Part shown: in pieces, positions 1 to 64,000 of the stretch
How the letters are laid out: each line of letters begins with the position of its first letter
How positions within the stretch are numbered: the stretch's first letter is position 1
Assembly: GCF_035594765.1 (NCBI RefSeq)
Contig: NW_026943822.1
Coordinates: 2,446,992-2,510,991, forward strand
Origin: Anolis carolinensis
Lineage: Eukaryota
Direction of reading: 5' to 3'
Length of the DNA: 64,000 bases
Position numbers and translations under genes: made by a program
The notes under the pieces: model-generated
What the model saw: only the letters and a program-made list of their open reading frames with translations
The model's database searches: none
Told to the model about the DNA's origin: nothing

Positions 1-2060
1 TTTTTCCTGTCTGGAATTCCCCTGGTTTCTGAGTGTTGCTCTTTATCTACTGTCCTGATTTTAGAGTTTTTAAATACTGGGAGCCAAATTTTGTTCATTT
101 TCATGGTTTCTCCTTTCTGTTGAAACTATCCATATGCTTGTGGATTTCAGTGGCTTCTCTGTGTAGTCTGACCTGACGGTTGTGAGAGTGGTGCAGCATT
201 TCTGCGTTCTCAAATAATCTGTTGTGTCCAGGTTGGTTCCTCAAGTGTTCTGCTATGGCTGACTTCTCTGGTTGAGTCAGTCTGCAGTGCGTTTCATGTT
301 CCTCGATTCGTCTTTGGACAATGCTGCTGTGTTTGGTGGTCCCTACGTAGACTTCTTGTCCGCAGCTGCATGGTATACGGTAGACTCCTGCAGAGGTGAG
401 CAGATCCCTCTTGTCCTTTGCTGTATATGGCATTTGTTGGATTTTCTTAGCAGGTCTGTAGATAGTTTGTGGGTTGCATTTCTTCATGAGTTTTCCTATG
501 CAATCAGTGGTTCCCTTCATGCATGGCAAGGACACATTTCCTCTGGGTGGACCACTTGAACAACCACCATGTCAGACTACATAGGGAAGCCATTAAAATC
601 CACAAGAAGCATGTGGACAATTTCAACAGAAAGTAGGAAACCATGAAAATGAACACAATCTGGCTACCAGTACAGTAGAGTCTCACTTATCCAACATAAA
701 CGGGCCGGCAGAATGTTGGATAAGCAAATATGTTGGATAATAAGGAGGGATTAAGGAAAAGCCTATTAAACATCAAATTAGGTTATGATTTTACAAATTA
801 AGCACCAAAACATCATGTTATACAACAAATTTGACAGAAAAAGTAGTTCAATACGCAGTAATGCTAGCTTATGATTAAAACTGGCTTTTAAGCTGCGTTT
901 TTGAATAAACCAGTCCCCAATACCAAAAGTCAGATTAATGCTCCTTTCTCCGCACAGGTCCCTCTTTCCATAATAATTTGGACATCCGTCTACCTCTCCA
1001 TCGGTCTAGAAACATTTGCACTTTGTCCTTGACCCCAAAGCACTTTAGAACTATATTTTTGCACTTTAATCAAGTGGCCCCTCCACCAACCTGGTTGATC
1101 CATTATTCTATTCTATTTTAATTTGATTTTAATTGTTAATTGAGTTTTTGATGGTCTATCGCATTGTTTGCTTAAGGTAACTGTTTGTATAATTGTCGAT
1201 TTTACTGTATTTTATCGTAACATGTTTTAACTGTTTTACCTGTTTGTATTTTCAGGCTAGCTGCCCCGGGTCCCAGCCGGGAGATGGTGGCGGGATAGAA
1301 AAATAAAATTACTTACATATTTACTTACTAATGCTATGTAGTAATTACTGTATTTACGAATTTAGTACAGTAGTGTCTCACTTATCCAACATAAACGGGC
1401 CGGCAGAATGTTGGATAAATGAATATCTTGGATAATAAGGAGGGATTAAGGAAAAGCCTATTAAACATCAAATTAGGTTATGATTTTACAAATTAAGCAC
1501 CAAAACATCATGTTATACAACAAATTTGTCAGAAAAAGTAGTTCAATAGGCAGTAATGTTATGTTGTAATTACTGTATTTACGAATTTAGCACCAAAATA
1601 TCACGATATATTGAAAACATTGACTACAAAAATGGCTTGGATAATCCAGAGGCTTGGATAAGTGAGGCTTGGATAAGTGAGACTCTACTGTACTTACTTA
1701 CTAATGCTATGTAGTAATTACTGTATTTACGAATTTAGCACCAAAATATCACAATATTGAAAACATTGACTACAAAAATGTGTTGGATAATCCAGACCGT
1801 TGGATAAGTGAATGTTAGATAAGTGAGACTCTACTGTATTTTAAAAAAAAACTCTTAAAATCAAGACAGTAAACAAAGAACAACGCTCAGAAAACATTGG
1901 AATTCCAGACAGGAAACAATCAGGGCCAGCTAACACCTCCCAACAAAGGGTCCACACAGCAGGAAGCAGCCAGGCCTTGAAGCTGAGAGGCTTTTCAATG
2001 CTGATCAAGTTGATTAATTGCAACATTCACACTTGCCTCCAGCAGACCAGAGTTCTTTCT
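1..2060. mobile_element. Penelope-like retroelement remnants in inverted arrangement (about 1-540 minus; about 555-2060 plus, interrupted by nested elements)
   Basis: ORF 101..535(-) encodes GVYRIPCSCGQ..YVGTT..RRIEEH..KSAIAEH, a GIY-YIG endonuclease of Penelope-like elements. Bases 1-160 are reverse-complementary to about 570-670 plus 1840-1920. Confidence 0.85.
673..1836. mobile_element. Tc1/mariner-type MITE (TIR CAGTAGAGTCTCACTTATCC, TA target) containing an L2-like 3' fragment (about 868-1328) and a second MITE copy (1368-1690)
   Basis: TA|CAGTAGAGTCTCACTTATCCAA at 673 and GAGACTCTACTG|TA at 1836. The internal insert is flanked by TAATGCTA repeats. Confidence 0.85.
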
Positions 2061-2520
2061 GCCACTCCAGCCACGTCACGCGCTCTCGGCCTCAGAGGAA
2101 ATCCCCGGCTTCCAACTTTCCGGAAGAAGCCTTGCCAAGGAAGAAGCCTCCGCGCCGGCAGAGGGCGCAGACGGTACGAGACGCTCTATCCCGCTCCGCT
2201 CGTTGGCCCTCGCTGGGAGCGGAAGTGACACGCACTCTGGGCTTGTTTACTACCGAAGCTTCCGGTTCCGGTTTTGGCCGCGAGAGGAGAGGCGAGCGGA
2301 ATCTGTCGCTCCGTGTGCTGTCTTTGCCGCCGCCATCATGTCGGGCTCCAGCAGCGCCCTCATGAAGCAGCCGCCCATCCAGTCCACGGCGGGGGCCGTC
2401 CCCGTCCGAAACGAGAAAGGTGAGGGCATGGCCACGTCCAGAAGGCCCCGGGAGGCCTGCTTCTGCTGCGCCGCCATGGGCTCAAGGGCCTTCTCCTTCC
2501 TGGACTCCGGCTTATGAGGT
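2060..2520 (+). promoter_or_regulatory. MFAP1 CpG-island promoter with ETS-type (CGGAAG/CTTCCG) motifs
   Basis: CpG-rich segment around the ATG at 2338; CGGAAGTG near 2220 and CTTCCGG near 2259. Confidence 0.65.
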
Positions 2521-4423
2521 GCTTTGAACTTCAACTCCCAGAATTCCTAACAGCCTTCTGGCTGTTAGTTGAAGTCCAAAACACCTGGAGGGAGGGCCGA
2601 AGTTGGCCCATGCCACAAGCTCTGAGCATACCTGCCATAGAAGCAGATTAAACGTCAGGAGAGAATGCTTCTGGAATATCGCCATGCAGCCAGAAAACTC
2701 ACAGCAACCCTACAAGGTGTTGGGTTTTGACCCTACATGGTTTGAGTCCAGGTTACCTTCAGGATCGCCTTCTCTCGTATAATCCGCTGCTTTGGACACT
2801 GAGGTCGTTTGGGGGGTGGTTGCGCCAACCAGGCAAAACCCAACTGGCAACTGTCACCCAGAGGACCTTGTCATTGGCTGCCCCAAGACTGTGGAACGAC
2901 CTACCAGAAGAACTCCGACAGCAGTCGGAATTTAAGACACAATAAATAATAATAATAAGTTTAATGTGTTGTCGAAGGCTTTCATGGCCGGGATCACAGG
3001 GTTGTTGTATGTCTTTCGGGCTGTGTGGCCATGTTCTAGAAGTATTCTCTCCTGACGTTTCGCCCACATCTATGGCAGGCATCCTCAGAGGTTGTGAGGT
3101 ATGGATAAACTAAGTAAGGAAAGGAAAGAATATATATCTGTGTAGAGTCCAGGGTGTGGCAAGAGTCCTTTGTCACTGGGAGCCAGCATTAATGTTTCAG
3201 TTAATCACCCTAATTAGCATTGGAAATGTTTTGTCTCTTGCCTGGGGGCATCCTTTGTTCAGTTAACCCTCAGAGTGTTGGTTCTCACGTGGTCCAGATC
3301 TGACCAGCTGGTTAGAACCCCTTCAGTTGTGAGTAGGGGTCAGACAGCTCCCCTAATGGGCCTGGATTTCAATTCCAATAATAATAAAAACAACAACAAC
3401 AAACAACTTTATTTTTGTATGCCGTCTCCATCTCCCCAACAGGGACTCGGAGCGGCTCACATGGGGCCAAGCCCATCATATCATATAACATCATAAAATG
3501 AATAGTTAAGACAAGCATAACGATAAAAACTAATTAAACAAGTCATAATTTAAATAAAACATAATTAAAACAAAGATATTAAAACAATCATTTAAGGCAT
3601 TCAAAGTCTAGTATAGCACAACAATACGGGTGACAGTCATCATCTGCTGCCTTGCCTCCTTAATGTCACCAATATTTTAAGCTGGTCATGCTGAGTTCGG
3701 CCCAGATCCATTGTTGGGGAGAGTCACAGGGCACTCTGGATGCGGGGTGAACTGCAACTTCCATCATCCACTGTCATTGCCCCCCAAACCCCGCCAGTAT
3801 TTAAGGTTGGTCATGATGGGTCTGTGTGCCAAGTTTGGTCCAGATCCATCATTAGTGGAGTTCACAGTGCTCTCTGGAGGTGAGAGTCATTGTGGAAAAC
3901 AGATAAACAGATACATATAATGATAAATATTTTTAATTTTATTATATAGATGGATAGATAGATGATTTGGTGACCCCCTTTCTTTTTCTGCTTTGCATCT
4001 GCAGGGGAGATCTCCATGGAGAAGGTGAAGGTGAAGCGCTATGTCTCGGGGAAGCGCCCGGACTATGCGCCCATGGAGTCCTCGGATGAGGAGGAGGAGG
4101 AGTTCCAGTTCATCAAGAAGGCCAAGGAGCAGGAACAGGAGCCTGAGGAGCAGGAGGAGGAGCTGGCCAGCGACCCCCGTCTTCGCCGCCTCCAGAACCG
4201 CATCTCGGAGGACGTGGAGGAAAGGTTGGCGCGGCACCGGAAGATCGTGGAACCGGAGGTGATGGGGGAGAGTGACTCCGAAGTGGAAGGAGAGGCCTGG
4301 CACGTGGAGCGAGAGGACACCAGTGAGGAGGAAGAGGAGGAAGTGGATGACGAGGTACTGGGCAGCTTGAGTTGCGTTGCACGCTCTTTCTTAGCAGAAG
4401 AAAGAAGCCCTCATCTTGAGAGG

Positions 4424-4465
<42 letters not shown>

Positions 4466-7400
4466 TTATATATATCTATATAGTTTTTTAATTGAGCATT
4501 TCCATTTTGTACAATACAAGAAGGGGAAGGGCAAAGCAGAAAAGAAAGAAAAAGTTAACAAAATAACGAGAGAAAAAGAGGGAGGGGGGGAGTTACTATT
4601 AGAAAGTTAAATCATTATAAATATCAAGTATATTGCAAAAAGAGAGGAAATGAAGACAGGAAGAAGAGACAATTGTCAGTGTACAAAATTATTATTAATA
4701 ATTTTTAACACCAATTACAATTACAAGAATTACCTAAAATATCCCAAACACCGTGTATCCACTATATCAAAGAGAGGAGTAATATTGCTACCAAACGTCA
4801 AGTCCAATGGTCGTATCTTCTTCAAGATTTATCACACAGTCTTCCAGTCTCTCTCTCTCTCCCCCCCCCCCCAGCTCTTCCCCATTAAAAGTTTATCTTC
4901 AATATTATTATTAGCAGAAACCTTGTTGAAGTTTGCAAAATCTGAGAACTAGAGTTGTTCTGGATGCCAGGTCTTTGGCCATCCGCAGGTGCAGTGTATG
5001 GCTCACCCGCAAGAGACATCATGGCCGAGACCCCCCAGCCTTTTCTCAGCCACTTTAGAAACGTTTCTTGCCATTGGGTTACATAGCCCAACCCAAAAAG
5101 TATTCTTGGTTTTTAGGCCTGGTCCTAGGGTTCTTTGGAGCACTTATTCAGAAAATTCGATAGACTGCATCAACTGTAGTTTCTCATATATGGTTATAAT
5201 GATTTTCTATGGGCAAGCAGTTGGCAACTAGTTGTTAGCATATGTTCTATACCTGAAAAACTAGAGCTGATAGGGGAAAATGGCTGCTATTTTTGGAATC
5301 GGCCTCTCAAGTATACCCAGAAACAGGTATAACATTTGTGGCACCAAAATGTGTGTTGGCCAGTGTAATTGATTCCTCTGGGCTTGCATGATTTTCCCTG
5401 AATGGAAATCCCTGGGCAGGTCTCACACGTTCCTGCCTGCCTGCCACTGCAGATCTTCTCTATGGAGAACCAAGGGCTACGCCAGCTGAGAACCAGAAGC
5501 TGCCACTTGACAGAAGCCTGCCAGAGCATTGCTTTCTTTTCTGTTCTGACCAGAGATGCTTCTCCCTGAGGCAGCCATACAAGTAGATTTCATTTCTTCT
5601 TTTTTGATAGGAAATTGAGCGCCGCCGTAGCATGATGCGCCAGCGGGCTGAGGAACGGAAAAACGAGGAGTTGGAAGTGATGGAGGTGGAAGACGAGGGT
5701 CGCTCTGGGGAGGAGTCTGAATCAGAGTCTGAATACGAGGAATACACAGATAGCGAGGATGAAACGGAGCCGCGCCTCAAGCCGGTCTTCATTCGCAAGC
5801 AAGTATTGTCTCTGCAAGGCGGAGGGGGGGGGGGGGGGGTTTGGAGAACCGAAGCCTGGAGGTGCCTGGCGCTTGATGATTGTTTAATATTTTAATTATG
5901 TCTATTTTAAATCATGACTTGTTATTTTGTTTTTTAAATGCATTCTTTGATGTCTTAACTGTTGTTTTTATGATATTATATGATTGTATTGGGCTTGTCC
6001 CTGTGTGAGCCACTCCCGAGTCCCCATTGGGGAGATGGAGGCGGCATACAAAAATAAAATTATTATTATTATTATATTATGGCACAGCAAACAAGATAGA
6101 TATGCTGGATTTCGTATCACAAAATCACAAGTCGAACACTTCCCAAGTGTCTAGGACTGTGTGATGTATTTTCGGATGATGATGATGATTTAATCTACCA
6201 GTCAGTGAATCTGGGATTCCTGCTTAGTAGGTTTTAGGAGAAGACTTTGTATGTATTTATTTATTTATTTACAGCATTTATATTCCGCCCTTCTCACCCC
6301 GAAGGGGACTCAGGGCGGATCACATTACACATATAGGCAAACATTAAATGCCTTTTAACATAGAACAAAGACAAGACAAACATAGGCTTCGAGCGGGCCT
6401 CGAACTCATGACCTCCTGGTCAGAGTGATTCATTGCAGCTGGTTGCAGCTGGCTTGCTCTCCAGCATGCACCACAGCCCGGGTAGAGCCCTTTGTAGAGC
6501 GTCCGTAGCTCACCAGAAATGCCTTTTGCAGGAAGGACAGAGTCACAGTTCAGGAACGGGAGGCGGAAACCCAGAAGCAGAAGGAGCTGGAGCTGGAGGC
6601 CAAGCGGATGGCCGAAGAGAGGCGCAAGTACACACTGAAGGTATTTGAAGAGAGGCATTCGGGTGCAGGTGCCACAGCATGAAGGGGCGGGTGGTTGGAT
6701 TCCAAAAGATTCACTGTTTGTCATCTTGTCAGATTGTCGAAGAGGAAACCAAGAAAGAGCTGGAGGAGAACAGACGCTCTTTAGCAGCCCTTGATGCTCT
6801 GGACACTGATGATGAAAACGACGAGGAAGAATATGAGGCATGGAAAGTGCGGGAGTTGAAGCGCATCAAGCGGGACCGCGAGGAGCGCGAGGCGTAAGTC
6901 ATCCCCGACCTGAAGCACATCTGGAGGCCCCATCCAAGGACAGGAGAGGGAGGTGGGACCCATAGGCGGGGGCTTGTATCTTTTGGGACTGAGCAAAAAG
7001 GAGACTGAGTAGATGACGCAGGGAGAAGGCAATCTGGTTTTCTCTTTGAGGCATGATGACCAGAACTGTGCACAGTATGCCATGTATGGCTGTACCACAG
7101 ATTTACAGGCAGGGATCATGATACTGCCAGTTTTTGTTTTGGATGGTCCAGAGGCAGTGTGTGCATGCATTTTAAAATCTGCCCCTGCCTGCTCAAAGGC
7201 TGCTCCCTGCCTCTTGGCACTGCTGGATGGGACAGATCATTCTCCCACCCAGAACATGGAGAGTGGAGACAACCACCTGCCTCGTTCTTTTTTTGTGCCA
7301 TCCAGGTTGGAGAAGGAGAAGGCAGAGATCGAGCGCGTGCGGAACCTGACGGAAGAGGAACGGCGCGCAGAACTCCGGGCCAACGGCAAGGTCATCACCA

Positions 7401-8146
7401 ACAAGGCCGTGAAGGGCAAATACAAATTCCTGCAGAAGTACTACCACCGGGGAGCCTTCTTCATGGTGAGTAGGAATGCCCTCAATGCCTCTGGGCAAAT
7501 CCAAGCTCAGAAGAGAAGGCCGGGAGGAAACTCTACCAGGCATCTCCTACCAGGGTCCTGTGGCCCCGCTCCTGCCCTTCCTTCCTTCCCTGAAGAAAAT
7601 CTGTTTGAGCAAAGCATTCTCATTCCAAGGCACCTTTAAGGCCAATGACCCTTGCTAGACATGTTGCCAGAGCATCTCCATCCATCAGGTCCACTTACCC
7701 TTTGCTCTCCTTTCCAGGACGAAGACGAGGATGTCTACAAGAGGGACTTCAGTGCCCCGACCCTGGAAGACCACTTCAACAAGACAATCCTGCCCAAAGT
7801 CATGCAGGTATGTGCAAAGGAGGTAGTATTTGAACTGCTGGGTTTGGTGTCATTGATAGCTTTGCTTCTGCACATGAAGTCCGGTGTAACCAGAGTCTGC
7901 ATCTTGTAGCAGTCAAGAATCTCCCTGGCTCAATACCCTTCTGATGCTTCTTCTTTTCTGCAGGTGAAGAACTTTGGGCGCTCTGGGCGAACCAAGTACA
8001 CTCACCTGGTGGACCAGGACACAACTTCCTTTGACTCGGCCTGGGGACAGGAGAGCGCACAGAACACCAAGTTCTTCAAGCAGAAGGCCGCTGGCGTGCG
8101 GGATGTCTTCGACAGACCCTCGGCCAAGAAGCGGAAGGCCACCTGA
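2338..8146 (+). CDS. MFAP1: Microfibrillar-associated protein 1 (spliceosome B-complex factor), about 440 aa; exons 2338-2419, 4005-4354, 5611-5798, 6532-6640, 6733-6893, 7306-7465, 7718-7807, 7964-8146
   Basis: Spliced translation [51 protein letters not shown]...[17 protein letters not shown]...[15 protein letters not shown]...[19 protein letters not shown]...AKKRKAT*. Exon lengths sum to 1323 nt (441 codons). All introns are GT-AG except one GC-AG. Confidence 0.97.
2720..2950 (+). mobile_element. L2-like LINE 3' fragment
   Basis: Translation ..[26 protein letters not shown].. resembles the L2 ORF2 C-terminus. Confidence 0.6.
2960..3265 (-). mobile_element. Penelope terminal-repeat fragment with a minimal hammerhead ribozyme motif (3051-3091)
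   Basis: Minus strand reads CCT-CTGAGGA-T-GCCTGC-CATAGAT-GTGGGC-GAAAC-GTC-AGG. Confidence 0.75.
4429..4462. repeat. (GA)n microsatellite in MFAP1 intron 2
   Basis: Run of gagagaga seen directly. Confidence 0.9.
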
Positions 8147-8979
8147 GTGGCACACTTCTCTATCAATGTGGAGCCTTTGCCCTCAGTGTGGCTTGGGACT
8201 ACAGAGTTCGATTTAGACCCAGAATATTTCTCATTTGCAGAGACACAGCCCCTTTTATCACCTTCCTCCCTCTTTCAATAACACCCCTTTTGGTATATAA
8301 CTCTCCGTCTACTATACCATTTTCCCCTTGGCAACCACAAGGATTTCCTGTTTTTATGGAGTACTGCTAAGAGGGAGGTGGCATGAAAGAAAAACATCTC
8401 TATTAAAGTTATTTCTTACCAAGATATGGCTGTGTTATAGGACCTGTCTCTTGGAATGTGTGGGAGACACGTTAGTCATGAACGCTAGTCTTTGCTTAAG
8501 AAACTTTATCAGCAGGCATGGAGAAGTGCTCTGGAGGCAGCACCGGCTGGTAGGTAGAATCCAGCCAAAGGCCTGGCCCTGACAACTATTTACATTAAAA
8601 GGATTGCTTGAAAGTCCAGGACCATAAACTGCTTTGAGTAGTCAGAGCAGCCTCCATGGTGCCACACAACACCACACAGTTTATTACAGTGGTTCCCAAT
8701 TTGTGGGTCCCAGATGTTTTGGCCTTCAACTCCCAGAAATCCTAACAGCTGGTAAACTGGGTGGGATTTCTGGAAGTTGTAGGTCAAAACACATGGGGAC
8801 CCACAAGTTGAGAACCACTGGTTTATTAGAATGCCACTAAGATAAAATATTAATATGCTAACAGGTGCAGAACTGGCCTTATTTCACACAAGGAAGTCTG
8901 AAAACAATCTGCTCTGGGGCAAGGTGCACATTCAAGCACTCAGGCAGCTCAGGGGAAAGGAGCAGAGTACCATTATTTA

Positions 8980-9287
8980 CAGTAGAGTCTCACTTATCCG
9001 AGCTAAACGGGCCAGCAGAAGCTTGGATAAGCGAATATCTTGGATAATAAGGAGGGATTAAGGAAAAGCCTATTAAACATCAAATTAGGTTATGATTTTA
9101 CAAATTAAGCACCAAAACTTCATGTTATACAACAAATTTGACAGAAAAAGTAGTTCAATACACAGTAATGTTATGTTGTAATTGCTGTATTTATGAATTT
9201 AGCACCAAAATATCACAATATATTGAAAACATTGACTACAAAAATGGCTTGGATTATCCAGAGGCTTGGATAAGTGAGACTCTACTG
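8980..9287. mobile_element. Tc1/mariner-type MITE between the convergent MFAP1 and HYPK 3' ends; further copies at 11812-12134, 14636-14957, 35691-36013, 40681-41003, 43355-43617, 47237-47535, 56077-56399, 57465-57748, 58419-58737, 60428-60735, 62656-62978
   Basis: TIRs CAGTAGAGTCTCACTTATCC / GGATAAGTGAGACTCTACTG, mostly TA-flanked, and a near-identical body of about 260-325 bp. Confidence 0.9.
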
Positions 9288-9535
9288 TACTTGATTTTAA
9301 TGCTTGCCTTTTTTGGCTAAATGACATTGCCAAACTGAGGTGCACATTACATTCAATATGCTCGAGAAAATCCGGGTAGATTCAGCTAATTCCATCACAA
9401 GCCGCATAGACAGCTACTTAAAGAACAGCATCTTTATTGCAGTGTCTGAGCATGAAGCGTGCCATGCTTTGTGAAAGCAAAGCAGCCCATGGAATTGCTC
9501 CCTTCCTTCACAGAAGTACATCCAAGTATGAACTC

Positions 9536-12500
9536 TCAGTTGGTGAGAGTGATCAGGGCCTCCACCACGTTCCCCATGTGTTCCCGCAAACTGCGCTCTG
9601 CTGCCGCCCTGGAGATCTCCATCTCGTTCATCTGTAAGGAAAAAACCACAAGGAAAATGCATTCTTACCCGACACTGACAGAGCCGCCGAAACCCAGCCC
9701 AGTCCAAGCTAATTGCCACTGCTCTGCTCAACTCACAATCAACTCCAAATCCTCCTTCTTGATCGTAACTTTAGCCAGTTCTTTTTCCCTAAAATGGGAG
9801 AAAAGGATAAAACAGCATGGTGGCATTACCATTTTTTCAGAATAGGACTTCCATATCATTTTTTCAAATTAGAAGATTTTCAATGGTTATGTGAAGTCTT
9901 AGTTCAAAGCATAAAAAAGTAACAATTAATTAATCAATCTCCACCAGGATGGAGAGAAGATCCAAAATTCTTCTTGAGCTCCCTGCAGACCCCTCTGTGC
10001 CACCCTCAACACACATCTCTTGCCTGGTATTGGAAACAGACCCAGTCTTGTAGATCCTTGCACGACACTCTAAAGCACTGCCAACCCACCTTGAATCCTG
10101 CAGAATCCTGTGGTTTATGGTTTAGCGAAACCCAGGACCCCTCTGGCTGTGACGGTGGAAGGCCCCCTCCCTAAACAGCAAATCCCACGATTCCACAGGA
10201 GACAGTCAGAGGATTTAAAGTGGTGGAGCATGATTGCCTCCCTTGTCATATTTGAAGCAGAGCTGGGAAAAACCCTGCTTTCAGTCTCTTTGGGGTAGGA
10301 GGAGGGCCAGGCTGCTTTATTACTAATTTTTGTATTTGCTTTGTTTTAAATTGTTAGGAGATGGTGTGGTTGTGAGCAGTCTTGAGTCCCTATGGGTTAG
10401 AAATGAGGGAAATAATAATAATAATAATAAGGAGAGAATGCTTCTGGAATATGGCCATACAGCCTGGAAAACTCACAGCAACCCAATAACAATAACTTCC
10501 TGCTGCTTTAGAGGCTGGGATGTTACATCGTGTTGCTATGAGATGTTGTGGTTGTGAGCAACCTTGAGAAAGGCGGGAAAAACAAAGACTGAGCCTGCCT
10601 CACCGTTCCTGCTTGGCCTTCTGCTCCCGGGAGCGCCGGTCTCCGATCACGGACATGGCCTGCAAGGGAAGGGCAGAGCTTAGAGCGTGAAGCGGGGAAA
10701 GAGCGGCCCTCCCACCCCCTTTTTTTTGGTGTCAGGAGCGACTTGAGAAACTGCAAGTCGTTTCTGGTGTGAGAAAATTGGCCGTCTGCAAGGACGTTCC
10801 CCAGGGGACGTTGCCTGGATGTTTTGATGTTTTTACCATCCTTGTGGGAGGCTTCTCTCATGTCCCCGCATGGAGCTGGAGCTGATAGAGGGAGCTCATC
10901 CGCACTCTCCCCGGGTGGGATTCGAACCTGGCAGCTTTCAGGTCAGCAACCCAACCTTCAAGTCACAAGGCTTTAACCCACCAAGGGCTCCTTCAGCCAG
11001 TTTAGGAATGGTAAAAAAGGTAAAAGGTTTCCCCTGATGTTAAGTCCAGTCGTGTCCGACTCTGGGGGTTGGTGCTCATCTCCATTGCTAAGCCGAAGAG
11101 CCGGGGTTGTCCGTAGACACCTCCAAGGTCATGCGGCCAGCACGACTGCATGGAGCGCCGCTAGGAATGGTAAGATCTCAAAAACACCTGGGTGACGCGA
11201 GGTTGGGAGCCACACTGGGGTAGCCTTGGACTGCACCCATCCCTTAGAACAGGGGTCCCCAAACTTTTCAAATGGGGCCAGTTCACGGTCCCTAAGTCCA
11301 TTGGAGGGCCGGACAATAGTATTTTTTAAAATAACGATGAACAAATTCCTATGCACACAGCCCATAGCTTATTTTGAAGGAAAAAAAACAAAAACAAAAT
11401 GGGAACAAATACAGCCTCAATGTTAATAATAATAAGGTAAAGCTAAAGGTTTCCCCTGACGTTAAGTCCAGCCATGTCTGACTCTGGGGGTTGGTGCTCA
11501 TCTCCATTTGTAAGCCGAAGAGCCGGCGTTGTCTGCAGACACCTCCAAGGTCATGTGGCCATTGGCCGCCGGAGCAGTACCTATTGATCTACTCACATTG
11601 GCATGTTATCGAACTGCTAGGTTGGCAGAAGCTAGAGCTAACAGCAGCCGCTCATGCTGTTAATAACAACCATCATCATTATTGAAATAATAAAGATGGT
11701 TGCAAGAGACCCCATGGACCATTAGTTCAACCTCCTTCTGCCTTTGTGCACCAAAAGCACAAACAAAACACCCTGACAGATGGCCACCCAGCCTCAATGT
11801 TGATAATAATACAGTAGAGTCTCACTTATCCAAGCTAAACGGGCCGGCAGAAGCTTGGATAAGTGAATATCTTGGACAATAAGGAGGGATTAAGGAAAAG
11901 CCTATTAAACATCAAATTAGGTTATGATTTTACAAATTAAGCACCAACACATCATGTTATACAACAAATTTGACAGAAAAAGTAGTTCAATACGCAGTAA
12001 TGTTATGTAGTAATTACTGTATTTACTAATTTAGCACCAAAATATCATGATATATTGAAAACATTGACTATAAAAATGGCTTGGATTATCCAGAGGCTTG
12101 GATAAGCGAGGCTTGGATAAGTGAGACTCTACTGTAATATTTTTTGTGTGTGTCAGGAGCGACTTGAGAAACTGCAAGTTGCTTCTGGAGTGAGAGAATG
12201 GGCAGTCTGCAAGGACGTTGCCCAGGGGACATTGCCTGGATGTTTTGATATTTTTACCATCCGACTGTGGAATTCATTGCCCACTGAGATCAGGCAAGCC
12301 CCCACCTTGTTAGCCTTTAAGAAAGATCTAAAAACATGGCTTTTCCGATGTGCCTTTGGGGAGTAAATGTAATATAGCACTCTGGTTATTCCCCTTGGAT
12401 TTTATCCTTTAGACTGCTTCACCATTTTATATCCCTGTTCCCTTATTCCTATGTCTCTCTGTCTCGAGTTTTTAATTAAGTGTTCATGTGGCCTGCCCTG

Positions 12501-13047
12501 GTTTTCATTGTTTTCTCTGATTTGTGTTGTAATATATATGATGATTTTGCATTGTTATATTGTGTTATGATTTGCTGTTTTATTTTGTTATATTGTATGG
12601 TGTCTGGGCATGGCCCCATGTAAGCCGCCCCGAGTCCCCATTGGGGAGATGGTGGCGGGGTATAAATAAAGTTTTATTATTATTATTATCCTTGTGGGAG
12701 GCTTCTCTCATGTCCCCGCGTGGAGCTGGAGCTGACAGAGGGAGCTCACCCGCGCTCTCCCCGGGTGGGATTCGAACCTGGCAGCCTTCAGATCAGCAAC
12801 CCAACCTTCAAGTCACGAGGCTTTAACCCACTGCGCCACCGGGGCTCATCCTCCTCCTCACCGTCTCGAGGTTGGAGCTCTGGATCTCCTTCTCCTCGGC
12901 GTAGTCGGTGACGCGCTCCAGGTCGGCGGCGCCGCTGTCGTGCTTGCGGGGCTTCTCGGCCGCCCGGCCCCCGGCCCCGTCCCCGCCGCCCGCAGAGCCA
13001 TTGGGCTCCGCTTCCAGCTCCAGCTCCACATCGCCTTCGGCCGCCAT
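9536..13047 (-). CDS. HYPK: Huntingtin-interacting protein K (NatA cofactor), 129 aa; exons 13047-12862, 10659-10604, 9788-9737, 9631-9536
   Basis: MAAEGDVELELE...KPRKHDSGAADLERVTDYAEEKEIQSSNLET|AMSVIGDRRSREQKAKQE R|EKELAKVTIKKEDLELI|MNEMEISRAAAERSLREHMGNVVEALITLTN*. Total 390 nt; AATAAA on minus at 9433-9438. Confidence 0.97.
10725..10990 (-). mobile_element. tRNA-headed SINE; related copies at 12150-12845 (split by an L2 3' fragment, about 12260-12685), 49096-49935 (three clustered copies) and 63360-63545
   Basis: Shared body GTCAGGAGCGACTTGAGAAACTGCAAG...; B-box-like GGTTCGAATCC on the minus strand. Confidence 0.7.
11250..11430. mobile_element. hAT (Charlie-like) transposon end fragment
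   Basis: Starts CAGGGGTCCCCAAACT, a hAT-type TIR. Confidence 0.55.
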
Positions 13048-14500
13048 TGCTCTCCGGCTCTGCCGCTTCCGCTTCCGCTTCCGCGGAGAGACGCGACTCC
13101 AGAGCCGCGTGCCGAGGCGCCGCCCCCTAGCGGTTGCGGACGGGACAGGCTGGGCCAGGCGCCTGGGCAGCGGCGACGGCGGCACTGTCCCGCGGGCGCC
13201 CCCTGGCGGGGATGGCGAGGTTGCAGGATTTCTGTTCCTGGCTCATTAATCTCATTTCCTAATTGGTTCTATCGTAAACACATGGGAAAGGTTTAGTACA
13301 ATGCACTAGTTCCATCTTGTCTCCTGTGCCATAGCAACATATGTTAATTGCTGTGCCCAGCCACGCGTTGCTGTGGCATTTTCTGGTGGTGTTGGTGAGA
13401 AATTGTTGAGTTAGTGGTGGTATTGAATGTCTGTTGTATGGTAGTCTTTATGTTTAGTATGCACACTGAAGTGGATTATATGGCAGTGTGGAGTCAAGAT
13501 AATCCAGTTCAAAGCAGATAATATAAGATTCTAAATGGGTTATATAGCTGTGTGGAAGGGCCTTGAGTCTACACTGCCATATAATCCAGTTCAAATCTGA
13601 TAATCTGTGAAAAAGGCCTAAGTGAGGCCTAACTGTGCCTGTCCCCTGGGCTGAGTAGGTTGCTAGGAGACCAAGTGGGCGGAGCTTAGCCTTCAAACTG
13701 GCAGCAATTGGATAAAAACTATTATTCCTCTCCCTGTAATTAGGACTTTATTTTTCTTTTCTTTTTGTTGTATCAACCTAGAGCCGTGAATGATGGGTTG
13801 TGTTGTCAAATTTCGAGGTCTGTAGTTTTGTTGTTTTGTTCGCTGCCCTGATGCCATCACCCTTTTATATATATAGATAGATAGATAGGCGTGTACAAGT
13901 TTAAATAAATAAATAGTACAATGTAGTAATGTAATGCTTATACTGCGCTTAAGCGGCTGAAGGGGAAAAGGAAGGGGCCTGAGGATGCCTGCCGTAGATG
14001 TGGGCGAAACGTCAGGAGAGAATGCTGCTTCTGGAACACGGCAACAACCCTTGGCGAGGACGGCACAAGAGGGAGCGGCGCGCCCTCTGGCGGCGGCGGC
14101 GAGGCTGCAGGCAGCGGTTCCCCAGGGCTCACGGGCCACCGTCGCTGCGGCCAATCCGGGCGCGGGGCTAATTGGCTTTGCGGGCTAATGCGCGTCCTTG
14201 TCTCCGGAGATGGTCTCGGCGGCGCTGGGCGGGCAGGCGGGCCCCGGAGGGCCCTGGGGCGGGTCCCGGCTGCTCAGCCCCCCGGAGGAAGAGGAGGAGG
14301 AGGAGGAGCCCCTGGCCCTGGCCCGCGCCCCGCCGCCACCGCCCCGCGCCTTCGCCGCCGGAGGAGCCATGCTGCCGGGCTGCTGCCAGGCCCAGGTGAG
14401 GGGCGGGGCCAGCGGGCGGGCGGGCGGGGGGCGGGGCCAAGGGGGCTGCCTGCAGAAGCTCCGCCCCCAAAAGGAGCCCCGGGGGGGTGGATGCCTTAGC
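12850..14500. promoter_or_regulatory. Divergent HYPK/SERINC4 promoter region: two CpG islands and CTCF-like motifs at about 13120-13133, 13196-13209 and 14080-14093
   Basis: GC/CpG-rich blocks around each first exon. The minus strand reads CCGCCAGGGGGCGC and CCGCCAGAGGGCGC. Confidence 0.7.
13306..13880 (-). mobile_element. Non-autonomous Helitron-like element
   Basis: 5' TC(TA)n-AAAAGGGTGATGGCATC and subterminal hairpin CCACAGCAACGCGTGG; same family as 20881-21354. Confidence 0.75.
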
Positions 14501-17500
14501 TGGCAGAATTGACCTCTTGAATTAGGTAACAACAACAACAACAACAACAACAATAATAATGTATAATTATATAATGCTAGCTGTGCCCGGCCACGCGTTG
14601 CTGTGGCGAAGTCTGGTGGTATGGGAAATAAAGTACAGTAGAGTCTCACTTATCCAACACTCGCTTATCCAACGTTCTGGATTATCCAAGGCATTTTTGT
14701 AGTCAATGTTTCCAATATATCGTGATATTTTGGTTCTAAATTCATAAATACAGTAATTACTACATAGCATTACTGCGTATTGAACTACTTTTTCTGCCAA
14801 ATTTGTTGTATACATGATGTTTTGGTGCTTAATTTGTAAAATCATATCCTAATTTGGTGTTTAATAGGCTTTTCCTTAATGCCTCCTTATTATCCAACAT
14901 ATTCGCTTATCCAACATTCTGCCGGCCCGTTTATGTTGGATAAGTGAGACTCTACTGAGCAATTGGTGGTAGTTAGGGTAAAGGGTAAAGGTTTTCCCCT
15001 GACATTAAGTCCATTATAAATGGGTTCTATAGCTGTGTGGAAGGGCCTTGAGTCTACACTGCCATATAATCCAGTTAAAATCTGATCATCTGTATTTTGT
15101 AGGCAGTGTGGAAGAGGCCTAAGTGAGGCCTAACTCTGCCTGTCCCCTGGGCTGAGTGGGTTGCTAGGAGACCAAGTGAGCGGAGCTTAGCCTTGTAACT
15201 GGCAGCAATGGGCTAAAAACAATTATTCTTCTCCCTGTAATTAGGACTTTATATTTCTTTTCTTTTTGTTGTATGAACGCAGAGGCATGGATGAGGGGTT
15301 GTGCTGCCAAGTTTAGTGTTTCTGGGATGTGTAGTTTTGTTGTTTTGTCCTAGGCCGAAATTTCATTACCCTTTTATATATATAGATATAAATATAATAT
15401 AATAATATATAAATATAATAATGTAAATTTTATGTATGTATGTATGCATACATGTATGTATGTATGTATGTATGGAGCCCCGGTGCGTTAAAGCATTGAG
15501 CTGGAGACCGAAAGGTCCCAGGTTCAATCCCCGGGAGCGAAGTGAGCGCCCGCTGTTAGCCCCAGCTCCTGCCAACCTAGCAGTTCGAAAACATGCCAAT
15601 GTGAGTAGATCAATAGGTACTGCTCCGGCGGGAAGGTAACGGCGCTCCATGCAGTCATTCTTGCCACATGACCTTGGGAGGTGTCTATGGACAACGCCGG
15701 CTCTTCGGCTTAGAAATGGAGATGAACACCAACCTCCGGAGTCGGACACGACTGGGCTTAACGTCAGGGGAAATGTGAGTAGATCAATAGGTGCTGCTCC
15801 AGCGGGAAGGTAATGGTGCTGCATGAAGTCATGCCAATGGCCACATGACCTGGAGATGTCTACGGACAACGCCGGCTCTTCAGCTTAGAAATGGAGATGA
15901 GCACCAACCCCCAGAGTCAGACATGACTGGACTTAACATCAGGGGAAAACCTTTTAACCTATGTATGCATGTGTGTGTATATAAAAAGGTAAAGGTAAAA
16001 AGGCATGACTGCATGGAGCGCTGTTACCTTCCCATCGGAGCGGTACCTATTGATCTACTCACATTGTCCGTAGACACCTCCAAGGTCATGTGGCCACTGG
16101 CATGACTGCATGGAGTGCCGTTACCTTCCCATCGGAGCAGTACCTATTGATCTACTCGCATTGTCCGTAGACACCTCCAAGGTCATGTGGCCACTGGCAT
16201 GACTGCATGGAGCGCGGTTACCTTCCCATCGGAGCAGTACCTATTGATCTACTCGCATTGTCCATAGACACCTCCAAGGTCATGTGGCCACTGGCATGAC
16301 TGCATGGAGCGCGGTTACCTTCCCATCGGAGCGGTACCTATTGATCTACTCGCATTGTCCGTAGACACCTCCAAAGTCATGTGGCCACTGGCATGACTGC
16401 ATGGAGCGCGGTTACCATCCCATCGGAGCAGTACCTATTGATCTACTCGCATTGTCCGTAGACACCTCCAAGGTCATGTGGCCACTGGCATGACTGCATG
16501 GAGCGCGGTTACCTTCCCATTGGAGCGGTACCTATTGATCTACTCATATTGTCCGTAGACACCTCCAAAGTCATGTGGCCACTGGCATGACTGCATGGAG
16601 CGCGGTTACCTTCCCATCGGAGCGGTACCTATTGATCTACTCGCATTGTCCGTAGACACCTCCAAAGTCATGTGGCCACTGGCATGACTGCATGGAGCGC
16701 GGTTACCATCCCATCGGAGCAGTACCTATTGATCTACTCGCATTGTCCGTAGACACCTCCAAGGTCATGTGGCCACTGGCATGACTGCATGGAGCGCTGT
16801 TACCTTCCCATCGGAGCGGTACCTATTGATCTACTCACATTGTCCATAGACACCTCCAAGGTCATGTGGCACTGGCATGACTGCATGGAGCGCTGTTACC
16901 TTCCCATCGGAGCAGTACCTATTGATCTACTCGCATTGTCCGTAGACACCTCCAAGGTCATGTGGCCACTGGCATGACTGCATGGAGCGCGGTTACCATC
17001 CCATCGGAGCGGTACCTATTGATCTACTCACATTGTCCATAGACACCTCCAAGGTCATGTGGCACTGGCATGACTGCATGGAGCGCTGTTACCTTCCCAT
17101 CGGAGCGGTACCTATTGATCTACTCACATTGTCCGTAGACACCTCCAAAGTCATGTGGCCACTGGCATGACTGCATGGAGCGCTGTTACCTTCCCATCGG
17201 AGTGGTACCTATTGATCTACTCGCATTGTCCGTAGACACCTCCAAAGTCATGTGGCCACTGGCATGACTGCATGGAGCGCGGTTACCATCCCATCGGAGC
17301 AGTACCTATTGATCTACTCGCATTGTCCGTAGACACCTCCAAGGTCATGTGGCCACTGGCATGACTGCATGGAGCGCTGTTACCTTCCCATCGGAGTGGT
17401 ACCTATTGATCTACTCACATTGTCCGTAGACACCTCCAAAGTCATGTGGCCACTGGCATGACTGCATGGAGCGCGGTTACCATCCCATCGGAGCGGTACC

Positions 17501-19581
17501 TATTGATCTACTCACATTGTCCGTAGACACCTCCAAAGTCATGTGGCCACTGGCATGACTGCATGGAGCGCTGTTACCTTCCCATCGGAGCGGTACCTAT
17601 TGATCTACTCACATTGTCCGTAGACACCTCCAAGGTCATGTGGCCACTGGCATGACTGCATGGAGCGCTGTTACCTTCCCATCGGAGCGGTACCTATTGA
17701 TCTACTCACATTGTCCATAGACACCTCCAAGGTCATGTGGCCACTGGCATGACTGCATGGAGCGCGGTTACCATCCCATCGGAGCGGTACCTATTGATCT
17801 ACTCACATTGTCCATAGACACCTCCAAGGTCATGTGGCACTGGCATGACTGCATGGAGCGCTGTTACCTTCCCATCGGAGTGGTACCTATTGATCTACTC
17901 ATATTGTCCGTAGACACCTCCAAGGTCATGTGGCCACTGGCATGACTGCATGGAGCGCGGTTACCATCCCATCGGAGCGGTACCTTTTGATCTACTTGCA
18001 TTGTCCGTAGACACCTCCAAGGTCATGTGGCCACTGGCATGACCGCATGGAGCGCCGTTACCTTCCCGCCGGAACAGTACCTATTGCTCTACTCACATTG
18101 GCATGTTTTCGAACTGCTAGGTTTGCAGAAGCTGGAGCTAACAGCAGACGCTCACTCTGCTCCCCGGATTCAAACCTGTGACCTTTCAGTCCGCAAGTTC
18201 GGCAGCTCAGCACTTTAACACGCTGCACCACGGGGGGCTATGATTCTAGCTGCTCACAAATGAACCAAGGGCGCATGGGCTCCTTGCTTCCCTCCCAGGC
18301 CTTTGGAGACCGTTCCCTGTCAGCATCCCATGTTCTCAATGCTGGACTACAGTTCCCATCACTCTTGCTGCTGGTGGGCCTTTTTGGGCACCCAAATGGG
18401 AGTCCAGCATGGGATCTGATGCAGCCAGGCCTTCACAGAAATAATAAACCATTAAGTGTAAGAGAAGGAGCTGCGTGCCTGAGTCAATTAGCGGAGAGGC
18501 TAATCCCCGGGATCTCTCTCTCTCTCTCTCTTGCGGGGCAGATCATGGCCGTAATCCGCACGTGGGGCCTGGCACCCGACCCTTGAGGGCGGCAGGGGAC
18601 TCCGCGTTGTGGGAAGGAGGTCAATGCTGCAGGGTCAGGTGGGAAGAAGGAAAAGCGGACCAGAAAGAAGGCAGGAAGGAGACCCCAAGAAGGGGCTGAA
18701 GTTTCAGAAGAAAGTTTTCAGAAATGGGTCATGCAGGCCTGGGCAAACTTCAGCCCTCTGGGTGTTTTGGACTCTAACTCCCACAATTCCTAACAGCCGG
18801 TAGGCTGTTAGGAATTGTGGGAGTTGGAGTCCAAAACACCCAGAGGGCTGCAGTTTGCCCAGGCCTGGGTGATAGTATTTCCAGGCAAAGTAATATGTAC
18901 ACTAACAAGATAGATATGCTGGATTTCGTATCAAAAAATCACAAGTCAAACACTTCCCAAGTGTCTAGGACTGTGTGATGTATTTTCGGATGATGCGCGC
19001 AGATCCCAGCAGGGTGGCCTTTTGCAGTTGGCAGATCGTAATTTTGTCAGTGTCTATTGTTTCCAAATGCCGGCTGAGATCTTTTGGCACGGCACCCAGT
19101 GTGCCCATCACCACCGGGACCACCTGCACTGGTTTCTGCCAGAGTCTTTGCAGTTCAATCTTGATGTCCTGATAGCGGCTGAGTTTTTCCTGTTGTTTTT
19201 CGTCAATGCGACTGTCACCTGGGATGGCGACATCAATGATCCAAACCTTTTTCTTTTCCACCACTGTGATGTCTGGTGTGTTGTGTTCCAGAACTTTGTC
19301 AGCCTGGATTCGGAAGTCCCACAGTATCTTTGCATGCTCATTTTCCAAGACTTTTGCAGGTTTGTGATCCCACCAGTTCTTTGCTGCTGGGAGGTGGCAC
19401 TTGAGGCATACGTTCCAATGAATCATTTGGACCACATAGTTGTGCCTCTGTTTGTAGTCTGTCTGTGCAATTTTCTTACAGCAGCTGAGGGTATGATCAA
19501 TGGTTTCGTCAGTTTCCTTGCACAGTCTGCATTTTGGGTCATCAGCTGATTTTTATAATAATAATAATAATAATAATAATA

Positions 19582-19620
<39 letters not shown>

Positions 19621-22600
19621 GTTATATTGTTAGTAGATTTAAGGGTCGGGCCCTTCTTCTCCTCCTCCTTCTCGGTTGCAGATCTGCTGCTGCTGTGGGC
19701 CGGCCCCGTGCGGCCTGTGCTGCCCCTCCTGCCCCAGCATCAAGGCCTCCACCGGCACCCGCCTCCTCTACATGCTCTTCCACATCTCCGCCTGCGGATG
19801 CTGCTGCGTCATGCTCTCCCGCACCGTGGCCAAGGCCATCGAGGAGAACGTGAGTGGGTCCGGAGGGAGGTGGAGGAGCCACCGCGGAGGGTCCGTGGCG
19901 TATGTGTTCATACGTGTGCGCCACCTCTTCCTTCTCCCCAGGTGCCTTTTTACGCAGTGCTGTGTGAACACCTCCCGGGGGGCTCCGACTGCGACATCCT
20001 GGTGGGCTACTCGGCCGTCTACCGGGTCTGCTTCGGCACCGCCTGCTTCTACCTGGCCCAGGCCCTCTTCCTCCTCAACGTCAAGTCCAGCAACGAGTTC
20101 CGGGCCCTTCTGCACAACGGGTGAGGGAGGGGCAAAAGAAAGGAGGGAGGGCGCTTCCTGCCTTGGCACCTCCATCACTTTGAAATATTAAACATTAACT
20201 AAGTCGTTTTAATTACAAAAATGGGAGTCGAGCTCTGAAAGGGTTAAAATAGGCGCAATGACTCAGCAAAAGCTGCAGTTCAATCTAAGCAGGTAGACCT
20301 CAGTGTGAGAGAGGCCTCAGTGTGTGACGCTCCAGTGTGAAGGCTGCTGTGTGTAAAGCTACTGTGTGGGTTCGGTGTGAGAGGAGGCTCTGTGAGAGCG
20401 AAGCTGTTTATCTGCATGAGAAAGAAGCCCAGCGTGGAAGCAAAGAACTTTATTATTATTATTATTATTATTATTAAACTTTATTTGTACCCCGCTAGCA
20501 TCTCCCGAAGGACTCGATGCGGCTTACAAAGGCCAAGGCCTCAACACACAATATAACAATACAAAACAAAAGGCAAATTAAAAACAATTAAAACAGTATA
20601 AGCAACAAGCAATAAACAATATGCTAAAACACAATAAAACTGGGCTGGGCCAGAGTAATGGGTACAAGATTAAAAGTGCTGATGTGACAGGTGATATATA
20701 AGGCTTCTAGGGCAAGTGCAGAGTGCGATATACGATCTTAGTTCTAATAAAGTGCTTATGGGACTTGGTATTGGAGATTTCCTATTAATTTATTTGTGTT
20801 ATTATTATTAATATTATTATTTATTTACAGTATCTATATTCCACCCTTCTCACCACGAAGGGGACTCAGGGCGGATCACATCTATCTATATATATAAATG
20901 AGTGATGGCATCACGGCGACCAACAAAACAACAAATCTACAGGCCCCCAACCTCAAAATTTGACAACACAACCCATCATCCATGCCTCTAGGTTGATACA
21001 ACAAAAAGAAAAGAAAAATAAAGTCCTAATTAGAGAGAGAGGAATAATTGCTTTTATCCAATTGCTGCCAGTTAGAAGGCTAAGCTCCTCCAACTTGGTC
21101 TCCTAGCAACCCAATAAAAAATAACAAACACTACAAAAATTAAAAAACACTAAAAATTAATACAATAAAATACCACAATAACAAAAAATAACTAAAAATT
21201 ATACAAGAAAATAATAAAATATAATAAATTAAAAGATAACTTACAATAAAATTAATTAAAAAAATACAAATAACGTCAAATAAAAATTACACAACAATTT
21301 TTAACCAATACCACCACCACTTTGCCACAGCAACGCGTGGCCGGGCACAGCTAGTTACATATATAAGGCAAACATTCAATGCCTTATGAATTAGTCTCTT
21401 GTTTTAATATTGTATGTTTTTTGTATGCTTCTTGCTGATTTTAACGATCGTTTTATTGCTATTGATGTTTTACTGGTATAATTGTTTTCTTGTCGTGTTA
21501 TTGATATTGATTGTTTTATCGGGCTTGGCCCCATGTAAGCCGCCCCGAGTCCCTTCGGGGAGATGGGGTGGGGTATAAAAATAAAGTTATTATTATTATT
21601 AACATAGAACAAAGACAGAGACAAAGGTAGGCCTCGAAATCATGACCTCTTGGTCAGAGTGATTTGTTGCAGCTGGCTGCTCACCAGCCTGCGCCACAGC
21701 CCGGGCCTTGAAAACACACAGCCCAGGTTATGGAAACCTTATTTTTGTAAACAGAACAACCGTATTATTTTGCTACAAAGCCTCCTAAGGAAGAGATAAC
21801 ATTGGTCTGTGTGTTTGTGTTCTTTTGATCACTTTGGGCTACTGGAGCTGGGCCATACTGTTACTATAAATTATACGTTTATGGAGGGTCTTTTGTTAAG
21901 AAGCCCACACGCCCAACAGCTGTGTCTGTGTTGCAGGTTCTGGTTCCTGAAATTCCTCATCCTGGTCGGACTGTGCGCAGCAGCCTTTTTCATCCCGGAT
22001 CAGCGTTTCATCCAAAGTAATGAATCACGTATGCGCATGCTCATACTGCTGTCCACTCTCGGTAGAGCAGGTATAGGTAAGCTTCGTTTCTCCAGGTGTT
22101 TTGGACTCCAACTCCCACCATTCCTAACAGCCTCAGGCCCTTTCCTTTTCCCCCTCAGCCGCTTAAGCGGCTGAGGGGGAAAAGGAAGGGGCCTGAGGCT
22201 GTTAGGAATGGTGGGAGTTGGAGTCCAAAACACCTAGAGAACCCAAGTTAGCCCATACCTGCTCTACCAAGAGTGGACAGCAGTATGCAGTAGAGGAATG
22301 GGTTGTATGTGGGCACATGATGCTGGGAGCTGGGTGTGTATCTTTCCCTAAAAATGACCCAAATCACTTGATTTCTTGCCTGATGCCACCTTCCCCTAAT
22401 GCACTGTCCTCGGCAGCCTGGCACCTGGTTGGCGTCTGCGGAGGGTTTGCCTTCATCCTGGTGCAGCTGGTGCTGATCACGGCCTTTGCCCACACCTGGA
22501 ACAAGAACTGGTGAGACCTGGAGAAGGTGTTAAGTGTGGATGGGGAGGAGGAAGGGGACGGGGGTCCCAGCCTTGCTCTTGTCCCACCCTGCCAGGTTGA

Positions 22601-25600
22601 CAGGGGCCGCCCAGGACAAGCGCTGGTACCTAGCCGTGTCCATGGCCACGCTGGGCTTCTACGCCGCCGCCTCCGCCGCCTTTGCCCTCCTCTACAAGTT
22701 CTACACGCACCCGGGTGGATGCAACCTCAACAAGGGCCTCCTGACGGTCAACGCGGGACTCTGCCTCCTCATGTCCTTCACCTCCATCACGCCCTGCGTC
22801 CGTTACAGTGAGTGAGGTTGGGGAGGATTAAGGGGTGCCTAGTCCCGTGTGTGGGCAGACGGGGGTCTCGGATGATGCCCTTTGCAGAGGCACTTGTCAG
22901 AGGATGATGGGGTGCAGAGTGGATTCCAAAAATTCATCATCCCGGTCTCACCTCCTTATCCAGACTGTCTTCCCTTGTGGAAAAACAGCACTGGTCAAAC
23001 ACACTCCAGCAGACGAGGGTTCGGTTGAAAATCCAACGGCAATAAATCTTTATTTACATAACTATATACAAATAGAGCAAATCAGTCCTTTCTCCGTGAG
23101 TGCTCACGCTGAAGCAATTCACACACACACACACAGGAAACTCCTCTGCATTCCACAGTCCAAGAAGGATGTCCCGGTCAAAACAAACTTGACCCCATTG
23201 GTCCTGTGATACGTCAGTCATAGCAGGTTCTCATTAACTCCATAACTACTGGAATGCCTTGCCAAAAACTAACACAGAAGGCATTTCTAACAACCCAGAT
23301 TGATTTTAACATTTCACAGTACACAATACCCTGACAGCACTGACCCTCCCGCCCTTCCGGCAGGGCAGCCGCGCTCCAGCCCTTTGCAGGCCTCCATCAT
23401 CTGCTGTTACGTCATGTACCTGACCTTCTCGGCGCTCTCCAGCCGGCCGCCGGAGAAAGGTGAGTGAGTGGGCCCTGGCCTTGACTGGCGGGAACAGGCC
23501 TGTTGCTGCTGCAAGCACTATCCATGACAAACCACTGCCCCTCTGCCCAGTGCAATACAGGGGCCAGAACCTCACCATCTGCTTCCCCGGCGTCAGCAAG
23601 GACGGCATGCAGACCGAAGACACTACAGTGGCTGTCCTGGGAGCAGCCTTCATGTACACCTGCGTCCTCTTTGCCTGGTGAGGAAAGAAGGGGGGTGGCT
23701 GGCACATATATCCTTACAACAACACCCAGAAGCACAGGGAGGGGGGTCTCCTCCAAGTAATCTCACCAACACAAAGGCTGCAACCCACACAACAAAGTTG
23801 ACAGACCCAGTTTTTTGAACTGAACATGCCTACCTGTCTATATATATATAAAAGAGTGATGGCATCACGGCAGCGGACAAAACAACAAAAATAAACACCC
23901 CACAACCTCGAAAATTGACATCACAACCCCTCATCCATGCCTCTAGGTTTATACAATAAAAAGAAAAGAAAAATAAAGTCCTAATTAGAGGGAGAGGAAT
24001 AATTGGTTTTATCCAATTGCTGCCAGTTAGAAGGCTAAGATCCTCTCACTTGGTCTCCTAGCAACCCACTCAGTCCAGGGGACCCTTTACCTTACCTACC
24101 ACCAATTCCTCAATACTTTATTTCCCATACCATCATACTTCGCCACAGCAACGCGTGGCCGGGCACAGCTAGTATTTTATAATGTGTTTTATGAATACTG
24201 ATGTAAGTTAATAATAATTTTTTAACTTATTTATATTGCACTGTATAATTTTTATATATGCGTTTTATTGTAAGCCGCCCTGAGTCCCCTGTTGGGTGAG
24301 AAGGGCGAGATATAAATATTGTAATAAATAAATAAGGTTCATCAGCCTCTAGCAGTTTCACCAATGTTGCTTCCAGCAACTAACCGATCCAGCCTCCAGC
24401 TACTTCTGCCACTTTCCCAAGTGATCCCACCTGTTGGCCTTCCTCTGAGCCAACCAATTAGACCTCCTCAGTTGAATGGCATCAGTCCTTAATTGCAGCC
24501 TAGCTAGAATAGTTTCTGGTTTGCTTCCTGAAGCCCCTGACTGTGCATCTCTATCTCCTTGGAGCTGCTGCTCCTGCTCTGCAGAGGTGCATTTCTCAGT
24601 ATCAGGCTGCTCATTCTGCTGATCTATGTTTGCCCCTGACTCAGAGGCTGGGCCAAAGAGTCCTTCCCCTTGTAGGGCACGGGCTGGGTCTCATAATGAC
24701 GTCTGTCCTGAGCGAAAAGAGCCTTCCTGGGAGGGGTTTGGGGGTGCTGCTCACCTTCTGGGTGGGTTCCTCTATGAACTGCAGCCAGCCTCTGGTCCCC
24801 CGGCTGCAGGGTTTCAAGTGCGGCCGATGCATAAACACCCTCGGCCTCACCCTTTTCCCTCCTCCAGCAATGAAGCCTCGCAGCTCGCTGGCATGTTTGG
24901 GCCCCTGTGGATGGTCAAGATCTACAGCTTTGAGTTTAAGGTGAGTTGGGGTGTGTGTTCCTTCTCTTCCTTTTGCCACACATTGATTCCCTTCAGCATC
25001 TTCTGTCGGGTGCGAATCTGCTTATATGTGCAACCTGTCCGGGGGTGAGGGGTCATCTTCAGGTGACTCTGTGCTTTCATTCATTCCCTGCAGAATCCCT
25101 CCTGCTGCTTCTGCTGCCCAGAGAAGATGGAGGAGGAGCTGGCAGGTGAGTGATGAAGGTCAGGGTTATTATTATAATATTTATATTTATTTATACCTTT
25201 TTTCTTTCCTTCCTCTCTGGGGCTCAGAGGCGGCCCTAGGTAATTTCGCCTTGTAGGTGGACCTAGTGGCTGCGCCCCCCACCCCAAAACTGCGCCCCCC
25301 CCAAGGCGCCGCACATACCTTCGGTGGTGGCGGCAGTGGGGACCATCGTCTCCCTCCTCGCCAAATGCGGAAGGCCTCAACTGAGGCCTAGCTCTTCTTG
25401 CGAGGTCTCTTGAGTTCGGCGAGGAGGGAGCCGATGGTCCTCGATGGCGCCCCCAGGGACAATGCGCCACAAGCAGGCGCTTACATTGGCCTCTATGTTG
25501 GGCTGGCTCTGCTGGGGCTCCCGCCCTCTAAGCCCTCCTCTCTTTTGTTGTTGTTTCTCTGGATCAGGCCAGGAGGCCTCCCTGGCGGGGCAGAAGGTCG

Positions 25601-26048
25601 TCCACAACGAACATGACCGGGTGGTCTACAGCTACTCCACTTTCCATTTCATCTTTTTCCTGGCCTCCCTTTATGTCATGATGACGCTCACCTGCTGGTT
25701 CAGGTAGGGCAGGAGCCACGCGGGAAGGAAGGAATGAAGGCAGGCTGGCTGGGGAGGCCACGTTCCCCCCACCCCACTGCCAACATAGGGTCTCTTTGTC
25801 ACCCCACCTCCTGTTGTTTCCTTCTCAGCTACGAGAACGCCGAGCTGGAGACCACCTTCACGCATGGGAGCTGGTCCACTTTCTGGGTCAAAGTGGCGTC
25901 CGGCTGGGCCTGTGTCCTGCTCTATTTCTGGATCCTCCTGGGACCGCTCTGCCTCCCGGACTCGCGACCGCAAAAAGGCAGTCAACCCTTCCTGCGCATC
26001 ATTCGGCGCCGGCGCCGCGCACTCCACCGCGTCGGTGTCGCCACGTAG
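14210..26048 (+). CDS. SERINC4: Serine incorporator 4, about 540 aa from the first ATG (alternative ATG at 14369); exons 14210-14395, 19682-19849, 19942-20120, 21937-22016, 22417-22510, 22596-22807, 23364-23459, 23551-23677, 24868-24940, 25094-25145, 25568-25703, 25829-26048
   Basis: SERINC motifs [73 protein letters not shown] and WVKVASGW. Twelve GT-AG exons in frame (1623 nt). Divergent from HYPK, as in mammals. Confidence 0.93.
14577..15386 (-). mobile_element. Non-autonomous Helitron carrying a nested mariner MITE and a Sauria SINE tail fragment
   Basis: 3' CTAG at 14577-14580 with hairpin; 5' TC at 15386; MITE at 14636-14957; GGTAAAGGTTTTCCCCTGACATTAAGTCC near 14985-15012. Confidence 0.8.
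15474..15958 (+). mobile_element. Sauria SINE with an internally duplicated 3' part; other copies at about 11020-11160, 11436-11655, 29750-30070, 54049-54370, 57770-58088 and 61815-62170
   Basis: tRNA-like head GGAGCCCC..GGTTCAATCCC; body GTGAGTAGATCAATAGGTAC; ACCTTT-type tail shared with BovB. Confidence 0.85.
16002..18237 (-). repeat. Minisatellite of 21 x 97-bp units derived from a Sauria SINE internal segment, running into the remainder of the SINE (18036-18237)
   Basis: Unit starts GGCATGACTGCATGGAG at 16002, 16099, 16196 and so on. Three units are 96 bp, and 21x97-3 lands exactly on 18036. Confidence 0.95.
18900..19552 (-). mobile_element. R4/Dong-clade non-LTR retrotransposon 3' fragment; other fragments at about 6080-6180, 32915-33152 and 52635-53215
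   Basis: CCHC knuckle [18 protein letters not shown] and restriction-like endonuclease [18 protein letters not shown]. Fragments abut (TAA)n tracts. Confidence 0.85.
19555..19620. repeat. Inverted (AAT)n/(ATT)n microsatellite just upstream of SERINC4 exon 2
   Basis: Seen directly in the sequence. Confidence 0.9.
20881..21354 (+). mobile_element. Non-autonomous Helitron inserted between A and T of a SINE; related copies at 23837-24172, 50898-51442, 51443-51906 and about 58097-58336
   Basis: GATCACA|TCTATC...GCCACAGCAACGCGTGGCCGGGCACAGCTAG|TTACAT. The uninterrupted host sequence GATCACATTACA is at about 6318. No target-site duplication. Confidence 0.9.
22043..22287. mobile_element. Palindromic hAT-like MITE; related copies at about 2510-2615, 8686-8820, 18733-18866, 48963-49094 and 55481-55585
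   Basis: Near-perfect inverted repeat centred on CAGCCGCTTAAGCGGCTG. Confidence 0.8.
22895..23336 (-). mobile_element. Solo LTR in SERINC4 intron 6
   Basis: TGTCAG...CTGACA termini and a 5-bp TSD GCACT; same family as 32094-32549 in the opposite orientation. Confidence 0.85.
25225..25511. mobile_element. Non-autonomous hAT element in SERINC4 intron 10
   Basis: 8-bp TSD CTGGGGCT (25217-25224 and 25512-25519); imperfect TIRs CAGAGGCGGCCC / GGGCTGGCTCTG. Confidence 0.8.
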
Positions 26049-26259
26049 CCCTGGCCCAAAACTCTGCCGCCTTTGCCTACTTTAGAGATTGCCCTGCGAG
26101 GGAAGACCGGGACTGACCCTGAGGCTTCCGAATAAGAGGCTGACATGACCTGGGACCTGTCACACATGCCGCACTGGACAGTGCGCCTACCGGACAGCCT
26201 CTATCCAGGATACAAGTGATATCACAGCACTCTAATTTTGTAGCGTGGCTCCATCTCAA

Positions 26260-26582
26260 TCCTCACAACCTCGGAGGATGCCTGCCATAGATGTGGGCGA
26301 AACGTCAGGAGAGAATACTTCTAGAACATGGCCAGGCAGCCCGAAACATGGCCAGGCAGCCCGAAACCCTGTGATTAACTACAACATTCACACTGGCCTC
26401 CAACTGACAAAGAGTTCTTCTCTCACCCTGGACTTTCGACAGATATATATAAACCTTCTTTGCCTAGTTTATCCATGCCTCACAACCTCTGAGGATGCCT
26501 GCCATAGATGTGGGCGAAACGTCAGGAGAGAATACTTCTAGAACATGGCCAGACAGCCCGGAAAACATCCAACAACCCTGTA
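26260..26582 (+). ncRNA. Tandem Penelope terminal repeats with minimal hammerhead ribozyme motifs (mutated core at about 26269-26309; intact core at 26486-26526)
   Basis: CCU-CUGAGGA-U-GCCUGC/GUGGGC-GAAAC-GUC-AGG gives the CUGANGA, GAAA and UH core boxes, a 6-bp helix II and a palindromic ACGU helix III. Confidence 0.7.
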
Positions 26583-26826
26583 AACAATGTTGCCGCTGAA
26601 CCTTAATGCTGCCCAGCATGGTTTGCCAGGTTCTTGACAATCCCCAGAAGGCAGCATGTTTATTGAGTCTCTCTGATGGGCCGTCATGCGTAATCTAAAC
26701 ACATAAACTTGAATGGGTTGCAGGGACCTCTGCAGAGGCTACAGAGAGAGATGCTCAGCATCACCCCTGAGGTGGCAAGAAGAACGAATGGGGGCTGTAG
26801 AATCCCTCCTGCTGCTGAGTCATACC

Positions 26827-28064
26827 AAACAAGTCATGCCAGACTAATCTGATCTCTTTTTTCGATAGAGTTATGAGTTGGGTCGATACAGGGAATGCCG
26901 TGGATGTGGTGTACCTGGATTTCAGTAAGGCCTTCGACAAAGTCCCCCACGACCTTCTGGCAAACAAACTAGTAAAATGTGGGCTAGACAAAACTACGGT
27001 TAGGTGGATCTGCAATTGGCTAAGCGAACAAACCCAAAGGGTGATTCTCACCAATGCGTCGTCTTCATCATGGAAAGAAGTCACGAGTGGAGTGCCACAA
27101 GCAGGGCTCCGTCCTGGGCCCGGTTCTGTTCAACATCTTTATTAACGACTTAGACGAAGGGTTAGAAGGCACGATCATCAAGTTTGCAGACGACACAAAA
27201 CTGGGAGGGAGAGCTAACACTCCAGAAGACAGGAGCAGAATTCAAAACGATCTTGACAGACTAGAGAGATGGGCCGAAACTAACAAAATGAAGTTCAACA
27301 GGGACAAATGCAAGATACTTCACTTCGGCAGAAAAAATGGAAATCAAAGAGACAGAATGGGGGACGCCTGGCTTGACAGCAGTGTGTGCGAAAAAGACCT
27401 TGGAGTCCTCGTGGGGAACAAGTTAAACATGAGCCAACAATGTGATGCAGCAGCTAAAAAAGCCAACGGGATTCTGGCCTCATCAATAGGGGAATAGCGT
27501 CTAGATCCAGGGAAGTCTCTTCTGCCTTGGTCAGACCACACCTGGAATCACACTGTGTCCAATTTTGGGCACCACAGTTGAAGGGAGATGTTGACAAGCT
27601 GGAAAGCGTCCAGAGGAGGGCGACTAAAATGATCAAAGGTCTGGAGAACAAGCCCTATGAGGAGCGGCTTAAAGAGCTGGGCATGTTTAGCCTGCAGAAG
27701 AGAAGGCTGAGAGGAGACATGATAGCCATGTACAAATACGTGAAGGGAAGTCCTAGGGAGGAGGGAGCAAGCTTGTTTTCTGCTGCCCTGCAGACTAGGA
27801 CGCAAGGGAACAAGGGCTTCCAACTACAGGAAAGGAGATTCCACCTGAACATCAGGAAGAACTTCCTCACTGTGAGAAGGGCTGTTCGGCAGTGGAACTC
27901 TCTGCCCTGGACTGTGGTGGAGGCTCCTTCTTTGGAGGCTTTTAAGCAGAGGCTGGATGGCCATCTGTCAGGGGTGCTTTGAATGTGATTTCCTGCTTCT
28001 TGGCAGATTGGGGTTGGACTGGATGGCCCATGAGGTCTCTTCCATCTCTACTATTCTGATTCTA
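26827..28064 (+). mobile_element. 5'-truncated CR1 LINE (RT fragment plus 3' end); other CR1 3' fragments at 30339-30441, 31640-31735(-) and 51931-52375
   Basis: VYLDFSKAFDKVPH, QGSVLGPVLFNIFIND and KFADDTKL; frameshifted; ATTCTATG-type tail. Confidence 0.92.
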
Positions 28065-28944
28065 TGCAACTGAAGGGCTCAGGAAGAGGGGGCTTGGCAC
28101 CGATCTCAAGGGCGAGGAGGTGGTGCCGTGCCACTTGGCATGTGGACGAGACATTGTGGGGGCGGCAAAGGGGGCTGTGGTCCCTCAGCCACGGTGCTCC
28201 TTCCACAATACTCACTCACTCAGCTCCATGGCTACCCAGATATGTGTCTGCAGGGCCATCCAAGTGCCCTTCCTTCCCTGGGAGTTGTGTCCCGACGAGG
28301 GTCCACGGGAGGGCTGGGCAAGAGAGGAGGAGGAGGAGGAGGGGGGGCAGGACTGGTGTGGACTTGTCGGCTCCCAGTGTTCTGCTGGACTTGATGGGTC
28401 TCCCAAAACCCATCTTGAAATGCTCCCTTTCTTATGATTTCATGCACATGGATGGCGCTCGACCCTGGGTCTAGGTTCACTTGAACCTGAAAGATATGGT
28501 TGTCAAAAGATTTCTTCTGTACTAGGGAAAAATAAAACTTGTGCAAATATCCATTTTCACTTTGAATCTTCAATGGCTAACTGATGAGACAGGAAGAAAC
28601 TGAAGAAACTGAAGAAGAGCCAGAAAGCAGGGAGAAAGAGGAAAGAGAAGTCCTCTGCGGCCCCTGCCTGTCTAGAAATAATGGGGCCGGGCTGTGGCGC
28701 AGGCTGTTGAGCAACCAGCTGCAATGAATCACTCTGACCAGGAGGTCATGAGTTCGAGGCCAGCTCGGAGCCCCGTGTTTGTCTCTGTCTTTGTTCTATG
28801 TTAAGGCATTGAATGTTTGCCTTATATGTGTCATGTGATCCTCCCTGAGTCCCCTTCGGGGTGAGAAAGAAGAAATATAAATACTGTAAATAAAAATAAT
28901 AAATAATAATAATAAATAAGTCACTCACTGATAAATGCCAAATA

Positions 28945-29735
28945 CAGTAGAGTCTCACTTATCCAACATTCACTTAGCCAACATTCAGGATTATCCAACA
29001 CAGTTTGCCTCCTGCCCAGATTCACGGCTGTTTCTCTAGGCAGCAAGGATTGAATTTTTTAGGGATTTAATTTCCGAGAACGTTGCTACTGTATGTTCAT
29101 TTTATGCAATTCTATCTTTATTTGTAGTCAATTTGTTAGGAGCCAATTTTTTTAGTCAATATTTTCAATACATTGCGATGTTTTGATGCTAAATTTTTAA
29201 ATACAGTAGAGTCTCACTTATCCAACACTTGCTTATCCAACGTTCTGGATTATCCAACACATTTTTGTAGTCAATGTTTTCAATACATCATGATATTTTG
29301 GTACTAAATTCATAAATACAGTAATTATTACTACATAGCATTACTGCGTATTGAACTACTTTTTCTGTCAAATTTGTTGTATAACATGTTTTGGTGCTTA
29401 ATTTGTAAAATCATAACTTAATTTGATGTTTAATAGGCTTCTCCTTAATCTCTCCTTATTATCCAACATATTTGCTTATCCAACGTTCTGCCGGCCCGTT
29501 TATGTTGGATAAGTGAGACTCTACTGTACCGTAATTACAACACAACGTCACACTGTATTGAACTGCTTTTTCTGGTGATTTGTTGTAAAGCATAATGTTT
29601 TGGTGCTTAATTTGTAAAGTCATAATGTAATTTGACGTTTAATGGGCTTTTTCTTAATCCCAACTTATTATCAAACATTTTTGCTTATCCAACATTCTGC
29701 CGGCCTGTTTATGTTGGATAAGTGAGACTCTACTG
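28945..29735. mobile_element. Mariner MITE (29204-29526) nested in an older, longer relative
   Basis: Two sets of CAGTAGAGTCTCAC / GTGAGACTCTACTG TIRs; the inner copy sits at a TA. Confidence 0.85.
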
Positions 29736-31024
29736 TAATACCAGGCAACCCAGGTGGCGAAGTGGGTTAAAGCGCTGAGCTGCTGAACTTGCGGACCGAA
29801 AGGTCCCAGGTTCAAATTCTGGGAGCGGAATGAGCACCCGCGTTAGCCACAGCCCTAGCAGTTCGAAAACATGCAAATGTGAGTAGATCAATAGGTACCA
29901 CTCCAGCGGGAAGGTAACGCTGCTCCATGCAGTCATGCCAATGGCCACATGACCTGGAGATGTCTATGGACAATGCCGGCTCTTCGGCTTAGAAATGGAG
30001 ATGAGCACCAACCCCCAGAGTTGGTCACGACTGGACTTAACATCAGAGAAAACCTTTACCTTTACCTTTACTGTAATACCAAACAAGAGAGGGAGACCGA
30101 TCTGGCCGTAATGTTGTTGTATTTGGTCATGTGGATACTCCCACCCTGTATCCACAGGACTGAAATCCAGGGTTTCATTTCCCTGCCTCTGGAAAAATAC
30201 AACTTCTAGTCATTTTCTGTTGTAATTCTACGGTGTGCATCTGCCAGAAGTTGACTAATGAGACTCACTGGAGGACCGAATGATGGCTGCGCATGTGGGA
30301 TGCCACTCATCCCCGGGAAATGAGTGGCATCCCACATGTGGGGGTGCTTTGAATGCGATTTCCTGCTTCTTAGCGGGGGGGTTGGACTGGATGGCCCATG
30401 AGGTCTCTTCCAACTCTACTATTCTATGATTCTATGATTCTAAATACACTTTGCCCCACCTGTGTGCCCATCCAGCCCATTTATACTGGTGCAGAGCACT
30501 TTGTCCGCACCGCCTAGAGCTGCGAGGGAAATAACCAAGCCAACGCCACCCTCTTGCTTTTGAACATGGTCATTATTGTTATTATCAAGTTCTGAGAAAA
30601 ACATCCCGCTGTCTGGGATCAACTCCCAGAGGTCCCAGAGATGTGCCGAGTGTCATTACAGATGCAAAGGCGAGGAGGTGCAGGAGAGCAGGGCTCCTTC
30701 GGGAAGCGCAGCAGGCGAGGCCAGGCCACCGGAATGGATGGGAGGCGCAAAGAGTTCTGCTCCTTTCTTCTCCTGCCGGCTCAGCCCCACGGTGTCCCAG
30801 GAGGGTTGGGCTACAGAGCGAGAGAGGCCTTGACGTGCCAGGGAAGAGTGTGGTCAAGGTGGGGAAGGGGCTCCGGAAGAGTGAAGGCGGCTCCTGGCGG
30901 GACAGGGCTGGGTCAGGTCAGCGCTGATCGGACTCAACATCGGCCTCCTTCGCTGCAGCTCCACAGAGTCCCCTGGCTCAGTAGTGGCTGGCTAATTCCT
31001 AAGCACGTTGACCGTTCAACTTGG

Positions 31025-34000
31025 TTATGGGGCAGAAACCTCTGGCTGCAAAGGGGAGAGCAAAGGGTGCGAATCCAGCCGGCTTTGCAGCCACCCAAAA
31101 GCCCGCCGTGGTCATGCCGAGATCATTGGCGCCAGTGGGGATTGGCACCAGAGGTTGCCTCTCCTGCCTCCAAGAGGATGGGGGGTGATGCCATGGGGCC
31201 CCTCCCTTTGCCCAGGCGACTAACCTGAGGGCCGTGAGCCCCGGGCGTGGCTGGGGAGTCCTCTTGGAGGGCCGGGCTGGACCCCTTCTGTTCCCTTTGC
31301 TTCCTGGCCAACTTGGAGAGCTCAGCGTGGATGGTCTGCAGAAGGGGCAGAAAACAAGAAGAATACAATCTCTGAGGACACCTGCCATAGATGTGGGCGA
31401 AACGTCGGGAGAGAATACTTCTGGAACATGGCCATACAACCCGGAAAATATACAACAACTCTGTGATCCTGGCCGTGAAAGCCTTCGACAACACAAGCTG
31501 AAGTGAGTTACTTGGCAAATCCAACTCAAGGTGTTAGTAGTGCTCGACAAAGCCCTACTAGTTTGAAACCCAACTTTCTTGGTTCTGAACTCCCAGGGAT
31601 TTACGACTAGGCGTGGGAAGACACTATGAAATTCGCAAGGTCTTAGAATAATAGAGTTGGAAGAGACCTCGCAGGCCATCCAGTCCAACCCCATTCTGCC
31701 AAGAAGCAGGAAATCGTATTCAAAGCACCCCTGACAGTTCTGCGAAGGCAAGGTTGGGTGATGGCTGAATTCCCTTGCATGGAAACAAGGCATGTTTTTA
31801 GTCCTAGTTGTGATGATTTAACTCTGGCACTGGATGCCATACCAAGATAATCTCACCCCAACACTTGCCCTGAATCCTGTATTCAATTTGTAACTGGATG
31901 ATTGACCAAACCCAAAAGGTGCTCATCAATGGGTCTTCTTTATCCTGGAGAAAAGGGACGAATGGGGGGCCACAGGGTTCTTTTCTAGGCCCGGTGCAAT
32001 CCAACATTTTTATAGATGACTTTCTATGATGGAATAGAAGGCTTGCCAGAGTGAGTGACCCTTTGCTAGCCTTCCTGGAGGACAGGCAGGGAGTGTCAGG
32101 GTATTGTGTATTGTGAAATGTTAAAATCAATCTGGGTTCTTAGAAATGCCTTATGTGTTAGTTCTTCGGCAAGGCATTTCAGCAGTTATGGAGTTAATGA
32201 GAGTCTGCTATGATTAATGTATCACAGGACCAATGGGGTCAAGTTTGTTTTGACCGGGACTTACTTTCTTGTTCCTGTGGAATGCAGAGGAGTTTCCTGA
32301 GCAGTGTGTGTGTGTGTGCATGAGTCGCTTCGGCAAGAGCACTCGTGGAGGAAAGGACTGATTTGCTCTGTTTGTATATAGTCATGTAAATAAAGATATA
32401 TTGCCGTTGGATTTCCAACCGAACCCTCGTCTGCTGGAGTGTGTTTGTCCAGTGCTGTTTTTCCACACGGGGAGACAGTCTGGAGAAGGAGGTGAAGACC
32501 GGGATGGTGAATTTTTGGATTTCACTCTGCTACCCATCATCCCCTGACAGGGAGGGCACGGTCCCCCAGTTCCATGGATGGAGGGGGGAGCAGCGGAAGA
32601 AGGGGTCCCTTCGCCCCAATCCTTCACCTGCCCTACAGGCCCAGGGCGCTCTGGATTCCCTGCCGCCGCCCTCCTCACCTTTGTGGCCGGGTCCAGGTGG
32701 AGGGCCCGCTTCAGGACCGCCATGGCCGCCTGGTCCTCCCCCTGCTCAGACAGCAGCTGCAAGGAAGACAGCACAGGGATGAGGATGAGAAAGATGTCCG
32801 TTTATTTATATCCCACTTCTCCTCTCCACAACGGAGGCTCAAAGTGGCTACAGAGAAAACTCAACATTATGGGGATCTCAAAATTATAAATAATAATAAT
32901 AACAATAACAAGACGACCGCAGTACAAACTAGAGCTGACAGCTAGCACAACAAAACATTACATGGGAAGTTCCTTGACAAAATTGAAGGAAAAGCTGACA
33001 AGGAGAAGACCTGGCTCTGGCTCACGAATGGGACCCTGAAGAAGGAGACAGAAGGCCTGATCCTTGTAGCCCAGGAGCAAGCCATCAGAACAAAGGCAAT
33101 TAAGGCCAAGATCGAAAAATCAACTGATGACCCAAAATGCAGACTGTGCAAGTAATATTACATTTAATGTATAATATATATGTTATTAGATTGTATTATT
33201 ATTAGTATAATATTATATTACATTATAACATTATTATCAATATTATATGTATATAATATTTGCACTTTTTACCTTTGTGAATTTGATATAGACAAAGGGT
33301 CTATTCCCATCCCAATTTGCACTTCCAAGAATTTGCAGCACTTTTATCAGTCACATCGTGTTTACAATATTTATATGGTGCACCTTACCCATTCTACTTT
33401 TACAAACTCTCCGTTTTAATCCATGTTTTTATTAGCTCTTGTCATTTGTTTTTATTGGCTAATGTTTAAATTTTTATAATTGTGCATGTCTCTTGTCTAT
33501 TGTTGTGTTTTATATTGCTATTGTTTTTATTCGGGCTCGGCCTCATGTAAGCCTCCCTGAGTCCCCTTTGGGGAGATAGAAGCAGGGAATAAAAATAAAG
33601 TTCTTCTTATTCTTACTTCTTATCCTTCTTCTTCTTATTATTATAATATACAATATATTATATATTTATAAATTATTGTATCTATATATATGTGTTCTGA
33701 CCGTTTTTACCTTAAAATAAACAAAGAATCTACAACACCCAGAACCACAAAATTAAACAACACAACCCAACACCCTTGCGGCTGGGTTTAAACAACTAAG
33801 CCACAATTCAAATCAAGATCTGTCGCCCACACAAACCCAAACACACACAAAAAAGATGTGTGCTTGTATTACATATATATGTATATAAAATTAGCATAGC
33901 ATGTTGCTATTGGCACAGGAGACAAGATGGAACTATCCGTTGGATTTTTGGTTGTGTGTATATGAAATGTAAATCAAGTGTTTCTGCTGTTTTGCAAGTG

Positions 34001-37000
34001 TGTTTCAGCAATGAAACAGTTAACAGCAGGCCAGTTTGACTGATAGCCTGCTGTGACCTATGAGACATGATTTCCGGCCTTGGAGGTCGGAACTTCCTTC
34101 GGACTAAGGAATGTGTTTTCTTATCTCTCTGTTGTACTGTGGGAGACGAGACGAGCAGAAGAATGCCGGCTTCTAGCGATGGGATTTGCTAATTGTAAAT
34201 ATCTCTGTAAATATTAAATAGATGTTTGAACTTCAGATGTCTTTGTCTGACATTGGAGGAATTGGTGAGGGCAGAAGTTCACCAATTCGTCAAGGTGATG
34301 GTCCGGAGCACGATTGATCGATGGTTTTGAAGAAACCCACCAACGCGCACCCTGAACCTGGCTCTGCATTATGACATGATCTTCCTGGCTCTCAGGTTGG
34401 TATAAAGTTATTCAATTCTATTCTATGCCGGCCCTACCTTGCCTTTCCGGAAGAGTGCCTTGACATTGTCGGGGTCCAGCTGCAGGACCCGGTCGCAGGA
34501 CCCCAGGGCCTCCTCCGGCTGCTGCAGCTTCATCTGTGCAGCCGCAGAGTTGTTGAGGCATTTGAGCTCCAGGTCTCGCTGCTCCTCTTCCTCCTCGGGG
34601 CTCAGGGTGCCTGCGGAAGGGCCGCACAAGGGCCTCACCCCCAGGCAGGCAGAGGCCTGGCCAGGAGCCCCCCACTCATCTCCAGGCTTTGGGGTCTGAG
34701 CTACCTCCCTTCCTTCCAATGTGCCAAAGCTCAACTGCCTCTGAAGAGCCCAGATCTTGGGACCTAGTTAGGCTGGGGCCTAGTGTTTCAGGTCCCAGGG
34801 GCCTCACCTTCCCCTGGCAAGAGCAGCAGCTGTAGGGCCTCCTGGTAGCAGCGCAGGGCCCGCTGGAAGTCCTCCCTCTCGAAGTGGAAGTTGCCCCACT
34901 CCCGCCGACGGTTGCACAGTCCGAAGCGCTCTGAGGCGGTCAAGAGAGCCGGATTGGGACCATCCTGCACCTGCAGCAGGGTCACCTCATAGAGCAGAGT
35001 GGCGTTGGGGGGAATGTCAGGCTCCCTGCAGAGGAGGAGGAGGAGGAAGAACGTGTTTGGGGTGGTCCATTGATTCCACCCCCAGCCCCTTCTTCCCTGG
35101 ACAAAAGGGCCTTACCTGCCCAGAGAGCCATAGGCACAGGTTGGGCTGACCAGAAAAAGGGCGACCTCTCCCACCTGCATGGAGGGGACAGCAAGCTCCA
35201 GGGCCTGAGGAAGAGGAGGAGAAGGGTCAAGGGGAGGGAGAGCAGCCACGAGCCCAGCCCCGGGAGGCCCCCTTCGTAGCCGTTGCCCCCACAGGCTGTG
35301 CAAAGGCTGTGGTCCAAAGACCAGCAGATACACCACTGAGAGGATGCCCAAAACACGGGAGGGCCAAGAGGCCTGTTATTTGAAAACAACTGCACCCAGT
35401 CTCCGGACACATATCCTTTTGGAAATAAACGGCAGTCATAACCTTGTGGAAAAGGGAAATGATGTCATACCCGTTTGGCAAATGTGAATCTCCATGAACA
35501 TGTGGAGACCACCTTTTGAAAACCTCTAGTCAAGAAAAGCATGACCTTATTAGATGTCAATTCTTTGAACAAGTGATATTCATAAGCATTCATGTAATGG
35601 CACACAGGTAACTCCGCTGTTAAACTGTCTTTGAACAGCCAAGGATAAAAACATGCCACTACAGAGGATGGATAGCAGAGGAGGGTTATACAGTAGAGTC
35701 TCATTTATCCAACACTCGCTTATCCAACGTTCTGGATTATCCAACGCATTTTTGTAGTCAATGTTTTCAATACATCATGATATTTTGGTACTAAATTCGT
35801 AAATACAGTAATTACAACATAACATTACTGCGTATTGAACCGCTTTTTCTGTCAAATTTGTTGTGTAACATGATGTTTTGGTGCTTAATTTGTAAAATCA
35901 TAACGTAATTTGATGTTTAATAGGCTTTTCCTTAATCCCTCCTTATTATCCAACATATTCACTTATCCAACATTCTGCCGGCCCGTTTATGTTGGATAAG
36001 TGAGAGTCTACTGTAGCTGAAATTGCAGTTGTAATTGTAATTGCAGTTGGACTTGTCCAGAACATATACACTCCCCTTTAAAAAACCTTTTAAAGTATGC
36101 ACTCAGAGGGTTGTTGTATGTTTTCCAGGCTGTCTGGCCATGTTCTAGAAGTATTCTCTCCTGACATTTCGCCGACATCTATGGCAGGCATCCTCAGAGG
36201 TTGTGAGGTATGGAGAAACTATATATTAAACTTATATTTACCTTCCTTGCTTAGTTTCTCCATACCTCACAACCTCTGAGGATGCCTGCCATAGATGTGG
36301 GCAAAACGTCAGGAGAGAATACTTCTAGAACATGGCCATACAGCCCGGAAAACATACAACAACCCTGTGATCCTGGCCATGAAAGCCTTCGACAACACAT
36401 ATGTACTCAGAGATAAAAAGAAGCCTTTTTTGAAAAATAACACATCTTGTTTACTCATAAGCATTTCGTATTACTTCACCATACAGGCACATCTCTTATT
36501 GAAGTTTAGTTACAGATAGGATGTAGTTCTCTGTGTGTTTAGTACACAGGGTATCATTCTTAATCAATAGTTCATAGTTTTTAGGTATAGCTGTACTCAC
36601 TGAAGTCCATAAGTGCAAACAGCAACATGCATCAGCTTGTTGCATCATACTAAGGTGTGATGCAAACATGCATCTACCTCCACCAAGGCAAAAATGGGCA
36701 TGATCAAAAACAAAGATGGCAAGGACCTAACAGAAGCTGAAGAGACCAAGAAAAGGTGGTGAGAATATACAGAAGATCTGTATAGGAAGGATAATAATAT
36801 AGAGGATAGCTTTGATGGTATGGTGAGTGAATTAGAACCAGACATCCTGAGGAGTGAGGTTGAATGGGCCTTAAGAAGCATTGCTAATAACAAGGCAGCA
36901 GGAGAGGACGGGATCCCAGCTGACCTGTTTAAAATCTTGAAAGATGATGCTGTCAAGGTGATGCATGCCAAATGCCAGCAAATATGGAAAACACAAGATT

Positions 37001-37968
37001 GGCCATCAGATTGGAAAAAATCAATTTACATCCCCATACCAAAAAAGGGAAATGCTAAAGAATGCTCAAACTTCCGTACAGTGGCACTTATTTCACACGC
37101 CAGTAAGGTAATGCTCAGGATCCTGCAAGGAAGACTCCAGCAAGACATGGAGTGAGAGGTGTAAAGCAGACTGACTAAAAAATTGAGTCCCGAGTCTGAA
37201 CATGCTCAGTATAATCACGTCTATAACACCTGTTAAAGAGGTGCAGTCAAACTGGCAAATTAACATATACATAGAATACAGGTTAGCAAATATATATGTT
37301 AACAAATAAATAGTGCAAGGTTTGGGAGGTTGCGATTTCCAATGCCTGTGGCCATCTGCCACCTCCTCATCCGCCCCCGTCCTTCTTGTATTCAGAGGCT
37401 CACGCTCACCTGGATGGCCTCCCATTGGCCCAGGACGAAGGTCAGCCGGGGGTCCCTCTCCACCAGGCTCCCGTCCTCCAAGGCGCCCAGCAGCTTCACG
37501 GCCATTTCCTGCCCCGCCTGCGGCCGGCTACCATGGCCCTGCTTCACCAGGCACTTCCTCAGGCACTTCCCTTCTGGGGGGCAAAGGGAGTGGGTCAGAA
37601 AAGTCATATGTAGAAGAGCCCCCCACCCATCCCCTCCATCCCCCACTATACTCACCAGCAAGGTCCTCCCAGTCACCCGCCTCCCACAGCGCCTGGAAGC
37701 TTCCGTTGGGGCCCATCAGGTGCTCCAGGCGCCGGTAGAAGGCCCTCTCCTCTTGCTGGGGGGCAGGCGCTGGGATGGAGGTGTGGGGCAGAGAGAACTG
37801 GACCCTGCGGGGCAGGCGGGGGCTGCTTCGGGACCCCGGACCCCCACGGGGTGATAGCGAAGGTGGAGGTGAAGGTGGCAGGGGCGAGGTGAGCCCCGTC
37901 CCGGCTTCTTCTCCCACCTCTGACGGGCCCCGCGGCCCCTCCGGCATCAGCCGGCGGTCCCCCTCCAT
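31025..37968 (-). CDS. FKBP8-like FKBP-type PPIase/TPR protein, about 388 aa; exons 37968-37656, 37573-37410, 35204-35116, 35025-34808, 34610-34438, 32756-32679, 31335-31225 and 31045-31025 (last exon tentative)
   Basis: FKBP domain (..[75 protein letters not shown]) and TPRs ([41 protein letters not shown]) closely parallel FKBP8. Introns are GT-AG and in phase. Confidence 0.88.
32094..32549 (+). mobile_element. Solo LTR in the FKBP8-like gene intron 6
   Basis: TGTCAG...CTGACA termini, 5-bp TSD GGGAG and an internal AATAAA. Confidence 0.85.
36105..36400. mobile_element. Inverted pair of Penelope terminal repeats with degenerate hammerhead motifs
   Basis: About 36105-36221 is reverse-complementary to about 36252-36366. 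Confidence 0.75.
36665..37155 (+). mobile_element. RTE/BovB LINE internal fragment
   Basis: [63 protein letters not shown]. Confidence 0.9.
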
Positions 37969-38059
37969 GGCCCCCCTCCGTCGGCACCAAGGGGCCCTGT
38001 GTGGCTGGAGTGCAGGAGCCAGGATGGCAGCAGAAGCAGCGGCAGAGGGAGGCTGAGCG

Positions 38060-38495
38060 GCTGCTAATGCAATTAGGGCCTCAGCTGGCGATTATAGAGT
38101 AAGCCCTTCTCGCCCCCGCTGCTGCCGGCGCTTGCACGCTCCCCTCCAGACCCAAGTGGGCCACCCTCAAGGAAGCTCTGAGGGATGGGCCAGCGGGGTA
38201 GAGTGGCCCTTGCCCTTCCTGTGGACCCCAAAAGCCAGAGGAGGAGAGAGCAAGGAGGCTCGGGCTCAGCTTTCCTGGCTGGGAATCATCCCCGACATTT
38301 CCAACTGGCCACTGCCCTCAAACTGTACCTCCGCTTGTGGGTTTCCATAAGCCCACCCCCCCATTGCTAATTGTACAGCAACATCTGGCCTGATGGGGTT
38401 CCTCTGGAGGGATGCTGAAACACACACACACACCCCGCCTTGATTTGGCTGGCAGATTAGAGACTAATGCCCATGGCTCTAATAGGCTTAGCAAG
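38060..38495 (-). promoter_or_regulatory. Putative promoter of the FKBP8-like gene with a homeodomain motif cluster (CAATTAG x2, TAAGCC x3, CTAATC) and a TATA-like TATAAT
   Basis: CAATTAG 38070-38076, CTAATTG 38367-38373, TAAGCC 38100-38105 and 38348-38353, GGCTTA 38485-38490, AGATTAG 38454-38460. Confidence 0.5.
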
Positions 38496-40374
38496 AGGGG
38501 CACGTGGCCAGTTAGCCTGGGCTGGCATGGGGCTGAGGAGGGGGGCAGAGCGGGCCTCTAGGGCCCCTTCCCCTCGTGGCAACTGGGCAGATGCCGGTGA
38601 CTGCCGAAAAAGCTCTGCCCTGCCTGCCTGCGGGAAAAAAACCCTCTTGGCAAGAGGAAACCAAGCAGAAGAGCCCCAGGGATTCAAAAATCAGAACAGT
38701 AAATAAGAAGCAACACTTAGGAACTAGGGGCAGCTAACAAAGGATGCTCCCAGGCAGAAAGTAGCCAGTAGATGAAGCCATTCAATGCAAATTAGGGTGA
38801 TTAACTGCAACATTCACACTGGCCTCCAACTGACAAGAGTTCTTCCCCGAACCTGGACTTCCCACAGATATATATAAACCTTATTTATTTACTTACAGTA
38901 TTTATATTCCGCCCTTCTTTCTCACCCCGAAGGGGACTCAGAGCGGATCACATTATACATACATAGGGCAAACATTCAATGCCCATAAACACATCAAACA
39001 GAGACTGAGACAGACAGACGCAGAGGCAATTTAACCTTCTCCTGAGGGGATGTTCAATTCTGGCCACAGGGGGGAGCAGCTGCTTCATCATCCACTCTGA
39101 CGGCACTTCCTCATTCCAGGTTGTAAATTAGTTAACCTTGCCTCCCCACTTTTTTTTAATAAGTGGTACCTTATTTCCTACTTGATAGATGCAACTATCT
39201 TTCGGGTTGCTAGGTCAGCAATGAGCAGGGGCTATTTTTTATTTTTAATTGACAGGTGCTCACCCCGCCACGGGCTGGCCTCGAACTCATGACCTCATGG
39301 TCAGAGTGATTTATTGCAGCTGCTCAACAGCCTGCGCCACAGCCCGGCTTCCTTGCTTAGTTTCTCCATACCTCACAATCTCTGAGGAAGCCTGCCATAG
39401 ATGTGGGCGGAACGTCAGGAGAGAATACTTTTAAATCATAGCCATACAGCCCGGAAAACATACAACAACCAAGCCCCAGGGAGCCTGGTTCGGGAGATCA
39501 GTCCCAGGCCCAGGGGAGAGTCCGGGGCTAAAAGGGAAGCCTGCACCCGGGCCCCATAGGCTTTGGGCTCCATCCATCCTTGAAAAGGGGCCAACACATT
39601 TTTGAATCAGGTCAAAAGATTCCCCCGGCCTCTGAAGGGACAAGACAACCAGCCATCCTGGCGCCAGGTGGAAAAGGCAAAGGTGTCTGCCCTTGGAATC
39701 AGGCAAAGGGAGGGTGCCAATACAACTCAGCATGGAAGTCGTGGGAGGGTGGTGAGCCAGCCTATTTCAATGCAGGATGATGGGAAGGAGAAGGGCAGGA
39801 GAACACTCTTCCCCCAACCCTTCCAGCCTCTGCTGCTCCGTAACCAACTCTTCCGCAAAATCTCATCTCCCAAACTAAGCACATGCGAAGTGTGGGTGAC
39901 AATGAAATCCTCCCTTCCTGAAACAGGGCTGGAGCAAAACACCAGGAAAGGGGCACACAGCAGCCCCAGCTTCCGATGCCCCACCAAGGGCCTCAGGGCA
40001 CCCCTCCCAGAGAACCTCCTAGGTAAGAGCGGGCACAGCAGCATCACACAAAAGCAGGTAAGTGGGGGCCTAAAGGGGTATTTTATTGATCCTCTCCTCA
40101 AAATGTACAAAAAATTAGAAAACAAGCCCCCCACCCTCCCACAAACATTAACCAGTCCAGGGCACCCACAGCGAGCGCGGTGGCCAAGAGGCGAGGAGGC
40201 ATGGCCAAGTGGTGGTGCCCTTGGCCCGGCCCTCCTCGGCCGCTCCCGCTTCACTTTCAAGGACGGAGGTTGCGATGGCGGGACAAAGGGACCGGCCTCC
40301 GCGCTCAGGGGCCACTGGGCTCCTCCGCAGGCAAAGTGACAGTCGAGGCAAGCCCCCCTTCCTCCTCCTCCTCC

Positions 40375-50445
<10,071 letters not shown>

Positions 50446-53213
50446 GGACACCCGGAGACGGAGAGGACGCGCGAGGCGGAGGGAGAGGCGGCGGCGGCGG
50501 CTTTCGCTTTCTGTGGCGCTCGCTCGCCGCAGCGGGAAGCTAAAAGAGCGGCCGGAAGTCCTGCCCCCTCCGGAAGAGAGGCCGGATCTGCAGTGTGGCA
50601 GGCGCTCATTGGCCGGCGCCTGAGGACTCGCGACCAATCGGGGAGTCCCGCGACGGGTGGGGGCGGGGCCTCGCCTTGTCGCCAAGGCGACGCCTAGAGC
50701 AGCGCTCTTCCCAGAAGCGCGGCCCCGCCCTCCTCCTGCTATCAGAGGATCCGGGAGTTGGAAAGGATCTCGCGAGACCATCCTGCCCCACCCACTTCTG
50801 CCACTGTCAGAGCCCTCCCTGCAGATAGCCATCCAGACTCTGCTTAAATATGTCAGGATGGACTTACATTGCCATATAATAATAATCATCATCATCATCT
50901 ATCTATATATATATATAAAAGAGTGATGGCATCAGGGCAGCGGACAAAACAACAAAACTACAGGCCCCCCCCAACCTCGAAATTTGACAACACAACCCAT
51001 CATTCACGGCTCTAGGTTGATACAACAAAAAGAAAAGAAAAATAAAGTCCTAATTACAGGGAAAGGAATAATAGTTTTTATCCAATTGCTGCCAGTTAGA
51101 AGGCTAAGTTCCGCCCACTTAGTCTCCTAGCAACCCACTCAGCCCAGGGCACAGGCAGTTAGGCCTCACTTAGGCCTCTTCCACAGATTATCAGATTTTA
51201 ACTGGATTATATGGCAGTGTAGACTCAAGGCCCTTCCACATCTATATAACCCATTTAGAATCTTATATTATCTGCTTTGAACTGGATTATCTTGACTCCA
51301 CACTGCCATATTATCCACTTCAGTGTGCATACTAAACATAAAGACAGCCATACAACAGACATTCAATACCATCACTAGCTCAACAATTTCTCACCAGCAC
51401 CACCAGACAATGCCACAGCAATGCGTGGCCGGGCACAGCTAGTATATATATATATATAAAAGAGTGATGGCATCATGGCGACCCACAAAACAACAAAACT
51501 ACAGGCCCCCCAACCTCGAAATTTGACGACACAACCCGTCATCCACGGCTCTAGGTTGATACAACAAAAAGAAAAGAAAAATCAAGTCCTAATTAGAGAG
51601 AGAGGAATAATTGCTTTTATCCAATTGCTGCCAGTTAGAAGGCTAAGCTCCTCCAACTTGGTCTCCTAGCAACCCAATAAAAATAATAAAAAACACTAAA
51701 AATTAATACAATAAAATACTATCATAACAGAAAATAACTAAAAATAATACAAGAAAATAATAAAATATAATAAAAATATAACGTACAATAAAATTAATAA
51801 AAAATTGCAAATAACGTGCAAATAATGTCAAATAAAAATTACACAACCATTTTTAACCAATACCACCACCACTTTGCCACAGCAATGCGTGGCCGGGCAC
51901 AGCTAGTATAAATATAAAAGCATAAAAAACCTAAAATGATTAAGGGTCTGGAGAACAAGCCCTATGAGGAGCGGCTTAAAGAGCTGGGCATGTTTAGCCT
52001 GCAGAAGAGAAGGCTGAGAGGAGACATGATAGCCATGTACAAATACGTGAAGGGAAGTCAAAGGGAGGAGGGAGCAAGCTTGTTTTCTGCTGCCCTGCAG
52101 ACTAGGACACAATGGAACAAGGGCTTCAAACTACAGGGAAGGAGATTCCACCTGAACATCAGGAAGAACTTCCTCACTGTGAGAAGGGCTGTTCGGCAGT
52201 GGAACTCTCTCCCCGGGGCCGTGGTGGAGGCTCCTTCTTTGGAGGCTTTTAAGCAGAGGCTGGATGGCCATCTGTCGGGGGTGCTTTGAATGCGATTTCC
52301 TGCTTCTTGGCAGGGGGTTGGACTGGATGGCCCATGTGGTCTCTTCCAACTCTACTATTCTATGATTCTATGATCTATATGGCACTTTATCACTGCTACT
52401 TATTTCCATGATACAGCACTTTATGAAACCTGTCCCCACTGGGTTGGTTTTAATTACTCTGATTTTATCTGCTTGGATTTTAATGTAGTTGTCCATTATT
52501 TTATTTTGTGTATTGTTGGAATATTTTAAGTTTATGTTTAATATGTTGTTGTTGTTTGGGCTTGTCCCTGTTGTGAGCCCTTCGGGGAGATGGGGCGGGA
52601 TATAAAAATAAAGTTTATTTATTATTTATTTAAACTCTGGCAGAAACCAGCGCGGGTGGTCCCGGTGGTGACCGGCACATTGGGTGCCGTACCAAAAGCT
52701 CTCAGCCGGCATTTGGAAACAATAGACATTGACAAAATCACGATCTGCCAACTGCAAAAGGCCACCCTGCTGGGATCTGCACGCATCATCCAAAAATACA
52801 TCACACAGTCCTAGACACTTGGAAGTGTTCGACTTGTGATTTTGTGATACGAAATCCAGCATATTTATTTTGTTTGCTGTGTCATAATAAAATAATAACA
52901 ACAACTCTTACAAGTAAAACAAGCAGTCAAAGAAGAAGAAAATTCCCTGGCAGAATATGTAAAGCAAAGTGAAGAACCTGCTTTGATTGAAGTCAAAAAT
53001 CAGAAACTCCTCAAAGCACAGCAGACAAAAAACCAGTATAAGAAAACCGCAGTACAAACTAGAGCTGACAGTTGGCACAACAAAACATTGCATGGAAAAT
53101 TCCTTGACAAAATTGAATGAAAAGTTGATAAGACCTGGCTCCGGCTCACGAATGGGACCCTGAAGAAGGAGACACAAGGCCTGATCCTTGCAGCCCAGTT
53201 TGCTGTGTCATAC

Positions 53214-53247
<34 letters not shown>

Positions 53248-55672
53248 CACAAGCACAACAAATAAACACACCAAAACGTATCTCTATGACATACATATGG
53301 AAACACACCAAACGGAGATTAAACAAAATCCTTAAAATTCATTTTTAAAAACTGTCTGGGTAGGCTTGGTTTTTAAATTCCGACAGCTCATGTAGCTGTC
53401 GGAGTTCTTTCAGCAGTTCGTTCTACAGTTGTGGGGCGGCCGATAAAAAAGTCCTCTGGATGGTGGTTGCAAGTCACATTATCTGCTTTATAATAAAAAT
53501 ATAATAATATTAAATAATTCAATATATTTTACTAATACTGTATATATTTAATAAATAATATATTAAATAGTAATCCATATTATCTGTTTTGAACTGTATT
53601 ATACTGCCCAAACTATAATCCAGTTCAGATAATCAGGCAGTGTAGATGGGGCCTGGATTGCACCACCTGCCTTTAGTCTTGCGCTGCTTTCCCCAGAGTC
53701 AGATACCAAAAGGGACAGCGGTTTTGGTGAAGTGGAGGCTCAGAATGACTGGATCCTTGGACTGATTGATTGTATTGTTTTCAAAGCCATTATGGGATGG
53801 GCAGTGGCTCCAATGGTCAGAAGGTCAAGGGAGGCCACAATGCATTATCAGGGACCAAGGTCCAAGGAAGGCTCCTTGTCCGCCGCAGCGCATGATGCAG
53901 TGTCGCAAGAGCCAATGGAACCAGGAAAGAAAGGGCCAAAATCTATCTTGTTTACTCAAAGCTAACACTCACATTTTTTTCTTGGCTAAGTGGCCTGGCC
54001 AAAATTAAGGGCCACATTAGATTTGCATCATATAGCTATCTTTCAAAAAGGTAAAGGTTTCCCCTGATGTTAAGTCCAGTCTTGACCGACTCTGGGGGTT
54101 GGTGCTCATCTCCATTTCTAAGCCAAAGAGCCGGCATTGTCCATAGACACCTCCAAGGTCATGTGGCCACTGGCATGACTGCATGGAGTGCCGTTACCTT
54201 CCCGCCGGAGCGGTACCTATTGATCTACTTACATTGGCATGTTTTCGAACTGCTAGGTTGGCAGAAGCTGGAGCTAACAGTGGGCACTCATTCCGCTCCC
54301 GGGATTTGAACCTGGGACCTTTTGGTCCACAAGTTCAGCAGCTCAACGCTTTAACACACTGTGCCACCAGGGCATAGTTATCTTAGACCACATAAAATCC
54401 AGATTATGTGTTTTGATCTGGGTTATATGGCAGTGTAGAAGGAGCCATAGTGCTGAACCAAAACCAAAAAGGAAGCTGCTTCAGGAAATACACCTAGAGT
54501 TCCTCTTTGAGGGACCTCATTCTAATTTAATGCTGTGTGATTCTGGCATTTGTAGTTTGGTGAGGCATCTGCACTCTTTGGCAGAGAAGGTTCAAGGCCT
54601 TGTCAAACAACATCCTCCCATGACTCCATAGCATTGAACCAAGGCGATTCAAGTGGATTCAGGATAGATCTACACTGCCTTCTATCCCAGGATCTGATCC
54701 CAGATCATCTTATCCCAGATTATCTGGCCGTGGTGATTCAGGGCCCTTCCACACAGCCATATATCCCGGAATATCAAGACAGAAAATACCACAATATTGG
54801 CTTTGATCTGGGTTATTTGCTCTAGCTGTGTGGCTATGGGTTTTGTCTTTACTAGAAAGAATACACCTACATGTATGGTGGCTAAAGATAAGTCATTATT
54901 GTTTGGAATGCAAGAACCTAGCCCTGGTGCCCATGCATATAGGGCCTAAGCTAAAACATACAAAATACAATATATAATATAACACACATATAATATTGAT
55001 AATGTTATAACGTAATACAATACAATACTAATAATTATATATTAATTATATTTATATTACATGTAATATTACTAATATTACAATATAGTAATATATAATG
55101 CTAATATTGTGCTATGCTAATATAATGTATGTACATAAAATTTGTAAGCCACTCTGAGTCCCCTTCGGGGTGAGAAGGCCAGGATATAAATGTAGTAAAT
55201 AAACATCATAAATTACCTTTCCCAAATTCCAGAGCCCACCTCCTTGCACCTCAGAGCAATTGAATTTTATGACCATTTCCTATGAACTTGCAGCATCGGG
55301 TTATCCTTTTTGGCCAAAGGCCATGTGTTCTATGTCAGGGCTGATAGTTGGATGGCATGAGAGAGAGAGAGAGAGATGATGACAGTTATCTGAGTCCACA
55401 CTGCCATATATCCCAGTTCAAAGCAGATAATCTGGGATCAGATCCTGGGATAGAGGGTAGTATAGGCTTTGGTCTACAAAAGGCATGGGCAAAGTTTGGC
55501 CCTCCAAGTGTTTTGGACTTCAACTCCCACAATTGTGGGAGTTGAAGTCCAAAACACCTGGAGGGCTGAAGTTTGCCCATGCCTGGTCTACCTCATAAAT
55601 GCACCCCAAGATTTTATTTTCCACTGTGTAACAAAGAGGGCCCTTTTTGTGCATGACATTCACCAGCAAATA

Positions 55673-56527
55673 CTGTATATACTCGAGTATAAGCCTAGTT
55701 TTTCAGCCCTTTTTTTAAGACTGAAAAAGCCCCCCTCAGCTTATACTCGGGTGAGGGTCCTGCTTGGCTTATATTTGGGTCAGCTTATACTTGAGAATGT
55801 ATGGTACATTTATTATGTTTTTCTATTATTATTGGTATTATTACATTTATTATTTTTCTCTATTATTACATGTGTTATTTTCCAGTATTTATTATTATTA
55901 TTACATGTATTATTTTACTCTATTATTATTAAAAGGATACATAAACACATTTACACTGAAAAAGATGAGAATAATGATTTGATCAGAGTTGGACAGTCTT
56001 ATTGTAAATTTGAGCTTTATGTAAATATTCAAAAACATTAACCTACTGATGCCTCAATTAATGTAATTTATTGGTACAGTAGAGTCTCACTTATCCAACA
56101 TTTGCTTATCCAACGTTCTGGATTATCCAATGCATTTTTGGAGTCAATGTTTTCAATATATCGTGATATTTTGGTGCTAAATTCATAAATACAGTAATTA
56201 CTACATAGCATTATTGCGTATAGAACTACTTTTTCTGCCAAATTTGTTGTATAACATGATGTTTTGGTGCTTCATTTGTAAAATCATAACCTAATTTGAT
56301 GTTTAATAGACTTTTCCTTAACCCCTTCTTATTATCCAACATATTTGCTTATCCAACATTCTGCCAGCCCATTTGTGTTGGATAAGTGAGACTCTACTGT
56401 ATCTATTTTTATTTCTGAAATTTACCACCCTCGGCTTATACTGGACTCAATGTTTTCCCAGTTTTTGGGTGGTAAAATTAGGTGCCTTGGCTTATATTCG
56501 GGTCGGCTTATGCTCGAGTATATACGG
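55673..56527. mobile_element. pogo/Tc2-like MITE with a nested mariner MITE (56077-56399)
   Basis: TA|CTGTATATACTCGAGTATAAGCC ... GGCTTATGCTCGAGTATATACGG|TA. Confidence 0.8.
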
Positions 56528-56672
56528 TACTTTCGGGGTTTTAAAACCGAGGTATGCATTAGATTCGATGTTGCATGAGGCTTGAGTCAATACGGTGTTT
56601 ATTAAAAGCTTGGCTCTGAATAAAAACAGGGAGGCCAGCCCCCCCGCCCCCAAAGTTTGGCCACAAGAAGCC

Positions 56673-59494
56673 TCAGCCCAGGAGGCGCAAGGCGGCCATG
56701 GCGGAGAAGCCCAGCAGCAGGGCCAGGACTCTGGGCAGCCGTCCGGGGGCCATGGAAGGGGAGTGCAGCTCCTGGGGAAGGACCTCCAGGAAGGTGATGT
56801 AGAGGAAGGTCCCTGCAGCCACGCCTTGGAGGACGCTGCGCACCCCGCTCTCGGGGGACGGGGAAGAGGGGTCCTGGAGGGTGAGAACAAGGCCCAGGCC
56901 CAAGCCCAGCGGGGAGGCCAGGGCGAAGGCCGTCAAGGCAACCAAGGCCCAGCGCAGGGGCAGCCGGCTCTGCGCCAAGAGCAGCAAGGACAGGCTGAGC
57001 GCCATGGCCGCCTTGTGCAGCAGGACGGCCCCCGCCAGGCGCAGCAGCCTGGCCGCCGACTCCTGCAGCCCCAGCGCCAGGCCCTCGAAGGTCGAGTGCA
57101 GGCACAGAGAGAGGGTCAGCACCAGCGCACGGAACGGGGAGGACGATGAAAGGGGCACGTCGGACTCAGGGTCCGATAAGAGTGGCTCAGAGGCTGCATC
57201 GGGGCCCGGACCCCCCTCGCTGCAGTCTAGCAGGACGTGCTCCACCACCAACACCAGCAGGAAGCCCAGCGCCAGGATCAGCTCCGGAAGAGGGAAGTCT
57301 GGCTGCAGAAAGGAAAGAAGGAAGGGCATCAGGCCATGCTGGGAGACTCAGCCCACAGCGTCCAAGTTGTGGCTCTTCCCAATAGGCTTCTCATTATTAT
57401 TATTACTAGCTGTGCCCGACCACATGTTGCTGTGGCAAAGTGTGGTGGTGTGGGAAATAAAGTACAGTAGAGTCTCACTTATCCAGCATTCGCTTATCCA
57501 AGACATTTTTGTAGTCAATGTTTTCAATACATCATGATATTTTGGTGCTAAATTCGTAAATACAGTTATTACTACATAGCATTAATGTGTAATGATCTTT
57601 TTCTGTCAAATTTGTTGTATAACATGATGTTTTGGTGCTTCATTTGTAAAATCATAACTTAATTTGACGTTTAATAGGCTTTTCCTTAATCCCTCCTTAA
57701 TCCAATGTTCTGCCGGCCCGTTTATGTTGGATAAGTGAGACTCTACTGTATATATACATACAATAAAAGATAAAGGTTTCCCCTGACGTTAAGTCCAGTC
57801 GTGTCTGACTCTGGGGGTTGGTGCTCATCTCCATTTCTAAGTCAAAGTGCCGGCGTTGTCCATAGACACCTCCAAGGTCATGTGGCCACTGGCATGACTG
57901 CATGGAGCGCCGTTACCTTCCTGCCGGAGCGGTACCTATTGATCTACTCACATTTGCATGTTTTCAAACTGCTAGGTTGGCAGGAGCTGGGGCTAACAGC
58001 GGGCGCTCATTCCGCTCCCGGGATTTGAACCTGGGACCTTTCGGTCTGCAAGTTCAGCAGCTGAGCGTTTTAACACACTGCGCCACCACATACATGCTAT
58101 ATATATAAAAGGGTAATGAAATTTCGGCCTAGGACAAAACAACAAAACTACACATCCCAGAAACACTAAAGTTGGCAGCACAACCCCTCATCCATGCCTC
58201 TACGTTCATACAACAAAAAGCTCCAGCTACTCCAGAAAACGGCCAGGCTTTGAGATTGCAAAGCTATTCTCTGCTATTCCACCTGGCCAACAAAGGATTC
58301 CCATAAGCCACAGCAACGTGTGGCCAGGCACAGCTTGTATATTATATTAAATGACTATATTGCAATATTATTAGTAATATTGCATGTAATATAAATATTC
58401 AATTATAATAGTGAATTACAGTAGAGTCTCACTTATCCAAGCTAAACGGGCCAGCAGAACGTTGGATAAGCGAATATGTTGGATAATAAGGAGGGATTAA
58501 GGAAAAGCCTATTAAACATCAAATTAGGTTATGATTTTAAAAATTAAGCACCGAAACATGTTATACAACAAATTCAACAGAAAAAGTAGTTCAATACGCA
58601 GCAATGTTATGTTGTAACTACTGTATTTACGAATTTAGCACCAAAATATCACAATGTATTGAAAACATTGACCACAAAATGGGTTGGATAATCCAGAACA
58701 TTGGATAAGCAAGTGTTGGATAAGTGAGACTCTACTGTATATATTATAATATTATAAATTATTGAAAATTATATTTTATATATATGTATATTTATTTATT
58801 TGCAACCTTTATATCCCGCCCTTTTCACCCCGAAGGGGACTCAGGGTGGTTTACAAGTATATATACATACAATTTATTGTATTAAATGACTATATTGCAC
58901 TATTATTAGCAATATTGCATGTAATATAAATATATAATTATAGTGAATTATAATTATTATTACATCATAATATAATATAGTATGCACACACACACACACA
59001 CACATATATATATACACACATATACACATATATACATATATGTATATATAATTAGCAAAGCATGTTACTGGTGGGAGGGGCCTTCAGTTGGAGCAAGGAG
59101 ATGCGGGCGAAACATGATGAGATGCGGGCGAAACGTCAGGAGAGAATGCTTCTGGAACATGTTCACAGGAAAGTCCCCTTCCCAAGCAGGGAGAGATCAT
59201 TACGAGATGGTGCTCCTGTGGTTTGCCCGCCTTTCTTACCGAGAGGCGCGGGGTCTGGAGGCGGAGGTCTTCGAGGGAGTCCGGCACGATGTCCAGGAGG
59301 CAGGCGGCCAGGAAGACCCCTCCGGCGGCGCAGCTGAGCAGGCCCCGGATCCCCGCCCCGGCGCTTGGGGAGGCTTGGAGGCGGCGGCGGAGGAGGATTG
59401 CGGCCGGGAGGATCCCGCAGAGCAGCGGGACGAGGGCCAGCGCCACCAGGCAGCCCGCCTTGAGGCCCAGCAGCGGCGGAGCGACCCCCGCCAT
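56673..59494 (-). CDS. SLC39A/ZIP subfamily II zinc transporter (ZIP1-like), 294 aa; exons 59494-59240 and 57302-56673
   Basis: LSCAAGGVFLAACLLD, FPLPELILALGFLLVLVVEH, TM4 LSLCLHSTFEGLALG, TM5 LLHK, and QGVAAGTFLYITFLEVLPQEL. Phase-0 GT-AG intron. AATAAA on minus at 56598-56603. Confidence 0.9.
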
Positions 59495-59573
59495 CGACCC
59501 CTCCCCGTCCCTTCCCGCCGGCAACAACAACACTGCGGAAGCCCCGCCCGCCCCGCCGCGTTTCAAGCCTGGC

Positions 59574-60322
59574 GCCACGTGACTCCTGCCGGGCTCCCAT
59601 TGGGCGGCAGTGCGAGGGGGCGTGGCTTCCCCGGCAGATTCTGCTTCACTGCTGATCCTGACTCAGAGGCGGCAGGGGCATCACGTGACCCAGCGGGGCT
59701 CCCATTGGGCCGCTGTCTGAGAGGCGGGGCCTTCTAGGTTTGGGGGCGGGGCTTGCAAGCGGACTCTGCCCGGCGGATGACCCTGAGTCAGAGGCGGCAG
59801 GGGCAGCGCCTTCCGCGTCACGTGACCCAGCGGGGCTCCCATTGGGCCGCTGTCTGAGAGGCGGGGCCTTCTAGGTTTGGGGGCGGGGCTTGCAAGCGGA
59901 CTCTGCCCGGCGGATGACCCTGAGTCTGAGGCGGCAGGGGCAGCGCCTTCCGCGTCACGTGACCCAGCGGGGCTCCCATTGGGCCGCTGTCTGAGAGGCG
60001 GGGCCTTCTAGGTTTGGGGGCGGGGCTTGCAAGCGGACTCTGCCCGGCGGATGACCCTGAGTCAGAGGCGGCAGGGGCAGCGCCTTCCGCGTCACGTGAC
60101 CCAGCGGGGCTCCCATTGGGCCGCTGTCTGAGAGGCGGGGCCTTCTAGGTTTGGGGGCGGGGCTTGCAAGCGGACTCTGCCCGGCGGATGACCCTGAGTC
60201 AGAGGCGGCAGGGGCAGCGCCTTCCGCGTCACGTGACCCAGCGGGGCTCCCATTGGGCTGCTGTCCGAGAGGCGGGGCTTCTAGGATTGGGGGCGGGGCT
60301 TGCAACCGGACTCTGAGTCAAA
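59574..60322. repeat. 137-bp GC-rich tandem repeat (4 full units plus partial/degenerate units) forming the ZIP gene promoter
   Basis: TCACGTGAC recurs at 59681, 59818, 59955, 60092 and 60229 (period 137). A degenerate unit starts near 59575. Confidence 0.95.
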
Positions 60323-60739
60323 GACTCAAGGCGCCTGGCAGCTTCCTCTTTCTGAAGGGGCTTCTGCGGCCTCGTGACCTTCAGGCTGGTCGAGGTCAGC
60401 ATAATAATAATTTATTTATTTACAGTACAGTAGAGTCTCATTTATCCAACGTTCTGGATTATCCAACGCATTTTTGTAGTCAATGTTTTCAATACATCAT
60501 GATATTTCGGTGCTAAATTCGTAAATATAGTAATTACTACATAGCATTACTTCGTATTGAACTACTTTTTCTGTCAAATTTGTTGTATAACATGATGTTT
60601 TGGCGCTTAATTTGTAAAATCATAACCTAATATGATGTTTAATAGGCTTTTCCTTAATCCCTCCGTATTATCCAACATATTCGCTTATCTAACGTTCTTC
60701 CGGCCCGTTTATGTTGGATAACTGAGACTCTACTGTATT

Positions 60740-61410
60740 TATATTCTGCCCTTCTCACTCCAAAAGGGACTCAGGGCGGATCACATTGTACACATATAAG
60801 GCAAAAATTCAATGCCATAGAAACATAGAACAGAGACAGAGACCGACACAGAGGCAATTTAAACTTCTCCAGCTTCCTGAGGGGATGCTTGATTCCGGCC
60901 GCAGGGGGAGCAGCTGCTTCATCATCCACTGTGATGGCAACTTCCTCATTACAAAGGCGGCTGGATGATTTTTATGGTGTTGTAAATTAGCCTCCCCACA
61001 TATAAGTGGTACCTAAATTTCCTACTTGATAGATGCAACTATCTTTCGGGTTGCTTAGGTCAACAACGAGCAGGGGATATTTTTTATTTTAATTGTCAGG
61101 TGCTTGAACTCATGATCTCTTGGTCAGAGTGATTTATTGCAGCTGGCTGCTAACCAGTCCGCACCACAGCCCGATTCCTCTTTCTGAATTGTCGGGTGCT
61201 CACCCCGACACGGGCTGGCCTGAAATTCATGATCTCTTGGTCAGAGTGATTTATTGCAGCTGGCTGCTAACCAGTCCGCACCACAGCCCGATTCCTCTTT
61301 CTGAATTGTCGGGTGCTCACCCCGACACGGGCTGGCCTGAAATTCATGATCTCTTGGTCAAAGTGATTTATTGCAGCTGGCTGCTAACCAGCTTGCGCCA
61401 CAGCCTGGCC
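60740..61410 (-). mobile_element. SINE with a 120-bp internal tandem repeat (about 61104-61410); related copies at about 6250-6480, 21355-21705, 28685-28920 and 38880-39347
   Basis: TCATGATCTCTTGGTCAGAGTGATTTATTGCAGC recurs at about 61109, 61227 and 61345. Confidence 0.7.
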
Positions 61411-62294
61411 CCTCTTTCCAAAGGGGCTACTCCAGCCTCGTGACCTTTAGGCTGGTCAAGGTCAGAATAATAATAATAGTGACTCTATGTTGATATCCCG
61501 CTACCACCTATCTCCCCAAAAGGACTCGGGGAGGCTTACAAGCGGGACAAGCCCAACAACAACTGTTAACAACTGTAATACAATATCATACTAATAATAC
61601 AATATAATAAAATTAATTATATATTATATATTACATGTAATATTATTAATAATATTACAATATATAGATATAGTATAATATGGTAATTTATTGCCAGTAT
61701 TGTGCTATGCTAATAATATAATATTGTATGTAAATTTAATTTGTAAGCCGCTCTGAGTCTCCTTCGGGGTGAGAAGGGCGGCATATAAATGTATTAAATA
61801 AATAAATAAATATGGTAAAGATAAAGGTTTCCCCTGATATTAAGTCCAGTCGTGTCCAACACTGGGGGTTGGTGCTCATCTCCATTTCTAAGCTGAAGAG
61901 CCGGCGTTGTCCGTAGACACCTCCAAAGTCATGTGGTCATTGGCATGACTGCATGGAGCGCTGTTACCTTCCCACTGGAGCAGTACTTATTGATCTACTC
62001 ACACTCTGGGGGTTGGTGCTCATCTCCATTTCTAAGCCAAAGAGCTGGCATTGTCCGTAGAGACCTCCAAGGTCATGTGGCCATTGGCATGAATGCATGG
62101 AGCGCTGTTACCTTCCCGCCGGAGCGGTACCTATTGATCTACTCACATTTGCATGTTTTCGAGCTGCTAGGGAAGGCAAGAAAGACTCAGAGGCACAAAC
62201 AAGGCAGTTGCAACGTTGAGGCTTTATGGAGAGCTGCGCTTAAAGAAATTAGGGCCTCAAGGCTGCTTCCAGGCCCAGGCTCCCGGGGGTCGGC

Positions 62295-64000
<1,706 letters not shown>

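Follow-up and report, generated by a model that had tools for sequence, protein, structure and literature searches.

An intact FKBP-TPR gene in the anole genome

The window, i.e., the whole 64-kb stretch of Anolis carolinensis DNA that we analysed (GCF_035594765.1, NW_026943822.1, positions 2,446,992-2,510,991 of the forward strand), encodes FKBP16 on its minus strand (37968..31025). An earlier note on this DNA had described an intact eight-exon gene for a protein with FKBP and TPR domains. We recovered all of its exons, separated by introns that are all GT-AG, and the product is a protein of 388 aa with an FKBP domain and three TPRs. The spliced product, in which ..GPQ is joined to the terminal PEVSAP, is identical to RefSeq XP_062819690.1 (P0153, “FKBP8 isoform X2”), i.e., the anole gene is already annotated under the name FKBP8. 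The end produced by read-through of exon 7 (..PHWRQ-stop), which the note had also proposed, is that of RefSeq isoform X1 (P0266, 415 aa). The parts of the gene are as follows.

37968-37656, minus strand: exon 1; ATG (37968-37966), N-terminal region rich in Pro/Ser, and the FKBP16-specific motif with its RVxF-type core
37573-37410, minus strand: exon 2; first half of the FKBP domain
35204-35116, minus strand: exon 3; middle of the FKBP domain
35025-34808, minus strand: exon 4; end of the FKBP domain (Arg189), linker, TPR1 with clamp residues Arg230 and Asn234
34610-34438, minus strand: exon 5; TPR2 and start of TPR3, with clamp residues Lys278, Asn281, Asn282, Asn310, Lys312, Arg316 and Lys319
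32756-32679, minus strand: exon 6; TPR3
31335-31225, minus strand: exon 7; TIHAELSKL helix, then the polar tail as far as ..GAHGPQ
31224-31123, minus strand: intron 7 as retained in isoform X1; ..VSRLGKGRG...PHWRQ-stop, with the stop at 31125-31123
31045-31025, minus strand: exon 8; PEVSAP and TAA, the short squamate terminal exon

Exon 8 of A. carolinensis stops three codons early, and other lizards end in ..APQ(P/R)S-stop. The protein is matched by the Pfam profiles FKBP_C (residues 121-206, 60.5 bits, cut-off 21.1) and TPR_1 (62.1 bits, cut-off 27.8). Its closest solved relative is FKBP8 (5mgx, E 8e-69, residues 99-371), and the only other strong structure matches were FKBP4 and FKBP5. AIP (4aif) gave a weak TPR match (E 0.01, exon 5), and the protein is not a member of the AIP family.

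RNA contigs spliced from exon 2 to exon 3 (and exon 4) were found in runs X6 and X12, the latter joining exon 3 to exon 2. Both runs also have contigs on exon 1 (X12, 37666-37893; X6, 37634-37799). A 364-nt contig of X6 has 175 nt on exon 5 (34438-34612), and its other 189 nt correspond by length to exon 6 (78) plus exon 7 (111). Contigs holding intron 4 occurred in three RNA runs, and part of the message may therefore be unproductive. Other, larger A. carolinensis runs, which we guess to be RNA, contained none of the sampled FKBP16 words.

FKBP16 is a vertebrate-wide sister gene of FKBP8

The anole locus is the orthologue of FKBP16, the vertebrate-wide sister gene of FKBP8/FKBP38. In a tree from a quick search, rooted on invertebrate FKBP8-like proteins and with tetrapod FKBP8 represented by one partial row, the anole gene was placed inside the FKBP16 clade (33 rows) with an SH-aLRT support of 100; the FKBP8 clade was supported at 94, and FKBP16 and FKBP8 together were set apart from the invertebrate proteins at 97. 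Branching within the FKBP16 clade mostly follows the species tree. Both genes are present in gar, bowfin, pike, grass carp and zebrafish, and FKBP16 is probably an ohnologue of FKBP8. The N-terminal motif [RK]x[VI]xF.LP...EE..F[YF] was found as a strict pattern in 87 of 120 FKBP16 and in none of 120 FKBP8 proteins; the anole protein has it, and teleost FKBP16 carry the variant KMVRFQDP. The tree and the gene order common to Danio, turtle, bird and lizards bear out the view of the earlier note that the gene is a paralogue of FKBP8, not its orthologue, and its suggestion of a possible orthology to fish fkbp16.

It is hardly tenable that the gene and mammalian FKBP8 are 1:1 orthologues, as the gene's RefSeq name in Anolis, Pogona, Alligator and Caretta implies and as its identity to fish FKBP8 (42-46%), nearly that to fish FKBP16 (44-48%), might suggest, given the support of 100 for its clade, the two separate genes in the five fishes, and its neighbours, which are PDIA3, SERINC4 and MFAP1 (elsewhere ELL3 and SERF2) and not the KXD1/ELL of FKBP8. 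The “FKBP8” label on FKBP16 orthologues of these four genera can mislead orthology-based work. Our literature search found no paper mentioning a vertebrate FKBP16 gene, only database annotations.

The gene order is PDIA3, (ELL3), FKBP16, (SERF2), SERINC4, where brackets mark genes found in part of the loci. PDIA3 and SERINC4 are on both sides of FKBP16 in the window, A. sagrei, Pogona and Podarcis; SERINC4 is downstream also in Emys, Elgaria and Accipiter, and PDIA3 is upstream in Accipiter. ELL3 and/or SERF2 lie beside FKBP16 in Podarcis, Emys, Elgaria, Accipiter and Danio, and only in Anolis and Pogona are both missing from the FKBP16 locus. ELL3 lies upstream of FKBP16 and head-to-head with it, at a distance of about 750 bp in Podarcis and about 890 bp in Emys; the ELL3 of Danio is upstream on the opposite strand too, almost 8 kb away. 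The earlier note had placed the anole gene in the slot of ELL3/SERF2. There was no such replacement: FKBP16 normally lies between the two, which are its ancestral neighbours (Podarcis, Emys, Danio).

No mammal and no snake is among the 120 best relatives of the anole protein (a top-120 list, not genome searches), in agreement with the mammalian absence proposed in the note. The note described the gene as retained in reptiles, but FKBP16 is no reptile speciality: it is also found in birds, crocodilians, turtles, amphibians, the coelacanth, and ray-finned and cartilaginous fishes.

The tail anchor was lost in squamates and birds

No hydrophobic segment is found at either annotated end of the anole protein, as had been noted from the sequence: over the last 45 residues, the Kyte-Doolittle mean of the best 18-residue stretch is -0.76, vs. 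1.98-2.9 in anchored orthologues. A survey of about 120 C-termini found transmembrane tails in sharks, ray-finned fishes, the coelacanth, amphibians, turtles and the alligator, and in no squamate or bird sampled. The C-terminal tail anchor is ancestral for FKBP8 and FKBP16, and the anole protein is an anchor-less variant of the family. As judged from these sequences, the soluble state is derived, since most FKBP16 lineages retain the anchor, and it arose in squamates and separately in birds. The separate loss in birds is the parsimonious reading because turtles and the alligator, which are nearer to birds, retain the anchor.

The eight-exon plan is common to all orthologues compared. The last exon measures 21-30 nt in lizards and 37 nt in the hawk (Accipiter), and in Emys, where it encodes the anchor, 87 nt. 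The tiny last exon and its splice site are kept in four lizards. A downstream exon encoding an anchor, which the earlier note had named beforehand as evidence against its reading, was searched for as TM-grade ORFs and by tblastn with the anchor, and is absent from the five squamate loci and the hawk locus. The interval from exon 7 to SERF2 contains no TM-grade ORF in either Elgaria or the hawk. A profile built from 40 anchor exons matched Emys at E 2e-18 and had no match in squamates or the bird.

It is scarcely plausible that a tail anchor exists but was missed, either in an unannotated downstream exon or behind an alternative acceptor at 31163. The frame at 31163 is mildly hydrophobic, its AARG end resembles that of shark anchors, and turtle RefSeq isoforms are both anchored and anchor-less. 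Yet this frame has a best 18-residue hydropathy of 1.16, below the range of real anchors, and includes Lys and several Pro; its score with the anchor profile is -1.8 bits, and its register relative to exon 7 differs between the two Anolis species. The outcome of the ORF and homologue searches and the maintenance of the short last exon also argue against it, as does the 364-nt RNA contig, which appears to end at the end of exon 7, where the RefSeq isoforms diverge.

The Hsp90 clamp is kept in a constrained gene

The residues of the FKBP38 clamp for MEEVD are Arg225, Asn229, Lys273, Asn276, Asn277, Asn305, Lys307, Arg311 and Lys314 (PMC5344419). All nine are kept in the anole protein (Arg230, Asn234, Lys278, Asn281, Asn282, Asn310, Lys312, Arg316, Lys319), and they are kept in nearly all of 36 FKBP16 rows. 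The mutation K307E, at the equivalent of anole Lys312, abolishes binding by FKBP38 (PMC5344419). The equivalent of FKBP38 Arg184 (anole Arg189) is invariant (36/36 rows).

FKBP16 is an intact, spliced and selectively constrained gene. The dN/dS was 0.16-0.36 in the FKBP and TPR regions, rising to 0.36-0.40 in some regions; it stayed well below 1 in all regions and pairs compared, although values of 0.25-0.35 indicate only moderate constraint. We consider it very unlikely that FKBP16 is decaying in squamates, with anchor loss as the first step of pseudogenisation and a product without maintained function. Decay could account for the upper dN/dS values, the early stop in exon 8 of A. carolinensis, the intron 4 retained in RNA contigs and the lack of snakes among the 120 best relatives. 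However, frame and splice sites are intact in two Anolis species, Podarcis and Pogona, and the exons were also found in Elgaria (tblastn). Anolis, Podarcis and Pogona diverged more than 150 My ago. Moreover, dN/dS is well below 1 throughout, the clamp residues and the promoter footprints described below are kept, and the spliced mRNA could be assembled from small runs.

Homeobox-site clusters upstream of FKBP16

The motifs listed in the earlier note (two CAATTAG, one palindrome, three TAAGCC) were all located upstream of the ATG: CAATTAG at 38070-38076 (plus strand) and 38367-38373 (minus strand), the palindrome TAATGCAATTA at 38065-38075, and TAAGCC at 38100, 38348 and 38485. TAATC occurs at -126 and -491 from the ATG. 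On both strands of the window there are 9 CAATTAG and 30 TAAGCC, from which about 0.07 and 0.25 are expected per 530 bp. The sites form three groups.

38448-38495, minus strand: distal cluster, about -524 to -480 from the ATG; GCTAAGCCTATTAGAGCCATGGGCATTAGTCTCTAATCTGCC in gene orientation, i.e., a P3-like TAAGCC-TATTA plus TAATC, with TAAGCC at 38485-38490
38348-38373, minus strand: middle pair; TAAGCC at 38348-38353 and the second CAATTAG at 38367-38373
38053-38123, minus strand: proximal module, -155 to -85; GCAGCGGGGGCG..GGGCTTACTC-TAATCGCC-(18 nt)-TAATTGCATTAGCAGCCGCTCAG in gene orientation

The proximal module contains TAAGCC (38100-38105), TAATC (about 38090-38094) and, at 38065-38076, the P3 palindrome together with CAATTAG. 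This succession, TAAGCC-TAATC-TAATTGNATTA, is conserved among lizards about 100-150 bp upstream of the ATG. P3 (TAATTG[A/C]ATTA), TAATC and TAAGCC lie within 60 bp in five squamates, and P3 is present in all six species aligned (the five squamates and Emys); in the hawk, there is none within 4 kb upstream. Eight A. carolinensis 10-mers of the module are shared with Pogona, Elgaria and Podarcis, vs. 0.03 expected. The distal core, CTAAGCCTATTA followed after 20-30 nt by TAATC(C), is common to A. sagrei, Pogona and Elgaria, with a footprint at -524 to -520. The middle pair has no conservation beyond Anolis and no footprint, and its CAATTAG is already gone in A. sagrei. Conservation across squamates, which the earlier reading required, is thus found for the proximal cluster and the distal TAAGCC/TAATC but not for the middle pair. 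PCE-1 (CAATTAG-type) and K50 sites lie close together and are conserved, and the conserved part of these clusters is therefore probably functional. The canonical CRX site TAATCC is found only in Pogona and Elgaria and is absent in Anolis.

One RNA contig of X6 runs through the proximal cluster (37897-38145) and another covers 38328-38494. Contigs cannot show a start, but because the first one crosses the proximal cluster, part of the “promoter”, including this cluster, may be 5' UTR. In Podarcis and Emys, FKBP16 and ELL3 share the upstream interval in head-to-head orientation, and the sites may therefore have served ELL3.

Proposed function and regulation

The explanation that we find distinctly probable is that the locus is an FKBP16 orthologue encoding an anchor-less, soluble Hsp90 co-chaperone under the control of paired-type homeodomain factors. 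Going by its sequence, the lizard protein would be a cytosolic TPR co-chaperone whose fully conserved dicarboxylate clamp would bind the MEEVD at the Hsp90 C-terminus. As in FKBP38, the FKBP domain probably has no constitutive prolyl isomerase activity, since FKBP16 invariably has the Arg that blocks the pocket of FKBP38. The conserved N-terminal motif, RRVQF.LPHT.I...EE..FY..LE, may recruit a further partner. Transcription would depend on paired-type homeodomain factors acting at the two lizard-conserved candidate clusters, through K50-type TAAGCC/TAATC(C) and the Q50-type P3 palindrome. Such regulation predicts expression restricted to certain cell types and singles out none in particular.

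The tissue in question can be read in several ways. The sites could drive expression in pituitary, bipolar cells or cranial/limb mesenchyme, or they could be what is left of a bidirectional ELL3/FKBP16 promoter, a possibility that we retain tentatively. The factor pairs of these territories are PITX with PROP1/HESX1 in the pituitary, OTX2 with VSX2 in bipolar cells, and PITX/GSC with ALX/PRRX in mesenchyme, and the site types suit them equally well, though no single tissue is singled out. A shared promoter fits the position of ELL3 in Podarcis, Emys and, at greater distance, Danio. However, Anolis and Pogona have retained the modules although ELL3 is no longer at their locus, which argues that the modules serve FKBP16.

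The earlier note had favoured a soluble co-chaperone of the retina, pineal and parietal eye, comparable to AIPL1 and controlled by CRX/OTX and RAX through OTX and PCE-1 sites. On the motifs available, this seems somewhat unlikely. In its favour, the conserved P3 contains a PCE-1 core flanked by conserved TAAGCC and TAATC (TAATCC in Pogona and Elgaria), and expression appears sample-restricted, as small runs assemble the mRNA and larger runs have none of it. The lack of mammals and snakes among the 120 best relatives also suits it, many light-organ genes having been lost in both groups. However, TAATTGAATTA is a generic optimum for Q50 paired-like dimers, which include PROP1, HESX1, ALX, ARX, PHOX2, VSX and others, and TAAGCC is also a PITX site. 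The combination of K50 and P3 sites is not photoreceptor-specific. TAATCC is absent in Anolis, and with the RNA contig through the proximal cluster the sites there may lie downstream of the start. The alligator retains FKBP16 and, to our knowledge, crocodilians have no pineal organ; nor did the literature search provide any paper on the vertebrate gene. PCE-1 is common in the regulatory regions of photoreceptor genes and is bound by Rax, but VSX2 and Erx bind it too (PMC5166794).

A fuller version of the light-organ reading strikes us as decidedly doubtful. Here FKBP16 would be an Hsp90 scaffold of retinal, pineal and parietal-eye photoreceptors under OTX/CRX and RAX control, possibly recruiting PP1 through the RVxF-type motif and freed from the membrane independently in squamates and birds. 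The apparent lack of the gene in mammals and snakes would then reflect nocturnal or burrowing bottlenecks, which also removed many non-visual opsins.

Significance

The tail-anchored FKBP8/FKBP38 has been much studied as a regulator of mitophagy, apoptosis, mTOR and Hedgehog signalling. Our analysis gives the identity and gene neighbourhood of its vertebrate-wide sister gene, which has no mammalian match among the best relatives and no literature that we could find. FKBP16 provides a natural experiment, in which the anchor appears to have been lost twice, in squamates and birds, and the Hsp90 clamp kept. Its candidate regulatory elements are now directly testable.

Comparison with known systems

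Fish FKBP16 and the “FKBP8-like” genes of amphibians, turtles and crocodilians are orthologues of the anole gene, with the same eight-exon plan, FKBP plus three-TPR core and N-terminal RVxF-type motif, with ELL3 upstream and SERF2 downstream. They carry a transmembrane tail (..WKFLLGALVVALGSLVTSVVLTARN and relatives), whereas the anole and other squamates have a short polar tail and a last exon of 21-30 nt. Bird FKBP16 (“FKBP8-like”, 366-396 aa) is likewise anchor-less, with no anchor exon before SERF2 and the 37-nt last exon of Accipiter, but its tail (..PPSPGAPAPPAAEEEA) differs from that of squamates, and in five of six birds the clamp has Lys307 replaced by Arg and Lys314 by Gln (FKBP38 numbering).

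AIP and AIPL1 are soluble Hsp90 co-chaperones with an FKBP-like domain and a three-TPR clamp domain, AIPL1 being photoreceptor-specific; they offer a functional analogy for an anchor-less FKBP16. FKBP8/FKBP38 is a tail-anchored Hsp90 co-chaperone of mitochondria and ER with the domain order of the anole protein (5mgx, PMC5344419). Anole FKBP16 is its paralogue without the tail anchor and shares all nine clamp residues and the pocket-occluding Arg. It lacks the Glu-rich N-terminus and ..LPPLED.. motif of FKBP8, having RRVQF.LPHT instead, and after TIHAELSKL its sequence is unrelated to that of FKBP38, which carries its second calmodulin site there.

Gene model and annotation

The eight exons of the gene, here named FKBP16, were delimited from open stretches and splice sites, and all of its introns are canonical GT-AG.

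Exons of Anolis FKBP16
37968-37656, minus strand, exon 1
37573-37410, minus strand, exon 2
35204-35116, minus strand, exon 3
35025-34808, minus strand, exon 4
34610-34438, minus strand, exon 5
32756-32679, minus strand, exon 6
31335-31225, minus strand, exon 7
31045-31025, minus strand, exon 8

Pfam and PDB searches with single exons returned an FKBP domain and TPR motifs, the nearest natural solved protein being FKBP8. Exon 4, used in a representative search, led to P0002, a Sceloporus protein of 418 aa, from which the word search for relatives was started. The joined model, compared by script, is identical to P0153, i.e., XP_062819690.1, titled 'peptidyl-prolyl cis-trans isomerase FKBP8 isoform X2 [Anolis carolinensis]' in RefSeq; it was our reference sequence in later comparisons. 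The gene is already annotated in databases. The earlier note had described an 8-exon FKBP and TPR gene with two possible C-termini; these match isoform X2 and, for the end ..PHWRQ*, isoform X1 (P0266), which retains intron 7. Its observation was confirmed as correct in every detail. The stop of exon 8 (31025-31045) comes early only in A. carolinensis (..SAP, TAA); in A. sagrei, Podarcis and Pogona the exon is longer and closes with a conserved ..APQ(P/R)S.

The gene is FKBP16 and not FKBP8

The matches of the word search were named 'FKBP8-like' in lizards, turtles, crocodilians, birds, frogs and salamanders, and 'FKBP prolyl isomerase 16' in sharks, chimaera, gar, bowfin and teleosts. We built a maximum-likelihood tree of 50 proteins (quick search), with 33 from the FKBP16 group, eight FKBP8, eight invertebrate proteins taken as outgroup, and one unplaced protein (P0038), which grouped with the invertebrate ones. 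The FKBP8 rows comprised seven fish sequences (one unnamed), five of them from species that also carry FKBP16, and residues 1-262 of a mammalian FKBP8, with no FKBP8 from sauropsids. A search for FKBP8 proper in tetrapods, including Anolis (seed P0122), yielded fish FKBP8 exclusively in its 120 best matches. The SH-aLRT values were 100 for the FKBP16 clade, into which the Anolis gene falls, 94 for the FKBP8 clade, and 97 for the two together against the invertebrates. Branching within the FKBP16 clade largely followed the species tree in this quick search.

The suggestion that this FKBP8 paralogue might be orthologous to teleost fkbp16 is thus borne out by the tree and by a gene order common with Danio. 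The agreement of these two lines indicates that the Anolis gene is the orthologue of fish fkbp16 and a paralogue of FKBP8. 'FKBP8' is nonetheless the database name of the FKBP16 orthologue in Anolis, Pogona, Alligator and Caretta. Two bird models (P0180 and P0211) fuse FKBP16 with the downstream SERF2, and one of them is titled 'small EDRK-rich factor 2 isoform X1'. Our literature search found nothing on vertebrate FKBP16; the hits were confined to plant FKBP16 and an old AIP alias.

Genomic neighbourhood and distribution

FKBP16 has neighbours common to lizards, turtle, bird and Danio.

Gene order at FKBP16 loci (> and <, gene direction)
Window: MFAP1 (+), SERINC4 (+), FKBP16 (-), PDIA3 (-), ZIP transporter (-)
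A. sagrei, Pogona: PDIA3 > FKBP16 > < SERINC4
Podarcis: PDIA3 > < ELL3, FKBP16 > SERF2-like > < SERINC4
Emys: < ELL3, FKBP16 > SERF2 > < SERINC4
Accipiter: PDIA3 > FKBP16 > SERF2 > < SERINC4
Danio: < ELL, fkbp16 > serf2 >
Loci of the flank comparison: L001 and L003 (without ELL3/SERF2) against L002:4366-9247 and 17232-18464; L004:1-9115 and 21005-23270; L005:15585-16226; L006:12281-12794; L007

FKBP16 is flanked by both ELL3 and SERF2 in the lacertid, the turtle and zebrafish, and by SERF2 in Elgaria and the hawk as well. Gene order across loci places the ancestral FKBP16 slot between ELL3 and SERF2. No relic of either gene was found in the whole 64-kb Anolis window (the positive control worked), nor were the genes found at the A. 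sagrei and Pogona loci, which suggests that they were lost or relocated in Iguania.

The 120 best FKBP16 matches, down to E 8e-77, included no mammalian protein, in line with the earlier proposal of a gene retained in reptiles and absent from this locus in mammals. The reptilian half of that proposal was too narrow: fishes, amphibians and birds also have FKBP16, and the gene appears to be vertebrate-wide outside mammals. There were no snake proteins among the 120 best relatives, which included 13 lizard species, and FKBP16 may have been lost in snakes.

Loss of the tail anchor

We surveyed about 120 C-termini for their best 18-residue hydropathy. The anchored proteins, with values of 1.98-2.9 and a hydrophobic stretch before a terminal (A/T)R(N/S/G), were those of cartilaginous fishes, sturgeon, gar, bowfin, teleosts, coelacanth, frogs, salamanders, several turtles and alligator. 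Every sampled squamate (end ..APQ(P/R)S) and every sampled bird (end ..PAPPAAEGA) was anchor-less. The 8-exon plan is common to all mapped orthologues and the last exon alone varies: in Emys it spans 87 nt and encodes the anchor, while the hawk exon has 37 nt and those of four lizards have 21-30 nt.

A downstream exon encoding a transmembrane anchor, named in the earlier note as what would overturn its claim of a C-terminus without a hydrophobic segment, was sought downstream of exon 7 by three approaches, and none was found in squamates or the hawk. For five squamates, Emys and the hawk, all three frames between exon 7 and the following gene were scanned for open reading frames of transmembrane grade, and only the Emys exon was real; the others were low-complexity or antisense to SERINC4, and Elgaria and the hawk had none at all before SERF2. 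Searches downstream of exon 7 by tblastn with the Emys and alligator proteins gave no anchor match in squamates or hawk. With a profile of 40 anchor exons, the Emys exon scored E 2e-18, whereas squamates and bird gave no match. The scan, tblastn and the profile make a hidden downstream anchor exon very unlikely, and together with the survey they find no anchor in Anolis. A possible relic anchor in Anolis intron 7/exon 8 (acceptor 31163) was rejected: it reaches a hydropathy of only 1.16, which is too low, and a profile score of -1.8 bits, and its frame differs between the two Anolis species and is not conserved. When squamate exon 8 was compared at the DNA level with the 3' end of the turtle anchor exon, the sole match was 22 nt in Pogona (E 7).

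Turtles and alligator, which are nearer to birds than to lizards, keep the anchor, so parsimony favours two independent losses, one in squamates and one in birds. The soluble form would be the derived state in both groups. Since some turtle RefSeq isoforms lack the anchor, a dual soluble/anchored state may be old in sauropsids; a search of the 5 kb that follow exon 7 in Emys did not recover the anchor-less alternative exon of turtles (..WMDPSSPQLFKDTS).

Conserved homeobox sites upstream

All motifs named in the earlier note are present upstream of the ATG, and the lizard comparison sorts them into three groups: proximal, middle and distal.

Conserved upstream modules
38053-38123 (-155..-85), proximal block: GCAGC.GGGGCG..GGGCTTACTC-TAATC(G/C)CC-(about 18 nt)-TAATTG(A/C)ATTAGCAGCC.CTCAG
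38448-38495 (about -520), distal cluster: CTAAGCCTATTA...TAATC(C), common with A. sagrei, Pogona and Elgaria

The proximal block is common to A. carolinensis, A. sagrei, Pogona and Elgaria, Podarcis having it without TAATC, and its palindrome is also found in Emys. Eight Anolis 10-mers recur with at most one mismatch in all of Pogona, Elgaria and Podarcis, all of them within this block, against 0.03 in shuffled sequences. Conservation in other squamates, on which the photoreceptor-style promoter of the earlier note depended, thus holds for the proximal block and the distal cluster but not for the middle CAATTAG/TAAGCC pair. By their conservation, we consider the homeobox sites upstream of FKBP16 real. 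Anolis and Pogona kept both modules once ELL3 was gone from the locus, which speaks for their serving FKBP16. In Elgaria, the protein model P0152 (649 aa) starts too far upstream, its annotated ATG lying 82 nt before the conserved P3 site, a homeodomain-dimer palindrome.

The sites are of the K50 type (TAAGCC, TAATC(C)) and of the Q50 type, the latter being the P3 dimer that holds the PCE-1 core. In the pituitary such site types are used by PITX/PROP1, in mesenchyme by PITX/ALX/PRRX, and in bipolar cells by OTX2/VSX2. Retinal or pineal expression, as proposed in the earlier note, would be one candidate among several. PCE-1 is frequent among photoreceptor genes; Rax binds it, although Vsx2 and Erx do so too (PMC5166794).

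Transcripts

Several small Anolis sequencing runs (49-126 million letters) contained 66-76% of the sampled exon 3-5 words, whereas five larger runs, guessed to be RNA, contained none, which suggests that FKBP16 expression is sample-restricted. Contigs of four runs (X4, X6, X12 and X14) were placed on 34300-38600. Spliced contigs of X6 and X12 join exons 2 and 3, in some cases also exon 4; no contig of these runs falls on the unique parts of intron 2, which marks the runs as RNA. X4 resembles DNA or unspliced material. One X6 contig of 364 nt has 175 nt on exon 5, and the 189 nt left match in length exon 6 (78) plus exon 7 (111), both beyond the region; if so, it ends where the two RefSeq isoforms part. 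Intron 4 (34611-34807) is retained in contigs of the RNA runs X6, X12 and X14, at about half the depth of adjoining exon contigs, and read-through would run into a stop. At 35600-36460 and 36750-37180 of intron 2, contigs of all four runs are very deep, a mark of high-copy repeats: an inverted SINE pair (about 36120-36400) and a LINE reverse-transcriptase fragment (about 36650-37140).

Upstream, one RNA contig of X6 extends from exon 1 through the proximal block to 38145, and a second one, separated by a gap, covers 38328-38494; these contigs show neither starts nor strands. The isolated block 38328-38494, which covers the distal homeobox cluster, is transcribed in X6, X14 and X4, and its depth in X14 (48) is above that of the FKBP16 exons. 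An Rfam scan of 37900-38700 for small RNA gave nothing near any gathering score. An upstream exon, an enhancer RNA and a divergent transcript from what was the ELL3 side are all candidates for this block.

Predicted protein function and comparison with FKBP38

The gene itself is known to databases, but we found in no paper the double loss of the anchor, the conserved regulatory modules or the family-specific N-terminal motif. The latter, RRVQF.LPHT.I...EE..FY..LE, stands out in an otherwise weakly conserved N-terminal third.

FKBP16-specific motif
37810-37830, minus strand, exon 1, about residues 54-87 of P0153

Of 120 FKBP16 proteins, 87 have its strict form (teleosts have KMVRFQDP), and all of 120 FKBP8 proteins lack it. 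RVxF is the docking consensus of PP1-binding proteins, and the motif core fits it, which we offer as a lead only. Pairwise dN/dS of 0.16-0.36 over the FKBP and TPR regions indicates moderate purifying selection.

P0153 aligned with the FKBP38 (FKBP8) structure 5mgx over residues 99-371 (E 8e-69). In FKBP38 the Hsp90 MEEVD is clamped by Arg225, Asn229, Lys273, Asn276, Asn277, Asn305, Lys307, Arg311 and Lys314, and K307E abolishes its binding (PMC5344419). All nine residues are kept in Anolis and in nearly all of the 36 FKBP16 rows compared; the equivalent of the pocket-occluding Arg184 is invariant in FKBP16. Lizard FKBP16 is thus probably a soluble co-chaperone docking on Hsp90, with an isomerase domain that, like that of FKBP38, would be regulated or inactive. 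Birds differ from FKBP38 at two positions of the clamp (Lys307Arg and Lys314Gln). Beyond TIHAELSKL, the Anolis and FKBP38 sequences are unrelated.

Follow-up and report, generated by a model that had tools for sequence, protein, structure and literature searches.

Stacked copies of a promoter block upstream of a ZIP1-like zinc transporter gene in Anolis carolinensis

In Anolis carolinensis, the promoter block upstream of a ZIP1-like zinc transporter gene is present as six head-to-tail copies (u0-u5) on the minus strand of the window, the whole 64-kb stretch of DNA analyzed here. The reading favored here, with a confidence somewhat above even, is that these are stacked copies of the gene's own promoter, in which the extra copies would act as saturating activator sites of modest effect and the newest would be near-neutral and variable in number.

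Copy boundaries were set by cutting at CACGTGAC, which yields the six copies; TRF places the array at 59681-60315 with a period of 137, 4.6 copies, and 98% matches. The features, from the gene outward, are:

59495..59575, minus strand: single-copy proximal promoter and 5' leader, covered by an RNA contig; GC boxes at 59544 and 59548, ETS-like CGGAAG at 59536
59576..59681, minus strand: u0, the older, diverged 106-bp copy nearest the gene, which the spliced X19 RNA contig covers up to 59675; read along the gene it carries AP-1 (59659), a GT/GC box (59618), CCAAT (59599), and E-box GTCACGTGG (59576), with no antioxidant response element (ARE)
59682..59818, minus strand: u1, young 137-bp unit with AP-1, two GC boxes, CCAAT, and E-box, matched in X14 and X17 by a loop contig of 167 bp
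Within 59682..59818, minus strand: ARE-like 11-mer of u1, overlapping the E-box
59819..59955, minus strand: u2, young unit with its AP-1 site destroyed by an inner SNV
59956..60092, minus strand: u3, young unit with the same sequence as u1
60093..60229, minus strand: u4, young unit with the same sequence as u1
60230..60320, minus strand: u5, distal truncated copy with AP-1 at 60314 intact

The units u1-u4 are near-identical, with 1 difference in 548 bp; u1, u3, and u4 share one sequence, and u2 departs from it by the single base that removes its AP-1 site, the only inner SNV of the array. In u0, 82 of 104 columns aligned with u1 are identical (about 79%; 22 differences), and it is missing a 12-bp spacer as well as the 21-bp block in which the second GC box lies. 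The distal u5 matches at 94% over 87 bp and has lost 17 bp while keeping its AP-1 site. Divergence among the copies falls into strata of 21%, about 6%, and 0.2%, and the presence of head-to-tail units of at least 10 bp beside a gene start makes the array a promoter minisatellite. A sequence-only reading of the same DNA had described a near-identical 137-bp repeat starting 80 bp upstream of the ATG and amplified about 5-fold. The repeat and its amplification stand, with four full units and a truncated fifth, but it is the older u0 that begins at 80 bp, the near-identical array beginning 187 bp upstream of the ATG. That reading overlooked u0, along with an upstream ATG and a high local background of tandem arrays, both considered below. 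Its proposal of a recent promoter tandem amplification is borne out by the divergence strata and by a joint found in two independent runs.

Four of 24 listed sequencing runs, none of the 24 being on record as RNA, were mapped against 59165-59818, three from the same species (X14, X17, and X19) and one from another organism (X21). In both X14 and X17, a flank contig ends at 59710 and a 167-bp contig runs over 59681-59817 and returns to 59681-59710, opening and closing with the same 30-mer; one of these two runs is listed as DNA and the other is likely Hi-C. The head-to-tail joint is thus present in two of the three same-species runs, the third providing an RNA contig, and its occurrence in two independent runs shows that the duplication is not the assembly artefact that had been named as a possible refutation. 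The joint demonstrates duplication and not a count of four, no read spanning four young units having been seen; the 167-bp loop would form from one young unit too, because u5 opens with the same 30-mer, and depth alone suggests more. Loop and flank depths are 8.9 and 4.67 in X14 and 197.2 and 107.8 in X17, a ratio of 1.8-1.9 versus about 4 expected; contig depth is, by the tool's own statement, no copy number, and X14 is shallow. In positional simulations at X14 depth (3000 per genotype and read length, reads of 100 or 150, GC and PCR bias ignored), the ratio was no higher than 1.91 for a 4+4 genotype in 0-0.8% of cases and no lower than 1.91 for a 1+1 genotype in 1.3-4.4%. These values hint that a haplotype holds about two young units, not four, and there is a weak hint that the array is a VNTR with copy number varying between animals.

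The depth of about two in X14 and X17, the identity of u1, u3, and u4, and the absence of the u2 SNV from both runs would also fit a real duplication in which the allele carries just one or two young units and the assembly has inflated them to four. This is considered very unlikely: assemblers tend to collapse repeats, not expand them, the whole array is just 635 bp, and the runs likely come from other animals, X14 and the window disagreeing at two positions in the flank. The X14 letters that differ are at 59398 (T>C) and 59640 (T>G), with one contig at a depth below 5, and may be alleles or errors. In X17, GATC is inserted at two of the four GATC sites in the stretch and a loose end lies at a third. 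The insertions were rejected as alleles, being located at GATC sites and resembling ligation joints; X17 looks like a restriction-ligation library, so its depth would be uneven. X21 has no contigs over the array region, which is no proof of absence.

The gene downstream of the array and its neighbors are:

59240..59494, minus strand: the coding part of ZIP1-like exon 1, with 85 codons (Pfam Zip at E 1e-7; splice donor in the RNA contig)
56673..57302, minus strand: ZIP1-like exon 2, 209 codons and stop (100% to NCBI 'zinc transporter ZIP1-like [Anolis carolinensis]')
62295..62411, minus strand: last coding exon of CKMT1, the upstream neighbor on the same strand (E 4.7e-15, ubiquitous mitochondrial creatine kinase)
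41480..50445, minus strand: part of PDIA3, the downstream neighbor (exon 41480-41650, E 2.5e-35)

The identification of this gene as a ZIP zinc transporter is upheld by a Pfam Zip domain and by the NCBI-named ZIP1-like protein. The two exons comprise 294 codons, and the Zip match is to PF02535 (E 2.7e-38). The NCBI protein matched by exon 2 has 294 aa, and the A. sagrei protein is 89% identical. Residues H154, E158, H181, and K182, which we take to be transport-site residues, are invariant in 20 of 20 aligned proteins; together with the Zip domain, the intact frame, and spliced RNA, they place the gene in the ZIP (SLC39) family, ZIP1/2/3 type. A cytosolic loop at about 57170-57200 carries an acidic-PLL word that reads DAASEPLL in this anole, most squamates having DEASxPLL. 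The word resembles a dileucine sorting signal, with an anole spacing that misfits strict [DE]xxxLL; the anole ZIP loop is without histidines.

In a tree built from 32 of the 135 proteins fetched, mammalian rows left out, the squamate proteins join turtle (99/100) and amphibian (92/94) ZIP1-like proteins, and bird ZIP1 stands apart on a long branch flagged by the tree tool. The ZIP1-like transporter evolved faster in anoles: the branch of the Anolis pair is 0.61 versus 0.19 for Sceloporus, and the A. carolinensis tip is five times as long as the A. sagrei tip (0.13 versus 0.026). Human SLC39A1 is presumably located elsewhere, not between CKMT1 and PDIA3, and the human CKMT1A-PDIA3 interval presumably holds no ZIP gene; the lizard ZIP1-like gene is therefore likely a paralogue of SLC39A1. 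The gene run at 3974-50445 resembles human 15q15.3, with genes beside PDIA3 that we take from their translations to be MFAP1-, HYPK-, and SERINC4-like, plus an FKBP/TPR-like gene near 32400-37700. A metagenome scan returned 54 loci whose best segments are 24-46% identical, except for one at 69% (L052) that holds internal ZIP exons only. The E-box/CCAAT pattern found in 2 of the 54 was taken as chance.

The X19 contig joins exon 1 (59494-59240) to exon 2 (57302-56673) at the exact predicted splice sites and extends to 59675, covering u0 and leaving 7 bp between its end and the u1 E-box; X19 is a single run, taken as RNA by guess though it is spliced, and contigs cannot show a transcription start. 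One further feature lies within the region that it covers:

59598..59600, minus strand: upstream ATG in the CCAAT box of u0, from which an out-of-frame ORF of 158 codons starts on the spliced RNA

This ORF overlaps the ZIP coding sequence and ends 371 nt past the main ATG. The context of the upstream ATG is no weaker than that of the main ATG, both having a pyrimidine at -3 and G at +4, and an RNA as long as the X19 contig includes the ATG at 59600. Transcription starts upstream of 59600 would be expected to give less transporter per transcript. A similar ATG is present in every young unit, with a frame of 19 or 53 codons.

Four classes of motif recur through the array. Perfect GTCACGTGAC lies where it had been reported, at 59817, 59954, 60091, and 60228; all four are in young units, 323-743 bp above the ATG, and the E-boxes nearer the gene are TCACGTGAC at 59681 and GTCACGTGG at 59576. 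The core GTCACGTG occurs 10 times in the 64-kb window, always within 59576-60237, against 0.56 expected (the copies are not independent). The CCAAT box is on the sense (minus) strand in 6 of 6 copies. Of the two GC boxes attributed to each unit, GGGGCGGGG is found in all five young copies, accompanied by a second, imperfect box, GAGGCGGGG. TGA(C/G)TCA is at 59659, 59784, 60058, 60195, and 60314 and gone from u2, in agreement with the description of TGAGTCA as usual in the unit. The metal-response element TGCRCNC is indeed absent from 59480-60420, an uninformative absence in that the pattern is present in just 24% of shuffles; patterns for ERSE, SRE, CRE, UPRE, TATA, MRE, and ZTRE also found no match in that interval.

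Among 20,000 dinucleotide shuffles of one unit, none contained GTCACGTGAC and none all four motif classes; the motifs were chosen after inspection, and the shuffles demonstrate promoter-like content and nothing beyond. Predicted factor sites are intact in the units, as in functional promoter repeats, by sequence match only, and GTCACGTGAC stands near the gene start as in genes of the CLEAR network. The units have an observed/expected CpG of 0.70, with 12 CpG each, a richness that would fit unmethylated, open DNA. One strand of the unit is G-rich, with a G4Hunter maximum of 1.84 (a value of 1.5 is reached by 1.2% of window 25-mers), and the canonical G3-N1-7 quadruplex pattern is not found in it. 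A hairpin was rejected (z = +1.25; 184 of 200 shuffles fold equally well), as was a coding role for the array, in which stops break the frames in every unit, the exceptions being ATG frames of 53 codons and stretches of 108-138 aa from stop to stop.

The proposed link to NRF2 is not supported. The overlapping GTGAC-CCA-GC word is present in the five young copies, as reported, but absent from the proximal u0. The extended NRF2 ARE consensus is TMAnnRTGAYnnnGCR, and the array does not match it. An NRF2 antioxidant response element was rejected on these grounds and on the sharing of the word's first five bases with the E-box, of which the ARE-like word looks like a by-product.

Short tandem amplification is common in this region. 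TRF finds six other tandem arrays with periods of 97-209 bp in the 64-kb window, all six matching dispersed repeats elsewhere in the window; the promoter unit matches none, so that it is the one of seven arrays not made of a dispersed repeat and, being unmatched elsewhere in the window, is not a SINE-derived satellite. Given the six other arrays, a recent expansion needs no selection. At 16002-18100, a 97-bp unit from part of a dispersed repeat is present 21.7 times at 95%, probably a SINE-derived satellite. The CKMT1-ZIP interval has two arrays from dispersed repeats, at 61110-61405 (117 bp x 2.5) and 61862-62147 (144 bp x 2). A 67-bp element at 60345-60411, just above u5, recurs at 61411-61477 with 88% identity, has no further copy in the window, and holds an E-box-like GGTCACGAGG on the minus strand. 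The green anole has abundant satellites of SINE origin whose unit measures 145 nt (PMC10702118). In snakes, promoter-like features are reported to affect recombination, more strongly on macro- than on microchromosomes (10.1101/2023.07.11.548536), and recombination at a CpG-island promoter is a possible driver of the array.

The old duplication offers a view of what has been kept. The E-box, CCAAT box, GC/GT box, and AP-1 site are all retained in both u0 and u1 despite the 22 differences in 104 columns, and the three changes that fall in motif columns keep the consensus (T/C in the E-box flank, GC to GT box, TGAG to TGAC). When 22 substitutions were placed at random, all four motifs survived in 73 of 100,000 trials. 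In a clustering-aware control, four random words of the same lengths had no more than two mismatches in 6% of placements, and a plain Fisher test of motif against other columns (26/29 versus 56/75) gave p = 0.075. Survival of the motifs gives moderate support for constraint on both copies, and the persistence of four motif classes between old and young copies suggests that the array unit is a working promoter module.

It is unlikely that the promoter consists of u0 and the leader alone, with the upstream copies a neutral minisatellite of no measurable effect. The high local rate of tandem arrays, the value of about 0.06 from the clustering-aware control, and the end of the X19 contig before u1 (one run, and not a start) are what such a by-product would predict. 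It fits less well with motifs that are kept in both old lineages and across the u5 deletion, with the CpG richness that may mark open DNA, and with the position of u1-u5, which at 190-820 bp from the ATG are within ordinary promoter range.

The factors that would bind can be proposed from the motifs. TFEB and TFE3 bind GTCACGTGAC, known as the CLEAR element (PMC7815692; consensus also PMC12087643), and USF2 binds GTCACGTG, competes with TFEB at CLEAR motifs, and represses in fed cells (PMC11436898; PMC12087643). More sites could therefore mean more repression as well as induction. As for the suggested tie to MiT/TFE factors, USF fits the E-box equally, so that MiT/TFE is one of two equal candidates between which the motif itself cannot choose, and the link to lysosome or pigment cells is a conjecture. 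In human promoters, NF-Y, SP1, and FOS form a recurring trio, and promoter classes of NF-Y and USF are described as almost mutually exclusive in human cells (PMC6238301), which makes the array module not a plain textbook type.

Under the favored reading, the array was likely built up from the gene's own GC-rich promoter block through slippage or unequal exchange, in three or more steps: an old duplication of a working block, a second duplication, and then the recent amplification. The E-boxes may be occupied by USF1/2 routinely or by TFEB/TFE3/MITF in starvation and lysosomal stress, the CCAAT boxes by NF-Y, the GC boxes by Sp/KLF factors, and the AP-1 sites by AP-1. The extra copies would likely supply further activator sites whose effect saturates and is modest, and the newest copies likely near-neutral and variable in number. 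Transcription would start mostly in or just below u0; transcripts from above 59600 would carry the out-of-frame ATG and yield less protein each, so that output would rise less than copy number. The suggested tuning of zinc-transporter dosage is thus a candidate effect, and base rates from other promoter repeats favor small ones: in fungi, 4.3% of the tested relations between promoter tandem repeats and expression, covering 143 promoter repeats (PMC3516485), and in humans, more than 100 of 4849 promoter tandem repeats acting on expression (PMC4857002). Both sets are likely made up mostly of short units and so may understate the effect of a whole-module repeat.

Selection for copy number itself has been weighed as an alternative to this modest role. 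MiT/TFE or USF factors would strongly raise ZIP1-like expression through the number of perfect CLEAR sites, and alleles would be selected for an advantage in metal uptake or in lysosome or pigment-cell zinc. All four young units carry the perfect 10-bp CLEAR site where u0 has only GTCACGTGG, the array is alone among the seven in the window in its origin, and precedents exist in cyp51A TR34/TR46 (PMC9239056), TaALMT1 (PMC6480313), and the USF1 repeats of TYMS (PMC7712088). Such a dial is nevertheless improbable, in view of the low base rates (PMC3516485; PMC4857002), the upstream ATG that would blunt output, and the AP-1 site already lost from u2; the long Anolis branch fits relaxed constraint as well as adaptation. 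In mouse lung, zinc carried by SLC39A1 activates TFEB/TFE3/MITF, which makes a feedback loop conceivable and would favor the dial; the same study puts MiT/TFE downstream of SLC39A1, which counts against it, and its available text shows no CLEAR site in the SLC39A1 promoter (PMC13324142). A full circuit, in which zinc would activate MiT/TFE, the amplified CLEAR sites would raise the transporter, one to four or more units segregating in wild anoles would set the loop gain, and the upstream ORF would cap it, is a long shot.

If copy number varies, wild anoles would offer a ready-made allelic series of zero to four young units of a four-factor promoter block, including one unit with a dead AP-1 site and the old diverged copy. 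With such a series, the dependence of promoter output on the number of complete modules could be measured directly, and the array would be a candidate cis-variant affecting how a model lizard handles zinc. The locus also draws attention to a probable ZIP paralogue that is unstudied and has perfect CLEAR sites. Should the copies do nothing, the array is one more among many short tandem arrays in the anole genome. Among the literature matches listed, with supplements outside the search, no paper treats this gene or array.

Several known systems resemble the anole array in part. The 43-bp CBF/NF-Y minisatellite upstream of human ABO is a distal enhancer; it is likewise a vertebrate repeat with a CCAAT box per unit, but its unit is short and its place distal, whereas the anole unit is a whole proximal module. 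The TSER unit of human TYMS is 28 bp long with essentially one site, in contrast to the 137 bp and four motif classes of the anole unit. TSER is likewise a promoter-proximal repeat with a USF-type E-box per unit, and single-base changes within its units alter the number of working sites, as in anole u2 (PMC7712088). Its polymorphism and effect are established, whereas in the anole polymorphism is hinted at and the effect is a candidate.

The TR34 and TR46 repeats of Aspergillus fumigatus cyp51A also repeat in tandem a block of the gene's own promoter that has sites for two or more factors, and their proximal and distal copies can act differently; unlike the anole array they are fungal and short, with known drug selection and proven overexpression (PMC9239056). 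Wheat TaALMT1 similarly has duplicated or triplicated promoter copies before a metal-linked membrane transporter, but in a plant, where they are associated with high expression and aluminium tolerance (PMC6480313); a comparable role for the anole array is a candidate. Promoters of the CLEAR network share the perfect GTCACGTGAC near the gene start (PMC7815692; PMC11436898; PMC12087643); the anole sites, unlike those, are predicted and have been multiplied by tandem amplification. The squamate satellite sSat1Aca is found in the same genome with a similar unit (145 nt) in few-copy arrays, and the promoter array probably shares its mutational process, the difference being that the anole unit derives from a gene promoter and sSat1Aca from a SINE (PMC10702118). 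The array thus adds another example to the known promoter-repeat type, one made distinctive by its long four-factor unit and its visible strata.
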